Source: Actinomycetes bacterium
Lineage (GTDB): Bacteria; Actinomycetota; Thermoleophilia; RBG-16-64-13
Direction: 5' to 3'
NCBI GenBank assembly: GCA_024637035.1
Contig: JAGXFW010000008.1
Location: 79,981 to 143,980, forward strand
DNA length: 64,000 bases
Positions 1-64,000 of the stretch are shown here, piece by piece; position 1 is the first letter of the stretch; the number at the start of each line of letters is the position of its first letter. The position numbers and the translations under genes are program-made. Below the pieces are notes generated by a model. It was not told the DNA's origin, searched no databases, and worked only from the letters and a program-made list of their open reading frames with translations.

Positions 1-479
1 CGCGGCGTGTGATCTGGGATGTGGGAGCCGGCAGCGGCGGATTCTCCGTGGAACTCGCGCTCCTCGCTCCAGACGCGCGGGTGGTCGCCTTCGAGCGGGG
101 GTCCACGGCGTGCGAGGCGATCCGTAGGAACGCCGAGCGCTTCGGAGCCCGGGTGGAAGTGGTGGAGGGGGAGGCTCCCGACGCGCTTCAGCACTGCGCC
201 GGCTATTCGCCGCCCGACTTGGTGGTGATCGGCGGGTCCGGTGGACGGTTGGAGGACATCCTGAACACCGCGGCCGGCTGCATGACGCCCGGCGGGCGGG
301 TCATCGTGACGGCGGTGACCCTGGAGACTGCGGGGAGTGCCGCTTCCCTGCTCTCGTGGGAGCCATGGTCGGGACTCGACGCGGTACAGCTGGCGACCGC
401 ACATCTGGAAAAGGCCGGGATCATGCGAGGGACGAACCCCGTGACCATCCTGTGGGCCGACAAGGAGGATCGACCGTGA
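1..479 (+). CDS. cbiT: CbiT-like cobalt-precorrin-6B C15-methyltransferase (decarboxylating); 5' end outside window
   Basis: Frame of track ORF 9..479 is open to the window edge. DVGAGSGG SAM-binding motif. Stop overlaps next start (GTGA at 476-479). Sits in a cbiL/F/G/H context. Confidence 0.7.
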   Translation, partial: RRVIWDVGAGSGGFSVELALLAPDARVVAFERGSTACEAIRRNAERFGARVEVVEGEAPDALQHCAGYSPPDLVVIGGSGGRLEDILNTAAGCMTPGGRVIVTAVTLETAGSAASLLSWEPWSGLDAVQLATAHLEKAGIMRGTNPVTILWADKEDRP

Positions 480-1219
480 CGGACTCCCGCACTGGGACGC
501 TCTACGCATTGGGCCTCGGCCCGGGCGACCCCGGACTCATGACCATGCGGGCGGTCGAGATCCTGCGCTCGTGCCCCGTGGTGGCCTACCCATTGGATGC
601 CGACGGAGGGCCGGGCCGCGCCTTCCGCATCGCCGAAGGCTACCTGAACGCCGATGCGGAGAGCCTACCGCTCCATATGCCCATGACGACCGACTCGGAC
701 GCTCTGACCGAGGCCTGGGACGCCGCGGTATCGGCCATCTCGCGGGTGACCGAGGCTGGCCGTGACGTCGCCTACATCTGTCTGGGCGACGCGCTCCTCT
801 ACGGGAGCTTCGGCTACCTCCTCAGCAGATACTCGGGCCCCGTGGAGGTGGTGCCGGGGGTGATCTCCCCGGTGGCCGCGGCGAGTGCCTTGAAGACTCC
901 GCTGGTCGAGGGGCGTGAGCCCCTCACCATCGTGCCCGACGGGGGTGACCTGATGCTGCTCGAAGGCGCGCTGGCGTTGGGGGGCACCGTGGTGATCATG
1001 AAGCCGTCGCGTCTCAGAGCCGAGGGCGCCGCGCTGCTCGAGCGGGCCGGGGCCCTTGAACGAGCTTGGGTGCTCGAGAACGTCACCCTGCCGAGTCAGC
1101 GGGTCTATCCGGTCGGGTCTGCGGAAGCCCTGACCAGACTGCCGTATTTCAGCGTGGTCACGGTGTTGGCGCCGGGCCGCGCGCTCGATCGAAGTGGGAA
1201 GGATGGTGAGGGCGCATGA
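476..1219 (+). CDS. cbiL: Precorrin-2 / cobalt-factor-II C20-methyltransferase
   Basis: In frame of track ORF 356..1219. GTG 476 overlaps cbiT stop. LYALGLGPGDPGLMT tetrapyrrole-methylase N-terminus. Operon position. Confidence 0.7.
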   Translation: MTDSRTGTLYALGLGPGDPGLMTMRAVEILRSCPVVAYPLDADGGPGRAFRIAEGYLNADAESLPLHMPMTTDSDALTEAWDAAVSAISRVTEAGRDVAYICLGDALLYGSFGYLLSRYSGPVEVVPGVISPVAAASALKTPLVEGREPLTIVPDGGDLMLLEGALALGGTVVIMKPSRLRAEGAALLERAGALERAWVLENVTLPSQRVYPVGSAEALTRLPYFSVVTVLAPGRALDRSGKDGEGA

Positions 1220-2019
1220 ACGACGCGCCGGTGCTTTTCGTCGGAGCCGGGCCGGGAGACCCGGAGCTGATAACCCTGCGAGGCGCCCGTGCGCTCGCGG
1301 AGGCGGATGTAGTGGTGTGGGCCGGTTCGTTGGTGCACCCGGCGCTCCTCGGCCATTGTCGCGACGGCATCGAGATCCACGATTCGGCGGGGCTCGATCT
1401 GCCCCGTATCGTAGAGATCATGGTAGAGGGCCACCGGGCGGGGCGGTCGGTCGTGAGACTCCACACCGGCGATCCTTCGCTGTACGGTGCCATCGCGGAA
1501 CAGATCGACGAACTCGATGCGGCCGGTGTGCCTCACGCCGTGGTGCCGGGGGTGAGCTCGTTCGCGGCCAGCGCCGCAGTGCTGCAGGCGGAGCTGACGC
1601 GGCCGGGACTCTCCCAGACGGTCATCCTTACCCGCCGAGCCGGTCGCACCCCCGTGCCGGCCGGGCAGGACCTCTCCTCACTGGCCTCCCACGCGGCGAC
1701 CATGTGCATCTTCCTCAGTGTGGGCAGCATCGGTGAGGTCGTCGACGACCTGCTGGTGCACTACCCGGAGCGCACGGCCGCGGCGGTGGTGGCGAACGCC
1801 ACCTGGCCGGAACAGCGGATCGTGCGGGGCACGCTGAGCGACATCGCGCGGAAGGTCGGTGAGGCGGGCGTCGAGAAGACGGCCATGATCGTGGTGGGCG
1901 ACGTGCTCGCCGAGGCCGGCGAGCGATCCAAGCTCTACGACCCAGGCTTCTCGCATGGCTACCGGAGCGCTACTGGAGCGACCGCGGACCCCGAAAGTAC
2001 TCGGGGAGCGGATGACTGA
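1216..2019 (+). CDS. cbiF: Precorrin-4 / cobalt-precorrin-4 C11-methyltransferase
   Basis: FVGAGPGDPELITLRG, RLHTGDPSLYGA and MCIFLSV motifs typical of CbiF/CobM. Start overlaps upstream stop. Confidence 0.8.
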   Translation: MNDAPVLFVGAGPGDPELITLRGARALAEADVVVWAGSLVHPALLGHCRDGIEIHDSAGLDLPRIVEIMVEGHRAGRSVVRLHTGDPSLYGAIAEQIDELDAAGVPHAVVPGVSSFAASAAVLQAELTRPGLSQTVILTRRAGRTPVPAGQDLSSLASHAATMCIFLSVGSIGEVVDDLLVHYPERTAAAVVANATWPEQRIVRGTLSDIARKVGEAGVEKTAMIVVGDVLAEAGERSKLYDPGFSHGYRSATGATADPESTRGADD

Positions 2020-3298
2020 ACGACCCTCGCATTCCGAGTCGGCGCCCGACGCCGCGCCCGGCCGGTCGGGAGGCTCTCCCGCTCACGGCGGACCGGACCC
2101 CACGTCTGGGACGCGGCCCGGCGGATCGATCGCGGTGTTCGCGTTGACCCCGGGCGGAGCACGCACTGCAGGGCGCATCGTCTCGGCCGTCGGCGGCGGC
2201 CTTCACCTGCCGGAACGACTCGTGGAGGCGAGTGGCGGCATACACCTCACGGCCTCCGCGGAGCCCGGTTCGGCCACCGTCGGCTTCACCGGCGTGGCGG
2301 CCGCACTTCAGCGTGAGTTCGAAGCAGGCACCGCTCTTGTCTGCGTGATGGCGACGGGGATCGTGGTCCGCTCCATCGCCCCGGTGTTGCGCAGCAAACT
2401 GGAGGACCCGGCGGTGCTTGTCGTGGACGAACTGGGGCGATTCGTCGTGCCCCTGCTCTCGGGTCACGTGGGCGGCGCGAACGCACTCGCCCGACGCATC
2501 GCTCAGGCCATCGGCGCCCAGGCGGTGCTGACCACCTCGACCGATGTCCAAGGGATTCTCGGCCCGGATCTTCTCGCCGTGGCTCTTGACGCGCACGTGG
2601 AGGATCCAGCCGTTCTGCTCCCTGTTTCCGCGGCCTTGGCTGCCGGTCGGCCGGTCGATCTGTGGGTCGACCCGGCTGAGGTGGGGGGCGTGTCTGCCTT
2701 CCTGAGCGACCTCGTCGGATACCGCCTCCGGGCCATCGGTGCTGCGGAGCCCGGGGTCCCGGCGTCCCCCGGAATCGGCGAGCGTGCGGAGGTGGCCGTC
2801 GTCGTGACCGCGTCGGTGGACCGGGGCGCGTCCGCGGGGGTCGAGGCGGAAGTGGTGCTGCGGCTCGTCCCCAGATGGACCGTGGCCGGGGTGGGGTGCA
2901 CGAGGGGCACGCCCGCGGCCACCCTTGTCTCAGCCGTACGCGAAGCGCTCGACTCGGCCGGTTTGCGAGAGGGTTCGCTTCGTGCGCTGGCGTCGGTACG
3001 GGCCAAGTCGGACGAGCCCGGCCTTGCGGAGGCCGCCGCGGAACTCGGGGTGCCGCTTGTCTTCGCCGACGACGAACACGTGGAGGCTCAGATCGCGGCG
3101 TACGACCTGGCCGAGAGCGAGTGGGTCAAGAAGAGTATCGGCGTGGGCGCCGCGTCGGAGCCGGCCGCCCTCTGGGCCGCGGGCCCGGGCGCTGAGTTGG
3201 TGCAGCACAAGATCGCACGAGACGGCATCACCGTGGCGCTCGCCCGCATGGACGGCGAAGCAGTGGTGGCCGCACGAGAAGAGAGGTGGGAGCTTTGA
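1955..3298 (+). CDS. cbiG: Cobalt-precorrin-5A hydrolase CbiG (start uncertain; ATG 2012 overlaps cbiF stop)
   Basis: VMATGIVVRSIAP and VVDELGRFVVPLLSGHVGGAN core, plus C-terminal GVGCTRGT segment, as in CbiG. Confidence 0.75.
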   Translation: MATGALLERPRTPKVLGERMTERPSHSESAPDAAPGRSGGSPAHGGPDPTSGTRPGGSIAVFALTPGGARTAGRIVSAVGGGLHLPERLVEASGGIHLTASAEPGSATVGFTGVAAALQREFEAGTALVCVMATGIVVRSIAPVLRSKLEDPAVLVVDELGRFVVPLLSGHVGGANALARRIAQAIGAQAVLTTSTDVQGILGPDLLAVALDAHVEDPAVLLPVSAALAAGRPVDLWVDPAEVGGVSAFLSDLVGYRLRAIGAAEPGVPASPGIGERAEVAVVVTASVDRGASAGVEAEVVLRLVPRWTVAGVGCTRGTPAATLVSAVREALDSAGLREGSLRALASVRAKSDEPGLAEAAAELGVPLVFADDEHVEAQIAAYDLAESEWVKKSIGVGAASEPAALWAAGPGAELVQHKIARDGITVALARMDGEAVVAAREERWEL

Positions 3299-5007
3299 TA
3301 GCTGCCGTGGGCATCGGACCGGGGGCGACCGCTGCCCTCACGGAAGAAGCGGCGGACGTACTGCGGGCGGCCGAAGTCGTCGTGGGATATCGGCCGTACA
3401 TCGAGATGATCGCGCACGTGCTCGGCCCCGACGCGGTCGTGGAGAGCTCGGGCATGCGGCAGGAGGTCGACCGCTGCCGGCGGGCTCTGGAGCTGCATCG
3501 TGAAGGCCGGACGGTGGTGGTGGTGTCGAGCGGTGACGCCGGAGTGTACGGCATGGCCGGGCTTCTCATGGAGATCGACCCCACCGCCGACGTGCGGGTC
3601 GTGCCCGGCATCACCGCCGCCCAGGCGGCCGCGGCGCGCCTGGGGGCTCCTTTGATGAACGACTTCATCGTCCTCAGCCTGAGCGATCTGTTGACCCCGC
3701 ACGATGAGGTGTTGCGCCGTGCCGAGGTGGCCGCCAGCGCCGACCTGGTCACGTGTCTCTACAACCCGACTTCGCGGCGCCGACGTCCGTTGTTCGAGGA
3801 AGTGGTGGGCCTGTTCCTCGGGCAGAGGACCGCGGAGACTCCCGTTGGCTGGGTGCGTAACGCCTACCGTCCCGAAGAGGAAGTGCACTTCACGACTCTG
3901 GGTGCCCTCGCCGACGAACCGATCGACATGTGGTGTGTGGTGATCATCGGCTCGAGCCGGACCGAGATGCTCGGCGGCAGACTGGTCACGCGGAGGGGGT
4001 ACGCCGAACGCTACGGTGTCGACGGCTCGGACGGCGGGCACGCCGGTGCCGACGCAGCCGATCAGGCCGCGACGCCGGTCGCCGCCGACCCAGTCGCCGC
4101 CGCCGCCGAACCCGTCGCCACCGGGGCCGGGGTCGCCGAAACCGAGGCCGCTGTCGCCGAGCGGGGCACCGGGGCCGCAGAGCAGGAGGCCGGGGCCGCG
4201 GAGATCACCGCGACGCCGCCCGCGACCGACTCGACCGGGCCCCGCCGTCTCTACATGTTGGGAGGCACCGGTTTCGCCCGGCGACTGGCCGTCGACCTTG
4301 AAGACGCCGGGTACCAGGTGCGCCTCTCCGTGGCGACCCCGCTCGGCGCGGCTGAGGTCGAAAGGGAGCCCACCGGAGGTGTACGGGTCGGAAGGCAGGG
4401 GACGCCGGGGTTGGCGAGGGAGATCTCGTCGTGGGGCGCCGTGGCGCTCGTCGATGCCACTCACCCGTACGCTGTCGAGGCCAGTCGCACCGCCGTGTCG
4501 GCTGCCGCTGCAGCCGGTGTGCCGCTCGTGCGGGCCGAGCGCGCCACCTGGGATCCAGGCGGCCAGGGAGGCTCCGTCCGCGTATTCGAGACGGCGGACG
4601 AACTGGCTCGCGAGTTGGTGACTTCCGGTCGTCGCGCCTTCTTCACCGTTGGCTCCAAGGGCCTTCAGGATTTTGCGGGGCGCGGCATCCGGCTGTTCGC
4701 CCGCGTCCTTCCCACCCCCGAATCCGTCGAGGCGGCACTCCTTGCTGGAGTGGCTCCCGGCGACCTCGTAGCAGCGTATCCCCCTTTCGATGAGGCGTTC
4801 ACCCTGGCGTGCCTGCGCCGGTTCGATTGCGACGTGATCGTGAGCAAGGAGTCCGGCCGAGAAGGCGGACTCGAAGAGAAGCTGGCCGCGGCTCGTGCCG
4901 CGGGAGCCGAGCTGTTCGTGGTGGGGCGTCCTCCGCAGGCGGGCTTTATCCACACCACCACAGAATCCATCTTGAGAGCATTGGAGGAGTCATGGGCAAC
5001 ATCCTGA
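3286..5007 (+). CDS. cbiH: Fusion of cobalt-precorrin-3B C17-methyltransferase (CbiH/CobJ) and precorrin-6A reductase (CbiJ/CobK)
   Basis: N-terminal methylase (VGIGPG, VVSSGDAGVYGMAG). Ala/Glu/Thr/Pro-rich linker at about 4020-4250. C-terminal CbiJ-like part (LYMLGGTGFARRLA, VDATHPYA, VSKESG). Confidence 0.75.
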   Translation: MGALIAAVGIGPGATAALTEEAADVLRAAEVVVGYRPYIEMIAHVLGPDAVVESSGMRQEVDRCRRALELHREGRTVVVVSSGDAGVYGMAGLLMEIDPTADVRVVPGITAAQAAAARLGAPLMNDFIVLSLSDLLTPHDEVLRRAEVAASADLVTCLYNPTSRRRRPLFEEVVGLFLGQRTAETPVGWVRNAYRPEEEVHFTTLGALADEPIDMWCVVIIGSSRTEMLGGRLVTRRGYAERYGVDGSDGGHAGADAADQAATPVAADPVAAAAEPVATGAGVAETEAAVAERGTGAAEQEAGAAEITATPPATDSTGPRRLYMLGGTGFARRLAVDLEDAGYQVRLSVATPLGAAEVEREPTGGVRVGRQGTPGLAREISSWGAVALVDATHPYAVEASRTAVSAAAAAGVPLVRAERATWDPGGQGGSVRVFETADELARELVTSGRRAFFTVGSKGLQDFAGRGIRLFARVLPTPESVEAALLAGVAPGDLVAAYPPFDEAFTLACLRRFDCDVIVSKESGREGGLEEKLAAARAAGAELFVVGRPPQAGFIHTTTESILRALEESWATS

Positions 5008-6080
5008 TCGAGGGCGACGACACCCTTCTTGGGGCGCTCCGCGAAGCGGCGCAACCCACCTACATGTGCACGATCGCCTCGTCCGACACCGGCGCCATCG
5101 AGGGCATCTCGATCGCGGGCTCGTCGGCCGATATGCGCAAGTACACCCCCCCAGCCGACATGGAGGCGCTCTTCTACGGGAGCGCGCGGTGTATCCCGGG
5201 GATCGCGGCCACACCCGACGGCATCCCCTCGCCGGTGATCATCCCGATGGCGGCGCTGAGCGCGATGCGGCTGCCCATCTTCGTCGTCGATGCGGGCAGC
5301 GAGGTCGCCCCCCAGACGCCGTACTTCCGTCTGGGAGGCTCCCCGGCGCGTTCCGTCGTGACCGGACACGCCGTCGAAGACGCGGAGATGATCTTCGAGC
5401 GTGGGTGGCACTTGGGGGCGAACATGGCCAAGCTCACCGACTTCCTGATCCTGGGTGAGTCGGTGCCGGCGGGCACCACGACGGCCCTCAGTGTCATGCT
5501 CGCCTTGGGTCTGGACGCCGAGGGCAAGGTCTCTTCCACCATGATCGGGGGCGCTCACGAGCTGAAGCAGGCGGCCGTGGACCTGGGCTTCAAGGCCGCG
5601 GGCATCACGAAGGGATCTTTGGAGGACACGCCCCTGCGGGCGGTGGCGGCTGTGGGCGATCCCATGCAAGCAGCTGTCGCGGGTATCGCTTCGGCGGCGT
5701 CGGAGCACATCCCGGTCATGCTGGCCGGCGGCACGCAGATGGCGGCGGTCGCCGCGGTCATGGACCGCCTCGGCCAAGCCGACATGACCAACGTGTGCAT
5801 CGGCACCACCCGCTGGGTGTTCCAGGATCCCGACGCCGACATCGTCTCGCTCGCCCAGCAGGCCGGCTGCCCGCGGGTGTACGCGGCCGATCTCGACTTC
5901 AGCGGCGCCCGCTTCGAGGGGATGCACATCTACGAAGCCGGGCTGGTCAAGGAAGGTGTCGGCGCAGGTGGCGCCGCCGTGGCTGCCTTCGCCTACGGGG
6001 GGTTGGAGCACGATGACCTGCTTCGTCGAATCGAAGACGTCTACGAGGCGACCGTGCTCCCGATGTTGCAGGGTCGCTGA
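4992..6080 (+). CDS. cobT: CobT-like nicotinate-nucleotide--dimethylbenzimidazole phosphoribosyltransferase, archaeal (TIGR00303-like) type
   Basis: ATG 4992 preceded by GGAGGAG. ISIAGSS, GESVPAGTTTAL and VGDPMQ motifs recalled from the archaeal CobT family. Cob-cluster context. Confidence 0.55.
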   Translation: MGNILIEGDDTLLGALREAAQPTYMCTIASSDTGAIEGISIAGSSADMRKYTPPADMEALFYGSARCIPGIAATPDGIPSPVIIPMAALSAMRLPIFVVDAGSEVAPQTPYFRLGGSPARSVVTGHAVEDAEMIFERGWHLGANMAKLTDFLILGESVPAGTTTALSVMLALGLDAEGKVSSTMIGGAHELKQAAVDLGFKAAGITKGSLEDTPLRAVAAVGDPMQAAVAGIASAASEHIPVMLAGGTQMAAVAAVMDRLGQADMTNVCIGTTRWVFQDPDADIVSLAQQAGCPRVYAADLDFSGARFEGMHIYEAGLVKEGVGAGGAAVAAFAYGGLEHDDLLRRIEDVYEATVLPMLQGR

Positions 6081-6176
6081 GAGGGACCGTCGCTGAGAGG
6101 AACCGCCGCCCCCGCGCCGGCTGCGCCGGCCGGGGATCAAGAGCCGAGGCCGATCGGGCCGCCGCGAGCTCAGCCT

Positions 6177-6197
6177 GCCGCGGGCTCAGCCCGCGGC
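6177..6197. terminator. GC-rich hairpin between convergent cobT-like and ku genes
   Basis: GCCGCGGGC (6177-6185), loop TCA, GCCCGCGGC (6189-6197): a perfect 9-bp stem. Embedded in three tandem copies of a 16-nt unit containing TCAGCC. Confidence 0.4.
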
Positions 6198-6201
6198 GCG
6201 G

Positions 6202-6984
6202 TCAGCCTGCGGCGCGCTTCTTCTTGGCGGCGTCCACACTGGCCTTCAGGGCGGCCACCAAGTCGATCACCTCGGCGGGTTCGACCCGTGGAACCGGCGT
6301 GATCACTTCGCCATCGGCCTTTTTCTCGATCAGTGCGAGGAGTGCGTCACGGTAGTCGTCGCGGAACTGCTCCGGGCTCCACGGTTCGGTGAGGCTCTCG
6401 ATGAGACTCGAGGCCATCTCGAGTTCCTTGGGCCGCACTTTCACATCGGTCTCCAGTTCGGTGAAGGCGGGCTCCCGGATCTCGTCGGGCCAGTACATGG
6501 TCTCGAGGACCAGCACGTCGTCGCGCACGCGCATGGTGGCCAGGTGTTCCTTGTCGCGGAAGGCGACCTTGGCCACGGCGACCTTGTCCCCCGCGCGCAT
6601 CGCCTCCCGCAGCAGTTGGTAGGCCTTGGCGCCGAGTTTCTCGGGCACCAGGTAGTAGGAGCGCTGGAAGTAGATGGGGTCGACCTCATGGAGGTCCACG
6701 AACTGAAGGATATCGACAGTGTGGCTCGAGGGCACCTGCATCCCGGCGAGTTCCTCGTCGGTGACCACCACGTACGACTCTTTCTCGTGCTCGTGGCCGC
6801 GGACGATGTGCTCGTAGGGCACTTCCTTCTCGCACACCGAGCAGAATCGCCGATACTGGATCCGTCCGAAGTCCTCGTCGTGGAGTTGATGGAACCCCAC
6901 CGCTCTGGCCTCGGTCGCACCGAACACTTTCACCGGGATGGTGACCAGGCCGAACGACACGGCCCCCTTCCACATGACTCTCAT
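6202..6984 (-). CDS. ku: Ku protein (non-homologous end joining)
   Basis: MWKGAVSFGLVTIPVKVF N-terminus and a basic C-terminal tail, typical of bacterial Ku. ATG 6984 preceded by GGAGGG. Confidence 0.9.
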   Translation of the reverse strand: MRVMWKGAVSFGLVTIPVKVFGATEARAVGFHQLHDEDFGRIQYRRFCSVCEKEVPYEHIVRGHEHEKESYVVVTDEELAGMQVPSSHTVDILQFVDLHEVDPIYFQRSYYLVPEKLGAKAYQLLREAMRAGDKVAVAKVAFRDKEHLATMRVRDDVLVLETMYWPDEIREPAFTELETDVKVRPKELEMASSLIESLTEPWSPEQFRDDYRDALLALIEKKADGEVITPVPRVEPAEVIDLVAALKASVDAAKKKRAAG

Positions 6985-7157
6985 ACGGTCCCTCCGGCTT
7001 CTCGCTCGCGCGTCCGGCGCACTCCGGTCGGGGAGCCGACCCGGAGTAGGCATATATGCAGCGTACCCGACGAGTCCCCGGTCGATGCCCTCGTGCTACA
7101 TTCCTCGATGTCACCTGCCTTCGGGGTGCGGGTTGTCTCGGAAGGAGACTGTGGCAC

Positions 7158-7493
7158 GTGAGTGAGGATCTACTAGTGGGGCTTGCGGGGGCCATCGTGC
7201 TCAGGGACTCTCTGCCGGGCCACCTCGGCGGGCGCGTCCTTTTCGGCGATGACGCCACGTGCGAGTATTTGTCCGACCAATTCAGTGGGGGGGCGACTGT
7301 GAAGGCGACCAAGTTGACAGATGAGTTCGACTATGAGGCCTTCGTCGGACTCCACGGCGACCAAGCGATGCCGATGTTCGCAATAACCGAGTCGGGGGTC
7401 CTTCGAGTGGCAACGGCTGACAAGCCCCTCGCGCCGCGGTCCGGCCAGGTGGTAGTGAGTCTCTTCAGGCCGGTGTCGAGGGAGGCTTCGTGA
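7158..7493 (+). CDS. Hypothetical protein, translationally coupled to cobS
   Basis: GTG 7158 lies 10 nt after GGAAGGAG. Stop overlaps the cobS start. No motif recognised. Confidence 0.4.
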   Translation: MSEDLLVGLAGAIVLRDSLPGHLGGRVLFGDDATCEYLSDQFSGGATVKATKLTDEFDYEAFVGLHGDQAMPMFAITESGVLRVATADKPLAPRSGQVVVSLFRPVSREAS

Positions 7494-8332
7494 CTCCCGA
7501 GAGCCCGGCCCGCCCGTCGGCTCGCGCCGGGGGCCGCCGCTCCTTGCTCGGAGATCCGCGCGCTCTCGTGGGGTTCTTCTCGCGCCTGCCGGTCGGGTCG
7601 TCGGCTTCGCTCGAAGGAGTCGTGGCCGCCTTCCCGCTGGTCCCCTTGGTGGGGTGGACCACAGGACTTCTCGCGGGCGCGGTCGCGTTGGCCCTCGGCT
7701 CGACGCTGCCCGCGGCACCCCTCGCCGCTCTGGTGCTGGCGCTGGCGGTCGGTTTGACCGGCTTCAACCAGACCGACGGGCTGCTCGACCTGGGCGACGG
7801 TCTCATGGTGCACGGTGACACCGAGAAGCGGCTGCGCGTCATGCACGACCACTCGGCCGGTGTGGGAGCGGTGTCCGCCGTGCTCTTCACGTACCTGCTC
7901 GGCTTCGCCGCCCTCGCGGGCATCGCCGCTCAAACAGGGGCCTTCCCGGATGCTGGGTTCCTGGGCCTGGGATCGAGGGCTCTGGCCGCCGCGGTGGTGT
8001 TGGCCGAGGTCTCGGCGCGTCTGCCGTACCTGCTGCTCGCCTGGCTCGGTCGATCGTCTCACGGGGGGCTCGGTTCCCAGTTCCTCGAGGGGTTCGGCGC
8101 GCGCCACGCGCTGGTGGGACTGGCGGCGGCGGCGCCGGTCGTGCTCGCTGGTTGGTGGCTCGGTTGGTTGCCCGTGGTTCTGGCCGCCGCCGCCGCCTTC
8201 TTGGTGGCCGTGTGGCTCCTGCGCACGGCCACCCGCCTGCTCGGTGGAGTCGGCGGTGACGTGCTCGGTGCCTCCCAGGAACTGGCCCGCACCGCGGCGC
8301 TGCTGGCGATCTCGCTGGGACTCGCGCTATGA
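7490..8332 (+). CDS. cobS: Adenosylcobinamide-GDP ribazoletransferase (cobalamin synthase)
   Basis: FFSRLPV, TDGLLDLGDGL and DHSAGVGAV motifs plus multiple hydrophobic segments, as in CobS/CobV. Confidence 0.85.
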   Translation: MTPESPARPSARAGGRRSLLGDPRALVGFFSRLPVGSSASLEGVVAAFPLVPLVGWTTGLLAGAVALALGSTLPAAPLAALVLALAVGLTGFNQTDGLLDLGDGLMVHGDTEKRLRVMHDHSAGVGAVSAVLFTYLLGFAALAGIAAQTGAFPDAGFLGLGSRALAAAVVLAEVSARLPYLLLAWLGRSSHGGLGSQFLEGFGARHALVGLAAAAPVVLAGWWLGWLPVVLAAAAAFLVAVWLLRTATRLLGGVGGDVLGASQELARTAALLAISLGLAL

Positions 8333-9255
8333 GCGACGCCCGGTTCGACACCCTCCTGTTCGGCACCACCTCGTACGTGCTCCCCGCCGACCTCCTACCG
8401 AACGTGCGGCTTCTAGCGCCGTTCGTCGACGACATCGAGCTCATCCTCTTCGAAGGTGAAGCGTCGAACCTCCCCTCTCGGGCGGATGTGCGCGACATCG
8501 GCCTCATGGGCGGCGATTCGGCCTGCGGATTCACGGTGCATCTGCCCTTGGACGTAGGCATCGGCGAAAACGATCGCGATCTGCGCCACCGGGCTCAGGA
8601 GACCTGCCTGCGCGTGGTGGATCTCACTCTGGGTCTCGAGCCTCACGCGTTCGTCGTGCATCCCGAGCTCCCCCTGCGCTACCATCCCGCGTTCGGCGAG
8701 AAGCCGGAACCGTTGCACGAGTTGCCGACCAAGGTGCACGAGGCCTGGCAGGAGGCTCTCGGTGAGTCTCTGGCTCGGCTCCGGCGAGAGACGGGGGAGT
8801 TCCCCCTTGCGGTGGAGAACCTGCAGTTCCCCTACGAGTGGGTGGACGATCTTCTCGACGCCCACGATCTCGGTGTGACCCTCGACGTGGGGCACCTGCT
8901 GATGCACGGTGGCGACGTCGAGGAGCATCTGGAGCGGTTCGGACGGCGCCTGAGTGTGGTGCACCTACACGGCATCGTGGATGGTGTCGACCATCGCGAG
9001 ATCGGCGCTTTCCCGCAAGAGGAACTCGAGCGCATCCTCGACGGTGTGGCCGCCGCGCGCACCGAACGCCCCGTCGCGGGGCGGCGAAGCCCCGGGCGTG
9101 TGGCGGTCTCGATGGAGGTGTTCGGGTGGAAGCCCACGGTGTCGTCGCTGCGCACCTTGGCCGACCTGCTCGGGGAAGGTCGCGGTGACTCGTTCCGCGA
9201 GGCCGCCGATGCCGTGGTCGCCGAGTTGCCGCGCTGGAAGACCGGCGAGGCCTGA
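8329..9255 (+). CDS. Xylose-isomerase-like TIM-barrel protein, possibly a CbiR-type cobamide remodelling phosphodiesterase
   Basis: FGTTSYVLPADLLPNV...DDIELILFE N-terminus and HLH/His-rich metal-site positions. Start overlaps cobS stop. Confidence 0.5.
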   Translation: MSDARFDTLLFGTTSYVLPADLLPNVRLLAPFVDDIELILFEGEASNLPSRADVRDIGLMGGDSACGFTVHLPLDVGIGENDRDLRHRAQETCLRVVDLTLGLEPHAFVVHPELPLRYHPAFGEKPEPLHELPTKVHEAWQEALGESLARLRRETGEFPLAVENLQFPYEWVDDLLDAHDLGVTLDVGHLLMHGGDVEEHLERFGRRLSVVHLHGIVDGVDHREIGAFPQEELERILDGVAAARTERPVAGRRSPGRVAVSMEVFGWKPTVSSLRTLADLLGEGRGDSFREAADAVVAELPRWKTGEA

Positions 9256-9328
9256 GCCGCCGCCGCCCCGCCGCCGAGCCGCCCATCATGGCCCGCGGCA
9301 GGGTCGAACGGCCGGTGCTCGGCGAGGC

Positions 9329-9727
9329 CTAGGCGATAGAGGCGCTCACCACGAATTCCGGAGGCTGATGCATGTGGCGCTTCACCGTGCACAGCTCCAC
9401 CGCGTTCACCACGGCAGCCTTGTACTTCTCGGGGAAGTCCGGGGGCAGGTGCAGGTCGATGACGATGCGGCCGATCAGGCCCGCTTCAGGGTCGCGCTCG
9501 GTGCGCAACGTGATGCCGGCGCCCTCGGTGGAGATCTCGCGTTGCTGCATGAAGCCAAGCATGAAGATGCCGGCACAGGTGCCGATGCTCGCGATGAAGA
9601 GGTCGAACGGAGCCGGCGCGGTGTTGTCGCCCCCGCCCTGCTCTGGCTGATCCGTTTCGATCGTGAAGCCCTTGTAGTCCGCGAACACCCGTTTGTTGCC
9701 GGGGAAATAGACCTTCATCTCCATCAA
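9329..9727 (-). CDS. OsmC-family peroxiredoxin-like protein
   Basis: APAPFDLFIASIGTCAG and ELCTVKRHM, giving the two-Cys OsmC pattern. Confidence 0.8.
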   Translation of the reverse strand: MMEMKVYFPGNKRVFADYKGFTIETDQPEQGGGDNTAPAPFDLFIASIGTCAGIFMLGFMQQREISTEGAGITLRTERDPEAGLIGRIVIDLHLPPDFPEKYKAAVVNAVELCTVKRHMHQPPEFVVSASIA

Positions 9728-9978
9728 AGGGACCTGCCTTTCGATTCGTTCATCTCAACCGGCACCACGACGACCAGCTGGGACCGCCGCGTGCCGAACG
9801 TGTCTCGTAGCATATACCAAGGGGGGTATATTGGCCAGAGGATCGAAATGGTGCCGAGGGTCGGCGGAGGGAGCATAGCTTAGGAGAAGACAGAAGCCCC
9901 CGACACTCACTGTCGAGGGCCTCTGAGCGGCCGGTGTGATGTCCGGCGGGGGATTCCGGACGCGCAGGCAGAACCGGC

Positions 9979-10299
9979 CTAGAAGTCCATGGGATAGATG
10001 CTGTCGCTGCGGAGCGCCTGGATCAGTGCCCGGCAATCGTCCTCGAAGACCTCGTGATCCAGTCGGTCGACCTCTTCGAGGAGCCGCTGGAACCCTCCCT
10101 CGAGCGCGTAGGAGAGGTGGTTCACCTGATCCTGGTCGAGAACGATGTCGTATCGGACATAGCACTCCGGGCAGCGTACGGTCACCTGCCAGGACGCGTC
10201 GTCGATCCTCAGCCAATCCTGAGGTTGCGCGAGGTGGGAGGCGCACCTGGTGCACACCTCGGGCTCCACCTTTTTGTCTACCGGGTCCTTCACGATCAC
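9979..10299 (-). CDS. Hypothetical small protein with CxxC...CxxC zinc-ribbon-like pairs
   Basis: CTRC and CPEC pairs. Acidic C-terminal helix. Followed by a hairpin at about 9895-9925. Confidence 0.5.
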   Translation of the reverse strand: MIVKDPVDKKVEPEVCTRCASHLAQPQDWLRIDDASWQVTVRCPECYVRYDIVLDQDQVNHLSYALEGGFQRLLEEVDRLDHEVFEDDCRALIQALRSDSIYPMDF

Positions 10300-10435
10300 C
10301 GCCGTCGGGGTCGTTGGTCGTTGCGCTACTCAATCCTTATCGGCGGCTGGGTCGACAGGGTTTAGCGCCTGGCACGAGTTCGCGCGACCGGGTGCGTGTT
10401 CACACCGGCACGGTGGGGGGAAGAAGCTTTGTTCG

Positions 10436-13400
10436 ATGGAATGGCCGCCCGCTGACAGCCCGATCATGCCCCCGAACAAGCCCTTGAGCTCCGCCTCCGG
10501 CGCTCTCGCGACTCCGGCAGATCCGGCACCGGTCTCACCCGGGCCGGCCGCCGAGGTGGGCGCCGCGGTCACGGCGGCAGTCAGCGCTGCGCTGCGCGAT
10601 CGTGTCCGTGGCGAGGTGCGTTTCGACCGCGGCAGCCGCGCCCTCTACGCTACCGACTCCTCCAACTACAGGCAGGTGCCAATCGGCGTCGTGATCCCCC
10701 GTGACGCCGCCGACGTCGAGGCGGCCGTCGCGGTGTGCCGCGAGCAGGGGGTGCCCATCCTCGCTCGGGGAGGCGGCACCAGCCTGGCCGGTCAGGCCTG
10801 CAACGTCGCGGTGGTGCTGGACTTCTCGAAGTACATGAACGAGATCCTCGAACTCGACCCCGGGCGCCGCATCGCCCGCGTGCAACCAGGGGTGATCCTC
10901 GACGACCTGCGTGACGCGGCCGAGGAACACCACCTCACATTCGGCCCCGACCCCTCCACCCACGACCGCTGCACCATGGGAGGCATGATCGGGAACGACT
11001 CCTGCGGCGTGCACTCGGTCATGGCGGGCAAGACCGTGCACAACGTCGTGGAGCTCGACGTGCTCACCTACGAGGGACTCCGTTTCCGCGTGGGCGAGAC
11101 CGGCCCGGAAGAGCTCAAGGCGATCGCCGCCGTCGGTGGCCGCCGCGCCGAGATCTACGCCGGTCTCCTCGCTCTCCGCGACCGCTACGCCGACCTCATC
11201 CGGGAACGCTTCCCCGACATCCCACGACGGGTCTCCGGCTACGGACTCGACCAGTTACTTCCCGAGAACGGGTTCAACGTGGCGCGCGCCCTCGTGGGCA
11301 GCGAGAACAACTGTGTGATCGTGCTCGAAGCGACGGTGAGCCTCGTGCACAGTCCTCCCGCCCGTTCCACCGTGGTGCTGGGGTATCCCGACATCAGCCA
11401 GGCGAGCCGGCACGTCACCACGGTGCTCGAGCATGGGGTCATCGGACTGGAAGGCATCGACGACGTCATCGCCGACAACATCCGGGTGAAGTCGTTGGCA
11501 GAGAAGAAGCACCTGCTCTTGCCTCCCGGGCGCGGCTGGCTCTTCGCCGAGGTGGGCGGCGACACCCGCGAGGAGGCAGACGCCAAGGCTCGCGCCCTCG
11601 TCGAGGCCCTTGAACGCGAGCCCGACCCGCCCACCGTGCGAGCCTTCGAGGACCCCGCCGAGGCGAAGCTGGTGTGGGCGATCAGAGAGGCCGGCCTCGC
11701 CGCCGCCGCCCGCGGCGCCGGCGACGAGCCGGGCTGGCCTGGGTGGGAAGACGTGGGCATCGCCCCCGAGAAGCTCGGCGACTACTTGCGCGACTTCGTG
11801 GAACTCGAGAGCCGCTACGGATATAGCGGCGCCCTTTACGGGCACTTCGGTGACGGCTGCATCCACACCCGCATCAACTTCGACCTCACCACCACCGAGG
11901 GCATCGCGAAGATGCGCGCCTTCGTGGTGGAAGCCGCCGAACTGGCCGTGAGCTACGGCGGCTCGCTCTCGGGTGAGCACGGCGACGGTCAAGCGCGGGG
12001 CGAACTGCTGCCCATCATGTACGGCGACGACCTCATGGAGGCCTTCCGCGAGTTCAAGCGGCTCTGGGACCCGGCGGGCATGATGAACCCCGGCAAGTTG
12101 CTCGACGCCCGCCCGCTCGACGCGGACCTCCGCTTGGGCGCTGGCTACGAACCCGTGCACCCGGCCACGGAGTTCAGCTTCGCCGACGACGCCGGTAGGT
12201 TCGGCGACGCCCTGCTGCGTTGCGTAGGTGTGGGCAAGTGTAGGCGGAACAAGCACGGGGTGATGTGCCCGAGCTACATGGTCACTCTCGAAGAGACGCA
12301 CTCCACCCGCGGCCGAGCCCGGCTCCTCTGGGAGGCGCTCCAGGGCGACCTTCTCACCGGCGGTTGGCGGAACGAAGAGGTGCGCGAGGCTCTCGACCTC
12401 TGCCTGGCCTGCAAGGCCTGCAAGGGCGAGTGCCCGGTCAACGTGGACATGGCCACCTACAAGGCCGAGTTCCTCTCGCACTACTACCGGGGCCGCGTGC
12501 GGCCGCTCGCCGCGTACACCATGGGCTTGATCTATTGGTGGGCCCGATTGGCTTCGCTCGCCCCCGCGGTCGCCAATCGCCTGGCGCAGGGACGCACCAC
12601 CGGAGCCCTGGCGAAGCGCGTGATCGGGGTCGCGCCCGAGCGTCGCCTGCCCGAGTTCGCCCCCCGCACCTTCAGGAGCTGGTTCCGGCGGGAGCATCAG
12701 CCGTGGGACGGCGGCGGTGCCGAGGTGATCCTCTGGCCCGACACCTTCAACAACCATTTCCACCCCGCCACTGCCCAGGCGGCCGTCACCGTGTTGGAGG
12801 CCGCGGGGTTCCGTGTGACCGTGCCCCAGGAGCGCCTGTGCTGCGGCCGCCCGCTCTACGACTTCGGCATGCTCGGGCTCGCCAAGCGACTCCTCCTCAA
12901 GGTGCTCGACGCGCTCGGGCCGCGGCTCGAGGCGGGGGTGCCGGTGGTCGGCCTCGAGCCGAGTTGCCTCTCGGTGTTCCGCGACGAACTGATTGGTCTG
13001 TTCCCCGACGACCCGCGGGCCCGCCTTCTGGCGACGCAGAGTTTCACACTCGCCGAGTTCCTCGATGGCGCCGCAGCCGGGCTCGGCGCCGGCTACGCGA
13101 AGCCGGTGGGCGGTGACTTCCGTCTGCCGAGGCTCGAAGGAGATGCCCTCTTGCACGTGCACTGCCACCAGCGGGCCGTCCTCGGCTCCGAGGCCGACGG
13201 GCGGGTGCTCCGTGGACTGGGCCTCGATGTCGCCGAACTCGATTCAGGCTGCTGCGGCATGGCCGGCCCGTTCGGCTTCGACGAACGCCACTACGAGGTC
13301 TCGGTGCAGGCAGGCGAGCGCGTACTCCTGCCCGCGGTACGCGGTGCGCCCGCGGAGGCCATCGTGGTGGCCGACGGCTTCAGTTGCCGAGAGCAGGTGG

Positions 13401-13480
13401 CGCAACTGGGAGAACGGCAGGCGCTGCACTTGGCCGAGGTGCTCGCCCTCGCTCTGCACGGTGACGTCTCAGCGGAGTAG
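10436..13480 (+). CDS. FAD-linked oxidase fused to a Fe-S/CCG-domain oxidoreductase (YdiJ / GlcD-GlcF-like)
   Basis: FAD-binding PCMH-type N-terminus (ARGGGTSLAGQ). CxxCxxCxxxCP cluster (CLACKACKGECP). C-terminal CCG motifs (CCGRP, CCGMAG). ATG 10436 chosen within track ORF 10250..13480. Confidence 0.85.
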   Translation: MEWPPADSPIMPPNKPLSSASGALATPADPAPVSPGPAAEVGAAVTAAVSAALRDRVRGEVRFDRGSRALYATDSSNYRQVPIGVVIPRDAADVEAAVAVCREQGVPILARGGGTSLAGQACNVAVVLDFSKYMNEILELDPGRRIARVQPGVILDDLRDAAEEHHLTFGPDPSTHDRCTMGGMIGNDSCGVHSVMAGKTVHNVVELDVLTYEGLRFRVGETGPEELKAIAAVGGRRAEIYAGLLALRDRYADLIRERFPDIPRRVSGYGLDQLLPENGFNVARALVGSENNCVIVLEATVSLVHSPPARSTVVLGYPDISQASRHVTTVLEHGVIGLEGIDDVIADNIRVKSLAEKKHLLLPPGRGWLFAEVGGDTREEADAKARALVEALEREPDPPTVRAFEDPAEAKLVWAIREAGLAAAARGAGDEPGWPGWEDVGIAPEKLGDYLRDFVELESRYGYSGALYGHFGDGCIHTRINFDLTTTEGIAKMRAFVVEAAELAVSYGGSLSGEHGDGQARGELLPIMYGDDLMEAFREFKRLWDPAGMMNPGKLLDARPLDADLRLGAGYEPVHPATEFSFADDAGRFGDALLRCVGVGKCRRNKHGVMCPSYMVTLEETHSTRGRARLLWEALQGDLLTGGWRNEEVREALDLCLACKACKGECPVNVDMATYKAEFLSHYYRGRVRPLAAYTMGLIYWWARLASLAPAVANRLAQGRTTGALAKRVIGVAPERRLPEFAPRTFRSWFRREHQPWDGGGAEVILWPDTFNNHFHPATAQAAVTVLEAAGFRVTVPQERLCCGRPLYDFGMLGLAKRLLLKVLDALGPRLEAGVPVVGLEPSCLSVFRDELIGLFPDDPRARLLATQSFTLAEFLDGAAAGLGAGYAKPVGGDFRLPRLEGDALLHVHCHQRAVLGSEADGRVLRGLGLDVAELDSGCCGMAGPFGFDERHYEVSVQAGERVLLPAVRGAPAEAIVVADGFSCREQVAQLGERQALHLAEVLALALHGDVSAE

Positions 13481-13602
13481 AGGGCGTGATCGGCGAAGGC
13501 CCGTCCCAACGGCGACGGTTCAGGTTGTCTGCGACGCTGCGTGCGTCCCGCGCCGACCGCGGCGTGATCGGTCCGGCGGCGGGGTCGCCACGCCGGGGGG
13601 CG

Positions 13603-14748
13603 TCAGTTCGTCCCGAAGCTCTCGGCGGGGGTGTCGGGAACGAAATCCCTGACGGCTCCGTGGTAGTCGTCGAACCAGAAGGCTCGGGGGTTGCTCTCGA
13701 AGGCCATGAAGCGCAGCTTCTTGGCGGGCTCGGCGGAGCGATGGTAGCGGAAGAAGGTCTGGGTGCGCGTTCGACCCACCACCTCGATCTTGCCGGAAGT
13801 GTGTGACATCACCAGGCGTGCCCGCATGGCCAGCCCGGAGCAGCGGGCGCGGGCGCTTTCGAAGATGTCGAACGCTTCCTCCACCGGCACCGCGAAGTGA
13901 TGGTTACCCTTGGTGGGGCGCCCGATGAACACGTAGTAGGGGGGGACCCCCGCGTACGACAGACGGTTGAACAACTCGCCGAGCACCGCAGGGTCGTCGT
14001 TTACCCCTCGCAAGAGGGGTGTCTGGTTGTTGGTCATCGCGCCGGCCTGTTGCAGGAGCCCGATTGCTTCGAGGGCTTCGGGCGTCAGTTCGCGCGGGTG
14101 GTTGAAGTGGGTCATCACGTAGATCTTGCGGTCGTCGCGGGTGTGGCGTTGCAGCATTTCGAGCAGCCCCGGGTCGTCGATGACACGGAACGGGTTGAAG
14201 GCGGGCATCTTCGTGCCCAAACGGATGATCTGCACGTGATCGATGGAGCGCAGTTCGCCGATGATGCGGTCGAGTCTCTTCGTCGAAAGAAGGAGAGCGT
14301 CGCCGCCGGTGAGCAGCACGTTGTTGATCTTGGGATGGGCCTTGATGTATTCGATGCCGGGCCCGACGTCGCGCACGACCTCGGTGTTCTCAGGCATGAA
14401 GAGGCGTTTGCGGAAACAGAACCGGCAGTAGCCCCCGCAGCGGTCGTTCACCAACAGGAGCCCGGTGTACTCGTACTTGTGCTCGAGTCCGGGTGCCTTT
14501 GTGAAGGCGTGCTCATTCGAGGCGTCCAGGTGGCCCCAGTCCCCAAGTTCTTCGGTACTGGGGATGATGATCCGGCGCAATGGGTCCGCCGGGTCGCTCC
14601 AGTCGATCAGCCCTAGGTAGTAGCTGTTCGCGCGAAAGGCGTAGCGTTCGGTAACCTCGGACAAGACTGCCCGTTCGTGCTCCGACAGGCCCTCTATCTG
14701 TTCCAGCCGGGTGACGTAGCGCGCCTTGTCGAAGACGAGTCTGTGCAC
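13603..14748 (-). CDS. KamA-family radical SAM aminomutase (lysine 2,3-aminomutase-like)
   Basis: CGGYCRFCFRKR radical-SAM cluster motif. KamA-like N- and C-terminal regions. GTG start preceded by AAGGAGG. Confidence 0.85.
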   Translation of the reverse strand: MHRLVFDKARYVTRLEQIEGLSEHERAVLSEVTERYAFRANSYYLGLIDWSDPADPLRRIIIPSTEELGDWGHLDASNEHAFTKAPGLEHKYEYTGLLLVNDRCGGYCRFCFRKRLFMPENTEVVRDVGPGIEYIKAHPKINNVLLTGGDALLLSTKRLDRIIGELRSIDHVQIIRLGTKMPAFNPFRVIDDPGLLEMLQRHTRDDRKIYVMTHFNHPRELTPEALEAIGLLQQAGAMTNNQTPLLRGVNDDPAVLGELFNRLSYAGVPPYYVFIGRPTKGNHHFAVPVEEAFDIFESARARCSGLAMRARLVMSHTSGKIEVVGRTRTQTFFRYHRSAEPAKKLRFMAFESNPRAFWFDDYHGAVRDFVPDTPAESFGTN

Positions 14749-14969
14749 GCGACCTCCTTTGTGCTCATCGTCGGCCGACTATGGCGTCGGTCGGTCGAAC
14801 GCTGGCGAAGGGGGTGAATGCCCATCATACCCCATCAATGCTCCCTCCACTCCAGACTGTGTGACATTGGTTACTATATTGTCCACATCGGCGCCTCCGG
14901 AGTCCGGGAGGTGGGAGGTCCGTATCCAACTACCGTCGTATTCTGGGGTATGGAGACACTCATGAGAAG

Positions 14970-15095
14970 GCCATCGTGGCGGCCGACGGTTTCAGTTGCC
15001 GAGAGCAGGTGGCCCAGCTCGGCGACCGTCAGGCCCTGCACTTGGCCGAAGTGCTCGCCCTTGCCCTGCATGGTGATGTCTCGGCCGATCGTTAG
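14970..15095 (+). pseudogene. Orphan 3'-terminal fragment of a paralogue of the FAD/Fe-S oxidase gene
   Basis: 41 in-frame codons plus TAG align codon for codon with 13358..13480. 37 of 40 aa are identical. There are 17 nt differences, 14 of them synonymous. No upstream coding body. Confidence 0.8.
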
Positions 15096-15122
15096 CGCCT
15101 GCGTGGTATCATCCGATACGTA

Positions 15123-17204
15123 GTGACGTCCGAGGCAGCCAGTCCTGAGACCGCCCCCGGAGGCACCGGAACGGCGCCCCCGGCCGACCCCTCTCCTACC
15201 GGCCCCTCATCCTCCCCCGGCATCTTCCGTCGCCTTGCCCGCCAGTTCTGGGGGTCGGACCCCGCGGTGATGCTCACCATGGCGGCGATCGTGGGAGTGA
15301 CCGCCGGCGGCGGCGCGGTGCTCTTCATCTGGATCATCGAAGCCTTCCACGACCTGTTCTTCGAGAACGGACGCACCGTACTCGGGTTCCTTGGCAGCGG
15401 GTACGTGATCGCTCTGCCGGTCATCGGGGGACTCATCGTCGGACCGCTCGTGCACTTCCTTGCTCCCGAAGCCAAGGGGCACGGTGTTCCCGAGGTGATG
15501 ACCGCTATGGCGGTGCGCGGGGGACGCATCCGGCCGATGGTCATCGTGGTGAAGGCGATCGGGTCGGCCATCACGATCGGGTCGGGGGGCTCGGTGGGTC
15601 GCGAGGGACCCATCGTCCAGATCGGCGCCGCCATCGGCTCGGTCGTGGGGCAGCGCTTCAAGCTCAACCACACCCGCATCCTGGCGCTCGTAGGATCGGG
15701 TGCAGCGGCCGGCGTCGCCGCCACCTTCAACGCCCCCATCGCGGGAGTCATGTTCGCGCTCGAGGTCCTGCTGGGCGAGTACACGGTCGCCTCGGTGAGC
15801 ACCATGGTGTTCTCCGCGGTCTCGGCCAGCGTGATCAGCCGTCTGTTCCTGGGCGACCACCCCTCGTTCGCGGTGCCCGCCTACTCGTTGGTGAGCTCTT
15901 GGGAGCTGCTGATGTACCTCGGGCTCGGCGTGGTGTCGGCCTTGGCGGCAGGCCTGTTCGTGCGTTCGCTCTACTACTCGGAAGACTTTTTCGAGCGCCT
16001 GCGATTCCCGCCATACCTCAAGCCCGTGTTGGGCGGTCTGCTGCTCGGGCTGCTTGGCTACTTCCTGCCCCAAGTGTTCGGCACGGGCTTCGGAGTGATC
16101 GAGGAGACCTTGAACGGCACTGTGGTCCTCTGGTTGCTCGTGGTGCTGGTGTTCGCCAAGATCCTGGCGACCTCCCTCACGCTTGGCTCGGGGTTCTCGG
16201 GAGGCGTGTTCGCTCCGGCGCTCTTCGTGGGGGCGGCGGTGGGCGGCGCCTATGGCAAGGTCATGCACTCGGTGTTCCCGGCGGTCACCGCTTCCAGCGG
16301 TGCGTACGCCACTGTGGGGATGGCGGCTGTGTTCGCGGCCGCGGCGCGGGCTCCCATCACCGCGATCATCATCCTCTTTGAACTCACGCTCGACTACAAC
16401 ATCATGCTGCCGCTGATGCTGGCGACCGTACTCGCCACCGTCGTCGCCGCCCGCCTCGAGCCGGAGAGCATCTACACGCTCAAACTCGTGCGGCGCGGCA
16501 TCGACTTCCGAGGGCGGGCCGGACTCGGGGTCACCGCGGGCGTGTTGGTGGGCGACGCTATGACCCCCATCGCCGACATGGGTTCCGCGCAGCCGGAGAT
16601 GTCGCTCGGCGAGCTGGAGGACCTTTTCCACGAGTCGGGCCACCACGGGGTGCCCGTGATCGCCGAGGGGGGTCGCCTCGCAGGCGTGGTCACGCTGCGC
16701 GACCTGGGACGCGGTCTGTCCACGGCCACCGCTGAATCCACCGTCGCCGACATCATGACCGTCGACTTGGAACTGGCCTACCCCGACGAGTCGTTGGAGA
16801 ATGTCCTGCGCCGCTCAGGTGGGTTCGACGTGGGTCGCATCCCGGTGGTCGACCGCGACGTACCCGGTCTCATCGTAGGCGTTCTGCGCCGCGGGGACAT
16901 CCTGCGTGCCTACAGCGGAGCCCTCGCCGAACGGGAGGGCTGGTTCCACCGCCTCGACCGCCGCCGCGTTGAGCACGCCACCGGTACGGCAGTGGTGGAG
17001 TTCGATTTGACCGAGGACGACTCGGCGGTCGGCATGGCGCTGGGCGACCTGGAGATGCCGCCCGAATGCCTGATCATCTCCATCCACCGGAAAGGGCGCA
17101 GCATCATCCCGGGTGGTCGCACCCGGTTCCGCGCCGGCGACCGAGTGGTCGCCCTCGCGCCACACGACGGGGGCCGGCGGCTTCGCCGCTGCCTTCAGGG
17201 GTGA
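15123..17204 (+). CDS. ClC-family chloride channel/antiporter with C-terminal CBS pair and TrkA-C-like domain
   Basis: GSGGSVGREGP and GVMFALE selectivity motifs. About 10 hydrophobic helices. C-terminal CBS-like repeats. Confidence 0.9.
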   Translation: MTSEAASPETAPGGTGTAPPADPSPTGPSSSPGIFRRLARQFWGSDPAVMLTMAAIVGVTAGGGAVLFIWIIEAFHDLFFENGRTVLGFLGSGYVIALPVIGGLIVGPLVHFLAPEAKGHGVPEVMTAMAVRGGRIRPMVIVVKAIGSAITIGSGGSVGREGPIVQIGAAIGSVVGQRFKLNHTRILALVGSGAAAGVAATFNAPIAGVMFALEVLLGEYTVASVSTMVFSAVSASVISRLFLGDHPSFAVPAYSLVSSWELLMYLGLGVVSALAAGLFVRSLYYSEDFFERLRFPPYLKPVLGGLLLGLLGYFLPQVFGTGFGVIEETLNGTVVLWLLVVLVFAKILATSLTLGSGFSGGVFAPALFVGAAVGGAYGKVMHSVFPAVTASSGAYATVGMAAVFAAAARAPITAIIILFELTLDYNIMLPLMLATVLATVVAARLEPESIYTLKLVRRGIDFRGRAGLGVTAGVLVGDAMTPIADMGSAQPEMSLGELEDLFHESGHHGVPVIAEGGRLAGVVTLRDLGRGLSTATAESTVADIMTVDLELAYPDESLENVLRRSGGFDVGRIPVVDRDVPGLIVGVLRRGDILRAYSGALAEREGWFHRLDRRRVEHATGTAVVEFDLTEDDSAVGMALGDLEMPPECLIISIHRKGRSIIPGGRTRFRAGDRVVALAPHDGGRRLRRCLQG

Positions 17205-17210
17205 GGGTCA

Positions 17211-17231
17211 CCGGGGTCTGAGCGACCCCGG
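17211..17231 (+). terminator. Hairpin immediately after the ClC gene
   Basis: CCGGGGTC, loop TGAGC, GACCCCGG. No T-tract. Confidence 0.3.
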
Positions 17232-17427
17232 GCATTGAGCCCCTCCTGCTGATCCCCGCCTCGACGCTCGCGCGCTGCCGAGTTTTCCACAGGGTCCGTC
17301 CCAGGGATGCCCGAGAAGTCGTCCGACTCCACCCACCGTCGTATTCAGCATCGCACCAGCCTCGCCTATGGTGATCGTCCGGAACCGTCCATGCAGGAGA
17401 GAAGGACTACGTGCCAAGGAGGGTGAC

Positions 17428-17664
17428 ATGAACAGCGTGACGTTGGTTGGTCGGCTCGCTACTGACATCGATATCAAGGAGGTCACGGGAGGGTCGAAGG
17501 TCTCGAGCTTCATCCTCGCCGTGGACCGGAACGCCGAGGAGGCGGACTTCTGCCTTCTGCATACCGAGGCCCTCGGGTCACAAGGTGTACTTCCCCTCGT
17601 GCCCGAGAAGCAGTATCGTCCGCATCGGAATCCTCATGGTCTCAGAGGACGGGGAGGGGAATAG
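17428..17664 (+). pseudogene. ssb: Single-stranded DNA-binding protein remnant (intact N-terminal ~41 aa, then degenerate)
   Basis: MNSVTLVGRLATDIDIKEVTGGSKVSSFILAVDRNAEEADF is a typical SSB OB-fold start. The remainder of the ORF does not read as SSB. Confidence 0.55.
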
Positions 17665-17666
17665 GA

Positions 17667-18200
17667 TTGGACTGGCCCAGTGAGCTCGACATCGCGCGAA
17701 GTGAAAACAGTTGGGCGATTCTGGCCTCTTCTTTCATGACCGCCGCCGTCGTTCTGTGGGAGGAGCGCACTCAAAGCCTTGACTACTTGGAAGCAAACAT
17801 TGGCCACACCGCCGACCCTTCCCGCCTCCGGGGGGTTGCCCTTGATCCTGCTCTACGCTTCTGCTTGGCGTTTGCGGTGGAGCTCGCCCTGAAGGCAGCG
17901 TTGGCCAGTCAAGCATCCGCCGGTGAGATTCAATCGGGGAGAAGGCTACCATTCGGAGGTCACGATCTTGCCGACCTGGCTAGGAGGCTGAGCGGCGCAG
18001 AGTTTAGCGCAGAGGACATGAGCTGGTTCACTCAGGCGACTGCAGTGGTCAAGGACGGAAAGTATCCTGTGCCCCTACATCCGAGGCAGGAGGTTCGGGG
18101 GCTCGCCCCACAGCCCGGCTTGGAGGAGTTTGCTGAGCGGGCGCCGACGCTCTTCTCGTGCCTGATGCGCTTGGCTTCGGGGGCGGCACCGACATCTTGA
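17667..18200 (+). CDS. Hypothetical protein with a HEPN-like Rx5-6H motif
   Basis: TTG start after GGGGAGGGGA. All-helical composition. GRRLPFGGHDLADL motif. Confidence 0.45.
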   Translation: MDWPSELDIARSENSWAILASSFMTAAVVLWEERTQSLDYLEANIGHTADPSRLRGVALDPALRFCLAFAVELALKAALASQASAGEIQSGRRLPFGGHDLADLARRLSGAEFSAEDMSWFTQATAVVKDGKYPVPLHPRQEVRGLAPQPGLEEFAERAPTLFSCLMRLASGAAPTS

Positions 18201-18240
18201 GCAACGCTCCGCTGCCCGAAGCATGGCTGCGACCTGCCAC

Positions 18241-19671
18241 CTACCGCCAGTACACCTCCACCCGCCGCGTCTCTGGGTTCTTCCTCCGACTCGGACACTT
18301 CAACGGGTGCACGATGATGCGGTCGAGTAGCAGATCGTACACGTCCCGCTGCGCCTGGACGCTCAGCACCCCCCACTGAGCGCGCGTCATTCCCCCGAGG
18401 TCCCCCCACATCCGCTCGATCACATCACCTTGCGCCAGATCCTCGCTTTGACGAGCCGCGCGCCTCAGTCTCTCCTCCGCCTTCTCCAGCCTCTTCAGCT
18501 GAAGCTCTCTGGCCGAGCGGTACTCCGCCTCGAGGATCTCTCCCCCGGCGTACATCGAGGTCAGCCGGCCAAGGGCTTGCTCTGCCTGCTCGACAGCTTC
18601 GCGGAGGGGCGTCAAAGGCTCAGGCGCCTTTCGCTGCTTCGGAGCCGCCGCACGTCGGAGCCTGGCGAACAGTCGGTCCTCGACCGTCGCAGCGAGCTCC
18701 TCAGCGCGCACTGCGGGCCCGGCCGCGCAGATCCCCTTCGTCTTGCCGTTGCAGGTGTAGTAGAGGACCGCGGGCGTGCGCTGGTACCGGGCATAGAGTC
18801 GCCCTCCGCATGTCCCACAGCGTACGTGGCGCCCCGTCAGGGGAACGCGGGGAGTACGCCCTTGCCGTGACGGTGCACGCCGGCGGGCCTCGTGGATGGC
18901 TATCGTCTTCTCGTAGGTCTCGAGAGGGACGATGGCTTCGATGTTCCCGCCGAAGACGAGCTCGCCGTCCAGCTCCCGCGCCCCCACCTGGACTGGGCGA
19001 AAGAGCATCACCCTCACGGTGGCGCGCTCCCAGGTGCGCCCCCTCTGCGTCGGGATCCCCTGCTTGTTGAGCTCTCGAGCGATCCGCTCCTCCCCCCACC
19101 CGTTATGGTAGCGGTCGTGGATCCAGAGCCGCACCTTCTGCTGCTCCGGTTCCGCCACTAGCCGGGAGCCCGCCTCACCTCGCTCCAGCCGGAAGCCGAA
19201 CGGCACTGGACCCCCGTGCCATCGCCCCGTGGACCGCAAGCGACGATGCGCGTCCCGGGTCCGGGAGCCGATCTTCACGCTCTCGTACTTGGCGAGCGCC
19301 GCGGAGATGGACCAGATGAGCGCAGACTCCGCGCTGCCGTCGTTCGGGTTGCCGGGGGAATCGCAGTGGATCCCGGCGCGTCTGAGCGCCGCCAGGATGG
19401 CGTGGAAGTCTTCCTCCTCGCGAGCCAGGCGATCGATCTTGTAGAAGAGGACGACGTCGCAGCCACCGGCCAGTGCGTCGTCGAGAAGCCGGTTCAGCCC
19501 CTCCCGGCGCCGGCGGTCCCACGTGCGGCCGGAGAGGTCGAGATCCTCGTACCAGCCGACGACAGCCCAGCCCTTCTGCGCAGCGAAACGCGAGATCTCG
19601 TCCCGCTGGATATCGGGGGAGATCATGTCGTCCCGGGCCTTACTGACCCTGACATATCCAAAGGCGCGCAT
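18241..19671 (-). CDS. Large serine recombinase (integrase)
   Basis: MRAFGYVRVSK...DLDLSGR resolvase catalytic domain. Recombinase domain. CGTCGG zinc-ribbon region and a C-terminal coiled coil. Confidence 0.9.
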   Translation of the reverse strand: MRAFGYVRVSKARDDMISPDIQRDEISRFAAQKGWAVVGWYEDLDLSGRTWDRRRREGLNRLLDDALAGGCDVVLFYKIDRLAREEEDFHAILAALRRAGIHCDSPGNPNDGSAESALIWSISAALAKYESVKIGSRTRDAHRRLRSTGRWHGGPVPFGFRLERGEAGSRLVAEPEQQKVRLWIHDRYHNGWGEERIARELNKQGIPTQRGRTWERATVRVMLFRPVQVGARELDGELVFGGNIEAIVPLETYEKTIAIHEARRRAPSRQGRTPRVPLTGRHVRCGTCGGRLYARYQRTPAVLYYTCNGKTKGICAAGPAVRAEELAATVEDRLFARLRRAAAPKQRKAPEPLTPLREAVEQAEQALGRLTSMYAGGEILEAEYRSARELQLKRLEKAEERLRRAARQSEDLAQGDVIERMWGDLGGMTRAQWGVLSVQAQRDVYDLLLDRIIVHPLKCPSRRKNPETRRVEVYWR

Positions 19672-19792
19672 GAGGCCTATTCTAGTACTTGGGCGGAGCG
19701 CGGATCGAAGGGGCTCGAGGTATCGTGAGTTAAGGCACGAGTAAGAATGTGTCGATACAAGGCAAATACCGACTGATCAATGGAGGGCGTGG

Positions 19793-22450
19793 ATGTTACC
19801 CGGGAGCATCTGGAGGCGGGGCGGTCTGAGGGTGCGCCTGGTGGTTCTTCTTCTCCTCGCGGTGCTGCCCGCGGTCCTCTTTGCAGCCTACGCGATGGTA
19901 GACGCTCGCCAGAGCGCGGTCCTCGATGCGCAGGAGAAATCAGCCCGCGCCGCCGACAGTCTCGGCATCTACGCCGAGCATCCCATCGCCCAAGCCCGTC
20001 AGGTGCTCTCCGCGGTGGCGGTCGCTTCGTTCGTTCGGCACGGCAGTCCGGAGGAGATCAGCGACTTTCTTGCGGATGTCCACGCCGAGAACCCCGAGTT
20101 CTCCTCGCTGCTCGTCACGGGGCCCGAAGGTCGGGTCATCGCTGGTAGTGTGGCGCTTCCGAGCCTTCCTGATCTGAGTGATCGAGACTACGTGAGACAG
20201 GTTCAGGAGACGAACGCCTTCAGCGTGGGCTCCTACTCAGTGGGGCGGGCAACGGGGAAACCCATCCTTACCATGGGTCAGCCGATCTTGGCCGAGGACG
20301 GCTCCCTTCTCGGAGTCGTGGTCACCGGAATCGAACTGGAGGTCTTTGGGTCCTTCGGCGACTCGGCCGACCTACCCGACGGGGCCAGCTTCAGCGTCGT
20401 CGATCGGAACGGCACCGTGCTCATGCGTCATCCTGACCCGCCGAGCTGGATCGGCAAGACGGTGGGAGACTCGGCCCTCGGAGAGCTCATGTTGGCGGGA
20501 GCCTCAGGTTCATCCGAGCTCTCCGGACCGGACGGCGTCACTCGACTCTACTCATACACGCCGGTGCCGGGAGCCGAGGGAGCTGTCTTCGTGGCCGTGG
20601 GCGTTCCACGAAGCGTTGCCTACGCTTCGGTCTCCGAGGTCGTGCTCCGTTTCGCCGTCGGGATGGCCGTCGTCGTTCTGCTCGTGACTCTTGCCGGTTG
20701 GCTCGGGGCCGACGTGCTGGTCCTGCGATCTGTACGCCGCCTGGTGACAGCGGCCCAGGGGCTCGACGGGGGGGATCTCTCGGTCCGCGCTGGAGCCGAC
20801 GGCGGCTCCAGCGAAATTGGCCAGCTAGCCCGGGCTTTCGATTCCATGGCGGACACCATCGAGCAGCGTACGGCTGCGCTCGGGGAATCGGAGGCCCGCT
20901 ACCGGACCATGGTGGAGTCGTCACCGAACGGGATCATCGTGCACCAGGGCGGCCGAATCGTCTTCGCGAACCGAGAGGCGGCCCGGATGGCGGGCGCATC
21001 GGCGTCGGCCGATATTGTCGGCAGGAGCGTCGCAGAGTTCGTACATCCTGATTCCCGGGACTTGATTCTCCGTCGCCTGGAAGAAGCCTACCGCTCCGGC
21101 GAGCCCCAAGACATGGAGGAGATGAGGCTGCTCCGGCTGGACGGCTCGGAGGTGGAGGTGGAGGTTGTCAGCATCCCCCTGGTCTACGGGGAAACCACCG
21201 CGATGAACACCATCATCCGGGATATCAGCGACCGTAAGCGTGCCGAGGAGGCCCTACGGGAGAGCCAGGAGAGGTCGGAGAGCGCTGAGCGCCTCGAGGC
21301 TGTGGGCCGCCTGGCGGGGGGCGTTGCCCACGACTTCAACAATCTCCTCACGGCCATCATCGGCTACGCAGACATCGGCCGCTCGCAATCACCAGAGGAT
21401 CCCGTCCTTCGCGTAGCACTCGAGGAGATCCAGACCGCAGCCGACCGGGCAGCCGCACTCACGCAGCAGCTCCTGGCTTTCTCGCGTCGGCAGCCCCTGC
21501 AGCCGCGGGTGCTCGATCTCAACCTCGTGACGGAGTCCACCTCCGGGCTCCTTCGGCGGCTGATCGGCGCAGACGTGCAACTTGCACTCAAGTGCATGGA
21601 AGGGCTCTGGCCGGTCGAGGCGGACCCCGGCCAGATCGAGCAGCTCATCACCAACCTGGTGATCAACGCCCGGGACGCCATGCCTGAAGGCGGGAAGATC
21701 ACCGTGGAGTCGGCGAACGTGGAGCTTGGGGAAGAGTGCGCGCACACTCACCCTGATTCGCGTCCGGGGCTCTATGTCATGTTGGCTGTGAGCGACACCG
21801 GCGCCGGGATCGATGCCGAGGCCCTTCCCTACATCTTCGAGCCCTTCTTCACTACGAAGGAGGTGGGCAAGGGCACGGGTCTTGGCCTCTCCACCGTGTA
21901 CGGCATCGTCAAGCAGAGTGGGGGCGACATCAGGGTGCGTAGCGAGCCGGGGCAGGGGACCACATTCAACGTCTACCTGCCTCGGGCGGAGAAGTTGGTC
22001 GACTGGACTCCGGAGAACAGACCAGCTCAGAGAGGCCGAGGCGAGGGCGGGACCGAGACCATCCTTCTTGTGGAGGACGAGCCCGCAGTGCGGGCGCTGG
22101 CCGCTCGGGTCCTGAAAGCCGCGGGTTACACGGTCCTCGAGGAAGGTGACCCTGCACGGGCGCTCATGCTCTTCGACAGGCATGAGGGGCTCATCCAGCT
22201 GCTGCTGACCGACGTCGTGTTGCCCGGAATGAGCGGCAAGGCACTCGCGGATTGCGTTGCGACGAAACAGGGCGCGCCTCCCGCCACCCTCTTCATGTCC
22301 GGGTACGCGCAGAGCGCTATTGTGCACGACGGTCGGCTGGACCTCGATGTGAACTTCCTGGAGAAACCCTTCACTCCGGAAGGTCTGCTGCGGAAGGTGC
22401 GGGAGGTGCTCGACCGGCAGAGCGACGGGCAGCTTGGTCTTCAGATCTGA
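19793..22450 (+). CDS. Hybrid sensor histidine kinase (TM-Cache-TM-HAMP-PAS-HisKA-HATPase-REC)
   Basis: GGVAHDFNNLL H-box. DTGAGI and GTGLGLS ATPase boxes. C-terminal ILLVEDE...LLLTDVVLPGMSG receiver. Confidence 0.9.
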   Translation: MLPGSIWRRGGLRVRLVVLLLLAVLPAVLFAAYAMVDARQSAVLDAQEKSARAADSLGIYAEHPIAQARQVLSAVAVASFVRHGSPEEISDFLADVHAENPEFSSLLVTGPEGRVIAGSVALPSLPDLSDRDYVRQVQETNAFSVGSYSVGRATGKPILTMGQPILAEDGSLLGVVVTGIELEVFGSFGDSADLPDGASFSVVDRNGTVLMRHPDPPSWIGKTVGDSALGELMLAGASGSSELSGPDGVTRLYSYTPVPGAEGAVFVAVGVPRSVAYASVSEVVLRFAVGMAVVVLLVTLAGWLGADVLVLRSVRRLVTAAQGLDGGDLSVRAGADGGSSEIGQLARAFDSMADTIEQRTAALGESEARYRTMVESSPNGIIVHQGGRIVFANREAARMAGASASADIVGRSVAEFVHPDSRDLILRRLEEAYRSGEPQDMEEMRLLRLDGSEVEVEVVSIPLVYGETTAMNTIIRDISDRKRAEEALRESQERSESAERLEAVGRLAGGVAHDFNNLLTAIIGYADIGRSQSPEDPVLRVALEEIQTAADRAAALTQQLLAFSRRQPLQPRVLDLNLVTESTSGLLRRLIGADVQLALKCMEGLWPVEADPGQIEQLITNLVINARDAMPEGGKITVESANVELGEECAHTHPDSRPGLYVMLAVSDTGAGIDAEALPYIFEPFFTTKEVGKGTGLGLSTVYGIVKQSGGDIRVRSEPGQGTTFNVYLPRAEKLVDWTPENRPAQRGRGEGGTETILLVEDEPAVRALAARVLKAAGYTVLEEGDPARALMLFDRHEGLIQLLLTDVVLPGMSGKALADCVATKQGAPPATLFMSGYAQSAIVHDGRLDLDVNFLEKPFTPEGLLRKVREVLDRQSDGQLGLQI

Positions 22451-22452
22451 GA

Positions 22453-22479
22453 GGGGGACCGCCGAAGCGGCGGGCCCCC
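22453..22479 (+). terminator. GC-rich hairpin after the kinase gene
   Basis: GGGGGACCGCC, 5-nt loop, GGCGGGCCCCC (one mismatch). Confidence 0.35.
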
Positions 22480-22528
22480 GTCTCGATGAGATGCTGGGGG
22501 GATCCGTTCGTCTCGGGCCTTGGAGACC

Positions 22529-22557
22529 CTGGAATCAGCCGTCTGACCTGATTCCAG
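22529..22557 (+). terminator. Perfect 10-bp inverted repeat followed by TATTTT
   Basis: CTGGAATCAG, 9 nt, CTGATTCCAG, then TATTTTAGG. Lies in a low-GC intergenic region. Confidence 0.4.
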
Positions 22558-22748
22558 TATTTTAGGAAGCCGGAGAGTATTGAAATAGTGACGCGCGGTA
22601 CTGAGCCTTGTCTTCTTCCTCTTCAACAACGTCTCCCCCTCGTAGGCGCGCACGGGTCCACTGTAAGGGGTGCGGAGGACGGAGAGGACATTCAGGTGAG
22701 CGCGTCATAGGCAGCGAATGGGCCTCGGTCGGCCCGCGTGGCCTGCAG

Positions 22749-22946
22749 CTACGCCAGAGCGACGGCAATCTGAACAAAGACCGCGACAATCATCACGAGG
22801 GTGAGAACAGCGATAGCCCACGTAAGGCGGATCAGCTTCTGCGTCTGCTGCTCAGCGCCCTTGTTGAACTCCTTGATCGTCTCGTGGAGCTGAATGGTGG
22901 CGATGCTCCCATTCGCCACCTCCAGGGGAATGCTTATGTCGGCCAT
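22749..22946 (-). CDS. Small C-terminally membrane-anchored protein
   Basis: 65 aa ending LTWAIAVLTLVMIVAVFVQIAVALA. GAAAGGAA upstream of the ATG. Starts 23 nt after the R-M gene stop. Confidence 0.55.
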   Translation of the reverse strand: MADISIPLEVANGSIATIQLHETIKEFNKGAEQQTQKLIRLTWAIAVLTLVMIVAVFVQIAVALA

Positions 22947-22969
22947 CTCGTGCGTTCCTTTCGTATGCT

Positions 22970-25753
22970 TTAGGGGATAATCGATGCCCCTTCCGCCGCG
23001 GCGGACAGATTGAGTTCCAAGAGACGCGCAGCCACATCCTGCCCGCTAAGCGGATATTCCCACCCATACGCCGAGTACACCGCACGATCCAGGCGCTCAT
23101 GTGCATGTGCGAGCCACGTCGGACGCGCGTTGTAGAGGTTGGTCAGGGTCCTAGTCTTCAGGTCAGCCTCGGCCATTCCAGGCGGGGCAAGCCATCCCCG
23201 CCGGAGGTCGTCAAGTACTCGGGCCGCCTCCGCGATCTCCGTGCGTTGATTCTTGGTCGGCTCGGGGAATGGGAACGTTTCAAAGGTTGTCGTCGGTGTA
23301 TACCGGAACCCGCTCTCCACCTCGCGCACTTGCGTGCCCGTTCCCCGAGCCCACAACTCATGAACCGAAGAATGTAGTACGCCGAAAAAGTAGTCATCGT
23401 CACGAGCGAACACGATCAATGCGCTGTCTGGAACAGTCCCTATGTCGAGCCAGGCGAAAACGCGGTACTTGGCGTGGCGCGTCGTTGCGATATACCGGTG
23501 GAGACCCGAGAGGGCAAGCCGCATCTCTGGTCGAGGGCGCTCGTGGACCCACCATCGCTCGGCGTGAATCTTCAGATGGTTCGCGCTCCTAATCGGGAAG
23601 ACCGTCTGTTTGACGTACTCGAAGGGGCCCTCATACAATGCCGCTTGGCCAATCGGCATCTCGTTGAAATCAATAATCCACATACTACGTCGACCGTTGA
23701 ATTCTCTCCCGTTCACCCAGGGTCGGACTACGTCGGCGTTTTTCCTACCATCGGGGTTGGGCAGGGTGAGCAGCGCCTTCGCTATGCCGGAAGGGATCTC
23801 AAACGGCCCGCCTTTCTGGTCCCCGACAAATGCGATGCCGCAGTTCTCCTCCAGAACGCTTGCCTGAGTCAGGTCGACGCCGGTAGTCAGGTTCGCATTG
23901 ATGTTCGCCACTGCCGTACCGTTCAGGAATCGGACTCGCTCTGAACCATCGTCGAAACCGACAAGAGACACGTGAACGGCAGCGCCCTCGAGCATCCACT
24001 CTTCATCGGACCACGCAAGGAAGATGTCGCCCGTCTTCTTGATGTGTTCCAAGACCCGTCTGTTGGCCCCTCCGCGGATTCCTTGCGTCGCTAGCAGACC
24101 GACACGTTTGACCCTGTTCGCGCACACGCTCGCGCGGGCCTTTTCGAACCAGTAGCACACGAGGTCCGCCGCGCCCGGGACGCGCCCCCGATAGACACTA
24201 CGCAACGTGTCGACATACTCGTTGCCGAGAGCGCCGCGCATGAGCTTGTCTCCCACAAAGGGTGGATTTCCGATGATTGCCGTCGCCGCAGGCCACTCCG
24301 GCTCCCGTGGTTGCTCCGGATCACTGAGGTCGAGTACCGCGTCCCGGCACTCGATGTTTTCCAGAGGCCGGAGTATTGGGTCGCGCAAGTACGCGAACCC
24401 GTTGGACAGCATCCACTGGATCTCGCCGATCCAGATAACCACGCGAGCGAGCTCGGCTGCATAGTCATTCAGCTCAATCCCGAGCACCGCCTCCGGTCCA
24501 ACCTCGGGGAACTGAATCGGGGTTCCGAGAGTAAGGGACGCCCACAGGAGCGCTTCTCTCTCGAGATCCTTCAACGTCTTGAGGGCCAGATAGAGGAAGT
24601 TGCCGGAGCCGCAGGCCGGATCGAGGACGCGCACGGCCCGCAGTCGATCCAGAAAGGCGCCCATCACCGCTTGCGGGTTCCTATCCTTGGGCGTGCGGGC
24701 GGTGATCTTCTTGCCGTTCGCGATCAGACCTTCGACTTTGTGCTTTGTGGCCTCGAGATCGCGGCGGAGAGGTGCGATGAGCACGGGCTCGATCAGTCTG
24801 AGTATCGACTCGCGGTCAGTGTAGTGAGCCCCAAGCTGGGACCTCTTGCTGGGATCCAGGCCGCGTTCGAACAGTGTCCCGAAGATCGCTGGCTCAACCT
24901 GCGACCAGTCGAGCCGGGACACCTTGTCGATGAGCTTCACTTCTTCGAGCGTGAATGGGAGGACGTCGGCACCGTCGAAGAGCCCGCCGTTGAACCATTG
25001 GATCCGCTCGGCTCCGAACAGTCCTCCCTTGTCCGACATCTTGCGGAAGAGGTCGCTGATCCCTTCAGTGAAGATCTCCGGCTCTCGGCTCGCAGCGGCG
25101 GCGAGACGGCGGAGCAGTCCGCTCGGCAGGAGGCCGGCGTCCTCCGCGAACATGCAGAAGAGGAGCTTGTTCAGAAAGTGGGCAACGGCGTGCGGTTCGT
25201 GGCCTCGGGCCCTCAGTCGTTCGGCCAGAGAGGCAAACTGCTCAGCAGCCTCCGCTGTGAGCTCTTCTCGAGTCTTTCCGGGCCGCAGCTCCTCCGGGTG
25301 CTCCATGACGGCCCGCAAGATGCGAAGCGGTTCCTCTGGGTGCTCCAGAAGGTCATGCAGAGTGAAAGCGTGGACCGTCGCCGGCGTGTTCGTGAAGTTC
25401 GTGTGGACTTCGAAACGATTCAGATCGCAGACGACGAGCAGCGGTGGGTTGTCGAGGGCTTCACGGTACTGCAGAAGTTGCTGGTACGCGGCCTTGAGGT
25501 CCTTCCTTCTACCCTTGTACTCCCAAGCGAAGTAGCCGCGCCTCCAGACGTCCGCGAAACCGTCCCCGCCAGCGCTCTTGCCCGCGCCTTTCTCGAACGC
25601 GTAGTCCTTGCCGGTCGGGTCAGCCTCGTTGGGCGTGCGCACGCCGATCATGCGACAGAGGTCGATAAAGTGCTCTTGAGAGGCCGCCCGCTCGGTCGTT
25701 GTGCTGCCGGACCATTTGGTAGCGAATTCGGCTGGGGTCAGGGTGCTACTCAC
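22970..25753 (-). CDS. MmeI-family Type IIL/IIG restriction-modification enzyme (nuclease + N6-adenine methyltransferase + TRD)
   Basis: GFADVWRRGYFAWEYKGRRKDL gives the D-X9-E-X-K motif. Also LLFCMFAEDAG, LDWSQVEPAIFGTLFE, VLDPACGSGNFL (motif I) and IIGNPPFVG (motif IV). At 927 aa it is colinear with MmeI as I recall it. Confidence 0.85.
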   Translation of the reverse strand: MSSTLTPAEFATKWSGSTTTERAASQEHFIDLCRMIGVRTPNEADPTGKDYAFEKGAGKSAGGDGFADVWRRGYFAWEYKGRRKDLKAAYQQLLQYREALDNPPLLVVCDLNRFEVHTNFTNTPATVHAFTLHDLLEHPEEPLRILRAVMEHPEELRPGKTREELTAEAAEQFASLAERLRARGHEPHAVAHFLNKLLFCMFAEDAGLLPSGLLRRLAAAASREPEIFTEGISDLFRKMSDKGGLFGAERIQWFNGGLFDGADVLPFTLEEVKLIDKVSRLDWSQVEPAIFGTLFERGLDPSKRSQLGAHYTDRESILRLIEPVLIAPLRRDLEATKHKVEGLIANGKKITARTPKDRNPQAVMGAFLDRLRAVRVLDPACGSGNFLYLALKTLKDLEREALLWASLTLGTPIQFPEVGPEAVLGIELNDYAAELARVVIWIGEIQWMLSNGFAYLRDPILRPLENIECRDAVLDLSDPEQPREPEWPAATAIIGNPPFVGDKLMRGALGNEYVDTLRSVYRGRVPGAADLVCYWFEKARASVCANRVKRVGLLATQGIRGGANRRVLEHIKKTGDIFLAWSDEEWMLEGAAVHVSLVGFDDGSERVRFLNGTAVANINANLTTGVDLTQASVLEENCGIAFVGDQKGGPFEIPSGIAKALLTLPNPDGRKNADVVRPWVNGREFNGRRSMWIIDFNEMPIGQAALYEGPFEYVKQTVFPIRSANHLKIHAERWWVHERPRPEMRLALSGLHRYIATTRHAKYRVFAWLDIGTVPDSALIVFARDDDYFFGVLHSSVHELWARGTGTQVREVESGFRYTPTTTFETFPFPEPTKNQRTEIAEAARVLDDLRRGWLAPPGMAEADLKTRTLTNLYNARPTWLAHAHERLDRAVYSAYGWEYPLSGQDVAARLLELNLSAAAEGASIIP

Positions 25754-25808
25754 GCGTAATCAAGCTGCCGGAGGACGTCCAGGTTGTCGCCGTAGTAGAG
25801 GAGGTTGG

Positions 25809-26528
25809 TCATTCCAGCTCCAGCCTTCCCTGCGCCGACAATGCGATTTGGTTGATCAACGTAAAGCAGGCCAGGAGCCAAATCTTATGGTGCTTCCCGA
25901 AAGCCATATGCTCGTGCCTGGCCAGTTCATGTGCCGCCCCGGTGCGCTGGCAGCAAAGATCGAGTAATGCATCGTCGAGGGAGGCGTTCTCTTCGAGGTC
26001 GTACAGCCTTCTCAGGTGCTTAAGCCATGCCGCTTTGCCGCTCGGCTTCGTAAGTTGAGCAAGGTGCTTGACTTCCGCCTGCTCGAACGTGCAGCAGCGG
26101 GCGTTAAACGTGGCGTTGCGGCTCCTTAGCCATTCGGTCACTGTCTCTACGTAGTCCTCCAAGACCGCCACCATCTGGACGGCGGCCAAGTTGCTCAAAA
26201 TAGCGGGGCTGCGCGGGCCCACCGTCTCCACCCACGCGATCAGTGCGTCTCGTTCCTGTGCGATCAAACCGGCCTTTATGGCCTCGAAGCCTTGGATATA
26301 GACCAGCAAGACCCTCGCCCCATCTCTGAGGCCCTGGTTGAATAGGTCCGTATGCCTCCTGAGTTCCGGGTCGAGAGTCTCGCCATCGAGACTCGCTCGG
26401 CCAAACGACTCCTCCAACGGAGTCTCCAGACTACTCGCACCTTGCTGTGTTAGGCGCCGCCGTCCAGCCATCCGAGTGATTGATCCTTCCCAAGTTCTGA
26501 CTGTCTTCCTCTGCGGTGTCATGCACAT
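25809..26528 (-). CDS. Hypothetical protein with a C-terminal HEPN-like (AbiD/F-like) Rx4H motif
   Basis: Helical protein. QRTGAAHELARHEH lies near the C-terminus. Starts 19 nt downstream of the XRE gene stop. Confidence 0.5.
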   Translation of the reverse strand: MCMTPQRKTVRTWEGSITRMAGRRRLTQQGASSLETPLEESFGRASLDGETLDPELRRHTDLFNQGLRDGARVLLVYIQGFEAIKAGLIAQERDALIAWVETVGPRSPAILSNLAAVQMVAVLEDYVETVTEWLRSRNATFNARCCTFEQAEVKHLAQLTKPSGKAAWLKHLRRLYDLEENASLDDALLDLCCQRTGAAHELARHEHMAFGKHHKIWLLACFTLINQIALSAQGRLELE

Positions 26529-26546
26529 GAAGTGAGGCGGTACGAT

Positions 26547-26882
26547 TCAGCCCTGACTGGTGTTCCCAGCCACCAACCCCTCCACATCCTCCAGATCCAC
26601 CGTCCCCGCCCGCATCCCCTCACTGATCATCCGATGCGCCAGCGCCTCCCGGTACTCCAGGAAGTACGTCGGCGACACCTCCAGCGCCGCGGCGAACTTC
26701 TCGACGGTGCGGAGTGCCTGGGAGTTCATGCGGTGACCGCGCTTGCCGGCGAGGTACTGGCTCACCGTCGAAGGGGCGACATCGGCGCGGGCCATGAGTT
26801 CGGTGTCCGTGAGGTTCCGAGCGGCGAGCAACGTCTTGAGCGCAACGCGGATCGGTTCATTGCTCCTCTCGGGTACAGTCAT
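26547..26882 (-). CDS. XRE-family HTH regulator, paralogue of the CI-like repressor
   Basis: TELMARADVAPSTVSQYLAGKRG HTH. LRTVEKFAAALEVSPTYFLEYR is shared with 30748..31107. Confidence 0.85.
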   Translation of the reverse strand: MTVPERSNEPIRVALKTLLAARNLTDTELMARADVAPSTVSQYLAGKRGHRMNSQALRTVEKFAAALEVSPTYFLEYREALAHRMISEGMRAGTVDLEDVEGLVAGNTSQG

Positions 26883-26890
26883 GCCACGAT

Positions 26891-26911
26891 TCTAGGCGGG
26901 CGCCACCTAGA
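26891..26911. promoter_or_regulatory. Imperfect 21-bp palindrome in the divergent intergenic region
   Basis: TCTAGGCGGGCGCCACCTAGA has 8 of 10 arm positions pairing. A further CCTAGA lies about 35 nt downstream. Confidence 0.35.
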
Positions 26912-26979
26912 TACTTCACAGTACTGAGTGGTCATGCTAGCCTAGACCTCCATGCAGCTACCATGGAAGGCTGGGACAC

Positions 26980-27246
26980 ATGCCTCCTGACTGTCCCGAC
27001 GACCGAGAACACATAGTCCCCGCGCTCTCCCCTTTCCGTCCCCTCGACCCACCCCTCCTGACCCCCGGCGACGTCTGGTGCACCAAGTGCGGCAGCACCG
27101 GCCAGCCCCGTGTCCGCCACTGCCCCGGCGGTGATCACTGCCGCTTCGGCGTCGGCGGCGAACACCTGCACCTGATCTGCCCTGACTGCCGGCACGTGGA
27201 GCTCACGGAGACGTACGAGGCGTTCCAGGCGCAGGCGGGCTCGTAG
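26980..27246 (+). CDS. Small zinc-ribbon protein
   Basis: CTKC...HCPGGDHC...CPDC. Strong G/C at third codon positions. Confidence 0.55.
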   Translation: MPPDCPDDREHIVPALSPFRPLDPPLLTPGDVWCTKCGSTGQPRVRHCPGGDHCRFGVGGEHLHLICPDCRHVELTETYEAFQAQAGS

Positions 27247-27484
27247 GTCGATCACTCGTCCGGCTCGTCCTGCTCCTCTCCGGCTGCTTCGGTGCGCTCG
27301 CAGTCGGCAGCGGGATGACTTCGGTCGGCGGCCGCAGCCGTGGCTCCGGCTTGGTGCCCTCGAGCCAGATCTGCGTGGGGATGATCAGGTTCGGGCGGTA
27401 GCCGCAGTCGTCCTCGGGTAGGCGGGGCTTGGGGACGGGGAAGGGGATGATCTTGGCGGGTGGGTCATTCGCCCTGCGATGCAC
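27203..27484 (-). CDS. Proline-rich hypothetical protein
   Basis: The first ~55 codons end almost uniformly in G/C. Sequence KIIPFPVPKPRLPEDD. The 3' end overlaps the convergent ORF by 44 nt. Confidence 0.45.
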   Translation of the reverse strand: MHRRANDPPAKIIPFPVPKPRLPEDDCGYRPNLIIPTQIWLEGTKPEPRLRPPTEVIPLPTASAPKQPERSRTSRTSDRPTSPPAPGTPRTSP

Positions 27485-27659
27485 ATTGCCTCCTCGCCGT
27501 TCTCACGGGAGCTATCGCATCGCGAGCGGTCGCGGATGGGTAGCGGCTCTTTATTTCGCTGCCCTTTGGGTCGGCTTCATCACTACTCCCCTGTGTCCGC
27601 CCCCCGTACACCTTCACGTATGCCGCCTGCGCCAATGCCCACCCCGGCGAGCCACGTTG

Positions 27660-28697
27660 CTAGGCCTCACCGCCGTCGAACACATATCCACAGAATCGGC
27701 ATTTGCGGGCCGCAGTTCGAACCTGCTCTGCGCAGTCCGGACAGGTCTTCAAGTCCTCCGACGGGACAGGGGACGTTTGCGCCTCATGTGCCGCATGTGC
27801 GGATTCGATGCGAGCCACGACGGGCGCAAGAAGCTCACTCAACTGGCTCGGTGTAAACGCAGTATGGAGGAATTCAAGCTGGCAAGAGTCCCAATGGAAG
27901 CTGATGACGCTTTCGGTAGAGGTCGTGGTCTTGGTGGTCAGCTTGTTCAGTACACTCGCGATTGCTGCGCCCTCGATAATCCCTGTGAGACCAAAGCCTC
28001 CTCCAATCCAGCCCCCTCCGGAGGTTTTCGAAACGACGCCAGGGCCAGCGAACTGCAACCCGCTTATCTCCTCGTATTCGATTGACCAGTGGTTCGCAGT
28101 GGATCCGATGATGAGGAGCACCAGGTCTCTTTCGAAAAGCAACGTACAAGGGCCGGTGGCGGCACCCGAGATTCCGGAAACACGGGTGATTTCTCCATCC
28201 AGGCGCCGGCGGGTGGGATCGGAGACAACTGGTGCTGGGCTTAAGCCGACTGTGCTGTAGAGGTCGAGCAGCTCCCGAGTCAGGAACTTGCGCTGTTCCG
28301 ACAAAGGAGCCGATTGCCAACGATGCCGGCCGGAATCACGGCCACACAGGGGACACATCCACTTGTTGACCCCCGGGACAGTGTCTTGGGGAGGGATTTC
28401 AGAGGCACCTTTGCAGCTAGGACATCTACGCTGGTACGTGATGAGACCGCAGACGCCGCAAGTCCTCTCCGCCACGTCTCCCGGATAGATGCCGCCCGCG
28501 CCGCAGGAATCGCACACGGCGGCCACGCCAGAAGCTGTGAGACTTTGGACGCCCGAGAACCCGGTTGGCACTTCCACTACTGCGCCGCACGAAAGGCATC
28601 TACTTTTCTTACCTGCGAATTCCTCGGCGATATGGAAGTCGCGCCCGCAATCCTGACACTGAAAGTCGATCATCCCGTTCTCACTATTCTCTTCCAC
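27660..28697 (-). CDS. Multi-zinc-ribbon protein (three N-terminal ribbons, one C-terminal) with a central Gly-zipper-containing domain
   Basis: Eight CxxC pairs. Central GGGWIGGGFGLTGIIEGAAIA stretch. C-terminal CPDCAEQVRTAARKCRFCGYVF. Start is either GTG 28697 or ATG 28673. Confidence 0.7.
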   Translation of the reverse strand: MEENSENGMIDFQCQDCGRDFHIAEEFAGKKSRCLSCGAVVEVPTGFSGVQSLTASGVAAVCDSCGAGGIYPGDVAERTCGVCGLITYQRRCPSCKGASEIPPQDTVPGVNKWMCPLCGRDSGRHRWQSAPLSEQRKFLTRELLDLYSTVGLSPAPVVSDPTRRRLDGEITRVSGISGAATGPCTLLFERDLVLLIIGSTANHWSIEYEEISGLQFAGPGVVSKTSGGGWIGGGFGLTGIIEGAAIASVLNKLTTKTTTSTESVISFHWDSCQLEFLHTAFTPSQLSELLAPVVARIESAHAAHEAQTSPVPSEDLKTCPDCAEQVRTAARKCRFCGYVFDGGEA

Positions 28698-28706
28698 CCT
28701 CAGCGC
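28691..28706 (-). repeat. Copy 1 of the exact 16-mer CTTCCACCCTCAGCGC
   Basis: Identical to 30467..30482. Overlaps the 5' end of 27660..28697. Confidence 0.9.
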
Positions 28707-28776
28707 GCCTCACCCGGCAACTACCGACCAAGCGCCCCCTCGCAGTTCTGCTGGTCTCCGGGGGCGCGACGGCCTG

Positions 28777-29499
28777 CTACTGCACCTTCTCCCAATACGC
28801 GACCTCCATACCGGGGATGGTGATCTCCCACCCCGCTTGACTCGTATAGGAATACGAACCAGTGCATTCGCCCCAGACGCGAATGACGTCTTCTTCGTAG
28901 ATGTCGACCGTTCCTGGGCAGTAGGCCCACACAACATCGTTGTAATCGTAGCCGTATGAGCCTTCCGTAACAGCGAGTCGCATGACGGTTCCCGATGAGT
29001 CTTCCATGATCTGGATGACTTCACCGGTGAACCGGAGACGTTCGCCGATGTACGTATCTGGGTTCTTGTTCAGCTTCCGGTACTCGACTGTGTCGGTCGA
29101 ATCTACATATTCCTGTCGCCGCTGCGCTGCGGGGATCGTCGTGGTGGTGGTAGGCGGCTCGGTGGAGGTTGTCGTCGTGGGCACTGTCGTCGTTGTGGTG
29201 GTCGGCGCCTCAGTCGTCGTCGTCGTGGCCTCACTCGTCGCCACCGCCGCGGCCTGCTGAGTGGTCGTCGTCGTTGGCGACGACGACGGAGCGATGCCCG
29301 CGAACATAAAGAGCAGGACGAAAAGCCCGCCGACAACCAAGCCAATCTTGCCGAACGTGCCGCGGCGCTTCCAGAACGCTGAGATCTTCCCGAAGAACTC
29401 CCCGGCATCGAACGGGACTATCGGCTCGATCTTACCGCCGCAGTACTTGCAGAAGCTCCCTGGTGCAACGCCCGGTTGATCGCAGTGTGGACACTTCAT
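28777..29499 (-). CDS. Zinc-ribbon / single-TM / Thr-Pro-rich linker / beta-rich C-terminal domain protein
   Basis: CPHC...CKYC. TM helix IGLVVGGLFVLLFMFAGI. Runs of T in the linker. AGGAGG lies 8 nt before the ATG. Confidence 0.8.
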   Translation of the reverse strand: MKCPHCDQPGVAPGSFCKYCGGKIEPIVPFDAGEFFGKISAFWKRRGTFGKIGLVVGGLFVLLFMFAGIAPSSSPTTTTTQQAAAVATSEATTTTTEAPTTTTTTVPTTTTSTEPPTTTTTIPAAQRRQEYVDSTDTVEYRKLNKNPDTYIGERLRFTGEVIQIMEDSSGTVMRLAVTEGSYGYDYNDVVWAYCPGTVDIYEEDVIRVWGECTGSYSYTSQAGWEITIPGMEVAYWEKVQ

Positions 29500-29502
29500 C
29501 TC

Positions 29503-29520
29503 CCGTACCTCCTACTTCGG
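29503..29520 (-). repeat. Copy 1 of the exact 18-mer CCGTACCTCCTACTTCGG (contains the SD on the minus strand)
   Basis: Identical to 29654..29671. Its reverse complement is CCGAAGTAGGAGGTACGG. Confidence 0.9.
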
Positions 29521-29522
29521 TC

Positions 29523-29651
29523 CTATGACGACAGCGCGCCTCCGGTACACACGAGACCCAACAGCGCGAGTACCACAAGGGCCACGACCACGAAGAGCAG
29601 ACACCCGCAGCCCATCCCGAACCCCTGCCTGACCGACCCCCGTTCCCCCAC
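29523..29651 (-). CDS. 42-aa hydrophobic (single-TM) peptide
   Basis: GTG 29651 lies 7 nt after AGGAGG. Sequence ...GMGCGCLLFVVVALVVLALLGLVCTGG. Confidence 0.5.
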   Translation of the reverse strand: MGERGSVRQGFGMGCGCLLFVVVALVVLALLGLVCTGGALSS

Positions 29652-29653
29652 CG

Positions 29654-29671
29654 CCGTACCTCCTACTTCGG
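29654..29671 (-). repeat. Copy 2 of the exact 18-mer CCGTACCTCCTACTTCGG
   Basis: See 29503..29520. Confidence 0.9.
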
Positions 29672-29673
29672 AT

Positions 29674-30429
29674 TCAACCGCCAAGACACTCCGGCCGCAG
29701 TACGGTCTGCTCGAGTAGATCAAGGACTTGCTCGGCCGACGCCCGATGCTCCGTTTGCCGCCACAACTCTTTTCGGATTGCCTCGAGGACTTTCTCTGAG
29801 CGGAGAACTTTCGCGAGAGACTCGGGCGACGTGGCCCGCCGCGCCTGCCAGAGTTCATCGATGCGCTTCTTCTTCAGGGACTCGGAAGTGAGATAGAAGA
29901 GGCTGGCCGCCTTGTCGGAGAGTCCGCCTTCGGCGAGAAGGTCGACCTCGAAGGCCAGTTCCGTCACCACAGGCACCGCCGCGGTGATGTGGTACACCTG
30001 CCATGTCGCGCCGTTCGTGAGAGCCACCCACTCAACCCCCTCATTGAGCGCGTAGTTCTGAACCTGGCGCAGATGCTTCAGCCCCAGCTTAGTGGAAACC
30101 CTCTTGACCTCCACAAAAGCTACGAGCTGCTTGTCGACACGGACGCCGAAATCCGCGAACTCTCCACGAACCCGGTACTCGGTGGTCAGATCCGCGTACT
30201 TGTCGTACCCGAGCACGTCGCAGAGGAAGTCGGTGACAAGAAGTCGGGTGTCCCCTTCGTTGGCGTCACGAGCGGCCAGGTCGGCTAGAGGCTTGCCGAA
30301 TCGCCTGATGCCAGCCTTCACGCGATCGCGCGCCGTCTTCTCCCATTTCGGGACGGACGCCGACTTCGACTTCGCCGCTACGGCATCAGCCTCGCCCGCG
30401 CCCGCCGCTGTCCCCAGTTCGTCTGTCAT
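29674..30429 (-). CDS. HsdR-N-like PD-(D/E)xK nuclease-fold protein with a helical C-terminal half
   Basis: EGDTRLLVTDFLCDVLGY...ADFGVRVDKQLVAFVEVKR gives D...ExK. ATG 30429 is preferred over the track start GTG 30486. Confidence 0.7.
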   Translation of the reverse strand: MTDELGTAAGAGEADAVAAKSKSASVPKWEKTARDRVKAGIRRFGKPLADLAARDANEGDTRLLVTDFLCDVLGYDKYADLTTEYRVRGEFADFGVRVDKQLVAFVEVKRVSTKLGLKHLRQVQNYALNEGVEWVALTNGATWQVYHITAAVPVVTELAFEVDLLAEGGLSDKAASLFYLTSESLKKKRIDELWQARRATSPESLAKVLRSEKVLEAIRKELWRQTEHRASAEQVLDLLEQTVLRPECLGG

Positions 30430-30466
30430 ACGATGACCCTCCCGCAGATCGAGTTCCGAGTGGTCC

Positions 30467-30482
30467 CTTCCACCCTCAGCGC
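30467..30482 (-). repeat. Copy 2 of the exact 16-mer CTTCCACCCTCAGCGC
   Basis: Lies 38 nt upstream of ATG 30429. Opens a 15-codon mini-ORF whose TGA overlaps that ATG. Confidence 0.9.
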
Positions 30483-30747
30483 ACACCTAATCCGCAAATA
30501 CCGAACAAACGTTCACCCCTAGCGTACGCGATGCAACGGCCGTCTCAGTTCCAGAGACCTGCACGGAGAATACTAGCGTTTGCAGGAGAGTTTCTGTCCG
30601 AAGCCCAGCGTAGAGTGACGACTCCAGAGAGATGGGAGGGTGCGATGATGACGGGGCGAGAGGCGCTTCTGGCGGCGGCGACAATCCTGGAGGAGGTGCC
30701 GGAGGATGATCCGCTGGCGGTTTGGGCGTCGTCTATCGCTGCGTACG

Positions 30748-31107
30748 TCAAGGAGAATCTAGCTCCTCGTCACCCTTCCGTACTCGCGCCCCCTCAATGA
30801 TCATCTCGAGGGCTTCGAGGGAAATGAGTCCTTCTGCCATGGCCTCCCATACCAACCGCTCTGCCTTCGCCTGGCGGTACTCCAGGAAGTACTCAGGGTC
30901 TACAGAGAGTGCGCGGGCAAGTTTCTCGACGGTACGGAGGGAACGAGGGTCGAGGTGGTGTCCGCGCTTGCCCGAGATGTACCTGCTGATCGTGGCCGGG
31001 GTGACGTCAGCGGCAGCAGCGAGCTCGGTGTGCTCGTCGATACCCCTCTCGTGCATCAGATATGTGAGTGCTTGGCCTATGGGCATGTCAGTTCGCTCTC
31101 GCTCCAT
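30748..31107 (-). CDS. CI-like XRE-family repressor
   Basis: TELAAAADVTPATISRYISGKRG HTH. Divergent from a Cro-like gene across a repeat-rich 107-bp region. Confidence 0.85.
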   Translation of the reverse strand: MERERTDMPIGQALTYLMHERGIDEHTELAAAADVTPATISRYISGKRGHHLDPRSLRTVEKLARALSVDPEYFLEYRQAKAERLVWEAMAEGLISLEALEMIIEGARVRKGDEELDSP

Positions 31108-31214
31108 CGTAACAGCACCCTAACCAACGTTGGCAATTAATGCTTGCTTAGGTTGGTAATCCGTGCTAGAGTTCCGATTGCCGAGGTTGGTAATCGCCAC
31201 AGGATTGGAATCAG
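31108..31214. promoter_or_regulatory. Divergent promoter/operator region of the immunity switch
   Basis: GTTGGCAAT at 31129-31137. GTTGGTAAT at 31152-31160 and 31186-31194. Degenerate GATTGGAAT at 31203-31211. Palindrome CCAACGTTGG at 31124-31133. Exact 12-mer AGGTTGGTAATC occurs twice. Confidence 0.6.
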
Positions 31215-31436
31215 ATGGACCGGATCGCGGAACTCATCGACAGATACAACAAGGACTTCCTGGCATCAGGCGAGCAACCCATGAACCAACGCCGACTGGC
31301 TGAGTTGCTCGGCACGAGCGAGGCACAGGTGAGCCGTCACGTGAGAGGGCACACGAACATGTCGCTCGCAACGGCTCGCAGATACGCCCAGGTACTCCGT
31401 TGTCGGGTCGACGACCTCTATTCTGACGTCCGATGA
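31215..31436 (+). CDS. Cro-like HTH regulator
   Basis: QRRLAELLGTSEAQVSRHVRG HTH. 73 aa. First gene of the rightward operon. Confidence 0.8.
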   Translation: MDRIAELIDRYNKDFLASGEQPMNQRRLAELLGTSEAQVSRHVRGHTNMSLATARRYAQVLRCRVDDLYSDVR

Positions 31437-31666
31437 TTACCGACGTTGGCAATCAAGCCTCCACCACCCATACCGAGTACGAAGGAGCCTTCTACCCGAA
31501 GGACTCCGTCGGAGCCGACGGAGTCCCGGCTCCGCTCCCTCCAGAGGTCGCCGGCCTAATCCGGGAGATCATCGAAGCCGACCTCGCGGCCAATCCTGAG
31601 GCGCGCCGCGTCTGGATAGCCGAGGCTGAACGATTGGTGGCTGAGCGCAAGCGGGGTGCAGCATGA
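31433..31666 (+). CDS. Hypothetical early protein
   Basis: ATGA overlap with the cro-like gene. An operator-like GTTGGCAAT sits inside its 5' end (31445-31453). Confidence 0.5.
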   Translation: MITDVGNQASTTHTEYEGAFYPKDSVGADGVPAPLPPEVAGLIREIIEADLAANPEARRVWIAEAERLVAERKRGAA

Positions 31667-32106
31667 CCCCCTCCGAACGCAGAACGGCTGAGGCGGTAGA
31701 GGCCGGGGGCATCGCCCCGAAGATCGCCGCCTGTGGTCGCGCACCCCTTCTAGCGCGGCCGCTCACTCCTTCCACCCCCGGCCCGGAGTCCCATCCCGGG
31801 CTGGGGGTCCTTGACTGTCTCGGGCCCGGACGCCGCAACGGGACATCGGTCCCCGACTTGGCTCGTGCCACCGGACTCTCGAACCGCGAAGTACGCGCCG
31901 AGATCGAGCGCCTGGTCGTAGAGGAACGTATCCCCATCGTCACCCTGCCCACAGCGCGCGGGGTGTTCCTGGCTGCGACCCCGGACGAGATCGACCTAGC
32001 CGTGGCCGGCCTGCGCTCCCGTTCCTTGTCGATGCTGCGGCGGTGCCGTGCGCTGCGGATTGCCCGGGAGGGCATGACGTGGTCCCCGGAGTTGTTCCCA
32101 CGATGA
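31663..32106 (+). CDS. Hypothetical early protein with a winged-helix-like segment
   Basis: SVPDLARATGLSNREVRAEIERLVVEERI. Overlapping start and stop codons with neighbours. Confidence 0.5.
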   Translation: MTPSERRTAEAVEAGGIAPKIAACGRAPLLARPLTPSTPGPESHPGLGVLDCLGPGRRNGTSVPDLARATGLSNREVRAEIERLVVEERIPIVTLPTARGVFLAATPDEIDLAVAGLRSRSLSMLRRCRALRIAREGMTWSPELFPR

Positions 32107-32471
32107 GAAACATGAGCTTCAGCATGACCACGGAGGCCGTCCGCAACCGCACGAAGACGGTCACGCGACGGGTCGGTTGGTCGAACCTACAGCCCGGCAC
32201 TCTTCTCTGCGCTGTGGAGAAGGGCATGGGGCTGAAGAAGGGAGAGAAGGTCAAGCGGCTGGCGACCATCCGGGTGGTGTCGGTGCGCCAAGAAGACATC
32301 TGGGAGGTAACAAACTACCCGCAGGAGGAGATGGTGCGCGAAGGCCTTCCGGACCTTACCCCCGGCGACTTCTGGCTCATGTTCGTGAGAGCAAACGGCT
32401 GGGGACGGAGCTGCATTCTGCGCCACCACGTCAACCGCATTGAGTTCGAGTATGTGGACGATCCGCGATGA
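32103..32471 (+). CDS. ASCH-like domain protein
   Basis: EAVRNRTKTVTRRVGW...PGTLL resembles the ASCH/PUA-like N-terminus. ATGA overlap upstream. Confidence 0.5.
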   Translation: MRNMSFSMTTEAVRNRTKTVTRRVGWSNLQPGTLLCAVEKGMGLKKGEKVKRLATIRVVSVRQEDIWEVTNYPQEEMVREGLPDLTPGDFWLMFVRANGWGRSCILRHHVNRIEFEYVDDPR

Positions 32472-32629
32472 CCCACACCACCCACATAACCCCCCCGGAC
32501 GGTCCCCGCGTGGCGTTCATCATCCGCGACGGCGTGAAGTCCTACACGTGCCCGCACTGCCGGAGGGGCTGGCCCACCATGACCGAGGCTGTGTTGTGTG
32601 CTCTGGAATGCGAAGAGAAGGAGGAGTGA
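32468..32629 (+). CDS. Small Cys-containing protein (53 aa)
   Basis: ATG 32468 overlaps the upstream stop. Contains CPHC...CALEC. Not in the track because it is under 60 aa. Confidence 0.35.
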   Translation: MTHTTHITPPDGPRVAFIIRDGVKSYTCPHCRRGWPTMTEAVLCALECEEKEE

Positions 32630-32760
32630 TGGATTTCTGGCTAGGCGTCTTCTGCGGCGGTTTCGCGATGTTCGTGGTGCTCGGGTTCATCCTGGCGCTG
32701 TGCCGGGTGTCTGCTGATGCTGATCGTACTGTGGAGTGGATGCGGGAGGCGGGGCTGTGA
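32629..32760 (+). CDS. Small membrane protein (43 aa)
   Basis: MDFWLGVFCGGFAMFVVLGFILALC. ATG overlaps the upstream TGA. Confidence 0.4.
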   Translation: MDFWLGVFCGGFAMFVVLGFILALCRVSADADRTVEWMREAGL

Positions 32761-32966
32761 TCACCACCGCACTCGCAGACCAAGCCCGCGTCCCCGAACA
32801 GGTAGACGCCTGGGCAACCTGGGCCACGTGGGAATCCAGGAGCCGCCGTGCCCGGCCGCACCGTATCCGACACCCCCGTCAGTGGCGATGGGAGCGAATC
32901 GTCGGCTACGTCGTGATTCCCGCGACCTACGTGGGACTGCTGTTCTGGGCGACGGGACCGTCATGA
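32757..32966 (+). CDS. Hypothetical small protein with a hydrophobic C-terminus
   Basis: GTGA overlap at 32757-32760. C-terminal IVGYVVIPATYVGLLFWA. Confidence 0.4.
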   Translation: MITTALADQARVPEQVDAWATWATWESRSRRARPHRIRHPRQWRWERIVGYVVIPATYVGLLFWATGPS

Positions 32967-33304
32967 GTGTACGGAGGGGGGTGATTCACATGAGAGGACG
33001 GAAACCACAAGCCATCGTCGAGCTCGACAACGCACTGCTCGACCAAGCGGCCGCGCTGGATGACGACCGACTGAACGACGCGCACACGCTGGAACTGTTC
33101 GACGCAGCACTGGCCGACGGCTCGATCGACCTCGAGGAGGCCTTTGCGATCCGACGGCACCTGCGGCTCGACCAGGAGTTGACGCGGATCTCGGCAGGCC
33201 TGAACCGGAGCGCCAATCGGCACTTCGACGCCGTGGTGGCACTGGCCCGCAAACGCAGCACGAGCGCCTCCGAAGAAGCGCTCGCACACACACGTTCACT
33301 GTAG
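32963..33304 (+). CDS. Hypothetical early protein
   Basis: ATGA overlap upstream. Helical, acidic composition. Confidence 0.45.
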   Translation: MSVRRGVIHMRGRKPQAIVELDNALLDQAAALDDDRLNDAHTLELFDAALADGSIDLEEAFAIRRHLRLDQELTRISAGLNRSANRHFDAVVALARKRSTSASEEALAHTRSL

Positions 33305-33320
33305 CAGGAAGGGGAAGGCA

Positions 33321-34433
33321 ATGGCAACAAAGACCACACAACCGGGCCAAGCGCTCGAACGAGTGCGCCCGCAGGAGCGGGCACTGGTCCAGGCGGCCAG
33401 CGAGCTCGGCATCCTACGGGAGGCCGGGGGCGCGCTCATGATCGACCTGTCGAGTTCCGAGCTCGGCGAGCGGTTCAACGTCCTGGCGCCGGCGGCGACG
33501 TTGGTGCAGGCGGATCGGAACTTCACCCCGGCGATCTCGGTTGTCAACCTGGACGCGGCGGAAGCGTCTGGCGATTTCTACGCGATCGAGAAGCCGAAGG
33601 TGGCGAGCGGCAGCTACGCAGCCAAGCCCGGTGCGTACGCCCTCAGCAAGCGCGCCCTGGACGTGATCGGCAAGCAGGCCGGGATCGAGGAGCTCGACCC
33701 GATCATCCAATACTTCGGCGACCGCTCCGAGAACGTGCGCATCACGGTGACGGTCCGCGTCCGCCGCCCCGACGGCACCTACCAGACCGCCAAGGGCACG
33801 CGCGAGTGGATCGAGGAAGACGAGAAGGCTCAGCTCGAGGGGGGCATCCCCGACTGGGCGACCAAGGGTGATTCCGCCCGCGCGAAGTGGTGGAACGACA
33901 ACTGGTACGGCCGGATCAAGAAGTTCCGACTACCCATGACGGAATCGAAGGCGCGCCTGCGGGCCTACCGGCAGGTGCTGACGCTGAAGAGCAAGTACGG
34001 GCCCGACGAGATAGCGCGGCCCTTCCTCGTCGTCTCCACCACGTTCACCCCGGACACGTCGAATCCTGACGTGCTCCGCATGATCTTCACGGGTGGAGAG
34101 CAGGCGGCCGGGCTGCTGTACGGTCCGCCGGCGGCTGTTGAGGAGGCGCCCATCGACGTGACCGCGACCGAGCACGATGAGGCCCCGGAGGGTGTGGACC
34201 CAGAGAGCGGGGAGCTCCTCCCGGAGACCTTCGGCGAGCGACCGGACTCCGACCCGACGATCCCGAGCGGGCCGCATGAGGGCCTGCCTATCTCGCAGGT
34301 GGCACGCGAGCACCCCGACTACGTGCGGGGCACGCTGCTCGCCTCCGGCAGTGCGAAGTGGGGCACCGCTTCAGAGGCCTGGCTCACGTACTGGGGCCAT
34401 GCGACGGGGGACGATGATGATGTCGACTTCTAG
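33321..34433 (+). CDS. Hypothetical protein, possibly a single-strand annealing / recombination protein
   Basis: Lies directly upstream of sbcD/sbcC-like genes. The MTESKARLRAYRQVL segment is reminiscent of Rad52/Sak-type annealases. Acidic C-terminal tail DDDDVDF. Confidence 0.35.
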   Translation: MATKTTQPGQALERVRPQERALVQAASELGILREAGGALMIDLSSSELGERFNVLAPAATLVQADRNFTPAISVVNLDAAEASGDFYAIEKPKVASGSYAAKPGAYALSKRALDVIGKQAGIEELDPIIQYFGDRSENVRITVTVRVRRPDGTYQTAKGTREWIEEDEKAQLEGGIPDWATKGDSARAKWWNDNWYGRIKKFRLPMTESKARLRAYRQVLTLKSKYGPDEIARPFLVVSTTFTPDTSNPDVLRMIFTGGEQAAGLLYGPPAAVEEAPIDVTATEHDEAPEGVDPESGELLPETFGERPDSDPTIPSGPHEGLPISQVAREHPDYVRGTLLASGSAKWGTASEAWLTYWGHATGDDDDVDF

Positions 34434-35670
34434 CATCCGCCTCGCCCACGTCGCCGACCCCCACCTCGGCAGCGGCTACCACCTCGGCGACGAAGACCGC
34501 GGGGGAGTGAACTCCCGCCTACGGGACTTCCGCGACGCCTGGGTGCGCTCGTGTGAACAGATGGTGACTGAGGGCGTCGACCTGGTGCTCTTCGCCGGGG
34601 ATGCGTTTCGGGACTCGAAGCCGTCGCCCACGGAACAGCAGGCGTTCCGGGACGGGCTGGACGTGCTCTGCGACGCCGAGATCCCGATGGTGGCGATCGT
34701 GGGGAATCATGATCTCCCGAGAGCGCCGGGTCGCACGCATGCGCTTGCGATCTTCGATGGCTATCGCGACTACGTAATGGTGGTAGACCGACCTCAAGTG
34801 ATCGCTGGTGATGGGATCACAGTGCCCCTGCCCAAGCTACCGATACCCATCGCCTGCCTCCCCTGGCCATCCCGCGCCCACCTCGCTGCGGCGGATCCCG
34901 AGTTCGAGCGTCTGACCATCGACGAGCAGAACGCTCGCATCGTCGAGCTCTCCCTGGCCGTGCTCCGGAAGCTCGGAGCGGAGGCAGAGGCCGCAGCCGG
35001 TCCTCTTGGGTGTGTCCTTCTGGCCCACGGGTCCATCGCGGGCAGCGCGGTCGGCGCGGCCGGGAGCACGCAGTTCTTCCGCGAGCCGGTGCTGCCGCTT
35101 TCGGAGCTCCGCGGGCTGCCGTTCCGGTATCAGGCGTGGGGACACCTACACCGTGCCCAGGATCTGGAGCCACACATCAGGTACGCGGGGTCGCTCGAGC
35201 GCCTCGACTTCGCGGAGGCGACAGAGGACAAGGGGTGGTGGCTGATTGACCTGTCCACCAATGCCGACAGCGGGGGGTGCACGTTCGGGACGGCCTGGCG
35301 CTCGAGTAACCCCCGTCCGTTCGTCGACCTCGAGCTCACCGAGCCCACCGCCTGGGAGGCCGGCGTCGCCAGTCTGAACGGCGCCCTGCCGGGAGCCATC
35401 GTGCGAGTGCGCTACGAGGCAACACCGGAGCAAGCCCGCGCCGTCGACCACGCCGGGATCCGCCGGGCCCTGTACCAGGGCGGAGCCCTCAAAGTCCACG
35501 GCCCGATCGCGACGCTGCGCCACGCGGTAGCCGAGCGCGAATCCACGCTCTCTGAGGAGACCGACGTGCTCACCGGCTGGCAGGAGTACGCCAACGGGCA
35601 GGGGCTCACAGGGGCGCAGCGTGAGCGGCTCGATCGACTGGTACACGACGCGCTGGGGGTGCTGGCATGA
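34414..35670 (+). CDS. sbcD: SbcD/Mre11-family nuclease
   Basis: RLAHVADPHLG, LFAGDAFRD and VAIVGNHD calcineurin-like phosphoesterase motifs. Confidence 0.85.
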   Translation: MMMSTSSIRLAHVADPHLGSGYHLGDEDRGGVNSRLRDFRDAWVRSCEQMVTEGVDLVLFAGDAFRDSKPSPTEQQAFRDGLDVLCDAEIPMVAIVGNHDLPRAPGRTHALAIFDGYRDYVMVVDRPQVIAGDGITVPLPKLPIPIACLPWPSRAHLAAADPEFERLTIDEQNARIVELSLAVLRKLGAEAEAAAGPLGCVLLAHGSIAGSAVGAAGSTQFFREPVLPLSELRGLPFRYQAWGHLHRAQDLEPHIRYAGSLERLDFAEATEDKGWWLIDLSTNADSGGCTFGTAWRSSNPRPFVDLELTEPTAWEAGVASLNGALPGAIVRVRYEATPEQARAVDHAGIRRALYQGGALKVHGPIATLRHAVAERESTLSEETDVLTGWQEYANGQGLTGAQRERLDRLVHDALGVLA

Positions 35671-35903
35671 CCACCGCCACACACACCGAACCTCGCCTCG
35701 ATGCCATCGAAGCGATCCCCGGGCTCGGGCCCGACGCGCGCCGCATCCTCTATCAGTTGGCCGAGGAAGTCGCCTGCTTCGAGCGCCGCACCGACCAGGC
35801 GCCCATGAGCATCATGGCGCGTGCGCGGGGCGACTTCGAGGTCGCCTTGCAGATGTTCGAGCTGGCCGTGAAGACAGCGGGAGGGCACTACTATGAGGGT
35901 TGA
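35667..35903 (+). CDS. Hypothetical protein between the sbcD and sbcC homologues
   Basis: ATGA overlap upstream. Its 3' end overlaps the sbcC-like start by 11 nt. Confidence 0.45.
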   Translation: MTTATHTEPRLDAIEAIPGLGPDARRILYQLAEEVACFERRTDQAPMSIMARARGDFEVALQMFELAVKTAGGHYYEG

Positions 35904-38199
35904 GTCTCTGACACTGAAAGACTTCAAGAGCTACCAGGACGCCTCGATCGACCTCTCCGGCCTGCAGCTGGCGAGCGTCGTCGGTGCCAACGGCGCGGGC
36001 AAGAGCAGCCTCCTTGAGGCGATCGCCTTCGCCCTCACCGGCGCGCGGTCCATGCGCAACCTCGACCAGTTCATCCGCACGGGCACTGAGGAGTGCCGGG
36101 TCGCTCTCAACTTCTCTACCGGCGGGGAAACCTACCGGCTGACCAGGACGCGCTCCTCACGGGGTTCCGGGAAGTCCACCGTGGAGCTCGCGCGGCAGGC
36201 CGACGGGCTCTGGGTCGCGGAAGGCGACGGCACCCGAGACACCGAGGCCCGCGTGCGGCAGATCCTGGGTGTCGATGAAGATACGCTCCTCGGTACCGCG
36301 ATCGTGAGCCAAGGGGACGCCGGGTCGTTCTTCGCGCTCCGGCCGGCGCAGCGCCTCGAGGCTCTCGGCGCCATCCTGAAGCTCGATGAGCAGTACGGAC
36401 CGATCGAGTCTCACTTCAAGGCCGCGGCTGCAGAGGCCAAGGCGGAGCTCGAGACTGCTCGGCGTGACGTGGAGCGGCTGGAAGCGGACGTGGAGCGGCT
36501 GACGGAGAAGGACGTGGACCTCGACTTCGCTGTTGGGGAGCGGGCCACCTACGCCGTGCGCGTCGAGAAATACGAGCGGGTACTCCAAGAGGCGGGCTTC
36601 GCACTGGAGGCGGCCCGCAGAGGTGCGGCTGACTCCGAGCGTGCCGAGGCTGAACTCACACGGCTGACCGATCACCGGGCGAGCCTCGAGACGCGGGTCC
36701 ACTCTCTGGCGCAAGAACGCGACCGACTCGAGATCCGCGTCTCGGATCGGGCCGACCTCGAGCAGCAGCTCGCAGACCGCGACGTCATCGTGGAGTGGCT
36801 TGCTGACAGCGCCTGTGCCCGCGAGGTAGACCAGGCCGTGGAAGCAGACCGGCGTCTTGCCGAACTGGCGATCGCGACGGCACGTACCCGGTTGGACGAA
36901 GCCACTGAAGAGTATCGACAGACTGAACGCCGAATGACGGCGCTGGCCCGTGAACACGCCGACGCGACAAGCGTGGCGGACCGGTCCGGCCTCGAGGCGG
37001 ACGACGCCGAACGGCGGCTGGTAGTTGTGAAGAATGCAGACACGCCAACCTGCGACCGCTGCGGGCAGGACGTTGGCGGAGAGTCATTGAGGCAGACTGT
37101 CGCGGGGCTCTTCGCTGAATGGCAGACGGCCCGCGCTCGTCACGCTGCGGCAGAGCAAGCCGCGCTCGAGAAGCTCGAGAGTCTGCAGGACGCCCAGGCG
37201 GAGCTGAAGGCGACAAGCGCCACGGGCACGGAACGACGGCACGAGCTAGAGGCAGCCGAGGCAGCTCTGGGCAGTCTCCCCGCGCCCGCCCATGATGCCA
37301 TCGCGCACCAACGCCAAGAGTCATGCCTGCGTGACCTCGACGCGATCCCCGCCCGCCTCGCCGAGATCGCCGCTCTGGGGGAGCGACTCGTCGATGTGCA
37401 GCGTGACGTGACGGAGGCCCGTGATGCCCTGGAGGACCCAGCCCTTACGGATACCCTCACGAAGGCCCGCGAGGCCGCCAGCGGGGCACAGGCAGCGCTG
37501 GGTGACCTCAGGACGGCAGAGCAAGCGGTGCACGGTGCGGAGGCGACACTGAAGTCCGCCCGTGCGACCCACGCGGAGGCCGACAGAGCGGTCGCCCGCC
37601 TCGAGGGTGAGATCTCGCAACTTGCCCCCAGCCGGGACGCTCTCGCCGAGACCACGGGGACCGCCAAGCGCCTCGAGCAAGACCAGGCCGACGCCGAGCT
37701 CCTGCGCAAGGCGTTCAGCAAGTGGGGCGTGCCGGCGCTCATCGTCGGCAACGTGCTCCTGGCTCTGGAGAAGGAGGTCAACGAGCTCCTGGCGCTGTAT
37801 GAGGGCTCCCTGGCTCTGCGCTTCGAGTCAGAGAGGGAGACCCGCGACGGCGCCCGCGAGTCCCTGGAGATCATCGTCTACGACGGGGAGGACTGGCGGC
37901 CGTTCGAGACCTTCTCCGGAGGCGAGCGCTACCGGGTGGCCTCGGCGATGCGACTCGGGTTGGCTCAACTGCTGTCTCATCGATCGGGCGCCCGGGTGGA
38001 GACCCTGATAGTCGATGAGCCGGAAGGGCTTGACGCCCCGGGCCGCGCGCACCTGGCGCGGATCCTGGAGCGGATGGGTGAGACCTTCGGCGTGGTGCTG
38101 CTTCTGACTCACTACGACGACCTGAAGGACGCAATGCCGCAGCAGATCGTGGTCTCTCGCGGCGAGGACGGGTTGTCGCGGGCGGAGGTCGCCGCGTGA
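35893..38199 (+). CDS. sbcC: SbcC/Rad50-family ATPase
   Basis: GANGAGKSS Walker A. Long coiled coil with a CDRCGQ zinc hook. FSGGERYRVASAMRL signature. LIVDEPEGLD Walker B. Confidence 0.85.
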   Translation: MRVESLTLKDFKSYQDASIDLSGLQLASVVGANGAGKSSLLEAIAFALTGARSMRNLDQFIRTGTEECRVALNFSTGGETYRLTRTRSSRGSGKSTVELARQADGLWVAEGDGTRDTEARVRQILGVDEDTLLGTAIVSQGDAGSFFALRPAQRLEALGAILKLDEQYGPIESHFKAAAAEAKAELETARRDVERLEADVERLTEKDVDLDFAVGERATYAVRVEKYERVLQEAGFALEAARRGAADSERAEAELTRLTDHRASLETRVHSLAQERDRLEIRVSDRADLEQQLADRDVIVEWLADSACAREVDQAVEADRRLAELAIATARTRLDEATEEYRQTERRMTALAREHADATSVADRSGLEADDAERRLVVVKNADTPTCDRCGQDVGGESLRQTVAGLFAEWQTARARHAAAEQAALEKLESLQDAQAELKATSATGTERRHELEAAEAALGSLPAPAHDAIAHQRQESCLRDLDAIPARLAEIAALGERLVDVQRDVTEARDALEDPALTDTLTKAREAASGAQAALGDLRTAEQAVHGAEATLKSARATHAEADRAVARLEGEISQLAPSRDALAETTGTAKRLEQDQADAELLRKAFSKWGVPALIVGNVLLALEKEVNELLALYEGSLALRFESERETRDGARESLEIIVYDGEDWRPFETFSGGERYRVASAMRLGLAQLLSHRSGARVETLIVDEPEGLDAPGRAHLARILERMGETFGVVLLLTHYDDLKDAMPQQIVVSRGEDGLSRAEVAA

Positions 38200-38663
38200 A
38201 CCGTCGGGACCAAGCCTACGCCGCAACCACAGTGGCAGTAGCGAAAACGCAGGAGGACATCCGCAAGCTCCTGGTCCGCCACGGCGCTCGGGGGATGCAG
38301 TTGACTGAGATCTTCGACCCGCCCTCCCTGGCGCTGCGATTCCAAGTGTTGATCGGGCCAGACGGCAGGCAGGTCCTGGCCATGGTCAACATGGAGATCC
38401 CCACCGGTGAAGAGGAGGCCCGAAACGAAAAGCAGGCGGACCAGTTCCGCCGGCAGTCGGCCCGGGCGCTGTTCTTCTACCTGAAGAGCCAGCTCGAGGC
38501 GGTGGACTTCGGGCTCGTGCGATTCGAGGAAGCCTTCCTCGCGCATTTCGAGATCCCGACCAAGGCCGGCACGACTACCGTGGGCCGGAGAGTGCTTCCC
38601 GAGTTCCTGGAGGCCTCCGCGCGCGCAGTGCCGCAACTCCTGCCGCCGGGAGACACGGCATGA
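38196..38663 (+). CDS. Hypothetical early protein
   Basis: GTGA overlap upstream. Coding-like composition. Confidence 0.55.
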   Translation: MNRRDQAYAATTVAVAKTQEDIRKLLVRHGARGMQLTEIFDPPSLALRFQVLIGPDGRQVLAMVNMEIPTGEEEARNEKQADQFRRQSARALFFYLKSQLEAVDFGLVRFEEAFLAHFEIPTKAGTTTVGRRVLPEFLEASARAVPQLLPPGDTA

Positions 38664-39370
38664 GAGTCGCCACCTGTCCAGAGCACCCCGGAATCATCAC
38701 CGAGCACAAGGCCTGCTATCGCTGCCATGAGGAGGCACCCGTGGAAGAAACAACCATAACCCTGAAGGCCGCCGGCCGGGCCGTCACGATGACTGAAGAG
38801 CAGTTCCTGGGAGCCGTCAACGGCGGCGCCGATGCGATCGACATGGAGACGGGGGAGCTACTGCACTACCAGCCCACCCTCGACGACAAGGTCTTCGCCG
38901 ACTACACGCCCGAGCACCAGGTGGGCGTCAAGCTCACCAAGGGAAGCAGCAAGTGGTCGCTCGGCACCTTCGGCAAGCTGCTCTCCGGTGAGAAGCTCGA
39001 GCGCGGCCGCGAGGTGATCGTCACGGCGCGCTACTTCGCAAAGAGCGTGCACGTGCCGGCCACGAGCGATGAAGGTCTGGTCTATGAGGGCGAAGGCACG
39101 GTGGAGCTGGAACTGCTCGGGATCCGCACCCTCGAGGTGGGCCGGCAACTGCTTCGGCAAGCGAGCCCGTGGAAGCCCTGCACCTGCCTGGAGCCCTACG
39201 ACCAGGAAGAGGATGGAGACTACCCCGGCGGCCGCAACGTGCTTGCCCACCCGCTGGACGGCTGGAGTGCGCAGCAGGGGTGCACGGTCTGCGCAGGGGT
39301 GGGCTACACGCGGCCGGGGATCAAGCCGGACGACGTGAACCCCGAGGACGAGGGGCACGTGAGTGAGTAG
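38660..39370 (+). CDS. Hypothetical early protein with terminal Cys clusters
   Basis: CPEH...CYRC near the N-terminus and CTC...CTVC near the C-terminus. Confidence 0.55.
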   Translation: MRVATCPEHPGIITEHKACYRCHEEAPVEETTITLKAAGRAVTMTEEQFLGAVNGGADAIDMETGELLHYQPTLDDKVFADYTPEHQVGVKLTKGSSKWSLGTFGKLLSGEKLERGREVIVTARYFAKSVHVPATSDEGLVYEGEGTVELELLGIRTLEVGRQLLRQASPWKPCTCLEPYDQEEDGDYPGGRNVLAHPLDGWSAQQGCTVCAGVGYTRPGIKPDDVNPEDEGHVSE

Positions 39371-39371
39371 C

Positions 39372-39542
39372 GTGACGCCCTGCGGCGGAGACGCCTGGAG
39401 CGACCCCTACGCAGCCGACCGCTGCGGTGTGACCGAACCCACGTGCATGACCTGCGAGAAGGCGGACAAGTGCCTCGGGCGGCACGGGTACGAGTGGGCG
39501 GCGGCGGCTGGGATCGTACTCCTCAGTGCCCCGCCTCGATGA
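39372..39542 (+). CDS. Possible small Cys-rich protein (56 aa)
   Basis: GTG lies 2 nt after the upstream stop. Contains CMTCEKADKC. Not in the track. Confidence 0.3.
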   Translation: MTPCGGDAWSDPYAADRCGVTEPTCMTCEKADKCLGRHGYEWAAAAGIVLLSAPPR

Positions 39543-39777
39543 CATCCTCCCGCCTGACGAGGCCGATGCCGTCCGCCTGTTGTTCCGAGTCCGCAAAGCT
39601 CAACTGCAGGCTGACGGCTGGAGCGCGGAAGCTGCTCACGATGAGGCGACAGACAGCGCGGCAGCCTGGACCGAGGCATTCCACACTGGCTTCCTGGAGT
39701 TCGTGGAGCGGGTGTCGGTTCCGGCAGTCGCGTCGCAGGCACGTCGGGAGGTTCGGCAGATGAGGATGGAATTGTGA
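39526..39777 (+). CDS. Hypothetical early protein
   Basis: Track ORF. Its stop overlaps the next start. Confidence 0.45.
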   Translation: MPRLDDILPPDEADAVRLLFRVRKAQLQADGWSAEAAHDEATDSAAAWTEAFHTGFLEFVERVSVPAVASQARREVRQMRMEL

Positions 39778-40103
39778 CCGGGCGTCGCATGCCCATCGAG
39801 GAAGCCCGCCGCATTGTCGCCAAGTCGCGCGGACAGCAACCGGAGACGGCGATCCGATCGCAGATCCGGGACTGGCTGCGGTGGCGCGGGTGGTTCGTGA
39901 TTCTCCACGTGCAAGGGCCCTTGTCGCACAAGGGGCTCGCGGACCTGTCGGCAGTGCGGGGCGGTGAGACGGTCTATATCGAGGTCAAGACCCCGAAGGG
40001 GACACAGCGGCCCGACCAGGCGGTATTTCAGGCGGACGTGGAGCGCCATGGAGCGCGCTACATCCTAGCGAGGTCAATCGAAGACGTGGAGGTACTCAAG
40101 TGA
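39774..40103 (+). CDS. VRR-NUC domain nuclease
   Basis: IRDWLRWRGWFV...GLADLSAVRGGETVYIEVKTPKG gives D...ExK in the VRR-NUC arrangement. Confidence 0.75.
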   Translation: MTGRRMPIEEARRIVAKSRGQQPETAIRSQIRDWLRWRGWFVILHVQGPLSHKGLADLSAVRGGETVYIEVKTPKGTQRPDQAVFQADVERHGARYILARSIEDVEVLK

Positions 40104-40276
40104 CTCAAACCAAGTCCTTGCTCGTAGTCCCCGCAAAGGGCAGGGCTGTGCCTTCGCCCTGCTCATCATGGCGGAGAAGTACGCGGAGGTTCTCTGCGAC
40201 CAGGGCAAGGGGCCGGTGCAGATCGTGAGTCGGTGGACGGGAGACGTGGTGCAGGTTGTGGAGGAGGAGGCCGACC

Positions 40277-40483
40277 GTGGCAACGTGTAGCAGCTGTGGA
40301 GCAGAGATCCTCTGGGTCACGATGTTCCCAAGCGGGAAGGCGATGCCACTGGATCACAAGGCCGAGAAGCGCATCCGCGTGCTGAGTGTCGAGGGGGAAG
40401 CGCTGGAGGGCCGGATGGTCGACGCCCACACGTCTCACTTCGCGACGTGCCCCGACGCGGCAGCACATCGGAGGCGAACATGA
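40277..40483 (+). CDS. Small CxxC...H..C protein
   Basis: VATCSSCGAEILWV...HFATCPD. GTG 40277 lies within track ORF 40256..40483. Confidence 0.45.
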   Translation: MATCSSCGAEILWVTMFPSGKAMPLDHKAEKRIRVLSVEGEALEGRMVDAHTSHFATCPDAAAHRRRT

Positions 40484-40704
40484 TCCGCCGCTTCGGACGT
40501 GCCGGCGCCCGAGCTCGGGCCATGCAGGAGCGCCGCGAGGTCGCTGCCGCAGCCACTGAAGACACTGAGGACGCAGGGCGGATCGTCGGACGCTGCACCT
40601 TATGCACTGGCACGCATGGCTTCCCGGATCTTCGACAGGCGTGCCCGCGGTGCGGGGCCCCAACGTGTTTCGCGAGGCGATGCGAGTGTGGGGAGACGCG
40701 ATGA
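40480..40704 (+). CDS. Small Cys-rich protein
   Basis: ATGA overlap upstream. Contains CTLCTG...CPRCGAPTC...CECG. Confidence 0.4.
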   Translation: MIRRFGRAGARARAMQERREVAAAATEDTEDAGRIVGRCTLCTGTHGFPDLRQACPRCGAPTCFARRCECGETR

Positions 40705-41702
40705 CCTGGATCCCATCTCATCAGGAGCTACGCGATCATCCGAAGCTGAAGCGTCTTGCGCGGCTTCTGGGCGCCTCTCCAGCCCACGCTTGTGGGCACC
40801 TGCACTTCCTCTGGTACTGGGTCCTGGACTACGCCGTCGACGGAGATCTCTCCGACTTTGATCACGGGGATATTGCCGACGCCGCGGGGTGGACGGGAGA
40901 CCCGGAATTGTTCGTCGCGGCCCTCGTCGACTGCGGCCCGGGAACGTCAAAGGGATTTCTCGAACGCACACGCGGTGGGAAGCTCTTCATTCACGATTGG
41001 GAGGACCACGGCGGAAGTCAGTTCCGCAAGCGCATTCAAGACGCCGAACGTAAGCGTAAGAAAAGAGCCGCTGAGCGGGAAGAACCGGAAACGTCCACCG
41101 GACGTCCGCCGGACATGTCCGAAACGTCCGCCGGACAGGACGCGGACATGTCCGAAACGTCCAAACCAGCGGCGCTGGACGCACCGGACATGTCCGCGAC
41201 GAGAGGAGAGGAGAGGAGAGGACAGAGAAGAGAGGACCCTCCTAAAGAAGATGCTGCTGCTGTCGCGTGCGAGGCCGACGGTGATCCGAGCAGCAGCATT
41301 GAGCAGGAAGAGCAGAAGACCCCGGACCCCACCGAGGAAGACGACCCCACTGATGCGCTGCTCATCGAGCTCTGGGACGTACCTGGGTGGCAACGGTCCC
41401 CAGCGGCGGACCGGCGGGAGCTCGAACGCCTGGGCCGGGAGTACCCACGCGCCGACCTTGCCACGGCGATCGGGCAGCTCCGCGCCAAGGCCCGAGACTC
41501 GACCCTGCGAGGCGGTCCCGCCGTCGCCCTCGTGGCCTTCGCCAAGCGCCTGCATGAGCAGACGGTGCCCGAGGTGCGCAGAGTCCCGCAGGCGGTTGCG
41601 GATGATGAGCCGGAGGGGGAGAGTCTGAGTCGCGAGGAGCAGGCGGCTCGCGCACGGGCCGCCGGTGAGCACGTGCGGAAGTTGCGGGCGGGTGCGTCGT
41701 GA
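40701..41702 (+). CDS. Putative replication organiser/initiator-like protein
   Basis: The N-terminal MTWIPSHQELRDHPKLKRLARLL...HLHFLWYWVLDYA resembles phage replisome-organiser N-domains. Internal DNA iterons are present. Confidence 0.5.
   Translation: MTWIPSHQELRDHPKLKRLARLLGASPAHACGHLHFLWYWVLDYAVDGDLSDFDHGDIADAAGWTGDPELFVAALVDCGPGTSKGFLERTRGGKLFIHDWEDHGGSQFRKRIQDAERKRKKRAAEREEPETSTGRPPDMSETSAGQDADMSETSKPAALDAPDMSATRGEERRGQRREDPPKEDAAAVACEADGDPSSSIEQEEQKTPDPTEEDDPTDALLIELWDVPGWQRSPAADRRELERLGREYPRADLATAIGQLRAKARDSTLRGGPAVALVAFAKRLHEQTVPEVRRVPQAVADDEPEGESLSREEQAARARAAGEHVRKLRAGAS
41088..41236 (+). repeat. Iteron-like repeat cluster plus purine tract inside the replication-organiser gene (candidate origin)
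   Basis: Palindrome GGACATGTCC at 41111, 41144 and 41186. GAAACGTCC at 41088, 41121 and 41154. Exact 19-mer at 41111-41129 and 41144-41162. GAGAGGA-type purine run at 41201-41236. Confidence 0.5.
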
Positions 41703-41899
41703 AGATTGATCCGGGGTTGGTCGACGTGGTGGCCGACCTGCAGCGCCGATGCAGCCGACGCACCCACGGCCGGGTGGTTCTGACCGTCGAGCTTGATGCA
41801 GGGGACGTGGTAGCGCATCGGTGTGAAGAGACGGAGTTGACCGGGGACGACGTGCGGCGCGTGATGGCCGCCAAGCCGCGACCGAGGGCAGACGCATGA
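41699..41899 (+). CDS. Hypothetical small protein
   Basis: GTGA overlap upstream. Track ORF. Confidence 0.4.
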   Translation: MKIDPGLVDVVADLQRRCSRRTHGRVVLTVELDAGDVVAHRCEETELTGDDVRRVMAAKPRPRADA

Positions 41900-42456
41900 C
41901 CCGATACGTGGAGGTGACCGCAGTGACGTTCCGAGACGCGCTCCGACTGTCGACCCTGGACAGCCCCACATTTCGCGAGGACCTGTCCCGGGGGTATGAC
42001 CGCTACCGGTCGCCATGCCGGCGGATCCCGAAGCCCGGGTGGAGGGAAAGGGCCCGGGACTGTTCCCCGGCGTGGCACCGGCGGTGCTGCGCGCTCTGGG
42101 CGGATGATACGTGGCAACGGCCGACGCCGCGATCCATACCCCGCATGAAGTCGGTGTCCGCGGCGGGCAACGCATACAGAGGCAACGGATTGGTCGCCCG
42201 AGGCGGAGAGAATCGCAGCTTGTACCCGGTCGCCTTCCGTGAGCGAGCGGTCGCCCGCAGCCGGTTGTTTCGAGTCCGTGCCCTCGCCCGTCGGGAAGAT
42301 GTACCGCGCGTCGGGGAGGAAGTTCTGCTCCTTGGCAGGAGAATCGAAGTCCTCAGCGTGCGTGTGGGGATGAGCCCAGGCAGTCCCGCTTGGGTATACG
42401 CGACCATACTCGGGCTGGTGCTTGAGGGACAGGCCGAGAAGAAGGTGGCCCTGTGA
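41896..42456 (+). CDS. Hypothetical protein (coding status of the 3' third is doubtful)
   Basis: Third-position G/C is high for this frame from 41941 to 42240. The pattern changes after about 42240. Confidence 0.3.
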   Translation: MTRYVEVTAVTFRDALRLSTLDSPTFREDLSRGYDRYRSPCRRIPKPGWRERARDCSPAWHRRCCALWADDTWQRPTPRSIPRMKSVSAAGNAYRGNGLVARGGENRSLYPVAFRERAVARSRLFRVRALARREDVPRVGEEVLLLGRRIEVLSVRVGMSPGSPAWVYATILGLVLEGQAEKKVAL

Positions 42457-42683
42457 CAGCGCCGCGCTACCGCTGGCTCGAGCACGGCGACGAGGTCCGA
42501 AGCGTCGCCCGCTCCGGCGCCACTCACGGCTGGCTCCGCGGTGAGCAGGGCCGCGTCGAGGTTCTCCCGCCCCCCGGCGCCATCGGCAACGTGCTCGTCC
42601 GCTTCCACGGCTTCGGTCGGGTGGTCGTGCCCGCCGGCACCGTGTGCCCTGTCCCCACCCTCGTCCCAGGAGGTCGACCATGA
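42453..42683 (+). CDS. Hypothetical small protein
   Basis: Track ORF. Start and stop overlap neighbouring genes. Confidence 0.45.
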   Translation: MTAPRYRWLEHGDEVRSVARSGATHGWLRGEQGRVEVLPPPGAIGNVLVRFHGFGRVVVPAGTVCPVPTLVPGGRP

Positions 42684-42720
42684 CACCCCTTGCGGAATTC
42701 TCCGCTGTGGCGGCAGTGGC

Positions 42721-43005
42721 ATGAGAGGAGGGTCTGTGGCGGGTGAGGAGGAAGACTACGCCGCGCTCAGAGAGCGGTGTGATATCGCGGAGGTGCAGTG
42801 GGCATACTGGCAGGAGCAGTGCGCGCTGCTGAACGCGGAGCAGAGGACCCACCGGCGCGTGGTAGCGACGTGGATCGAGGCTCAGGACGGGTTCCCCGCA
42901 CACTGGTCGTTCAACTGCTCACCCGAGAAGTGCTCATGCCAGCGCCGCCGACACGAGCAGGCAGTGGCCTACGGCCGTGCGCCGACAGACGAGGAGACGA
43001 CATGA
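42721..43005 (+). CDS. Hypothetical Cys-containing protein (94 aa)
   Basis: ATG 42721 lies within track ORF 42541..43005. Flanked by a ~41-nt direct repeat. Confidence 0.45.
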   Translation: MRGGSVAGEEEDYAALRERCDIAEVQWAYWQEQCALLNAEQRTHRRVVATWIEAQDGFPAHWSFNCSPEKCSCQRRRHEQAVAYGRAPTDEETT

Positions 43006-43112
43006 CACCCCTCGCCGAATTCGCCGCCGTGGCGACGATCGCCTACCTGGCCGGCGCGGTGTCGGCCTTTCTCTTGGCGCGCTGGGCTGGGCGCCCGAGG
43101 AAGAGGGCCTGA
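43002..43112 (+). CDS. Small membrane protein (36 aa)
   Basis: MTPLAEFAAVATIAYLAGAVSAFLLARWAGRPRKRA. Its first ~14 codons are duplicated at 42680-42724. Confidence 0.4.
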   Translation: MTPLAEFAAVATIAYLAGAVSAFLLARWAGRPRKRA

Positions 43113-43549
43113 TGCGCCGGGAGCGGCGTCCCCTCCGGGACAACCTGCGGCGCTGGAACTTCAAGAACGTGGAGTCCCTCGGTGAGGCGCTCGACGAGTA
43201 CGCGAGCTTCGATGACGGCACTGCTCTCCGCCGGTACGGTGAGCGCGGCCCCGGCGCCAGAGACGACGAAGCGTTGGAGAACCGCCGAGAAACGATCATG
43301 TGCCAGAACGCCGAGATCGACCGGCGGATGGTGATGCTCTCCGCCACGGCTCCCCTCTACTTTCGGCTACTGGACTCGTACTACCGCGGCGGCCTCTGCT
43401 ACGAGGTCAAAGGTTGGGAGCAAACGGCCCGCCGGGCCGGGCTTCCGCATGATCGCCGAGCCCACAAGAAGCGATTCGAGGTAATGCTTGAGTGGGCGAC
43501 GGAGGCGCTTTTTTTCTGCCGTTCGAAGCCGCCCAGAGCGGTCGCTTGA
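43112..43549 (+). CDS. Putative late-gene transcription regulator (activator or antiterminator)
   Basis: Last early gene, directly upstream of a promoter-like site and terminator hairpin that precede the late operon. No motif recognised. Confidence 0.35.
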   Translation: MRRERRPLRDNLRRWNFKNVESLGEALDEYASFDDGTALRRYGERGPGARDDEALENRRETIMCQNAEIDRRMVMLSATAPLYFRLLDSYYRGGLCYEVKGWEQTARRAGLPHDRRAHKKRFEVMLEWATEALFFCRSKPPRAVA

Positions 43550-43608
43550 CACTCACGGCGGACCCGTGATAGCTTGACAAGCGTTGGGATACTAGAATTG
43601 CGCCCTGA

Positions 43609-43636
43609 GGGCCGCTCACCCCGAGCGGCCCTTTTC
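43609..43636 (+). terminator. Intrinsic terminator-like hairpin upstream of the late operon
   Basis: GGGCCGCTC (43609-43617), 5-nt loop, GAGCGGCCC (43623-43631), then TTTTC. Confidence 0.6.
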
Positions 43637-43668
43637 TATGCCCCCACATTTCCGAGGAGGCAACCCCC

Positions 43669-44892
43669 GTGTCTGAGTGGTCCAACCGCCTGATCGGATA
43701 CGACTTGGTGGACGCCGATCAGCTCCTCGCCAACCCTGCGAATTGGCGTCGTCATCCGAACGTGCAGCGCGAGGCCCTGCGGGGTTCGCTGGATGATCTG
43801 GGTTGGATCGCACCGGTGATCGTCAACCAAACCACGGGCTTCATGATCGATGGGCATGCCCGGGCGGAGGAGGCCCTCGCTCGCGGTGCTCAGGTGCCTG
43901 TAGCCTATGTCGAGCTCACGCCGGCGGAAGAGGCCGAGGCGCTCGCCATCCTCGATCCCATCGGCGCCATGGCGACGGCCGACGCAGATTCCCTGGACGC
44001 GCTTCTGCGTGAAATCACCACGGGGAGCGAGGCGATCCAGAAGCTGCTCGCAGGGATCGCCGAAGGGGCGGGACTGTACCTCGACCGGCCTCTCGCGGAA
44101 GATCCCGGCGCCGATCTCGATCACGCGGATGAGCTCCGGGAGAAGTGGGGCACGGAGGCGGGACAGCTCTGGGAGCTCGGGCCGCATCGGGTCTTGTGTG
44201 GGGACGCGACGGTTGACACGGACGTGCAGCGGCTCATGGGCGGCGGCTTGTGTGAGATGGTCTGGACGGATCCGCCGTGGAACGTGGCCTACGGGCAATC
44301 AGGGACCAACCCGCGCTGGAAGATGCGTACCATCGAGAACGACAACCTGGGTGAGGCGTTCCCTGCCTTCGCCGCCGACTTCTGTCGCGCGATCGCGGCC
44401 GTGGCGCTGCCGGGTGCCCCGATCTACATGGCCATGAGTGCGCAGGAGTGGCCCGTGATCCACGCGACACTGACCGCGGCCGGCTTCCACTGGTCGTCCA
44501 CGATCATCTGGGTGAAGGACCACGCCGTTCTTTCGCGCAAGGACTATCACACTCGCTATGAACCCCTCTGGTACGGATGGCGAGAAGGCGCCGCGAGGCT
44601 GGTGTCGCTGGATGACCGCAGGCAGAACGACGTCTGGGAGATCGATCGCCCTACGCGCTCTGAGGAGCACCCGACGATGAAGCCAGTGGAGCTCGTGGCT
44701 CGTGCGATTGGCAACTCCAGCCGTCTGGGCAATCGGGTGTACGACCCCTTCCTTGGTTCGGGGACCACCATGGTCGCCGCTGAGCAGACGGATCGAGTCT
44801 GCTACGGGCTGGAGCTCGAGCCCAAGTACGTGGCCGTGACCCTCGAGCGGATGCAGGGCATGGGTATTGAGCCCAGCCTGCTGGAGGGGTGA
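43669..44892 (+). CDS. ParB-like nuclease domain fused to a DNA N6/N4 methyltransferase
   Basis: N-terminal LLANPANWRRHP...IDGHAR ParB-N motif. Methylase motifs WTDPPWNVAY and VYDPFLGSGTT. Confidence 0.85.
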   Translation: MSEWSNRLIGYDLVDADQLLANPANWRRHPNVQREALRGSLDDLGWIAPVIVNQTTGFMIDGHARAEEALARGAQVPVAYVELTPAEEAEALAILDPIGAMATADADSLDALLREITTGSEAIQKLLAGIAEGAGLYLDRPLAEDPGADLDHADELREKWGTEAGQLWELGPHRVLCGDATVDTDVQRLMGGGLCEMVWTDPPWNVAYGQSGTNPRWKMRTIENDNLGEAFPAFAADFCRAIAAVALPGAPIYMAMSAQEWPVIHATLTAAGFHWSSTIIWVKDHAVLSRKDYHTRYEPLWYGWREGAARLVSLDDRRQNDVWEIDRPTRSEEHPTMKPVELVARAIGNSSRLGNRVYDPFLGSGTTMVAAEQTDRVCYGLELEPKYVAVTLERMQGMGIEPSLLEG

Positions 44893-45431
44893 TGGGCGGC
44901 CCCGAGGGCGCGGCGAGCGCCCGCAAGGCTCTCGCCCGCAAGCGCGAGGCCGACGCTCTTGAGCTCCGACTGGGAGGGGCCACCTACGAGCAGATCGCCG
45001 GGCGCCTCGGCTACAAGAACCGCTCGGGTGCTATGCGAGCGGTCCAGCGGGCCCTCGACAAGCTGATCTCTCCCGAGAACGTGGAGAGCCTGCGCCAGCT
45101 GGAGCTCGAGCGCCTCGATCGGCTGCTCCTCGGCATCTGGAGCTCAGCGGTACGGGGCAATCCCCCGGCCATCGATCGCGTGCTCAAGATCCTCGAGCGC
45201 CGGGCGCGGATCCTCGGGATCGATGCACCTGAGCGCCGTGAGTTCTCGGGGCCGGGCGGAGGGCCGATTCAGCATGAGCACCACACCGAAACCGAGCTCG
45301 ATCGAGAGATCGGCCGCCTCCTGGGCGACATGGCCTATGCCGAAGAAGCGCTCCTTGGCCACGCGCCTGCGGACCTCCCGCGAGGCTTCGAGCCGCCTCT
45401 ACGACTGGACGTTGGCGCGGAGACTGATTGA
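44889..45431 (+). CDS. Terminase small subunit (HTH type)
   Basis: The GATYEQIAGRLGYKNRSGAMRAV HTH is followed by a helical oligomerisation-like region. Lies directly upstream of terL. Confidence 0.6.
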   Translation: MMGGPEGAASARKALARKREADALELRLGGATYEQIAGRLGYKNRSGAMRAVQRALDKLISPENVESLRQLELERLDRLLLGIWSSAVRGNPPAIDRVLKILERRARILGIDAPERREFSGPGGGPIQHEHHTETELDREIGRLLGDMAYAEEALLGHAPADLPRGFEPPLRLDVGAETD

Positions 45432-46962
45432 CGGCGAGCCCTTCGCGTTCGCGGGGCACGAGTACCTGCGGGGACTCTACGCCGACGAGTCTCCGGGGAT
45501 GGTCATCCGCAAGGCCGCCCAGATGGGGGCAAGCGAGTACGCGATCTCGCGGGCGCTCCACTTCGCGATTCTGCGGGGCGGGCGGACGGTGTACTTCTTC
45601 CCCTCCGACCATGACGTTGGCGAGTTCTCTCGGGATCGCTTCGCGCCGGCTGTGGAGGAGTCGCCGTACCTGAAGGCGCTCGTACGGGATACCGATACCG
45701 CCGGACTCAAGCAGATCGGCAAGGGCTCCATCTACTTCCGGGGCACGCGATCGCGAACCCGCATGAAGTCGGTGCCGGCAGACTTCTTGATCTTCGACGA
45801 GCTCGACGAGATGATTCCGGCGAACGTGTCCCTGGCCGAGAAGCGGCTCGGCCACTCCGAGTGGGGCTGGTCGCTCCGACTCTCAACCCCGTCGCTGCCC
45901 GAGTACGGGGTGGATGCAGCCTTCGGGGAGACGGACCAGCGTCACTGGCTGCTCCGTTGTCCAGGTTGCGGGCGCTGGCGCTGCCTGGAGGACGAATTCC
46001 TCGAGCACCACGGCTCCCCCCAGGATCCCCGGCAGGAGATCTGCTTCATCAAGGGCGAGCCCGGAAGTGAGCGGTTGGTCTGCTTGGGTTGCGGGGCGAC
46101 ACTGAACCCGGCTCATGGCCGCTGGGTGGCGAAGCATCCCGAGAGGCCCACGCACGGTTACCACCTCTCGAAGTTCCAGAGTCAGATCGTGTCGCAGCAG
46201 GAGCGAGAGCAAGGGCACCACACCAAGCCCTCGGCTCTCCTGGCGGAGTGGCGGACAACGCGTTTCCCGGAGGAGTTCTTCAACTCCGAAGTGGGGCTCC
46301 CCTACCTGGCGGCCGAGGGCGGCCTCACAGAGCAAGAGCTCCTGGCGCTCGAGGGCGTCTACGGACAACCGGACTTCGGCAAGGGCTGCGTCATGGGCGT
46401 CGACCAGGGCAACGGACTCCACGTGGTCGTGAAGGAGCCCACCGGCTCGGGCCTGGTGTGCACGGTCCGCATCCACAACGAGCCGATGACCGACGCCGTG
46501 TTCAGCCACCTGGATCACTTCATGGCCAACTACGACGTGCGGGCCTGCGTAATCGATGCGCTGCCGAATACCCATGCGGCGCGGGCCTTCTCTCGGCGCT
46601 TCCCGGGACGGGTGTGGATGGCGTTCTACTCGTCCACCCAGAAGGGCGGGGCCGCCTGGAGCTACGACCAGGAAGGCAGTCCGGTGGTGAGCATCAACCG
46701 TACCGAGGCCCTGGACGCCTGGCGGGACGTGCACAAACTCCAGCAGAGGCGTCTCCCGCGGGATACGAACGAGCTGGCCGAGTACCGCCGGCAGATGACC
46801 AACGTGCTGCGCAAGGTCGAGGAGGACCCCGTGAGTGGAGAGAGACGCGCGCGATGGATCAAGCGGGGGCCGGACCACTTTGCCCACGCCGATAGCTACG
46901 CCGAGATCGCCCTCGGACAGCAGGGCGGGCGTAGCCGCGTGAGCGTGCTGGTGGTGGGCTGA
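45274..46962 (+). CDS. Terminase large subunit (GpA-like); start uncertain (45274-45430)
   Basis: VIRKAAQMGASE Walker-A-like motif. LIFDELDE Walker B. CPGCG...CLGCG zinc-binding insert. C-terminal nuclease region. Confidence 0.85.
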   Translation: MSTTPKPSSIERSAASWATWPMPKKRSLATRLRTSREASSRLYDWTLARRLIDGEPFAFAGHEYLRGLYADESPGMVIRKAAQMGASEYAISRALHFAILRGGRTVYFFPSDHDVGEFSRDRFAPAVEESPYLKALVRDTDTAGLKQIGKGSIYFRGTRSRTRMKSVPADFLIFDELDEMIPANVSLAEKRLGHSEWGWSLRLSTPSLPEYGVDAAFGETDQRHWLLRCPGCGRWRCLEDEFLEHHGSPQDPRQEICFIKGEPGSERLVCLGCGATLNPAHGRWVAKHPERPTHGYHLSKFQSQIVSQQEREQGHHTKPSALLAEWRTTRFPEEFFNSEVGLPYLAAEGGLTEQELLALEGVYGQPDFGKGCVMGVDQGNGLHVVVKEPTGSGLVCTVRIHNEPMTDAVFSHLDHFMANYDVRACVIDALPNTHAARAFSRRFPGRVWMAFYSSTQKGGAAWSYDQEGSPVVSINRTEALDAWRDVHKLQQRRLPRDTNELAEYRRQMTNVLRKVEEDPVSGERRARWIKRGPDHFAHADSYAEIALGQQGGRSRVSVLVVG

Positions 46963-48437
46963 TGAGCAAGGTGCACATCGAGGTCATCGAGACCCCGGCG
47001 AAGGGCGGAGGCGAGTCCAAGCAGCTCGACTTGGCAAAGTTCAACTACGACGAGCACAAGTGCGTAAGCCCGCCGATCGATCCGCAGATCCTGGCGCAGC
47101 TCTACAGCCGCAGCGTCGCGCACAAAGCGTGCGTGGATGCCAAGGCCGTGAACACCGTGGGCCTCGGCTGGAAGTTCGAACCGAAGGCGGGGACGGACCC
47201 CGGCGACCCCAGCATAGAAGAGCTCACCGAGCAGCTGACCGCCTGGCTCGAGCTCCTGGCCCGCCGGGACGGAGAGACATTCAGCGACCTCCTCCTCGCC
47301 GCCAAGAAGGACGAGGAGAGCGTCGGGTGGGCCGCCATCGAGATCTCGCGGAACGGCAAAGGCCAGGCCGACGGCTTCTACCACGTGCACTCCTACACCC
47401 TCCGGCGCCGGAAGGACAAGGACGGCTGGGTGCAGAAGGTGGCCGGCGACTATGTGTACTTCCGGAACTACGGCACGGCGGCCAAGGATACCAAGTCGCC
47501 GGATCGCTTCGAAGGCGCGAACGAGCTGCTGATCGTGGGGGAGACGGCGCCCGACAGTCCGTTCTACCCGCTACCAGACCACGTGCCGGCGCTCGGGGAC
47601 ATTGCGGGCGATGAGGCGGCCCAGGCGTACCAACTGCAGTTCTTCAAGAACAACGCGGTCCCCAGGATGGCGATCGTAGTGGAGGGCGGCGAGCTCGACG
47701 AGGACACCAAGACGTATCTCCTCGAGTACATGCGGGAGGGGATCCGCGGGGACGCGCACAAGACCCTGATCATCCAAGGCAAGGAGCCGTCGGCCCCCGG
47801 GAAGCCGGAGTCCAAGATCCGCATCGAAAAGTTGACCGTCGGCACCCGCGAAGAGGCCGACTTCATGGAGTACCGACGCTTCGTCGTCGGCCAGGTGATC
47901 ATGGCCCACCGGGTGAGCCCGAGCAAGGTCACGATCGTGGAGAACGCCAACCTCGCCAACAGCAAAGACCAGGACAAGACGTTCAAAGAGCAGGTGGTCA
48001 AGCCGGATCAGGACCGCTGGGAGAAGCGCATCCAGTGGCTGCTGGAGGACGAGTTTGGCGCGGACATTCCTCTGCGCTTTGAGTTCACGGAGATGGACCT
48101 CGCCGACGAGGAGCAGATCGCCCGCACCCGTACCCACTACATGGGGGCGCTCACGAACAACGAGGTGCGCTCCTTCATCGATCACGGCGACGCAGGCATG
48201 GATCCTGACACCGGGGCGGTCACCGATCCGGATCTGGAAGAGTGGGGCCGTCAACCTTTCGAAGCGCCTACTCCCGCGCTGTCCGGTGCCCAGGAGGGTC
48301 TCGGCAATCTGGAGTCGCTCAGCAAGCGCGTCTCGCCGGCTCACCGGGCCTTCATCGCTGAGGTGGCGAAGCTGGGCTACCTGGTGGAGGAGATCCGGGA
48401 ACTCGCCGGTCCGGATTCAGAGCACGCGGGCTACTAG
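46962..48437 (+). CDS. Portal protein
   Basis: Size, position after terL, and portal-like core (AVPRMAIVVEGG, FKEQVVKPDQDRWE). Confidence 0.8.
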   Translation: MSKVHIEVIETPAKGGGESKQLDLAKFNYDEHKCVSPPIDPQILAQLYSRSVAHKACVDAKAVNTVGLGWKFEPKAGTDPGDPSIEELTEQLTAWLELLARRDGETFSDLLLAAKKDEESVGWAAIEISRNGKGQADGFYHVHSYTLRRRKDKDGWVQKVAGDYVYFRNYGTAAKDTKSPDRFEGANELLIVGETAPDSPFYPLPDHVPALGDIAGDEAAQAYQLQFFKNNAVPRMAIVVEGGELDEDTKTYLLEYMREGIRGDAHKTLIIQGKEPSAPGKPESKIRIEKLTVGTREEADFMEYRRFVVGQVIMAHRVSPSKVTIVENANLANSKDQDKTFKEQVVKPDQDRWEKRIQWLLEDEFGADIPLRFEFTEMDLADEEQIARTRTHYMGALTNNEVRSFIDHGDAGMDPDTGAVTDPDLEEWGRQPFEAPTPALSGAQEGLGNLESLSKRVSPAHRAFIAEVAKLGYLVEEIRELAGPDSEHAGY

Positions 48438-48458
48438 CTCGACACAAGGGAGGAACGG

Positions 48459-48776
48459 ATGGGTTTTTGGGAGGCCATACGCAATGCAGCGAACGATGCT
48501 CTGCGGGTGGAACCGCGTCCCTACGATTCTGGTGGTATTGTCACTTTCGCGAATGATGGCGTCGTCTGGACTGAAGTATCCCCAGCTGCGCAGGCATTGG
48601 AGGTCGTGATTCGACCTACTGACCCTACCCACAGGTTGTCGGTCGGAAGTTCAGCCACTCCTGGAACCAATGTGGAAGTAGTCCCCGCCGGAGAGCCGTT
48701 CGCTCACCCGTGTACGGGGAAGGTTTGGGTCAAGCTATCCGCATCGGGAACCTTCTCCGTCCGGACCTATACCTAG
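48459..48776 (+). CDS. Hypothetical protein (lower-GC insert)
   Basis: AGGGAGGA before the ATG. Many A/T third positions compared with neighbours. Confidence 0.55.
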   Translation: MGFWEAIRNAANDALRVEPRPYDSGGIVTFANDGVVWTEVSPAAQALEVVIRPTDPTHRLSVGSSATPGTNVEVVPAGEPFAHPCTGKVWVKLSASGTFSVRTYT

Positions 48777-48780
48777 ACGG

Positions 48781-49581
48781 GTGTTGTCTCCCCGAGACAG
48801 ACTCTTTCGACGGACGAAAGCTGCCTCCGGGCGGTCTGCTCCTGTCGGCGGCTTGACCGAGTTCATCACGACCGGCCTCACCGTGCAGTTCAACTTCCTG
48901 CAAGGCGCTGATCCTCTCAAGCTGTATGAGGTCTCCGGGACTGGTCTGACCGGAACCTTCAAGCCTGGCGCAGGCACGGTTCCGACTTGGGTAGACGGGG
49001 GCACCGCAGTAGAGTTCAATGCGAACGGTGGCCACATTCTCTATTGGCCCAGTGAGCCGTCCGGTGTCATCTACGACGTGAATGAACCCAATGTCCCTGT
49101 CGTGTGGTTCGCAGCGTTCCTGATGTCTGACCTGACTTGGGATAATGGGTTCGGGGCCTACGTGTTCTGCGGCAACGGCATCAACATGTGCGGAGTCAAC
49201 CGGATTCGGCCCGGACTGAAGCCAGCCTCGTTGTCGGCCCAAGACTACGCCGCCACTGCGAATGAAATCGGTGACACCACCCTCTGCTCGATGAATACGC
49301 CGATTCTCGTCGCCTGTCGAAGAAGGCAAACCGAGATGGCCCAGTGGACTAGATGGTCGGGACACGCGGTCACCAAAGTGACTCTGGTCACCAGCCCACA
49401 GACCACGTGGGAAGGCAACAAACAGATGAACTTCGGCGACTACTGGGCTGGAGTCGTCGGCCCGATGAAGGGCAAGGGATATTGGGCGCAGTGGAATCAG
49501 GCTGACTTGTCGGACGCTGACGTCGTCCAGAACATGCAGGCGATCGCTGACCGGCTCGCGTTGCGGGGGGTGACGGTGTGA
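48781..49581 (+). CDS. Hypothetical beta-rich protein, possibly LamG/lectin-like
   Basis: Beta-strand-rich composition. No recognisable signal peptide. Start codon uncertain. Confidence 0.5.
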   Translation: MLSPRDRLFRRTKAASGRSAPVGGLTEFITTGLTVQFNFLQGADPLKLYEVSGTGLTGTFKPGAGTVPTWVDGGTAVEFNANGGHILYWPSEPSGVIYDVNEPNVPVVWFAAFLMSDLTWDNGFGAYVFCGNGINMCGVNRIRPGLKPASLSAQDYAATANEIGDTTLCSMNTPILVACRRRQTEMAQWTRWSGHAVTKVTLVTSPQTTWEGNKQMNFGDYWAGVVGPMKGKGYWAQWNQADLSDADVVQNMQAIADRLALRGVTV

Positions 49582-50171
49582 CGATCTGGGGGCCGAATCC
49601 GCCAACGCACGACGCGAACGTGTACTCGGCCGAGCCAGCTGTCGCCCACAACACCGATATGCTCATGCCGCGGAGGGGGACCGGACCCCAGCGGGCGTTT
49701 CTCCAGTTCGATCTCTCGGCTGTGCCTGGTGGGGCCACTATTGTGTCGGCGACACTGAAGCTTCAGCAGGTGTGGTACGCCCTCAGCTCGAACGGACCGA
49801 AGCTGTTGGAGTGCCGCAACCTGCTCGGAACGTTCACCGAGGCGGCTGTGACCTGGAATAACATGCCCGGGTTGGGGGCACTGGTGTCCCCGTCCAACTT
49901 CGACGACTCGAGTGCGATCGGGACTCCGCGTCTGTGGGATGTGGCGGCACTCGTGACGCAGTATCGTGGAGCCTCGATGCCTCTGGTGGTGAAGTTTTTG
50001 AGCGCCGACGAAGCGACTGCCGATAGCATCTGGGGGTACGCCTCGAAGGAGCATGCCACCACCGGCGCCCGGCCTGCGTTGACCATAGAGTATGCCGAAG
50101 GTGGGGGTAGTAGCTCTCCGCATCGGGAACCTTTAGGCCCTCGTCGGCGGCTTGTCAATCGTGGAGTGTGA
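49578..50171 (+). CDS. DNRLRE-like domain protein
   Basis: RAFLQFDLSAVPGGATIVSATLKL...AAVTWNNMP matches my recollection of the DNRLRE domain pattern. Confidence 0.5.
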   Translation: MTIWGPNPPTHDANVYSAEPAVAHNTDMLMPRRGTGPQRAFLQFDLSAVPGGATIVSATLKLQQVWYALSSNGPKLLECRNLLGTFTEAAVTWNNMPGLGALVSPSNFDDSSAIGTPRLWDVAALVTQYRGASMPLVVKFLSADEATADSIWGYASKEHATTGARPALTIEYAEGGGSSSPHREPLGPRRRLVNRGV

Positions 50172-50424
50172 GCAGGGCGTGAGGCTCGTCGGGTTGGTCG
50201 CCAGCGAGAGGGTGCTGGTGGCGGAGCAGATTGAGCGGGGGCGCATGTCCGTGGAGCAGGGATGTGAAGGCGGAGTCGTCCAGGGTGTGAGCTTCATCGA
50301 CGCTCGTGCGGATCTTGGCCCCGATGAGCAGCTCGCCACGTACTACGTTCTGGCTGCCGAGGACCGGCATTTCCGTGAGACGAAGGACGGCCCTGCGATC
50401 ACGCTGCCGGAGCTGCGGCGGTAG
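50152..50424 (+). CDS. Hypothetical protein
   Basis: Track ORF with TTG or GTG start. Overlaps the upstream gene end. Confidence 0.35.
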   Translation: MSIVECEQGVRLVGLVASERVLVAEQIERGRMSVEQGCEGGVVQGVSFIDARADLGPDEQLATYYVLAAEDRHFRETKDGPAITLPELRR

Positions 50425-50504
50425 TGCGCAGAGGCCCTTGGGTTGGAGCCCCAGACCATCAAGTTCTGGTTCGAATAGGCGAGCGAGCCACAGGAGATTC
50501 AGCG

Positions 50505-50529
50505 AGGCCCCGTGAGGGGCCTTTCCTTT
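50505..50529 (+). terminator. Terminator-like hairpin upstream of the MuF-fusion gene
   Basis: AGGCCCC, loop GTGA, GGGGCCT, followed by TTCCTTTG. Confidence 0.5.
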
Positions 50530-50555
50530 GCCCCTACGACCGGAGGAGCCCCAGC

Positions 50556-53102
50556 GTGTCCCACGCCCTCGCCGAGCTCATCCGCAAGGTCGACACTGAG
50601 GACACCGAGGCCTGGCTGCGCGAAGGCATCCCACACGGCGCGGGCCTCCCGCCGGCCAAGGTCCTCGCCGCGCAGATTCTGACACTTCGTGACGGTCTCG
50701 CCGGCGTCATGCGCCAGCAGCAGAAACTCTACGCCGCCTACATCCGCGAGCACCCACCGTCCCAGCCGGTTCTCAAGAAGAAGCGCCCGTTCGATGATCT
50801 TCCTCCCGGCGCAGCGCTCGAATGGCAGACGTGGCTCTCAGAGGTGATCTCCCGCGGTGGCACGGTGGAGGTCGATGCAGAGGAGTTCGCGCAGGCGCTG
50901 CAAGTCGCGGCCCGCGAGGGCGTGGGGGAGGGCGCGGTCGCCGGAGCCAAGGCGGCGGGGCTGCTCCCGGCCGGCGCTCGAGAGCTGACCGTGGCACAGG
51001 CGCGGAAGGCCCTGGTGGAGCTCGCGGGCTTCGAAGCTTCCACCGATCGGGCCCGGCGGGCAATCTGGCAAGCGCTGGAGCGGGCTGCCAAGACCAAGGG
51101 AGTGCGGGCCCTCGTACTCCGGGACGGCGCCGGGCGGATCGTGGCGGCGGCGAGCTATCGTGTTCAGAAAGGGCTCCTCGAGATCGAGTATCTGGGGGCG
51201 CTCGAGCGGGAAGTGCCCGGCACCGGCGTCCAGCTTATGCGTGAGCTCGCAGCGGCGGCCGTCAAGAGCAAGAGCGGACTCGCAGTCACCGCCGGCCCGG
51301 AGTCCGAAGCTTTCTTCTCCGGGTTCGGGATGCAGCGCGCATCGGCCGCCGCGGGCAGCACGGTCTTCTCCTTGGCGCCTGGGTCTGTAGAGGGTCTGGC
51401 CGCCGGTAGTTTTGCGGGGCAGGTGCCCGTCTGGCTCACGGCCGGTTGGCTTGAGGGCCCAGCGGCTACGTTCCGGGCCGTCAACGGTGCGGCGTCTCTG
51501 GTGGCTGAGAACGGGAGTACGCTGGCTGAGGCGGCTTACGAGCTCGGCGAGAAGGGGCCCCTGCGAGTGACCGCGCTTGATCTGGCCGAAAACGTACCCC
51601 CTGGGGTCGAACGCAGAATGCTCCGTGAGCTGGCCACCGTCGCCCGAGAGGCAGAGCGGAGCCTCGAACTTCCCCTGGAGCCTGGGCGGATGGCCCTCTA
51701 CGAACGCCTGGGAGCAAACGCGAGAGCCGCCTGGGGCGTCCGGGAGGCACAGGTGCTTGCCTCAGGTCTCTCGGCGACGCCGGGGTTCGCCGGTCAACTC
51801 ACCTGGGAGCTCGGGGTAGCTGGGGCGCCTGAATGGCTGCGAGGCCACCGGATCCGGGGTGTGGTCGACGAGATCTCCGCTACGACTCACAGGGCCTTGG
51901 TGAACACGCTGGCTGATGGACTGCAGGCCGGGGAGACCACCGAGCAGCTGGCGCAGCGGGTGATGCGGCTCGACAAGGCTTTCGGGCGGTTGAGGGCGGA
52001 GAGGATCGCCCGCACCGAGGTGCTGACCGCGAATAGATGGGGAGCCAGATTCATAGCCTTGGCTGGCGGCTCCACGGAGCACGAGTGGCACGCTCGCCTG
52101 GACCTGCGGACTCGCCGCTGGCACCGGGAGGCCAACCGGCAGCGTCGGCCGATCGACGAGCCGTTCGTGGTCAACAACCGGCTGGGCGAACCGGAGAAGA
52201 TGATGGTCCCGGGGGACTACGAGTCCTTCGGCGCCGGGCCCGACAACACGATCCAGTGCCGCTGCTCCGTGAAGTACGTGAAGCGTGGTGTTACCTACGA
52301 TCCGCCGGCACTGGACGAGCACGGGCTCGCCGCCGCCGCGGTGCCTGCCCCCGTGGTCGCCGTGACCGGACCGGAAGTCAGTCCCGATATGTACCGCCCC
52401 TCGGCCGAGCGCATCGCAGCCATCCAGAGGCACGCTGAATCCGTCGTCAGAGAGTGGGCCGAGAAGAACGGCGTCACCTTCGAGCAGGGCATGACGCGGG
52501 CACAGGACCTCATGACCGAGGCCGCCGTGGGACCGGTGAAGATCAACTCCACGATTGATGCCGCCCACCTGATTCTGGAAGACGGGCGCTTCGAGACACA
52601 GTTCGAGTCGGGCACGAGCGGCGGGAACTACGACCCCGAGCTGCGTGCCAATGCCGAGAGATCGGGACTTGGGATCCCGGTCGACCTCCCAGCTGCAGAA
52701 CGTCCCGTCTACGGGTACACCACAGGGACTGCCTCGCAGTACGGCGAGATCCAGTGGGTGCTGAAGGACTCCGTCCGGGAGCGGACGACGATCACCCTGG
52801 GCGACAGTCTTGGGGGGTTCCTCAACGAGCTCTATGACGAGCCAACGAAGGCCGCCGGCATGATCGGCACACCCATAGAGGCGCCGAGGCTCGAGGGATT
52901 CAACGGGGAGTGGCGCACCGACGGAATGATGCGCAGCGGCCTCGACTCGCAACCATTCGTCGAAGCTCAGATCCAAGGAGGCCTCACGCTGGACGACGTC
53001 CAGGAGGTGCACGTGCGGGGCCTGCGGTGGACGCCCGAGCACGAGGGGCTGCTGAACCGCTTGATTTACATGGGCATAGATGCGTACATGGAGACGCAAT
53101 GA
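50556..53102 (+). CDS. Large MuF-like (SPP1 gp7 family) head morphogenesis fusion protein with N- and C-terminal extensions
   Basis: GTG 50556 follows GGAGGAG. The upstream part of the track ORF contains the hairpin. The MuF core is about 51850-52290 (ERIARTEVLTANRWG...QCRCSV). Confidence 0.8.
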   Translation: MSHALAELIRKVDTEDTEAWLREGIPHGAGLPPAKVLAAQILTLRDGLAGVMRQQQKLYAAYIREHPPSQPVLKKKRPFDDLPPGAALEWQTWLSEVISRGGTVEVDAEEFAQALQVAAREGVGEGAVAGAKAAGLLPAGARELTVAQARKALVELAGFEASTDRARRAIWQALERAAKTKGVRALVLRDGAGRIVAAASYRVQKGLLEIEYLGALEREVPGTGVQLMRELAAAAVKSKSGLAVTAGPESEAFFSGFGMQRASAAAGSTVFSLAPGSVEGLAAGSFAGQVPVWLTAGWLEGPAATFRAVNGAASLVAENGSTLAEAAYELGEKGPLRVTALDLAENVPPGVERRMLRELATVAREAERSLELPLEPGRMALYERLGANARAAWGVREAQVLASGLSATPGFAGQLTWELGVAGAPEWLRGHRIRGVVDEISATTHRALVNTLADGLQAGETTEQLAQRVMRLDKAFGRLRAERIARTEVLTANRWGARFIALAGGSTEHEWHARLDLRTRRWHREANRQRRPIDEPFVVNNRLGEPEKMMVPGDYESFGAGPDNTIQCRCSVKYVKRGVTYDPPALDEHGLAAAAVPAPVVAVTGPEVSPDMYRPSAERIAAIQRHAESVVREWAEKNGVTFEQGMTRAQDLMTEAAVGPVKINSTIDAAHLILEDGRFETQFESGTSGGNYDPELRANAERSGLGIPVDLPAAERPVYGYTTGTASQYGEIQWVLKDSVRERTTITLGDSLGGFLNELYDEPTKAAGMIGTPIEAPRLEGFNGEWRTDGMMRSGLDSQPFVEAQIQGGLTLDDVQEVHVRGLRWTPEHEGLLNRLIYMGIDAYMETQ

Positions 53103-53308
53103 GACTTAAAGCGACATGGAGAAACAGCGAGTGCACGCTGGTGTTCGCTCAGCCGGGGTCCACCGAGGTGCTCGTGTGGCACCCCGACCGCGACTATCCG
53201 GTGCTCCGCGTCGCGCACGAGATCGGCATCAATAAGTGGGGTCGCTGGACCAGGGTGGACCCTCCCGTGGAATTTGACGTTCCTAAACCAGAGGAGGACG
53301 CACCGTGA
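53099..53308 (+). CDS. Hypothetical small protein
   Basis: ATGA overlap with the MuF gene. 69 aa. Confidence 0.45.
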   Translation: MRLKATWRNSECTLVFAQPGSTEVLVWHPDRDYPVLRVAHEIGINKWGRWTRVDPPVEFDVPKPEEDAP

Positions 53309-53697
53309 GCGGATCGAACCCTGCTCTCCGCGACGACATAGATCGCGTGTTTACCCCAGCGGTGAGCCGAGTGGTAGAAACCCTCGACCGCCTGGAGGCC
53401 ATCGCCAAACACGGCACCGGGGATCAGTCTCCGCACGGTCGCAAAGGCGGCGGCAAGGGGCCGGAGGAGAAAGATCCCAAGAAGCGCCCGAAGGGCGCGC
53501 CTCAAGGTGCCGACCGAGAGATGAAGGTTCGCTACGCGAGGGCGCGGACGCAACTGCGGAAGGATCTCCTGGAGATCGACAGGCTCTCGACACCGCCGGC
53601 GGACGGCAAACTAGCTGGCGAGCACGTCGGGAAGATAGAGGAAGCGCAGCTCCGTGCAGGCGAGCTGATCGCCTTCATGAGAGGCGAGATGGACTGA
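53305..53697 (+). CDS. Hypothetical head-module protein, paralogue A
   Basis: Contains AKHGTGDQSPHGRKGGG. Its C-terminal GEHVGKIEEAQLRAGELIAFMRGE parallels the next gene. Confidence 0.55.
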   Translation: MSGSNPALRDDIDRVFTPAVSRVVETLDRLEAIAKHGTGDQSPHGRKGGGKGPEEKDPKKRPKGAPQGADREMKVRYARARTQLRKDLLEIDRLSTPPADGKLAGEHVGKIEEAQLRAGELIAFMRGEMD

Positions 53698-54173
53698 TGA
53701 GCAAGGCATCCGACAGAGAGGTTCTACGCTCGGCCACTTGGGAGTCCTTCGGTCCGGCGGTGGAGGCGATCTCCGCCGCTCTTGATCGAGTAGAGTCCGT
53801 GGCCAAGCACGGCTCCGGCGACCAGAGCCCGCACGGTCGGAGGGGTGGAGGCAACCCCGGCGGCACCACTCCGGCCGATCACGGCCGCCAGGCTGCGCGG
53901 GCGGACGACAAAGCCCGTGCCTCCGCCGAGAAGAACCCTATCGAAGCCCGGCGAGCCAGGAGGGCTGATTCCCAGGCGCGCAACGCTGCGAAAGCTACTG
54001 CGGCCTACAAAGAGGCACAAGCCGCAGTCCAGGCGGACATCACAGAACTCGCCAAGATCGTCGGAAAGCCGATGCCCGGCGGCCCGTTGGATTGGGGCCA
54101 CGTCGGGAACATGGTGGAGGCGCGTCGGCAGGTGGCCGAGCTGCTGAGGTTCCTCCGTGGCGACGAGGAGTAG
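53697..54173 (+). CDS. Hypothetical head-module protein, paralogue B
   Basis: Contains AKHGSGDQSPHGRRGGG. C-terminal GHVGNMVEARRQVAELLRFLRGDEE. Confidence 0.55.
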   Translation: MSKASDREVLRSATWESFGPAVEAISAALDRVESVAKHGSGDQSPHGRRGGGNPGGTTPADHGRQAARADDKARASAEKNPIEARRARRADSQARNAAKATAAYKEAQAAVQADITELAKIVGKPMPGGPLDWGHVGNMVEARRQVAELLRFLRGDEE

Positions 54174-54228
54174 CTGGCCAAAGGACGCCAACCGCCGGTG
54201 AGTTCGCCGGGAAGCCATAGGACGCAGG

Positions 54229-54250
54229 AAGGGCCCTCCGGGGCCTTTTC
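54229..54250 (+). terminator. Terminator-like hairpin upstream of the protease gene
   Basis: AAGGGCCC, loop TCCG, GGGCCTTT, followed by TC. Confidence 0.45.
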
Positions 54251-54265
54251 CATTGGAGGTGAGTA

Positions 54266-55297
54266 ATGGCCAAGCTAGTCGGCTCCTACGAGAGCCGCAT
54301 GCGCGCACAGGATGCCGCCGCGCGAGAGCTGAGCCGGACCATGCGGACGCCCGCGCTGAGTCCCGCCGAGGACGCAGCAGACTTCTACGTCGACGAGCAC
54401 CACGAGGATCACGTCGTCGTGCGTGACTACAAGAACAACAAGTTCTACCGGGTGCCGTGCAGCTTCGCCAAGGACGGCACGGCCACCTTGGACACGGAGG
54501 CCATGACCGAAGTGCAGCAGGTCTATGCCGAGGTCACAAAAGACTTCCGCTTCTTGGTCCCCGTGGAGAAGGCCGCAAGTGCCCGCCGCATCACCTACGG
54601 CGTCGTCCTCGAGCCGGACACCGAGGACCTCCAAGGCGACGTCATGAAGGCCGAGGACATCGAACTCTCCGCCCACGCCTGGATGGAGGAGTCGCAGGTC
54701 GGCGGCGAGATGCACACCGAGATCGTCAAGGGCGCCTTCGTGGTGGAGTCCTTCCTCGCCCCCGCGGACTTCGACGTGGATACGGCCGAGGGCACGGAGA
54801 CGGTCAAGAAGGGCTCCTGGGTTCTCGCCATGCGCTGGCCCGAGGAGATCTGGAAGCGCATCGAGGGCGGCGAGCTCACCGGCTACTCGGTGGGCGGCCA
54901 GGGTGTGCGGCTGGACGCGGAAGATGTGGCGAAGCACGCCAGCCACGATCAGAGCACCCACGGGAGCCGCACCCTGCACGGGCGCTCCGAGGACAGCGGG
55001 CGGACCCACACCACCCGCGACGGCGCGAAGGTCGAAGAGAAGATGAAGGTCAAGCGGGTGGACAACGGGGAGCGCTTGGTCGGCTCGAACGGCGTGGAGA
55101 TAGACCTTCGGAACTCCATGTTCGCGAACGGCCAGAAGGCACCCAAGCTCACAGAGGGGGCGTCCTGGGCCGTGCACCCCACGTCGGGAGGCCGGGCCGA
55201 TCGCTCCACCGACAAGATCATCTGGAGCAGGGCCAACACAACCCTGGCGGACTTCATGGCCTCGCTGCCCCCAGGCGAATATGAACTGGCGACCTGA
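54266..55297 (+). CDS. XkdF-like (S78-type) prohead protease with a C-terminal extension
   Basis: ITYGVVLEPDTEDLQGDVM...HAWMEE...GSWVL...GELTGYSVGG resembles the XkdF family. Lies upstream of scaffold and capsid genes. Confidence 0.65.
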   Translation: MAKLVGSYESRMRAQDAAARELSRTMRTPALSPAEDAADFYVDEHHEDHVVVRDYKNNKFYRVPCSFAKDGTATLDTEAMTEVQQVYAEVTKDFRFLVPVEKAASARRITYGVVLEPDTEDLQGDVMKAEDIELSAHAWMEESQVGGEMHTEIVKGAFVVESFLAPADFDVDTAEGTETVKKGSWVLAMRWPEEIWKRIEGGELTGYSVGGQGVRLDAEDVAKHASHDQSTHGSRTLHGRSEDSGRTHTTRDGAKVEEKMKVKRVDNGERLVGSNGVEIDLRNSMFANGQKAPKLTEGASWAVHPTSGGRADRSTDKIIWSRANTTLADFMASLPPGEYELAT

Positions 55298-55310
55298 GAG
55301 GAGACGGGCC

Positions 55311-55883
55311 ATGGCGAAGCGACTCACGATGCTCCGCGTTGACGAGGTCAGCGTGGTGGACAAAGCCGCCAACGGGAAGCGCTTCTTGATCCTGAAGCGC
55401 GCGGACGAAGCACCGAATCCTGACGACGACGCGACCGACGGCGGAGTCCGCGGTTGGGTCAAGAGCGCCATACAGAAAGCGGCCGGAATCTCCGGCCCAG
55501 AGAACGGAGGTTCAGACATGACGGCCGAGGAAATCAAGAAAGCGGTGGCCGAGGCGGCCGAGGAAGCCCTCGCTCCGATCCTGGAGCGCGTCGACAAGCT
55601 CGAAGACCTCTTCGAGGAAGAGCCCGTCGTCGATCCCGCAACCCCCGTCGCCAAAGGTGGCGAGGAGCCCGAGGGCGAGCCCGCCACCGAGCTGACCGCG
55701 GAGGCCGTCACCAAGTTGGTCACCGACGCCGTTACTGCGGCCGTGGACCCGATCACCAAGCGCCTGGAGACGGTGGAAGGCGCCGCCGGTGCGCGTCAGT
55801 CCGTCACTCCCGAAGGCGCCCACCAGGTTCTGAAGGCCGACGGGACCCGCTCCTGGGAAGGCTCCAAGATCTTCACAGGGTAG
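55311..55883 (+). CDS. Scaffolding protein
   Basis: Acidic, helical, Ala/Glu-rich. Sits between the protease and the major capsid gene. Confidence 0.6.
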   Translation: MAKRLTMLRVDEVSVVDKAANGKRFLILKRADEAPNPDDDATDGGVRGWVKSAIQKAAGISGPENGGSDMTAEEIKKAVAEAAEEALAPILERVDKLEDLFEEEPVVDPATPVAKGGEEPEGEPATELTAEAVTKLVTDAVTAAVDPITKRLETVEGAAGARQSVTPEGAHQVLKADGTRSWEGSKIFTG

Positions 55884-55964
55884 TCACGAGTAGCACCCCC
55901 AGGTCCTGCCTGAAGGGCCCTATCCCCCAAGCAAGTCCACCCCAGCGAAAGCGAGGTTTACGCC

Positions 55965-56903
55965 ATGGATCCTGTCCAGGCCGTCCAGTCCATCCAGAAG
56001 CTCATCAACAGCGAGGTGACCTATGGTCTCCTCTCTCCGGAGCAGGTGCAGCAGTTCTACGTCCAGATCTACGAGCAGATCCCCTTCTCCGCGATGCACC
56101 GCAAGGAGAAGCGGTCGGCCAAGACCGGCGAGCTCGACAAGATCGCGGTCGGCAGCCGGCTCCTGCGCGCCAAGACCGAAGGCCCGACCGGGGACGACGG
56201 CTACCGCGTGACTCCGACGTTCGCGCGGGTGCCCTACACCTGCGTGCGCATCAAGCTCCCCTGGGAGGTCTCCGAGGATGTCTTCCACGACAACATCGAG
56301 GGCGAGAACCTCGAGGACAAGCTCATGGGCATGCTGACCACGCAGCTCGCGATCGACCTCGAGGATCTGCATTGGAACGCCGACAGCGCCGACGCCGGCG
56401 CGGACGCCGCCTTCCTCACACTGAACGAGGGTTGGTGGAAGCAGCTGGTCGCCGGGGCGAATGTGGTCGCGGGTGCAGCCATCAACGGCGGCGCCATCGA
56501 GAAGGGCCACTTCTTCGCGGCCTACAAGGCGATGCCCGACAAGTACGTGGCCCGCGGCACTCTCAAGTGGTGCATGAACGCCGCCACGCAGATCGCCTGG
56601 ATCGAGGCGGTTTCCAACCGGGCGACGGGTGCCGGCGATATGGCCCTGCTCGGCGTGGACGCGGTGAACAGTCCCTTCGGTATCCCGGTCGTGAAGGTGC
56701 CGTCGCTGGCCGACGGTAAGATCGCGCTGCTCGATCCCATGAACTTGGCTGCGGTTAACACGTGGGACGTGCGGATCCGGAAGGCCGCCGAGGGCAAGTC
56801 GTCCGTCATGAACGACATGCGGTACTACTCGGTGTTCCTCGACGACGACCCGGTGATCGAGGAGCTCGACGCCACGGTCATCGTCACCGGCGTGACCATC
56901 TGA
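55965..56903 (+). CDS. Major capsid protein (HK97 fold)
   Basis: Size, position and capsid-like sequence (LPWEVSEDVFHDNIEGENL, LAIDLEDLHWN). Confidence 0.8.
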   Translation: MDPVQAVQSIQKLINSEVTYGLLSPEQVQQFYVQIYEQIPFSAMHRKEKRSAKTGELDKIAVGSRLLRAKTEGPTGDDGYRVTPTFARVPYTCVRIKLPWEVSEDVFHDNIEGENLEDKLMGMLTTQLAIDLEDLHWNADSADAGADAAFLTLNEGWWKQLVAGANVVAGAAINGGAIEKGHFFAAYKAMPDKYVARGTLKWCMNAATQIAWIEAVSNRATGAGDMALLGVDAVNSPFGIPVVKVPSLADGKIALLDPMNLAAVNTWDVRIRKAAEGKSSVMNDMRYYSVFLDDDPVIEELDATVIVTGVTI

Positions 56904-56921
56904 GAGTAACCCCCCTCCAGT

Positions 56922-56957
56922 GGCCGGGCCCGGCCAAGTTGCACGCCGGGCCCGGCG
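56922..56957 (+). terminator. Twin GC palindromes after the capsid gene
   Basis: GGCCGGGCCCGGCC (56922-56935) and CGCCGGGCCCGGCG (56944-56957). Confidence 0.4.
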
Positions 56958-56990
56958 TCCACACACCCGCATATTCTTTTGGGAGGACAG

Positions 56991-57473
56991 ATGGCGAAAG
57001 CCGACTTCAAGAACAAGAAAGCTGCAGCCGCAGAGGCTGCGGAGGCCGCGATTGCCGAGGAGGCCGTAGAGGCCGAAGTCGAGGTCGCGGAAGACGAGGA
57101 ACCAATCGAGCAGCCAGTTCCGTCCGGCTGGGGAGACACGGATGCACCGCCCGATCCGGCCGTCGTCGAAGCTGCCGCAGTCGCGGTAGCCACGAAGACC
57201 CGCACGGCCGCAGCCACGCGCGAGTACGTGGTGCTGGACGGCCCGGCGAGCTATGGACCGGTGACCATCGACGGACAAACCCAGCGCGTCAAGAAGGGCG
57301 TGCTCTACCACATTCCCGGCGCCGAGGAGCGGGCCGACGTGCTGGCCACCGGCGTCTTCCGGGGAGCGAACGGCGAGGACCTGAAGAGGGCGGGCTACGG
57401 CTCCGCAGGCGCAGGTGGAACACTCACCGTCGCCCACATCCCCCCGGGCGGGCGCAAGGGCGGTCTTCGCTAG
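56991..57473 (+). CDS. Hypothetical head-associated protein
   Basis: ATG after GGGAGGA. Ala/Glu-rich N-terminal half. Confidence 0.5.
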   Translation: MAKADFKNKKAAAAEAAEAAIAEEAVEAEVEVAEDEEPIEQPVPSGWGDTDAPPDPAVVEAAAVAVATKTRTAAATREYVVLDGPASYGPVTIDGQTQRVKKGVLYHIPGAEERADVLATGVFRGANGEDLKRAGYGSAGAGGTLTVAHIPPGGRKGGLR

Positions 57474-57542
57474 AGTCCTCCCGAGAACGTAAGATTCCCC
57501 CGCCGGAACGGCGGTGCGAAACGAGAGAGAGGTTGATGCCAC

Positions 57543-58037
57543 ATGAGCAAACTCCAGCTCTTGGGTGCGGGGTTCGTTGGTACCCCGCAGACCCAGGACA
57601 TCATCAATGCGCTTGTCATGCAGTCGCAGGCCCTGAGCGGACAGCGGACGCTCGTGCTGACGGCCGTGCCGGCGGCGGCTGCCAGTTCTGCTGCGGTAGT
57701 GACGGCGGCTGCAGTGGGTACCATCAAGAAGACGATCGTTCTCACGTTTGCTGACGCGGCCGGGAACGTGCACACGTGGATCAACGGGTCCCCGGTCACG
57801 CTCACGCCGACCGAGGTCGTTACCGACGTTGACGTTGCCGCGCCGGCCCTCGACGACACGACTCCTCTCTTCACCAACGGAGTCGCTACTGTCGTCGCCA
57901 CCTACGACACCAATGCCGGGGCGACCAAAGGTTATGTCTCGGGTGACAAGGTCGGCTTCACGGCGGCGTGCGCGGCAATCGCGGGCCTCACGGCTACCGA
58001 GACGAACGCGGACTTCCTCGACACGATGGTGGCCTAA
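57543..58037 (+). CDS. Hypothetical structural protein (Ig-like / decoration candidate)
   Basis: Beta-rich, Thr/Ala/Val-rich composition. Lies after the capsid gene. Confidence 0.5.
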   Translation: MSKLQLLGAGFVGTPQTQDIINALVMQSQALSGQRTLVLTAVPAAAASSAAVVTAAAVGTIKKTIVLTFADAAGNVHTWINGSPVTLTPTEVVTDVDVAAPALDDTTPLFTNGVATVVATYDTNAGATKGYVSGDKVGFTAACAAIAGLTATETNADFLDTMVA

Positions 58038-58046
58038 GCCGGCGCC

Positions 58047-58682
58047 ATGGCCCTCCAGATCCTCACTCTAGCCGATATGAAAGCGCATTCGTCTCTGGCC
58101 GAGGTGCAGGCGCTGACCGACTCGACGCTCGAGCTGCTGGAGGCACAGGGGCTCGATCTGCTCGAGGCCGAGGTGGGCCGACGGCTCACGCTGGACGGAG
58201 TGGACAGTGCCGTCGTCGCGTACGGCGACGGCCTGTCCCTGCTCCGGCTTCCCGAACGGCTCGGCACCCTCACCACCGTCGTCTCCGAGACTCTCGGCGA
58301 CGTCACGTCCTCGTGCGTGCTGCTGGCCGACGGCTGGCTGATGAAGGCCCGCGTGTCCGTGGGATTCGTCTTCGAACCAGACGCGCCCGCGTACACATTC
58401 AGCGAGGGCGTGGCAGTCACCATCACCGGCAAGTGGGGCCTCGCCTGTCCCGCTCGAGCACAGCGCGTACTCATGGACTTGGTTGAGGCTCTGGCTGTGC
58501 GCAAGGGCAACGAGGTGTCTCGCCGCGACGAGGTCATGCCGTGGGGCGCAGTGTCCGACGGAGGCCTCCAGGCGTCGCGGGACTCCGGGCACCGAGAGGC
58601 CACCCTTGAGAACCTGCTCCGCTACGACGTGAAGGCCCGCCTCCGCGGGCTCTATCGTCCGGCCAGAGTGGTCGCGGTCTGA
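58047..58682 (+). CDS. Head-tail connector (gp6-like) candidate
   Basis: The LTLADMKAHSSL N-terminus resembles the gp6-like adaptor family. Gene order. Confidence 0.5.
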   Translation: MALQILTLADMKAHSSLAEVQALTDSTLELLEAQGLDLLEAEVGRRLTLDGVDSAVVAYGDGLSLLRLPERLGTLTTVVSETLGDVTSSCVLLADGWLMKARVSVGFVFEPDAPAYTFSEGVAVTITGKWGLACPARAQRVLMDLVEALAVRKGNEVSRRDEVMPWGAVSDGGLQASRDSGHREATLENLLRYDVKARLRGLYRPARVVAV

Positions 58683-59017
58683 TGTTCGACCTGGTGGTCG
58701 ACCTCTACGCGATCTCGGAGAGCACGGTCAACGCCGCGCCCGGGGAGAGCGCGACTCTGCTGGCCGCCAACGTCCCTGCGCAATTCCTGCGCACCAGTGG
58801 CAACACCCGCTACCTCGCCGCCGGAGTCGGTGTGGTGCTGGACGCACGCATGGCGCTCACCACCACCGCAAACCTGACGGAGAAAGCGGAAGTCCGGAAC
58901 GTGCGGACGCGCGAGGGCGCGGCGGTGCCCCATCAGCCCGCGGCCTACCGAGTGCTCTTCGTGAACCCCAGCCGGCGCGGCTTCCACACCGAGCTGGATC
59001 TACAGGCGGTCCGCTAG
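58682..59017 (+). CDS. Head closure / adaptor candidate
   Basis: Gene order and size (111 aa). ATGA-type overlap upstream. Confidence 0.4.
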   Translation: MFDLVVDLYAISESTVNAAPGESATLLAANVPAQFLRTSGNTRYLAAGVGVVLDARMALTTTANLTEKAEVRNVRTREGAAVPHQPAAYRVLFVNPSRRGFHTELDLQAVR

Positions 59018-59610
59018 TGCCCGGCTACTCCATGCCCCAGAAGTTCAACATCGGAATCACGCTGGACTTGGAAACGGTAGCCACTCCACAAGCGATGGAG
59101 AGGCTGCTGGCGTTCTTTCGAGAGGAGTACGCCCTGGCTGGGGACGACATAGGCCAACACGTCCAAAGTCGTGTCCAAGACATCATCGAGAACACCCACG
59201 ACATGGTCAGTGAGGGCACCCTGCTGAACTCGATCACCTGGGCCTCGGCCATGATCGGTTCCGTGCTCCAGGTGTTGGTGGGGACCAACCTCCCCTACGC
59301 CAAGTACAAGGAATTCGGGACGATTCCCCATTTCGTGCCCTTCCACATGGCGAAGTCGCTCTACAACCAGGCGAAGAACCAGTGGGGCTGGGTGGATCCC
59401 CCTGGGCGCTCCGCCTACGAGGCAGACGAGAAGGGGCGCGTCTGGCTGGCGCCGGCCGCCGGCGCGCGACCCACATGGGGAGTGTTCGTCACCGGCGAGA
59501 GAAAGCCCTTCCTGTTCCCCGGCTGGGTGGCCTCCATCGAGTACATCGAGACTCGGATGCAGGACGCCAGCAACCGCGCCGTCGCTCGTTTCTCCGGAGG
59601 TGCCGCCTGA
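59017..59610 (+). CDS. HK97 gp10-like neck protein
   Basis: LPYAKYKEFGT motif typical of the gp10 family. Confidence 0.55.
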   Translation: MPGYSMPQKFNIGITLDLETVATPQAMERLLAFFREEYALAGDDIGQHVQSRVQDIIENTHDMVSEGTLLNSITWASAMIGSVLQVLVGTNLPYAKYKEFGTIPHFVPFHMAKSLYNQAKNQWGWVDPPGRSAYEADEKGRVWLAPAAGARPTWGVFVTGERKPFLFPGWVASIEYIETRMQDASNRAVARFSGGAA

Positions 59611-60059
59611 TGCCCACGTATACCTGGCCACACGCGCACCTCTCACATGCGCTGGCGGATTACCTGAAACTGGCGACCAGCGCTCAGGGCCGCGTCACCA
59701 CCGAGATCCCGCGGACCCGCACCTACCCCCTCCTGGTGGCACAGGAGGCCGGCCTGGGCCGCCTGGGCACGGATGCGGCTATTCAGGCGGATGAGGTGCG
59801 ACTGCAGGTCGACGCGTGGGCGCAAACGAAGCTCGCGGCGGTCGCCTTGGCCGCTCAGGTCTTCCGGCTGCTGGACGCACGCTTCTCTGGAGCCCTCAAG
59901 AACACCACGCTCCTCACTGAGGACGAGGCCGCAGCCGGCGAGTTCTACCAGACCAAGGTGGAGCGGATCGCTCGCAGCGGCGGGGGCGACCCCTTCTTCG
60001 ACGAGTACGCGCACGTGTGGCGAGTACCCGCCTTCTATAATGTGAAAGTGAACCTCTGA
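59610..60059 (+). CDS. Tail terminator candidate
   Basis: Gene order. ATG 59610 overlaps the upstream TGA. Confidence 0.4.
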   Translation: MPTYTWPHAHLSHALADYLKLATSAQGRVTTEIPRTRTYPLLVAQEAGLGRLGTDAAIQADEVRLQVDAWAQTKLAAVALAAQVFRLLDARFSGALKNTTLLTEDEAAAGEFYQTKVERIARSGGGDPFFDEYAHVWRVPAFYNVKVNL

Positions 60060-60418
60060 TGGCTGAGATTCAGCTTACCGACGGTGCGATCGTTGTCACG
60101 ATCTACGAGACGCCAGAGGAGCGCTCCAGCTCTCCGCGGCCGCTGGATGTCCTGCACACTACCGCCGGAGACCCGATCGTCTATGAGCGCCGGGCGGGGC
60201 TCCGGGAGGTCCCTGTATCGGGGCGCCTCCTATCCTCCGCCGACGTCACCCGCATAGAGACGTGGACGGCCGCGGACACACTCCTCACCCTGATCGAGCG
60301 CGACGGAACCTCCGACCCGGGGTGGCGGATCAAACCGGGGCCCCCGCCGCGTATCAAGCGCAAAGATGGGGACTCGCCCGACTGGTTGGTCACAATGCGT
60401 CTGTGGAGGATACCGTGA
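60059..60418 (+). CDS. Possible (unusually small) tail tube protein
   Basis: It is the only ORF between the neck genes and the chaperone. 119 aa. Confidence 0.3.
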   Translation: MAEIQLTDGAIVVTIYETPEERSSSPRPLDVLHTTAGDPIVYERRAGLREVPVSGRLLSSADVTRIETWTAADTLLTLIERDGTSDPGWRIKPGPPPRIKRKDGDSPDWLVTMRLWRIP

Positions 60419-60795
60419 GAGAGTTGAAGGTAACGCCGGAAGGCATGGTAGGTATCTGGGTCGGTCCTCTCCGATATTCACTCTACTATTCGGTGGTGGG
60501 TAACAAATCGTGGGCCGAACACCAAGATGTGACCTTCTCCGAAATCCTGAACAGTGGGTGGAGCCCGTCTGCCCTAGAGAAGGAAGACCTGGGCGCGTTG
60601 CTCTTGATCGGGCTCGCAGGTGGAGAGCTCCGTCGACACCTGTGCAGCGGTAGCGAGAGCTACACGGTCGACCAGGACCTGGTGGATCAGATCTTCGGGC
60701 GCTACCACATCACGGAAATCTCCGGAGCGATTCTAACCGCCTGGAACCAAGCGGCGGTGCCCAAGGACCCTCCGATGCCCCCGGAGACCGAATAG
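60415..60795 (+). CDS. Tail assembly chaperone (G-like)
   Basis: Lies directly upstream of the tape measure gene. A -1 frame extension follows. Confidence 0.55.
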   Translation: MRELKVTPEGMVGIWVGPLRYSLYYSVVGNKSWAEHQDVTFSEILNSGWSPSALEKEDLGALLLIGLAGGELRRHLCSGSESYTVDQDLVDQIFGRYHITEISGAILTAWNQAAVPKDPPMPPETE

Positions 60796-60950
60796 CCTGG
60801 GGGCAGATCGTTCGGCTGGCCCTCTATCTGGGTCTGAGCTACAAAGATCTGTCGTATGTGTCCCTGGGGGAGCTTACCGAGATGGTTGAGGACGACAACG
60901 ACGAGGTCGTGTCGACTGGGGTCAGGGACGACGCTTTCTTTACCCTATAA
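60796..60950 (+). CDS. -1 frame extension of the tail assembly chaperone (GT-like product)
   Basis: The -1 frame is open from at least 60720 to TAA 60948-60950. It reads WGQIVRLALYLGLSYKDLSYVSLGELTEMVEDD. Confidence 0.45.
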
Positions 60951-60964
60951 CTAGAGGGGTTTTG

Positions 60965-62419
60965 ATGACCGACGGGTTTGATCTTCAGGGCAAGCTCCGA
61001 ATTGATCTTACGGAGCTTGACGAGATACCGGAGAGGACCGAGACCGCCGTATCGGCCGCCGATGGTCAGACTATCGAAGTCACTACCGTGGTCAACGACG
61101 CTCAGGCGACGAAGTCTTTTGCCGACACAGAGCGCAAAATAGCAACACTCGACTCCACCATTGCCACACCGAAGATTCGAGTGGACGCATCCCAAGGCCA
61201 TGAGGCACTGAATCAATTCAAGACTGAATTTCGCGCTTCGATAGCTGAGATGGATGCCGATCTGCTGGCTCTCCGGATCAGGACGGGGGCGCTTCCTCAG
61301 GATGCGACCCTTGAGACCATGCGTGAGTATGACACTCCCGGGGCTGGTACGGATAGGGCCGCGGCGGCTGCCAGTGCTGCGACACGGTCCAAGTATCTCG
61401 CTATGGGGGCAGCAATCGGAGTGCCACTTGCCCTAATGGCTGCTAAGGGGATCGCACAGGCGACGGTCCCGATGGCACAAGAGAAAGCCAAGGTCGAATC
61501 TGCAGTGACGAGGCGGTTCGGGGTCTCACAGGGTAGTGACTTCATCATCGCGTCCGAGAAGCTGGCTGAGGCTACCGGCTTCCTGTCTACCGACTTCCAA
61601 AGGGCCGCAATGGAAGGTAAGACACTGGCGGCTTTCTCTGATGACGCTGCGCGGGCAACGGCCCTGCAATCCGCAGCACTGAAGACCCTTCTACCACTCG
61701 CGGCCGACGTCGCCGCTACCTCTCCGGACAAGGCCCTCCAGACAGTCGCTGGTGCGTTCCGGGCGATGAAGAGTGCGATAACGGGCAGCGCGGCGGCATC
61801 GGAGAGTCTCGGGATCGATCTGAGTGATGGCTATATGGCTACTCGCGCATTCGGGGGAGCCCTCCGTAGCACCTGGAGCGCGCTCTCCGACACGGAGAAG
61901 GCCCAGCTACGCTATCAGGAGATGCTCAGTCAGACGAAGGACATCATGGGAGAGGCCGGAGACGAAAACTCTCTGGAGTTCCAAACGCGGAAGCTTAACG
62001 ATCAATTGGGTGAGCTTGCTATTGCAGTGGGGGAACAGCTTCTGGAACCTTTGAAATCATTCGTCAAATTGATCAGAGATCTGGTCGATGCGATTCCCGA
62101 TTGGATGCCGAAGGCTGTTGCGCTTGCCGTTAAGGGGCAGGAGGGTGGCGGTTGGCCTGTTCGCCCCATTACGAAATTTATGAAGGCTGTTGTAGATCTT
62201 CCTGGTCCGCGTTTGGTACAACCCAAGGCAGAGAGACAGGGCACTCCATTCGAAAATGCACGCGCCGGGGCGGTGGCCGATCCGTCTATCCGTCCTGGTT
62301 ATTACCCACTGAGGGAAGACGCGGTCATGCCGCCGATCAAGATCAGCCTCAACGTGCGCAAGGAACCCGGTACCACGGTCAATCTCGACGGTGCCAGCTA
62401 TGCACCGTCAAACACTTAG
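60965..62419 (+). CDS. Tape measure protein (short, ~484 aa)
   Basis: Helical, Ala-rich, with a central hydrophobic segment. Lies after the chaperone pair. Confidence 0.7.
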   Translation: MTDGFDLQGKLRIDLTELDEIPERTETAVSAADGQTIEVTTVVNDAQATKSFADTERKIATLDSTIATPKIRVDASQGHEALNQFKTEFRASIAEMDADLLALRIRTGALPQDATLETMREYDTPGAGTDRAAAAASAATRSKYLAMGAAIGVPLALMAAKGIAQATVPMAQEKAKVESAVTRRFGVSQGSDFIIASEKLAEATGFLSTDFQRAAMEGKTLAAFSDDAARATALQSAALKTLLPLAADVAATSPDKALQTVAGAFRAMKSAITGSAAASESLGIDLSDGYMATRAFGGALRSTWSALSDTEKAQLRYQEMLSQTKDIMGEAGDENSLEFQTRKLNDQLGELAIAVGEQLLEPLKSFVKLIRDLVDAIPDWMPKAVALAVKGQEGGGWPVRPITKFMKAVVDLPGPRLVQPKAERQGTPFENARAGAVADPSIRPGYYPLREDAVMPPIKISLNVRKEPGTTVNLDGASYAPSNT

Positions 62420-62428
62420 GAGGAACAC

Positions 62429-63166
62429 ATGCCCGCGCAGCGACTGCTCACCTACGCCGAGTACCTCTCCATGACCGACAAATACGCGAAGGCGATCCAG
62501 TACCTGCTGACCGCCAAGGGCGACGAGGACACCGCAGCCACCGCAGCCTACCAGGCTCGGCTCACGCGAGACCAGCTGGTCGCGTTCGCCGCGGTCGACG
62601 AGTACAAGATCACGGCCGACCTGGACGACGCCGTGGGTGCCGTCGTGACGGCGATCGAGCGCGAGAGCGATCTGGTGAGCTACTTCGCGAACTTCAACAG
62701 CTCCGTGCTGGGACACCTCGCCCAAGACCTGAACACCTGGCTCACCATCGGGGCGCTTCGAGTCCACCACTACTGGAGGCGGGGCGGCAACTCGAGTATC
62801 CAGGCGGCCAACGTCTTCCCGCCCGTCACAGCGCTCGGCTCCTTCGTGGTCTCGGGGGCAGGCGCCGGGACATACACGGACGGTGCGGTCGTCGATACCA
62901 CGCTCTATGGCGGGGCCCAGGTCCAGCTCGAGGTGACGGGCAACCCGATCGGCGCCGCCAACATCACCGCGACCGTATCCTGCGTACACGCCAGCGGCAC
63001 CCTAGAGGACATTGTCGGGGTGATCCCATTGGGCTCGATCGTCGGGGCCAAGGTGGCGCTCGGCGACGCAGCGGACCGCGTGGTCAACGTCACCAACATC
63101 GCCATTACCGGCGGCACGGCGGCCGACGCGTTCAAGGTCCAGACCATGGAGGATCGGACGATCTGA
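62429..63166 (+). CDS. Hypothetical tail-module protein
   Basis: AGGAGGA before the ATG. Gene order. Confidence 0.5.
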   Translation: MPAQRLLTYAEYLSMTDKYAKAIQYLLTAKGDEDTAATAAYQARLTRDQLVAFAAVDEYKITADLDDAVGAVVTAIERESDLVSYFANFNSSVLGHLAQDLNTWLTIGALRVHHYWRRGGNSSIQAANVFPPVTALGSFVVSGAGAGTYTDGAVVDTTLYGGAQVQLEVTGNPIGAANITATVSCVHASGTLEDIVGVIPLGSIVGAKVALGDAADRVVNVTNIAITGGTAADAFKVQTMEDRTI

Positions 63167-63393
63167 TGAGCGCAAAGAAACCGACAGATAGAGGCCCGGA
63201 GCTTCTGCTCACCTTCACAGGAGAGGCTTCCGGCGGGACCCGCTACACCTGGGACGGCGGCGAACGGACGCTCGAGCGCGGCATGGGCGTGACGGTGGCT
63301 ACGCGCCGCCGGCGCGACAGGCTTGAGCCCACAGAGACGCACTTCGCCGCTCTCGTCCGTGCCGGGGACGCTGTCCTCGAGGCGCAGGAGTGA
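63166..63393 (+). CDS. Hypothetical small protein
   Basis: ATGA overlap at both ends. 75 aa. Confidence 0.4.
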   Translation: MSAKKPTDRGPELLLTFTGEASGGTRYTWDGGERTLERGMGVTVATRRRRDRLEPTETHFAALVRAGDAVLEAQE

Positions 63394-64000
63394 TGCGAGT
63401 CTGTTTCGTCGTCGGTCACGAGGACACACCCGAGGCCTACTGGAGAGTCCTCCTGCCGTCTCGGAGCCTTGGCGCGCACGCGGTCGCCATCGACGGCACG
63501 GCTGCTCGGGCCACAGCTCTCGCGGCCGACGTCCTGTGGATCCACCAACCGACCAGCATCGCGGCCGCGGATTTGGCAGAGAAAGCGCGTGCGCGAGGTG
63601 GCGCGGTAGTGGTAGATATGTCGGAAGACCCGTGGCGTCGCACCGAATGCGATCAGTCGTATAACGCGGTGCGGATCGAGTCGTGTGAGCGGGCCTTGGA
63701 TGCCGCGCACTTGGTGGTACTGGCCATGGATCAGCTCGAGGAGCCATTCGCGGCTTACGATGCCAGGGTGGTGAAGACGGTCATACCCACAGCAGGGTGG
63801 GAGGTCCGCACGCCTCTGGTGCCGGCAACCATCTCTTGGTGGAGCGACGGACGGCAACGCCGAGGCCTCGAGGGCGTGGCCGACGAGATCATAGCGGTCA
63901 TCGACAGGAAGCCGGAAGTCAAGATCCGGCATATTCAGTACGCCCACTTCAAGGCTCTGACGTCCGATCTCACGGATAGTGAGACAAAGGCAGATCGATC
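63393..64000 (+). CDS. Hypothetical protein, 3' end outside window
   Basis: ATG 63393 overlaps the upstream TGA. The frame stays open to the window end (my own translation). Not in the track. Confidence 0.5.
   Translation, partial: MRVCFVVGHEDTPEAYWRVLLPSRSLGAHAVAIDGTAARATALAADVLWIHQPTSIAAADLAEKARARGGAVVVDMSEDPWRRTECDQSYNAVRIESCERALDAAHLVVLAMDQLEEPFAAYDARVVKTVIPTAGWEVRTPLVPATISWWSDGRQRRGLEGVADEIIAVIDRKPEVKIRHIQYAHFKALTSDLTDSETKADR

What the first reader, a model, noticed from the sequence alone, without database searches (positions are those of the whole stretch)
27203..30486. Repressor-linked cassette of a PD-(D/E)xK nuclease, a 42-aa TM peptide, a Zn-ribbon/TM/surface protein, a multi-Zn-ribbon protein and a Pro-rich protein: candidate undescribed prophage defence or exclusion system
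Five minus-strand ORFs lie downstream of, and co-oriented with, the CI-like repressor (30748..31107). (i) 29674..30429 has an N-terminal half that reads like the HsdR-N / PD-(D/E)xK fold (EGDTRLLVTDFL, then ADFGVRVDKQLVAFVEVKR giving D...ExK), followed by a helical C-terminal half. (ii) 29523..29651 is a 42-aa peptide that is essentially one hydrophobic helix, with AGGAGG 7 nt before its GTG. (iii) 28777..29499 has a CPHC/CKYC zinc ribbon, one TM helix, a Thr/Pro-rich linker and a ~130-aa beta-rich domain predicted to lie outside the membrane. (iv) 27660..28697 has three N-terminal zinc ribbons and one C-terminal ribbon around a central domain with a Gly-zipper-like stretch (GGGWIGGGFGLTGIIEGAAIA). 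(v) 27203..27484 is a Pro-rich 93-aa protein. Third codon positions are visibly less G/C-rich here than in neighbouring phage genes. The position mirrors lambda rexAB, which are exclusion genes transcribed with cI in lysogens. I do not recognise this gene combination as any named defence system. A nuclease plus membrane components plus Zn-ribbon modules is the kind of parts list seen in abortive-infection systems.
Basis: partly seen in the sequence, partly recalled or inferred. Interest (0 to 1): 0.8.

Follow-up and report, generated by a model that had tools for sequence, protein, structure and literature searches.

The report
Mosaic prophage cargo slot, not one system
The five genes beside the prophage repressor are real (one doubtfully), but they are separately exchangeable cargo pieces (a lone restriction-type nuclease, a small membrane gene pair and a zinc-ribbon protein of unknown role) in a variable slot of a kind already described, not one new five-gene defence system.

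Summary
The sequence features are there. Four of the five ORFs have homologues; the Pro-rich ORF is weakly supported.

DNA comparison with related prophages splits 27.2-30.5 kb into independent blocks:
- the nuclease, 29674-30429;
- the 42-aa peptide plus the Zn-ribbon/TM/surface protein, 28755-29671;
- the four-Zn-ribbon protein, 27660-28697;
- a conserved backbone holding the Pro-rich ORF.

Each block occurs elsewhere without the others. None of 268 fetched loci pairs the nuclease with the other cargo genes.

The nuclease is a confident PD-(D/E)xK/HSDR_N_2 protein with an invariant D...ExK. Its family is large, well conserved and usually solitary. It recurs next to repressor, ImmA/IrrE or integrase genes in at least five temperate-phage lineages, including Thermus phage Riverbug.

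The surface protein belongs to a common phage-borne family with a weakly Slp-like ectodomain. The multi-Zn-ribbon protein has a PH-like core and belongs to a family of more than 1,000 clusters.

The most likely picture is a variable cargo slot beside the immunity repressor, carrying a stand-alone restriction-like nuclease and a candidate exclusion membrane pair, next to an MmeI-type enzyme. A 2024 paper describes this kind of region in Thermus phages. Interest is moderate. One residual lead is that the nuclease sits directly before a K+ channel gene in four other lineages.

The parts
30748..31107 (-). CI-like HTH immunity repressor, 119 aa, with no peptidase domain. It lies divergent from a cro-like gene at 31215-31436(+).
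   Evidence: Pfam HTH_26/HTH_3, E=6e-8. PHROG transcriptional repressor families. Only 42-50% identical to its counterparts in related prophages, which suggests variable immunity specificity.
30465..30600 (.). Conserved intergenic element between the repressor and the first cargo gene. It holds a GAAC-N4-GTTC palindrome (30503-30514) and a CCTGCA...TGCAGG inverted repeat (30558-30586). It is a possible LexA/operator and promoter region.
   Evidence: Conserved in L001 and L088, although the gene that follows differs (nuclease in one, multi-Zn-ribbon in the other). The palindrome occurs twice in 64 kb against a chance mean of 0.8. Function is inferred only.
30645..30800 (+). Small ORF convergent with the repressor (MMTGREALL...). 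It is a possible SOS-controlled antirepressor. Its status is uncertain.
   Evidence: Equivalent 59-aa and 56-aa genes are called at the same place in L001 and L088. Identity between the window and L001 is 46%.
29674..30429 (-). Cargo block A: a stand-alone PD-(D/E)xK nuclease of the HSDR_N_2 / 'predicted type IV restriction endonuclease' family, 251 aa. It has a nuclease domain followed by a helical C-terminal half.
   Evidence: DNA homology to L001 (80%) and L007 (75%) starts exactly at its stop codon.
29523..29651 (-). Cargo block B, gene 1: a 42-aa single-pass membrane peptide.
   Evidence: Strong RBS. TM helix. Purifying selection against L091. Always found with gene 2 in L091-L093.
28777..29499 (-). 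Cargo block B, gene 2: cytoplasmic Zn ribbon, one TM helix, Thr-rich linker and a ~105-aa weakly Slp-like ectodomain.
   Evidence: phrog_26645 at E=4e-25 and phrog_5319. 14 of 19 family members weakly match Pfam Slp. 266 relatives in viral contigs. Block 28755-29671 is 86% identical in DNA to L091, where it sits in a different context.
27660..28697 (-). Cargo block C: three N-terminal Zn ribbons, a PH-like core carrying an invariant SGGGWIGGGFG insertion, and a C-terminal UPF0547 Zn ribbon.
   Evidence: It is 61% identical to a gene placed directly after the repressor in prophage L088, which lacks blocks A and B.
27203..27484 (-). Pro-rich ORF. It is part of the conserved prophage backbone, and its coding status is doubtful.
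   Evidence: It lies in a block (26572-27466) that is 92% identical to L001 and L088. There is no codon-position bias, the start is not conserved, and relatives have a frameshift.
26980..27246 (+). Convergent 88-aa Zn-ribbon ORF (backbone), divergent from HTH2.
   Evidence: GC3 of 0.84. 85-90% amino-acid identity in L001 and L088. Moderate third-position bias.
26547..26882 (-). Second HTH regulator (HTH2). It is highly conserved backbone and marks the far edge of the variable slot.
   Evidence: Pfam HTH_3/HTH_26. 94-95% identical in L001 and L088. Strong third-position bias.
22970..25753 (-). Neighbouring MmeI-family type IIG/IIL restriction-modification enzyme. This is a known defence gene and is not part of the finding's coordinates.
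   Evidence: Pfam MmeI_N, MmeI_hel, MmeI_Mtase and MmeI_TRD. PADLOC REase_MTase_IIG at E=1e-275.

Best explanation
The stretch 27.2-30.5 kb is the variable cargo ('moron') slot of a temperate prophage, probably of a Thermoleophilia-like actinobacterium. The slot lies between the immunity repressor, with its conserved regulatory element, and a conserved second HTH unit.

The slot has been filled by at least three independently acquired pieces.

(A) A solitary PD-(D/E)xK nuclease.
- It resembles the nuclease-plus-helical head of type I, IIG and IIL enzymes, and its family usually has no conserved partner gene.
- I infer that it works alone as a restriction-type (type IV-like) nuclease on incoming foreign DNA in lysogens.

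(B) A two-gene membrane module: the 42-aa peptide plus a Zn-ribbon/TM/Thr-rich/Slp-like surface protein.
- I infer that it acts at the envelope, as a superinfection-exclusion or lysogenic-conversion factor.

(C) A cytoplasmic multi-Zn-ribbon protein with a PH-like core, of unknown role.

The Pro-rich ORF is backbone, not cargo.

Shown: the gene models, the folds and domains, the mosaic structure, and the independence of the blocks.
Inferred: expression in the lysogen and every biochemical role.
For: Mosaic structure:
- blastn gives discrete blocks whose breakpoints fall at gene ends.
- 26572-27466 is 92% identical to both L001 and L088.
- 27674-28672 matches L088 only.
- 28755-29671 is 86% identical to L091 only.
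- 29674-30368 matches L001 and L007 only.

The same slot in related prophages holds other cargo:
- nuclease plus a K+ channel in L001-L006;
- the multi-Zn-ribbon gene plus a NYN-domain gene in L088.

Independence:
- Among 268 loci, 98 have nuclease relatives, 85 have surface-protein relatives and 3 have multi-ribbon relatives.
- No locus pairs the nuclease with any other cargo gene. Only the 42-aa gene and the surface protein co-occur.
- The nuclease family has no conserved neighbour in 80 genomes, and the next gene is convergent in 41 of 70.

Nuclease identity.

Lysogeny-module placement of nuclease relatives:
- Riverbug: repressor, then a 4-bp gap, then the nuclease, a TM/periplasmic protein and the integrase.
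- L104, L106 and L100 show similar placement.

The surface-protein family is common in viral contigs, including one site between ImmA and the integrase.

No cassette protein reached significance against any PADLOC model.

PMC11437467 describes the same type of variable region and proposes defence plus exclusion.
Against: - The nuclease, the 42-aa gene and the surface-protein gene are separated by only 22-23 nt, so they are probably co-transcribed here and could interact.
- In phage contexts a membrane protein directly follows the nuclease more often than in chromosomes: 5 of 12 against 5 of 70, Fisher p=0.005.
- A K+ channel gene follows the nuclease in four independent lineages. The nuclease therefore does have a membrane partner in some settings.
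- The high conservation of the nuclease across phyla (about 60-70% identity) is unusual for restriction enzymes.
- No expression or phenotype data exist.
Confidence: 0.62

Rival explanations
1. The nuclease and the membrane genes form one functional unit: a membrane-coupled restriction or abortive-infection system with interchangeable membrane partners. The nuclease would be the cytoplasmic sensor or effector. The downstream membrane protein would position it at the DNA-entry site or act as the killing effector, as in lambda RexAB or mycobacterial Mpr. In this window the partner would be the 42-aa peptide plus the Zn-ribbon/TM/ectodomain protein. In other lineages it would be a K+ channel.
For: - A K+ channel with a TVGYGD filter lies directly downstream of the nuclease in four independent lineages: the L001 family, L007, L068 and L105. 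The channels have diverged to 31% identity, and in L001 the genes overlap.
- Anchor/linker/ectodomain proteins flank the nuclease in Riverbug and L104. DUF4190, a 2-TM protein, overlaps its 3' end in L104.
- Membrane neighbours are enriched in phage contexts, p=0.005.
- In L091 the 42-aa/surface-protein block sits just after another PD-(D/E)xK gene, a methyltransferase-Mrr_cat fusion.
- IN93 ORF38 fuses Mrr_cat to a TM segment and an extracellular domain.
- Mpr is a nuclease-TM-linker-ectodomain defence protein (PMC12596739).
Against: - The membrane partners are not homologous to each other.
- The nuclease is solitary in most genomes.
- The 42-aa/surface-protein block occurs without this nuclease family.
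- Relatives of the surface protein sit in tail or lysis modules of other phages.
- Lysogeny modules are rich in membrane proteins anyway, so the enrichment is confounded.
Confidence: 0.2
2. The nuclease is not an anti-phage gene. It would instead be an SOS-linked DNA-processing or lysogeny-control factor, expressed on DNA damage from a LexA-controlled promoter in the conserved upstream element.
For: - An invariant GAAC-N4-GTTC palindrome lies 75-85 nt upstream of the nuclease start, inside a conserved element.
- Conservation across phyla is unusually high for a restriction enzyme.
- The gene sits next to ImmA/IrrE and repressor genes in several phages.
Against: - In L088 the same element precedes a different gene, so it belongs to the backbone rather than to the nuclease.
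- The palindrome may instead serve the convergent small ORF.
- No promoter was detected.
- The best fold and profile matches are restriction-enzyme nuclease domains.
- The gene has a patchy, mobile distribution, and a tyrosine integrase lies nearby in 7 of the genome loci.
Confidence: 0.1
3. Some or all of the ORFs are chance open frames in GC-rich DNA and are not genes.
For: - The Pro-rich ORF shows no codon-position bias, has a non-conserved start and is frameshifted in relatives.
- High-GC DNA gives many long spurious ORFs.
Against: Four of the five ORFs have homologues with conserved domains and RBS sites. The 42-aa gene also shows an excess of synonymous changes.
Confidence: 0.05

Closest known systems
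Variable defence/exclusion region between the LexA-like repressor and the integrase of Thermus phages IN93, Tsatsa and Riverbug (PMC11437467, Viruses 2024)
   Same: - The position is the same, on the lysogeny side next to the repressor.
- The parts list is the same: a restriction-type nuclease plus lipoproteins or TM proteins with extracytoplasmic domains.
- Gene content varies between related phages in the same way.
- Riverbug gp55 is a direct homologue of the window's nuclease (38% identity, 88% coverage, HSDR_N_2) and is followed by a TM/linker/ectodomain protein.
   Different: - The host phylum and the phage backbone differ.
- The membrane proteins are not homologous.
- IN93's nuclease is Mrr_cat, not HSDR_N_2.
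- The window adds the multi-Zn-ribbon/PH-like gene and an MmeI enzyme.
- The Thermus proposal is itself untested.
N-terminal endonuclease domains of type IIG enzymes (DrdV, BpuSI) and type I HsdR; Pfam HSDR_N_2 / COG2810 'predicted type IV restriction endonuclease'
   Same: - Same PD-(D/E)xK fold with D...ExK.
- A helical segment follows the nuclease domain.
- These are the best Foldseek and Pfam matches.
   Different: - The protein has no methyltransferase, target-recognition or motor domain.
- It has no detectable similarity to the window's own MmeI N-terminus.
- Its substrate is unknown.
Lambda RexAB and mycobacteriophage Sbash gp30/31 or Butters gp30/31 (prophage-expressed cytoplasmic protein plus membrane protein)
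   Same: - The genes lie next to the repressor.
- A cytoplasmic protein is followed by membrane protein(s).
- Related prophages carry a true ion channel after the nuclease.
   Different: - There is no homology to RexA or RexB.
- The window has no multi-pass channel.
- The partners are not conserved.
Mycobacterial Mpr (N-terminal nuclease, TM, linker, DUF4352 ectodomain; PMC12596739)
   Same: - An actinobacterial phage-resistance protein with a short cytoplasmic part, one TM helix, a flexible linker and a beta-rich outer domain. This layout is close to that of 28777-29499.
- A DUF4352 lipoprotein lies near the block's homologue in L091.
   Different: - The window protein's ectodomain does not match DUF4352 and is only weakly Slp-like.
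- Its cytoplasmic part is a Zn ribbon, not a known nuclease.

Membership tests
PD-(D/E)xK nuclease, Pfam HSDR_N_2 (ORF 29674-30429) | Profile match above the curated cut-off | tested here: met
   29 bits against a cut-off of 25, E=1.2e-6. The precomputed PF13588 annotation is present on most relatives.
PD-(D/E)xK nuclease, Pfam HSDR_N_2 (ORF 29674-30429) | Catalytic D...(D/E)xK residues present and conserved | tested here: met
   D93, E107 and K109 are invariant in 30 homologues.
PD-(D/E)xK nuclease, Pfam HSDR_N_2 (ORF 29674-30429) | Restriction-endonuclease-like alpha/beta fold | tested here: met
   AlphaFold2 model at pLDDT 84.9. The top PDB matches are DrdV, BpuSI, HsdR and TT1808, but the scores are modest (E=3e-3, TM 0.57 on the 146-residue DrdV fragment). 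Best BFVD match is an HsdR_N-domain phage protein at E=1e-8.
PD-(D/E)xK nuclease, Pfam HSDR_N_2 (ORF 29674-30429) | Nuclease activity | not testable with these tools
   Needs biochemistry.
Type IV (modification-dependent) restriction enzyme | No cognate methyltransferase or specificity subunit | tested here: met
   No conserved neighbour in 80 genome loci, and the downstream gene is convergent in 41 of 70.
Type IV (modification-dependent) restriction enzyme | A domain that reads modified bases, and cleavage of modified DNA only | tested here: inconclusive
   The C-terminal helical half has no profile match and no informative fold match. Substrate dependence cannot be tested here.
   Each block is found without the others. 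There are no co-occurrences in 268 loci apart from the 42-aa gene with the surface protein. The metagenome scan found no close full-length relative of the multi-ribbon gene.
Published defence systems (PADLOC-DB v2) | Significant match of any cassette protein to a system model | tested here: not met
   Only marginal hits appeared (E=0.0075 and 0.011). The neighbouring MmeI gene matches strongly. DefenseFinder was not available.
Lambda RexAB-type exclusion | RexA-like and RexB-like proteins, RexB being a multi-pass channel | tested here: not met
   No PADLOC or Pfam match. The window's membrane proteins are single-pass.
Lambda RexAB-type exclusion | Co-transcription with the repressor in lysogens | not testable with these tools
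   There is a 318-bp gap holding a conserved element and a convergent ORF. The scan found no promoter and no terminator in that gap. RNA-seq of a lysogen is needed.
Prophage superinfection-exclusion surface proteins (Ltp/Sie-like) for 28777-29499 | Membrane or lipid anchor with an extracytoplasmic domain, encoded in the lysogeny or moron region of temperate phages | tested here: met
   One TM helix, a Thr-rich linker and a conserved ectodomain. Some relatives are lipoproteins. There are 266 viral-contig relatives, one of them between ImmA and the integrase.
Prophage superinfection-exclusion surface proteins (Ltp/Sie-like) for 28777-29499 | Homology to a characterised exclusion protein, or a block of DNA entry | tested here: not met
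   No Lipoprotein_Ltp or DUF4352 match. The only hits are weak Slp matches, best E=5e-5 and below the cut-off. The phenotype cannot be tested here.
PH-like (bacterial PH) domain proteins for 27660-28697 | PH fold of the core domain | tested here: met
   AlphaFold2 model at pLDDT 72.5. The top-ranked Foldseek matches are mostly PH or PH-like (PTB, FERM) domains, including bacterial DUF1696. Scores are weak (E=6e-3 and above). No Pfam PH family matches.

The most novel reading that the evidence does not exclude
The HSDR_N_2 nuclease family may be the cytoplasmic half of a modular, membrane-coupled anti-phage system with swappable membrane partners. The partner would be a Kv-like K+ channel in four lineages. 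In this window it would be the 42-aa peptide plus the Zn-ribbon/TM/ectodomain protein. The system would couple events at the envelope to DNA cleavage or to membrane depolarisation. That would make it a split, Rex-like or Mpr-like system not yet described.
Probability: 0.15. Interest if true: 0.7.

Novelty: new member of a known kind. Interest (0 to 1): 0.38.

Why it matters
- It shows how to read such regions. Tight spacing and a plausible parts list do not make a system, and comparison with sister prophages resolved the region into exchangeable units.
- It flags three uncharacterised but widespread families as candidates for prophage-encoded defence or exclusion in poorly studied Actinomycetota: the solitary HSDR_N_2 nuclease (phrog_17239), the Slp-like surface protein, and the Zn-ribbon/PH-like/SHOCT family.
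- The nuclease with a K+ channel, seen in sister loci, is the most testable new lead.
- For this window itself the finding is of moderate interest. The type of region has already been described for Thermus phages and mycobacteriophages.

Tried and rejected
- PADLOC, NCBIfam and sequence searches of PDB gave nothing significant for the cassette proteins.
- DNA search of the INPHARED phage collection with 27.0-31.2 kb found no match.
- Rfam at a permissive threshold found nothing in 25.5-32.5 kb.
- The promoter scan found none, and the terminator scan was at background level.
- I first took the K+ channel to be the nuclease's general partner. I rejected that after the 80-genome survey. I later re-qualified it as a real association in four lineages.
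- A ~40-bp repeat at 25764-25808, which looked like a possible cassette-exchange site, turned out to be the 5' remnant of an N6_N4 methyltransferase gene.
- Riverbug gp56 and the L104 Zn-ribbon/TM protein are not homologous to the window's surface protein. Only the layout is similar.
- IN93's nuclease is not in the same family.
- The nuclease is not a paralogue of the MmeI N-terminus.
- The viral-contig scan with the multi-ribbon profile found nothing. The metagenome scan matched only its C-terminal ribbon.
- No small TM ORF accompanies the 49%-identical surface-protein homologue in L094.

Full report
**Setting**

The window holds a prophage in high-GC DNA.
- A serine integrase lies at 18241-19671(-).
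- An MmeI-family restriction-modification enzyme lies at 22970-25753(-).
- A CI-like HTH repressor lies at 30748-31107(-), divergent from a cro-like gene.
- To the right come SbcCD-like early genes, a ParB-methyltransferase, the large terminase, portal, protease and capsid genes.
- GC falls from about 0.68 to about 0.60 across 22-33 kb.
- The nearest relatives come from Thermoleophilia and other Actinomycetota MAGs and from subsurface metagenomes.

**Observation**

All five ORFs exist.

ORF (i), 29674-30429:
- It matches HSDR_N_2 above the Pfam cut-off and matches phrog_17239 over its full length.
- D93, E107 and K109 are invariant in 30 relatives.

ORF (ii), 29523-29651:
- It is a 42-aa single helix with a strong RBS.
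- It is under purifying selection: differences fall 4/3/15 by codon position against its homologue in L091.

ORF (iii), 28777-29499, has CPHC/CKYC, one TM helix, 38 Thr and a conserved C-terminal domain.

ORF (iv), 27660-28697, has eight CxxC motifs, giving three N-terminal ribbons and one C-terminal UPF0547 ribbon. It also has an invariant SGGGWIGGGFG motif.

ORF (v), 27203-27484, is Pro-rich but weakly supported.
- Its start is not conserved and relatives have a 1-nt indel.
- It shows no third-position bias.
- It overlaps a better-supported convergent 88-aa Zn-ribbon ORF at 26980-27246(+).

GC3 is 0.65-0.81 across the five ORFs, against 0.80-0.92 in structural genes.

**Is it one system? No.**

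blastn against loci that hold relatives of single proteins cuts the region into blocks whose edges fall at gene ends.
- 26572-27466 (HTH2, the 88-aa ORF and the Pro-rich ORF) is 92% identical to two sister prophages, the L001 family and L088.
- 27674-28672 (multi-ribbon gene) matches only L088. There it sits directly after the repressor and is followed by a NYN-domain gene. L088 has no nuclease, no 42-aa gene and no surface protein.
- 28755-29671 (42-aa gene plus surface protein) is 86% identical to L091-L093. Homology starts at the first RBS and ends just after the second stop codon. There the block follows a methyltransferase-Mrr_cat fusion gene and precedes Thr-rich lipoproteins.
- 29674-30368 (nuclease) matches the L001 family and L007. 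In both, a K+ channel gene follows it.

Three sister prophages therefore share the same slot boundaries but carry different cargo.

Over all 268 loci fetched, no locus pairs the nuclease with the surface protein, the 42-aa gene or the multi-ribbon gene. Of these loci, 98 have nuclease relatives, 85 have surface-protein relatives and 3 have multi-ribbon relatives.

In 80 genomes the nuclease has no conserved neighbour. The largest neighbour clusters cover at most 9 loci, and the next gene is convergent in 41 of 70 loci.

A metagenome scan found no close full-length relative of the multi-ribbon gene.

**The nuclease**
- More than 2,000 relatives of about 250 aa were found, typically 60-70% identical across Actinomycetota, Chloroflexota, Acidobacteriota and Armatimonadota. 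Some sources annotate them as 'predicted type IV restriction endonuclease'. COG2810 and PF13588 are grouped with HsdR_N in the PD-(D/E)xK survey PMC3424549.
- The AlphaFold2 model (pLDDT 85) has a nuclease core followed by a helical half.
- The best PDB matches are the nuclease heads of DrdV and BpuSI (type IIG) and HsdR (type I). Scores are modest.
- The best viral match is an HsdR_N-domain phage protein at E=1e-8.
- It is unrelated to the window's own MmeI N-terminus.

Its placement in phages is the useful part.
- In Thermus phage Riverbug the order is LexA-like repressor, a 4-bp gap, the nuclease homologue, a TM/linker/periplasmic protein and the integrase.
- In viral contig L104 the order is HTH, IrrE, a Zn-ribbon/TM protein, the nuclease, DUF4190 and a serine recombinase.
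- In L106 the order is nuclease, IrrE and a tyrosine integrase.
- In L100 the order is an HTH_3 protein and then the nuclease.
- A tyrosine integrase is a neighbour in 7 of the genome loci.

From this I infer a stand-alone restriction-type enzyme carried by temperate elements and expressed from the lysogeny module. Its substrate and its modification dependence are unknown.

**The 42-aa gene and the surface protein**
- The C-terminal ~105 residues define a family found in Actinomycetota and Bacillales. Members are anchored by a TM helix or a lipobox, with low-complexity linkers.
- 14 of 19 members weakly match Pfam Slp, best E=5e-5.
- PHROGs holds several matching families.
- 266 viral-contig relatives were found. 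They sit between ImmA and the integrase (L109), beside the lysis genes (L108), or between the tail chaperones and the tape-measure gene in gut phages.
- The 42-aa partner is seen only with the closest relatives.

I infer an envelope-level exclusion or conversion factor. Mycobacterial Mpr has a similar layout, but the ectodomain here is not DUF4352.

**The multi-ribbon protein**
- The model (pLDDT 72.5) gives a PH-like core. The top-ranked Foldseek matches are mostly PH or PH-like domains, at weak scores. The Gly-rich motif forms a low-confidence insertion.
- An exhaustive profile search found 1,407 clusters at 50% identity, 241 of them at E<=1e-30.
- Eight of ten sampled members end in SHOCT, not in the UPF0547 ribbon seen here.
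- Genomic contexts vary.
- Function is unknown.

**Residual link between the nuclease and membrane proteins**
- A Kv-like K+ channel (TVGYGD filter) directly follows the nuclease in four independent lineages. The channels have diverged to 31% identity. This is far more than chance adjacency would give.
- In phage contexts 5 of 12 lineages have a membrane protein immediately downstream, against 5 of 70 genome loci (p=0.005). The comparison is confounded by the nature of lysogeny modules.
- IN93 fuses an Mrr_cat nuclease domain to a TM segment and an ectodomain.
- I therefore keep a 0.2 rival in which the nuclease and the membrane block cooperate.

**Regulation**
- Between the repressor and the nuclease lies a ~135-nt element conserved in both sister prophages, whichever cargo gene follows. 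It carries an invariant GAAC-N4-GTTC palindrome (30503-30514) and a CCTGCA...TGCAGG inverted repeat (30558-30586).
- A small convergent ORF (30645-30800) is also called at the same place in the sister prophages.
- The repressor lacks a peptidase domain.
- A LexA-controlled antirepressor or a LexA-controlled cargo promoter is an idea only. No promoter or terminator was detected there.
- Co-transcription with the repressor, as for rexAB, is therefore untested here.

**Prior knowledge and verdict**

PMC11437467 (2024) describes a variable region between the repressor and the integrase of Thermus phages, including Riverbug. The region holds restriction-type nucleases plus lipoproteins or TM-ectodomain proteins. 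The authors propose, without testing, that it provides defence plus exclusion, and that such modules move between unrelated phages. Prophage variable regions with defence genes are also known in mycobacteriophages (titles).

The window is thus a new member of a known kind of region, built from uncharacterised families. It is not a categorically new five-gene system.

Noticed in passing
window 30465-30600 and 30645-30800(+): A conserved ~135-nt element lies between the repressor and the first cargo gene. It has an invariant GAAC-N4-GTTC palindrome (30503-30514), which resembles a Gram-positive/actinobacterial LexA box, and a CCTGCA...TGCAGG inverted repeat (30558-30586). A small ORF convergent with the repressor lies beside it. 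The repressor has no peptidase domain, so this could be an SOS-controlled antirepressor unit.
   Followed up: partly
L001 8001-9618; L007 6775-8394; L068 97-1841; L105 5004-6697: A Kv-like K+ channel gene (TVGYGD filter and an S4-like Arg repeat) directly follows the HSDR_N_2 nuclease in four independent lineages, overlapping it in L001. The channels have diverged to 31% identity. This is a candidate two-gene, Rex-like system that I did not find described.
   Followed up: partly
window 25764-25808: The 5' remnant of an N6_N4 DNA methyltransferase (MTNLLYYGDNLDVLRQL) lies immediately upstream of the MmeI start. The same sequence begins an intact methyltransferase-Mrr_cat gene and a frameshifted remnant in L091. 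In the L001-type sister prophages an N6_N4_Mtase-family gene, followed by a kinase/ORC-like gene, occupies the region beyond HTH2 where the window carries MmeI. This points to cargo replacement by recombination at gene 5' ends.
   Followed up: partly
window 26547-27246: HTH2 (26547-26882) and a divergent 88-aa Zn-ribbon ORF (26980-27246) flank an almost invariant 97-bp intergenic region with the palindrome CTAGGTGGCGCCCGCCTAG. HTH2 is 94-95% identical in sister prophages, while the immunity repressor is only 42-50% identical. This may be a second regulatory switch, or a controller for the restriction genes beyond it.
   Followed up: partly
window 19793-22450: A PAS/histidine-kinase/receiver hybrid kinase lies between the serine integrase and the MmeI gene. 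Related kinases lie near the nuclease/channel pair in L007 and near an integrase plus a surface-protein homologue in L094. It may be prophage cargo or a preferred integration neighbourhood. The prophage ends were not mapped.
   Followed up: no
window 29500-29522 and 29652-29673: The ~20-nt junctions before the 42-aa gene and before the surface-protein gene are near-identical (CCGAAGTAGGAGGTACGG). The repeat is also present in L091.
   Followed up: no
L117 4995-5723; L142 4995-5711: In an abundant group of viral contigs from gut metagenomes, a full-length relative of the Zn-ribbon/TM/ectodomain protein sits between the tail-chaperone-like genes and the tape-measure gene. This is an unusual place for a membrane protein gene.
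   Followed up: no
window 25809-26528: A 239-aa ORF between HTH2 and MmeI has no match in Pfam, PHROGs, PADLOC or NCBIfam. In L088 the same position holds 335-aa and 209-aa genes.
   Followed up: no
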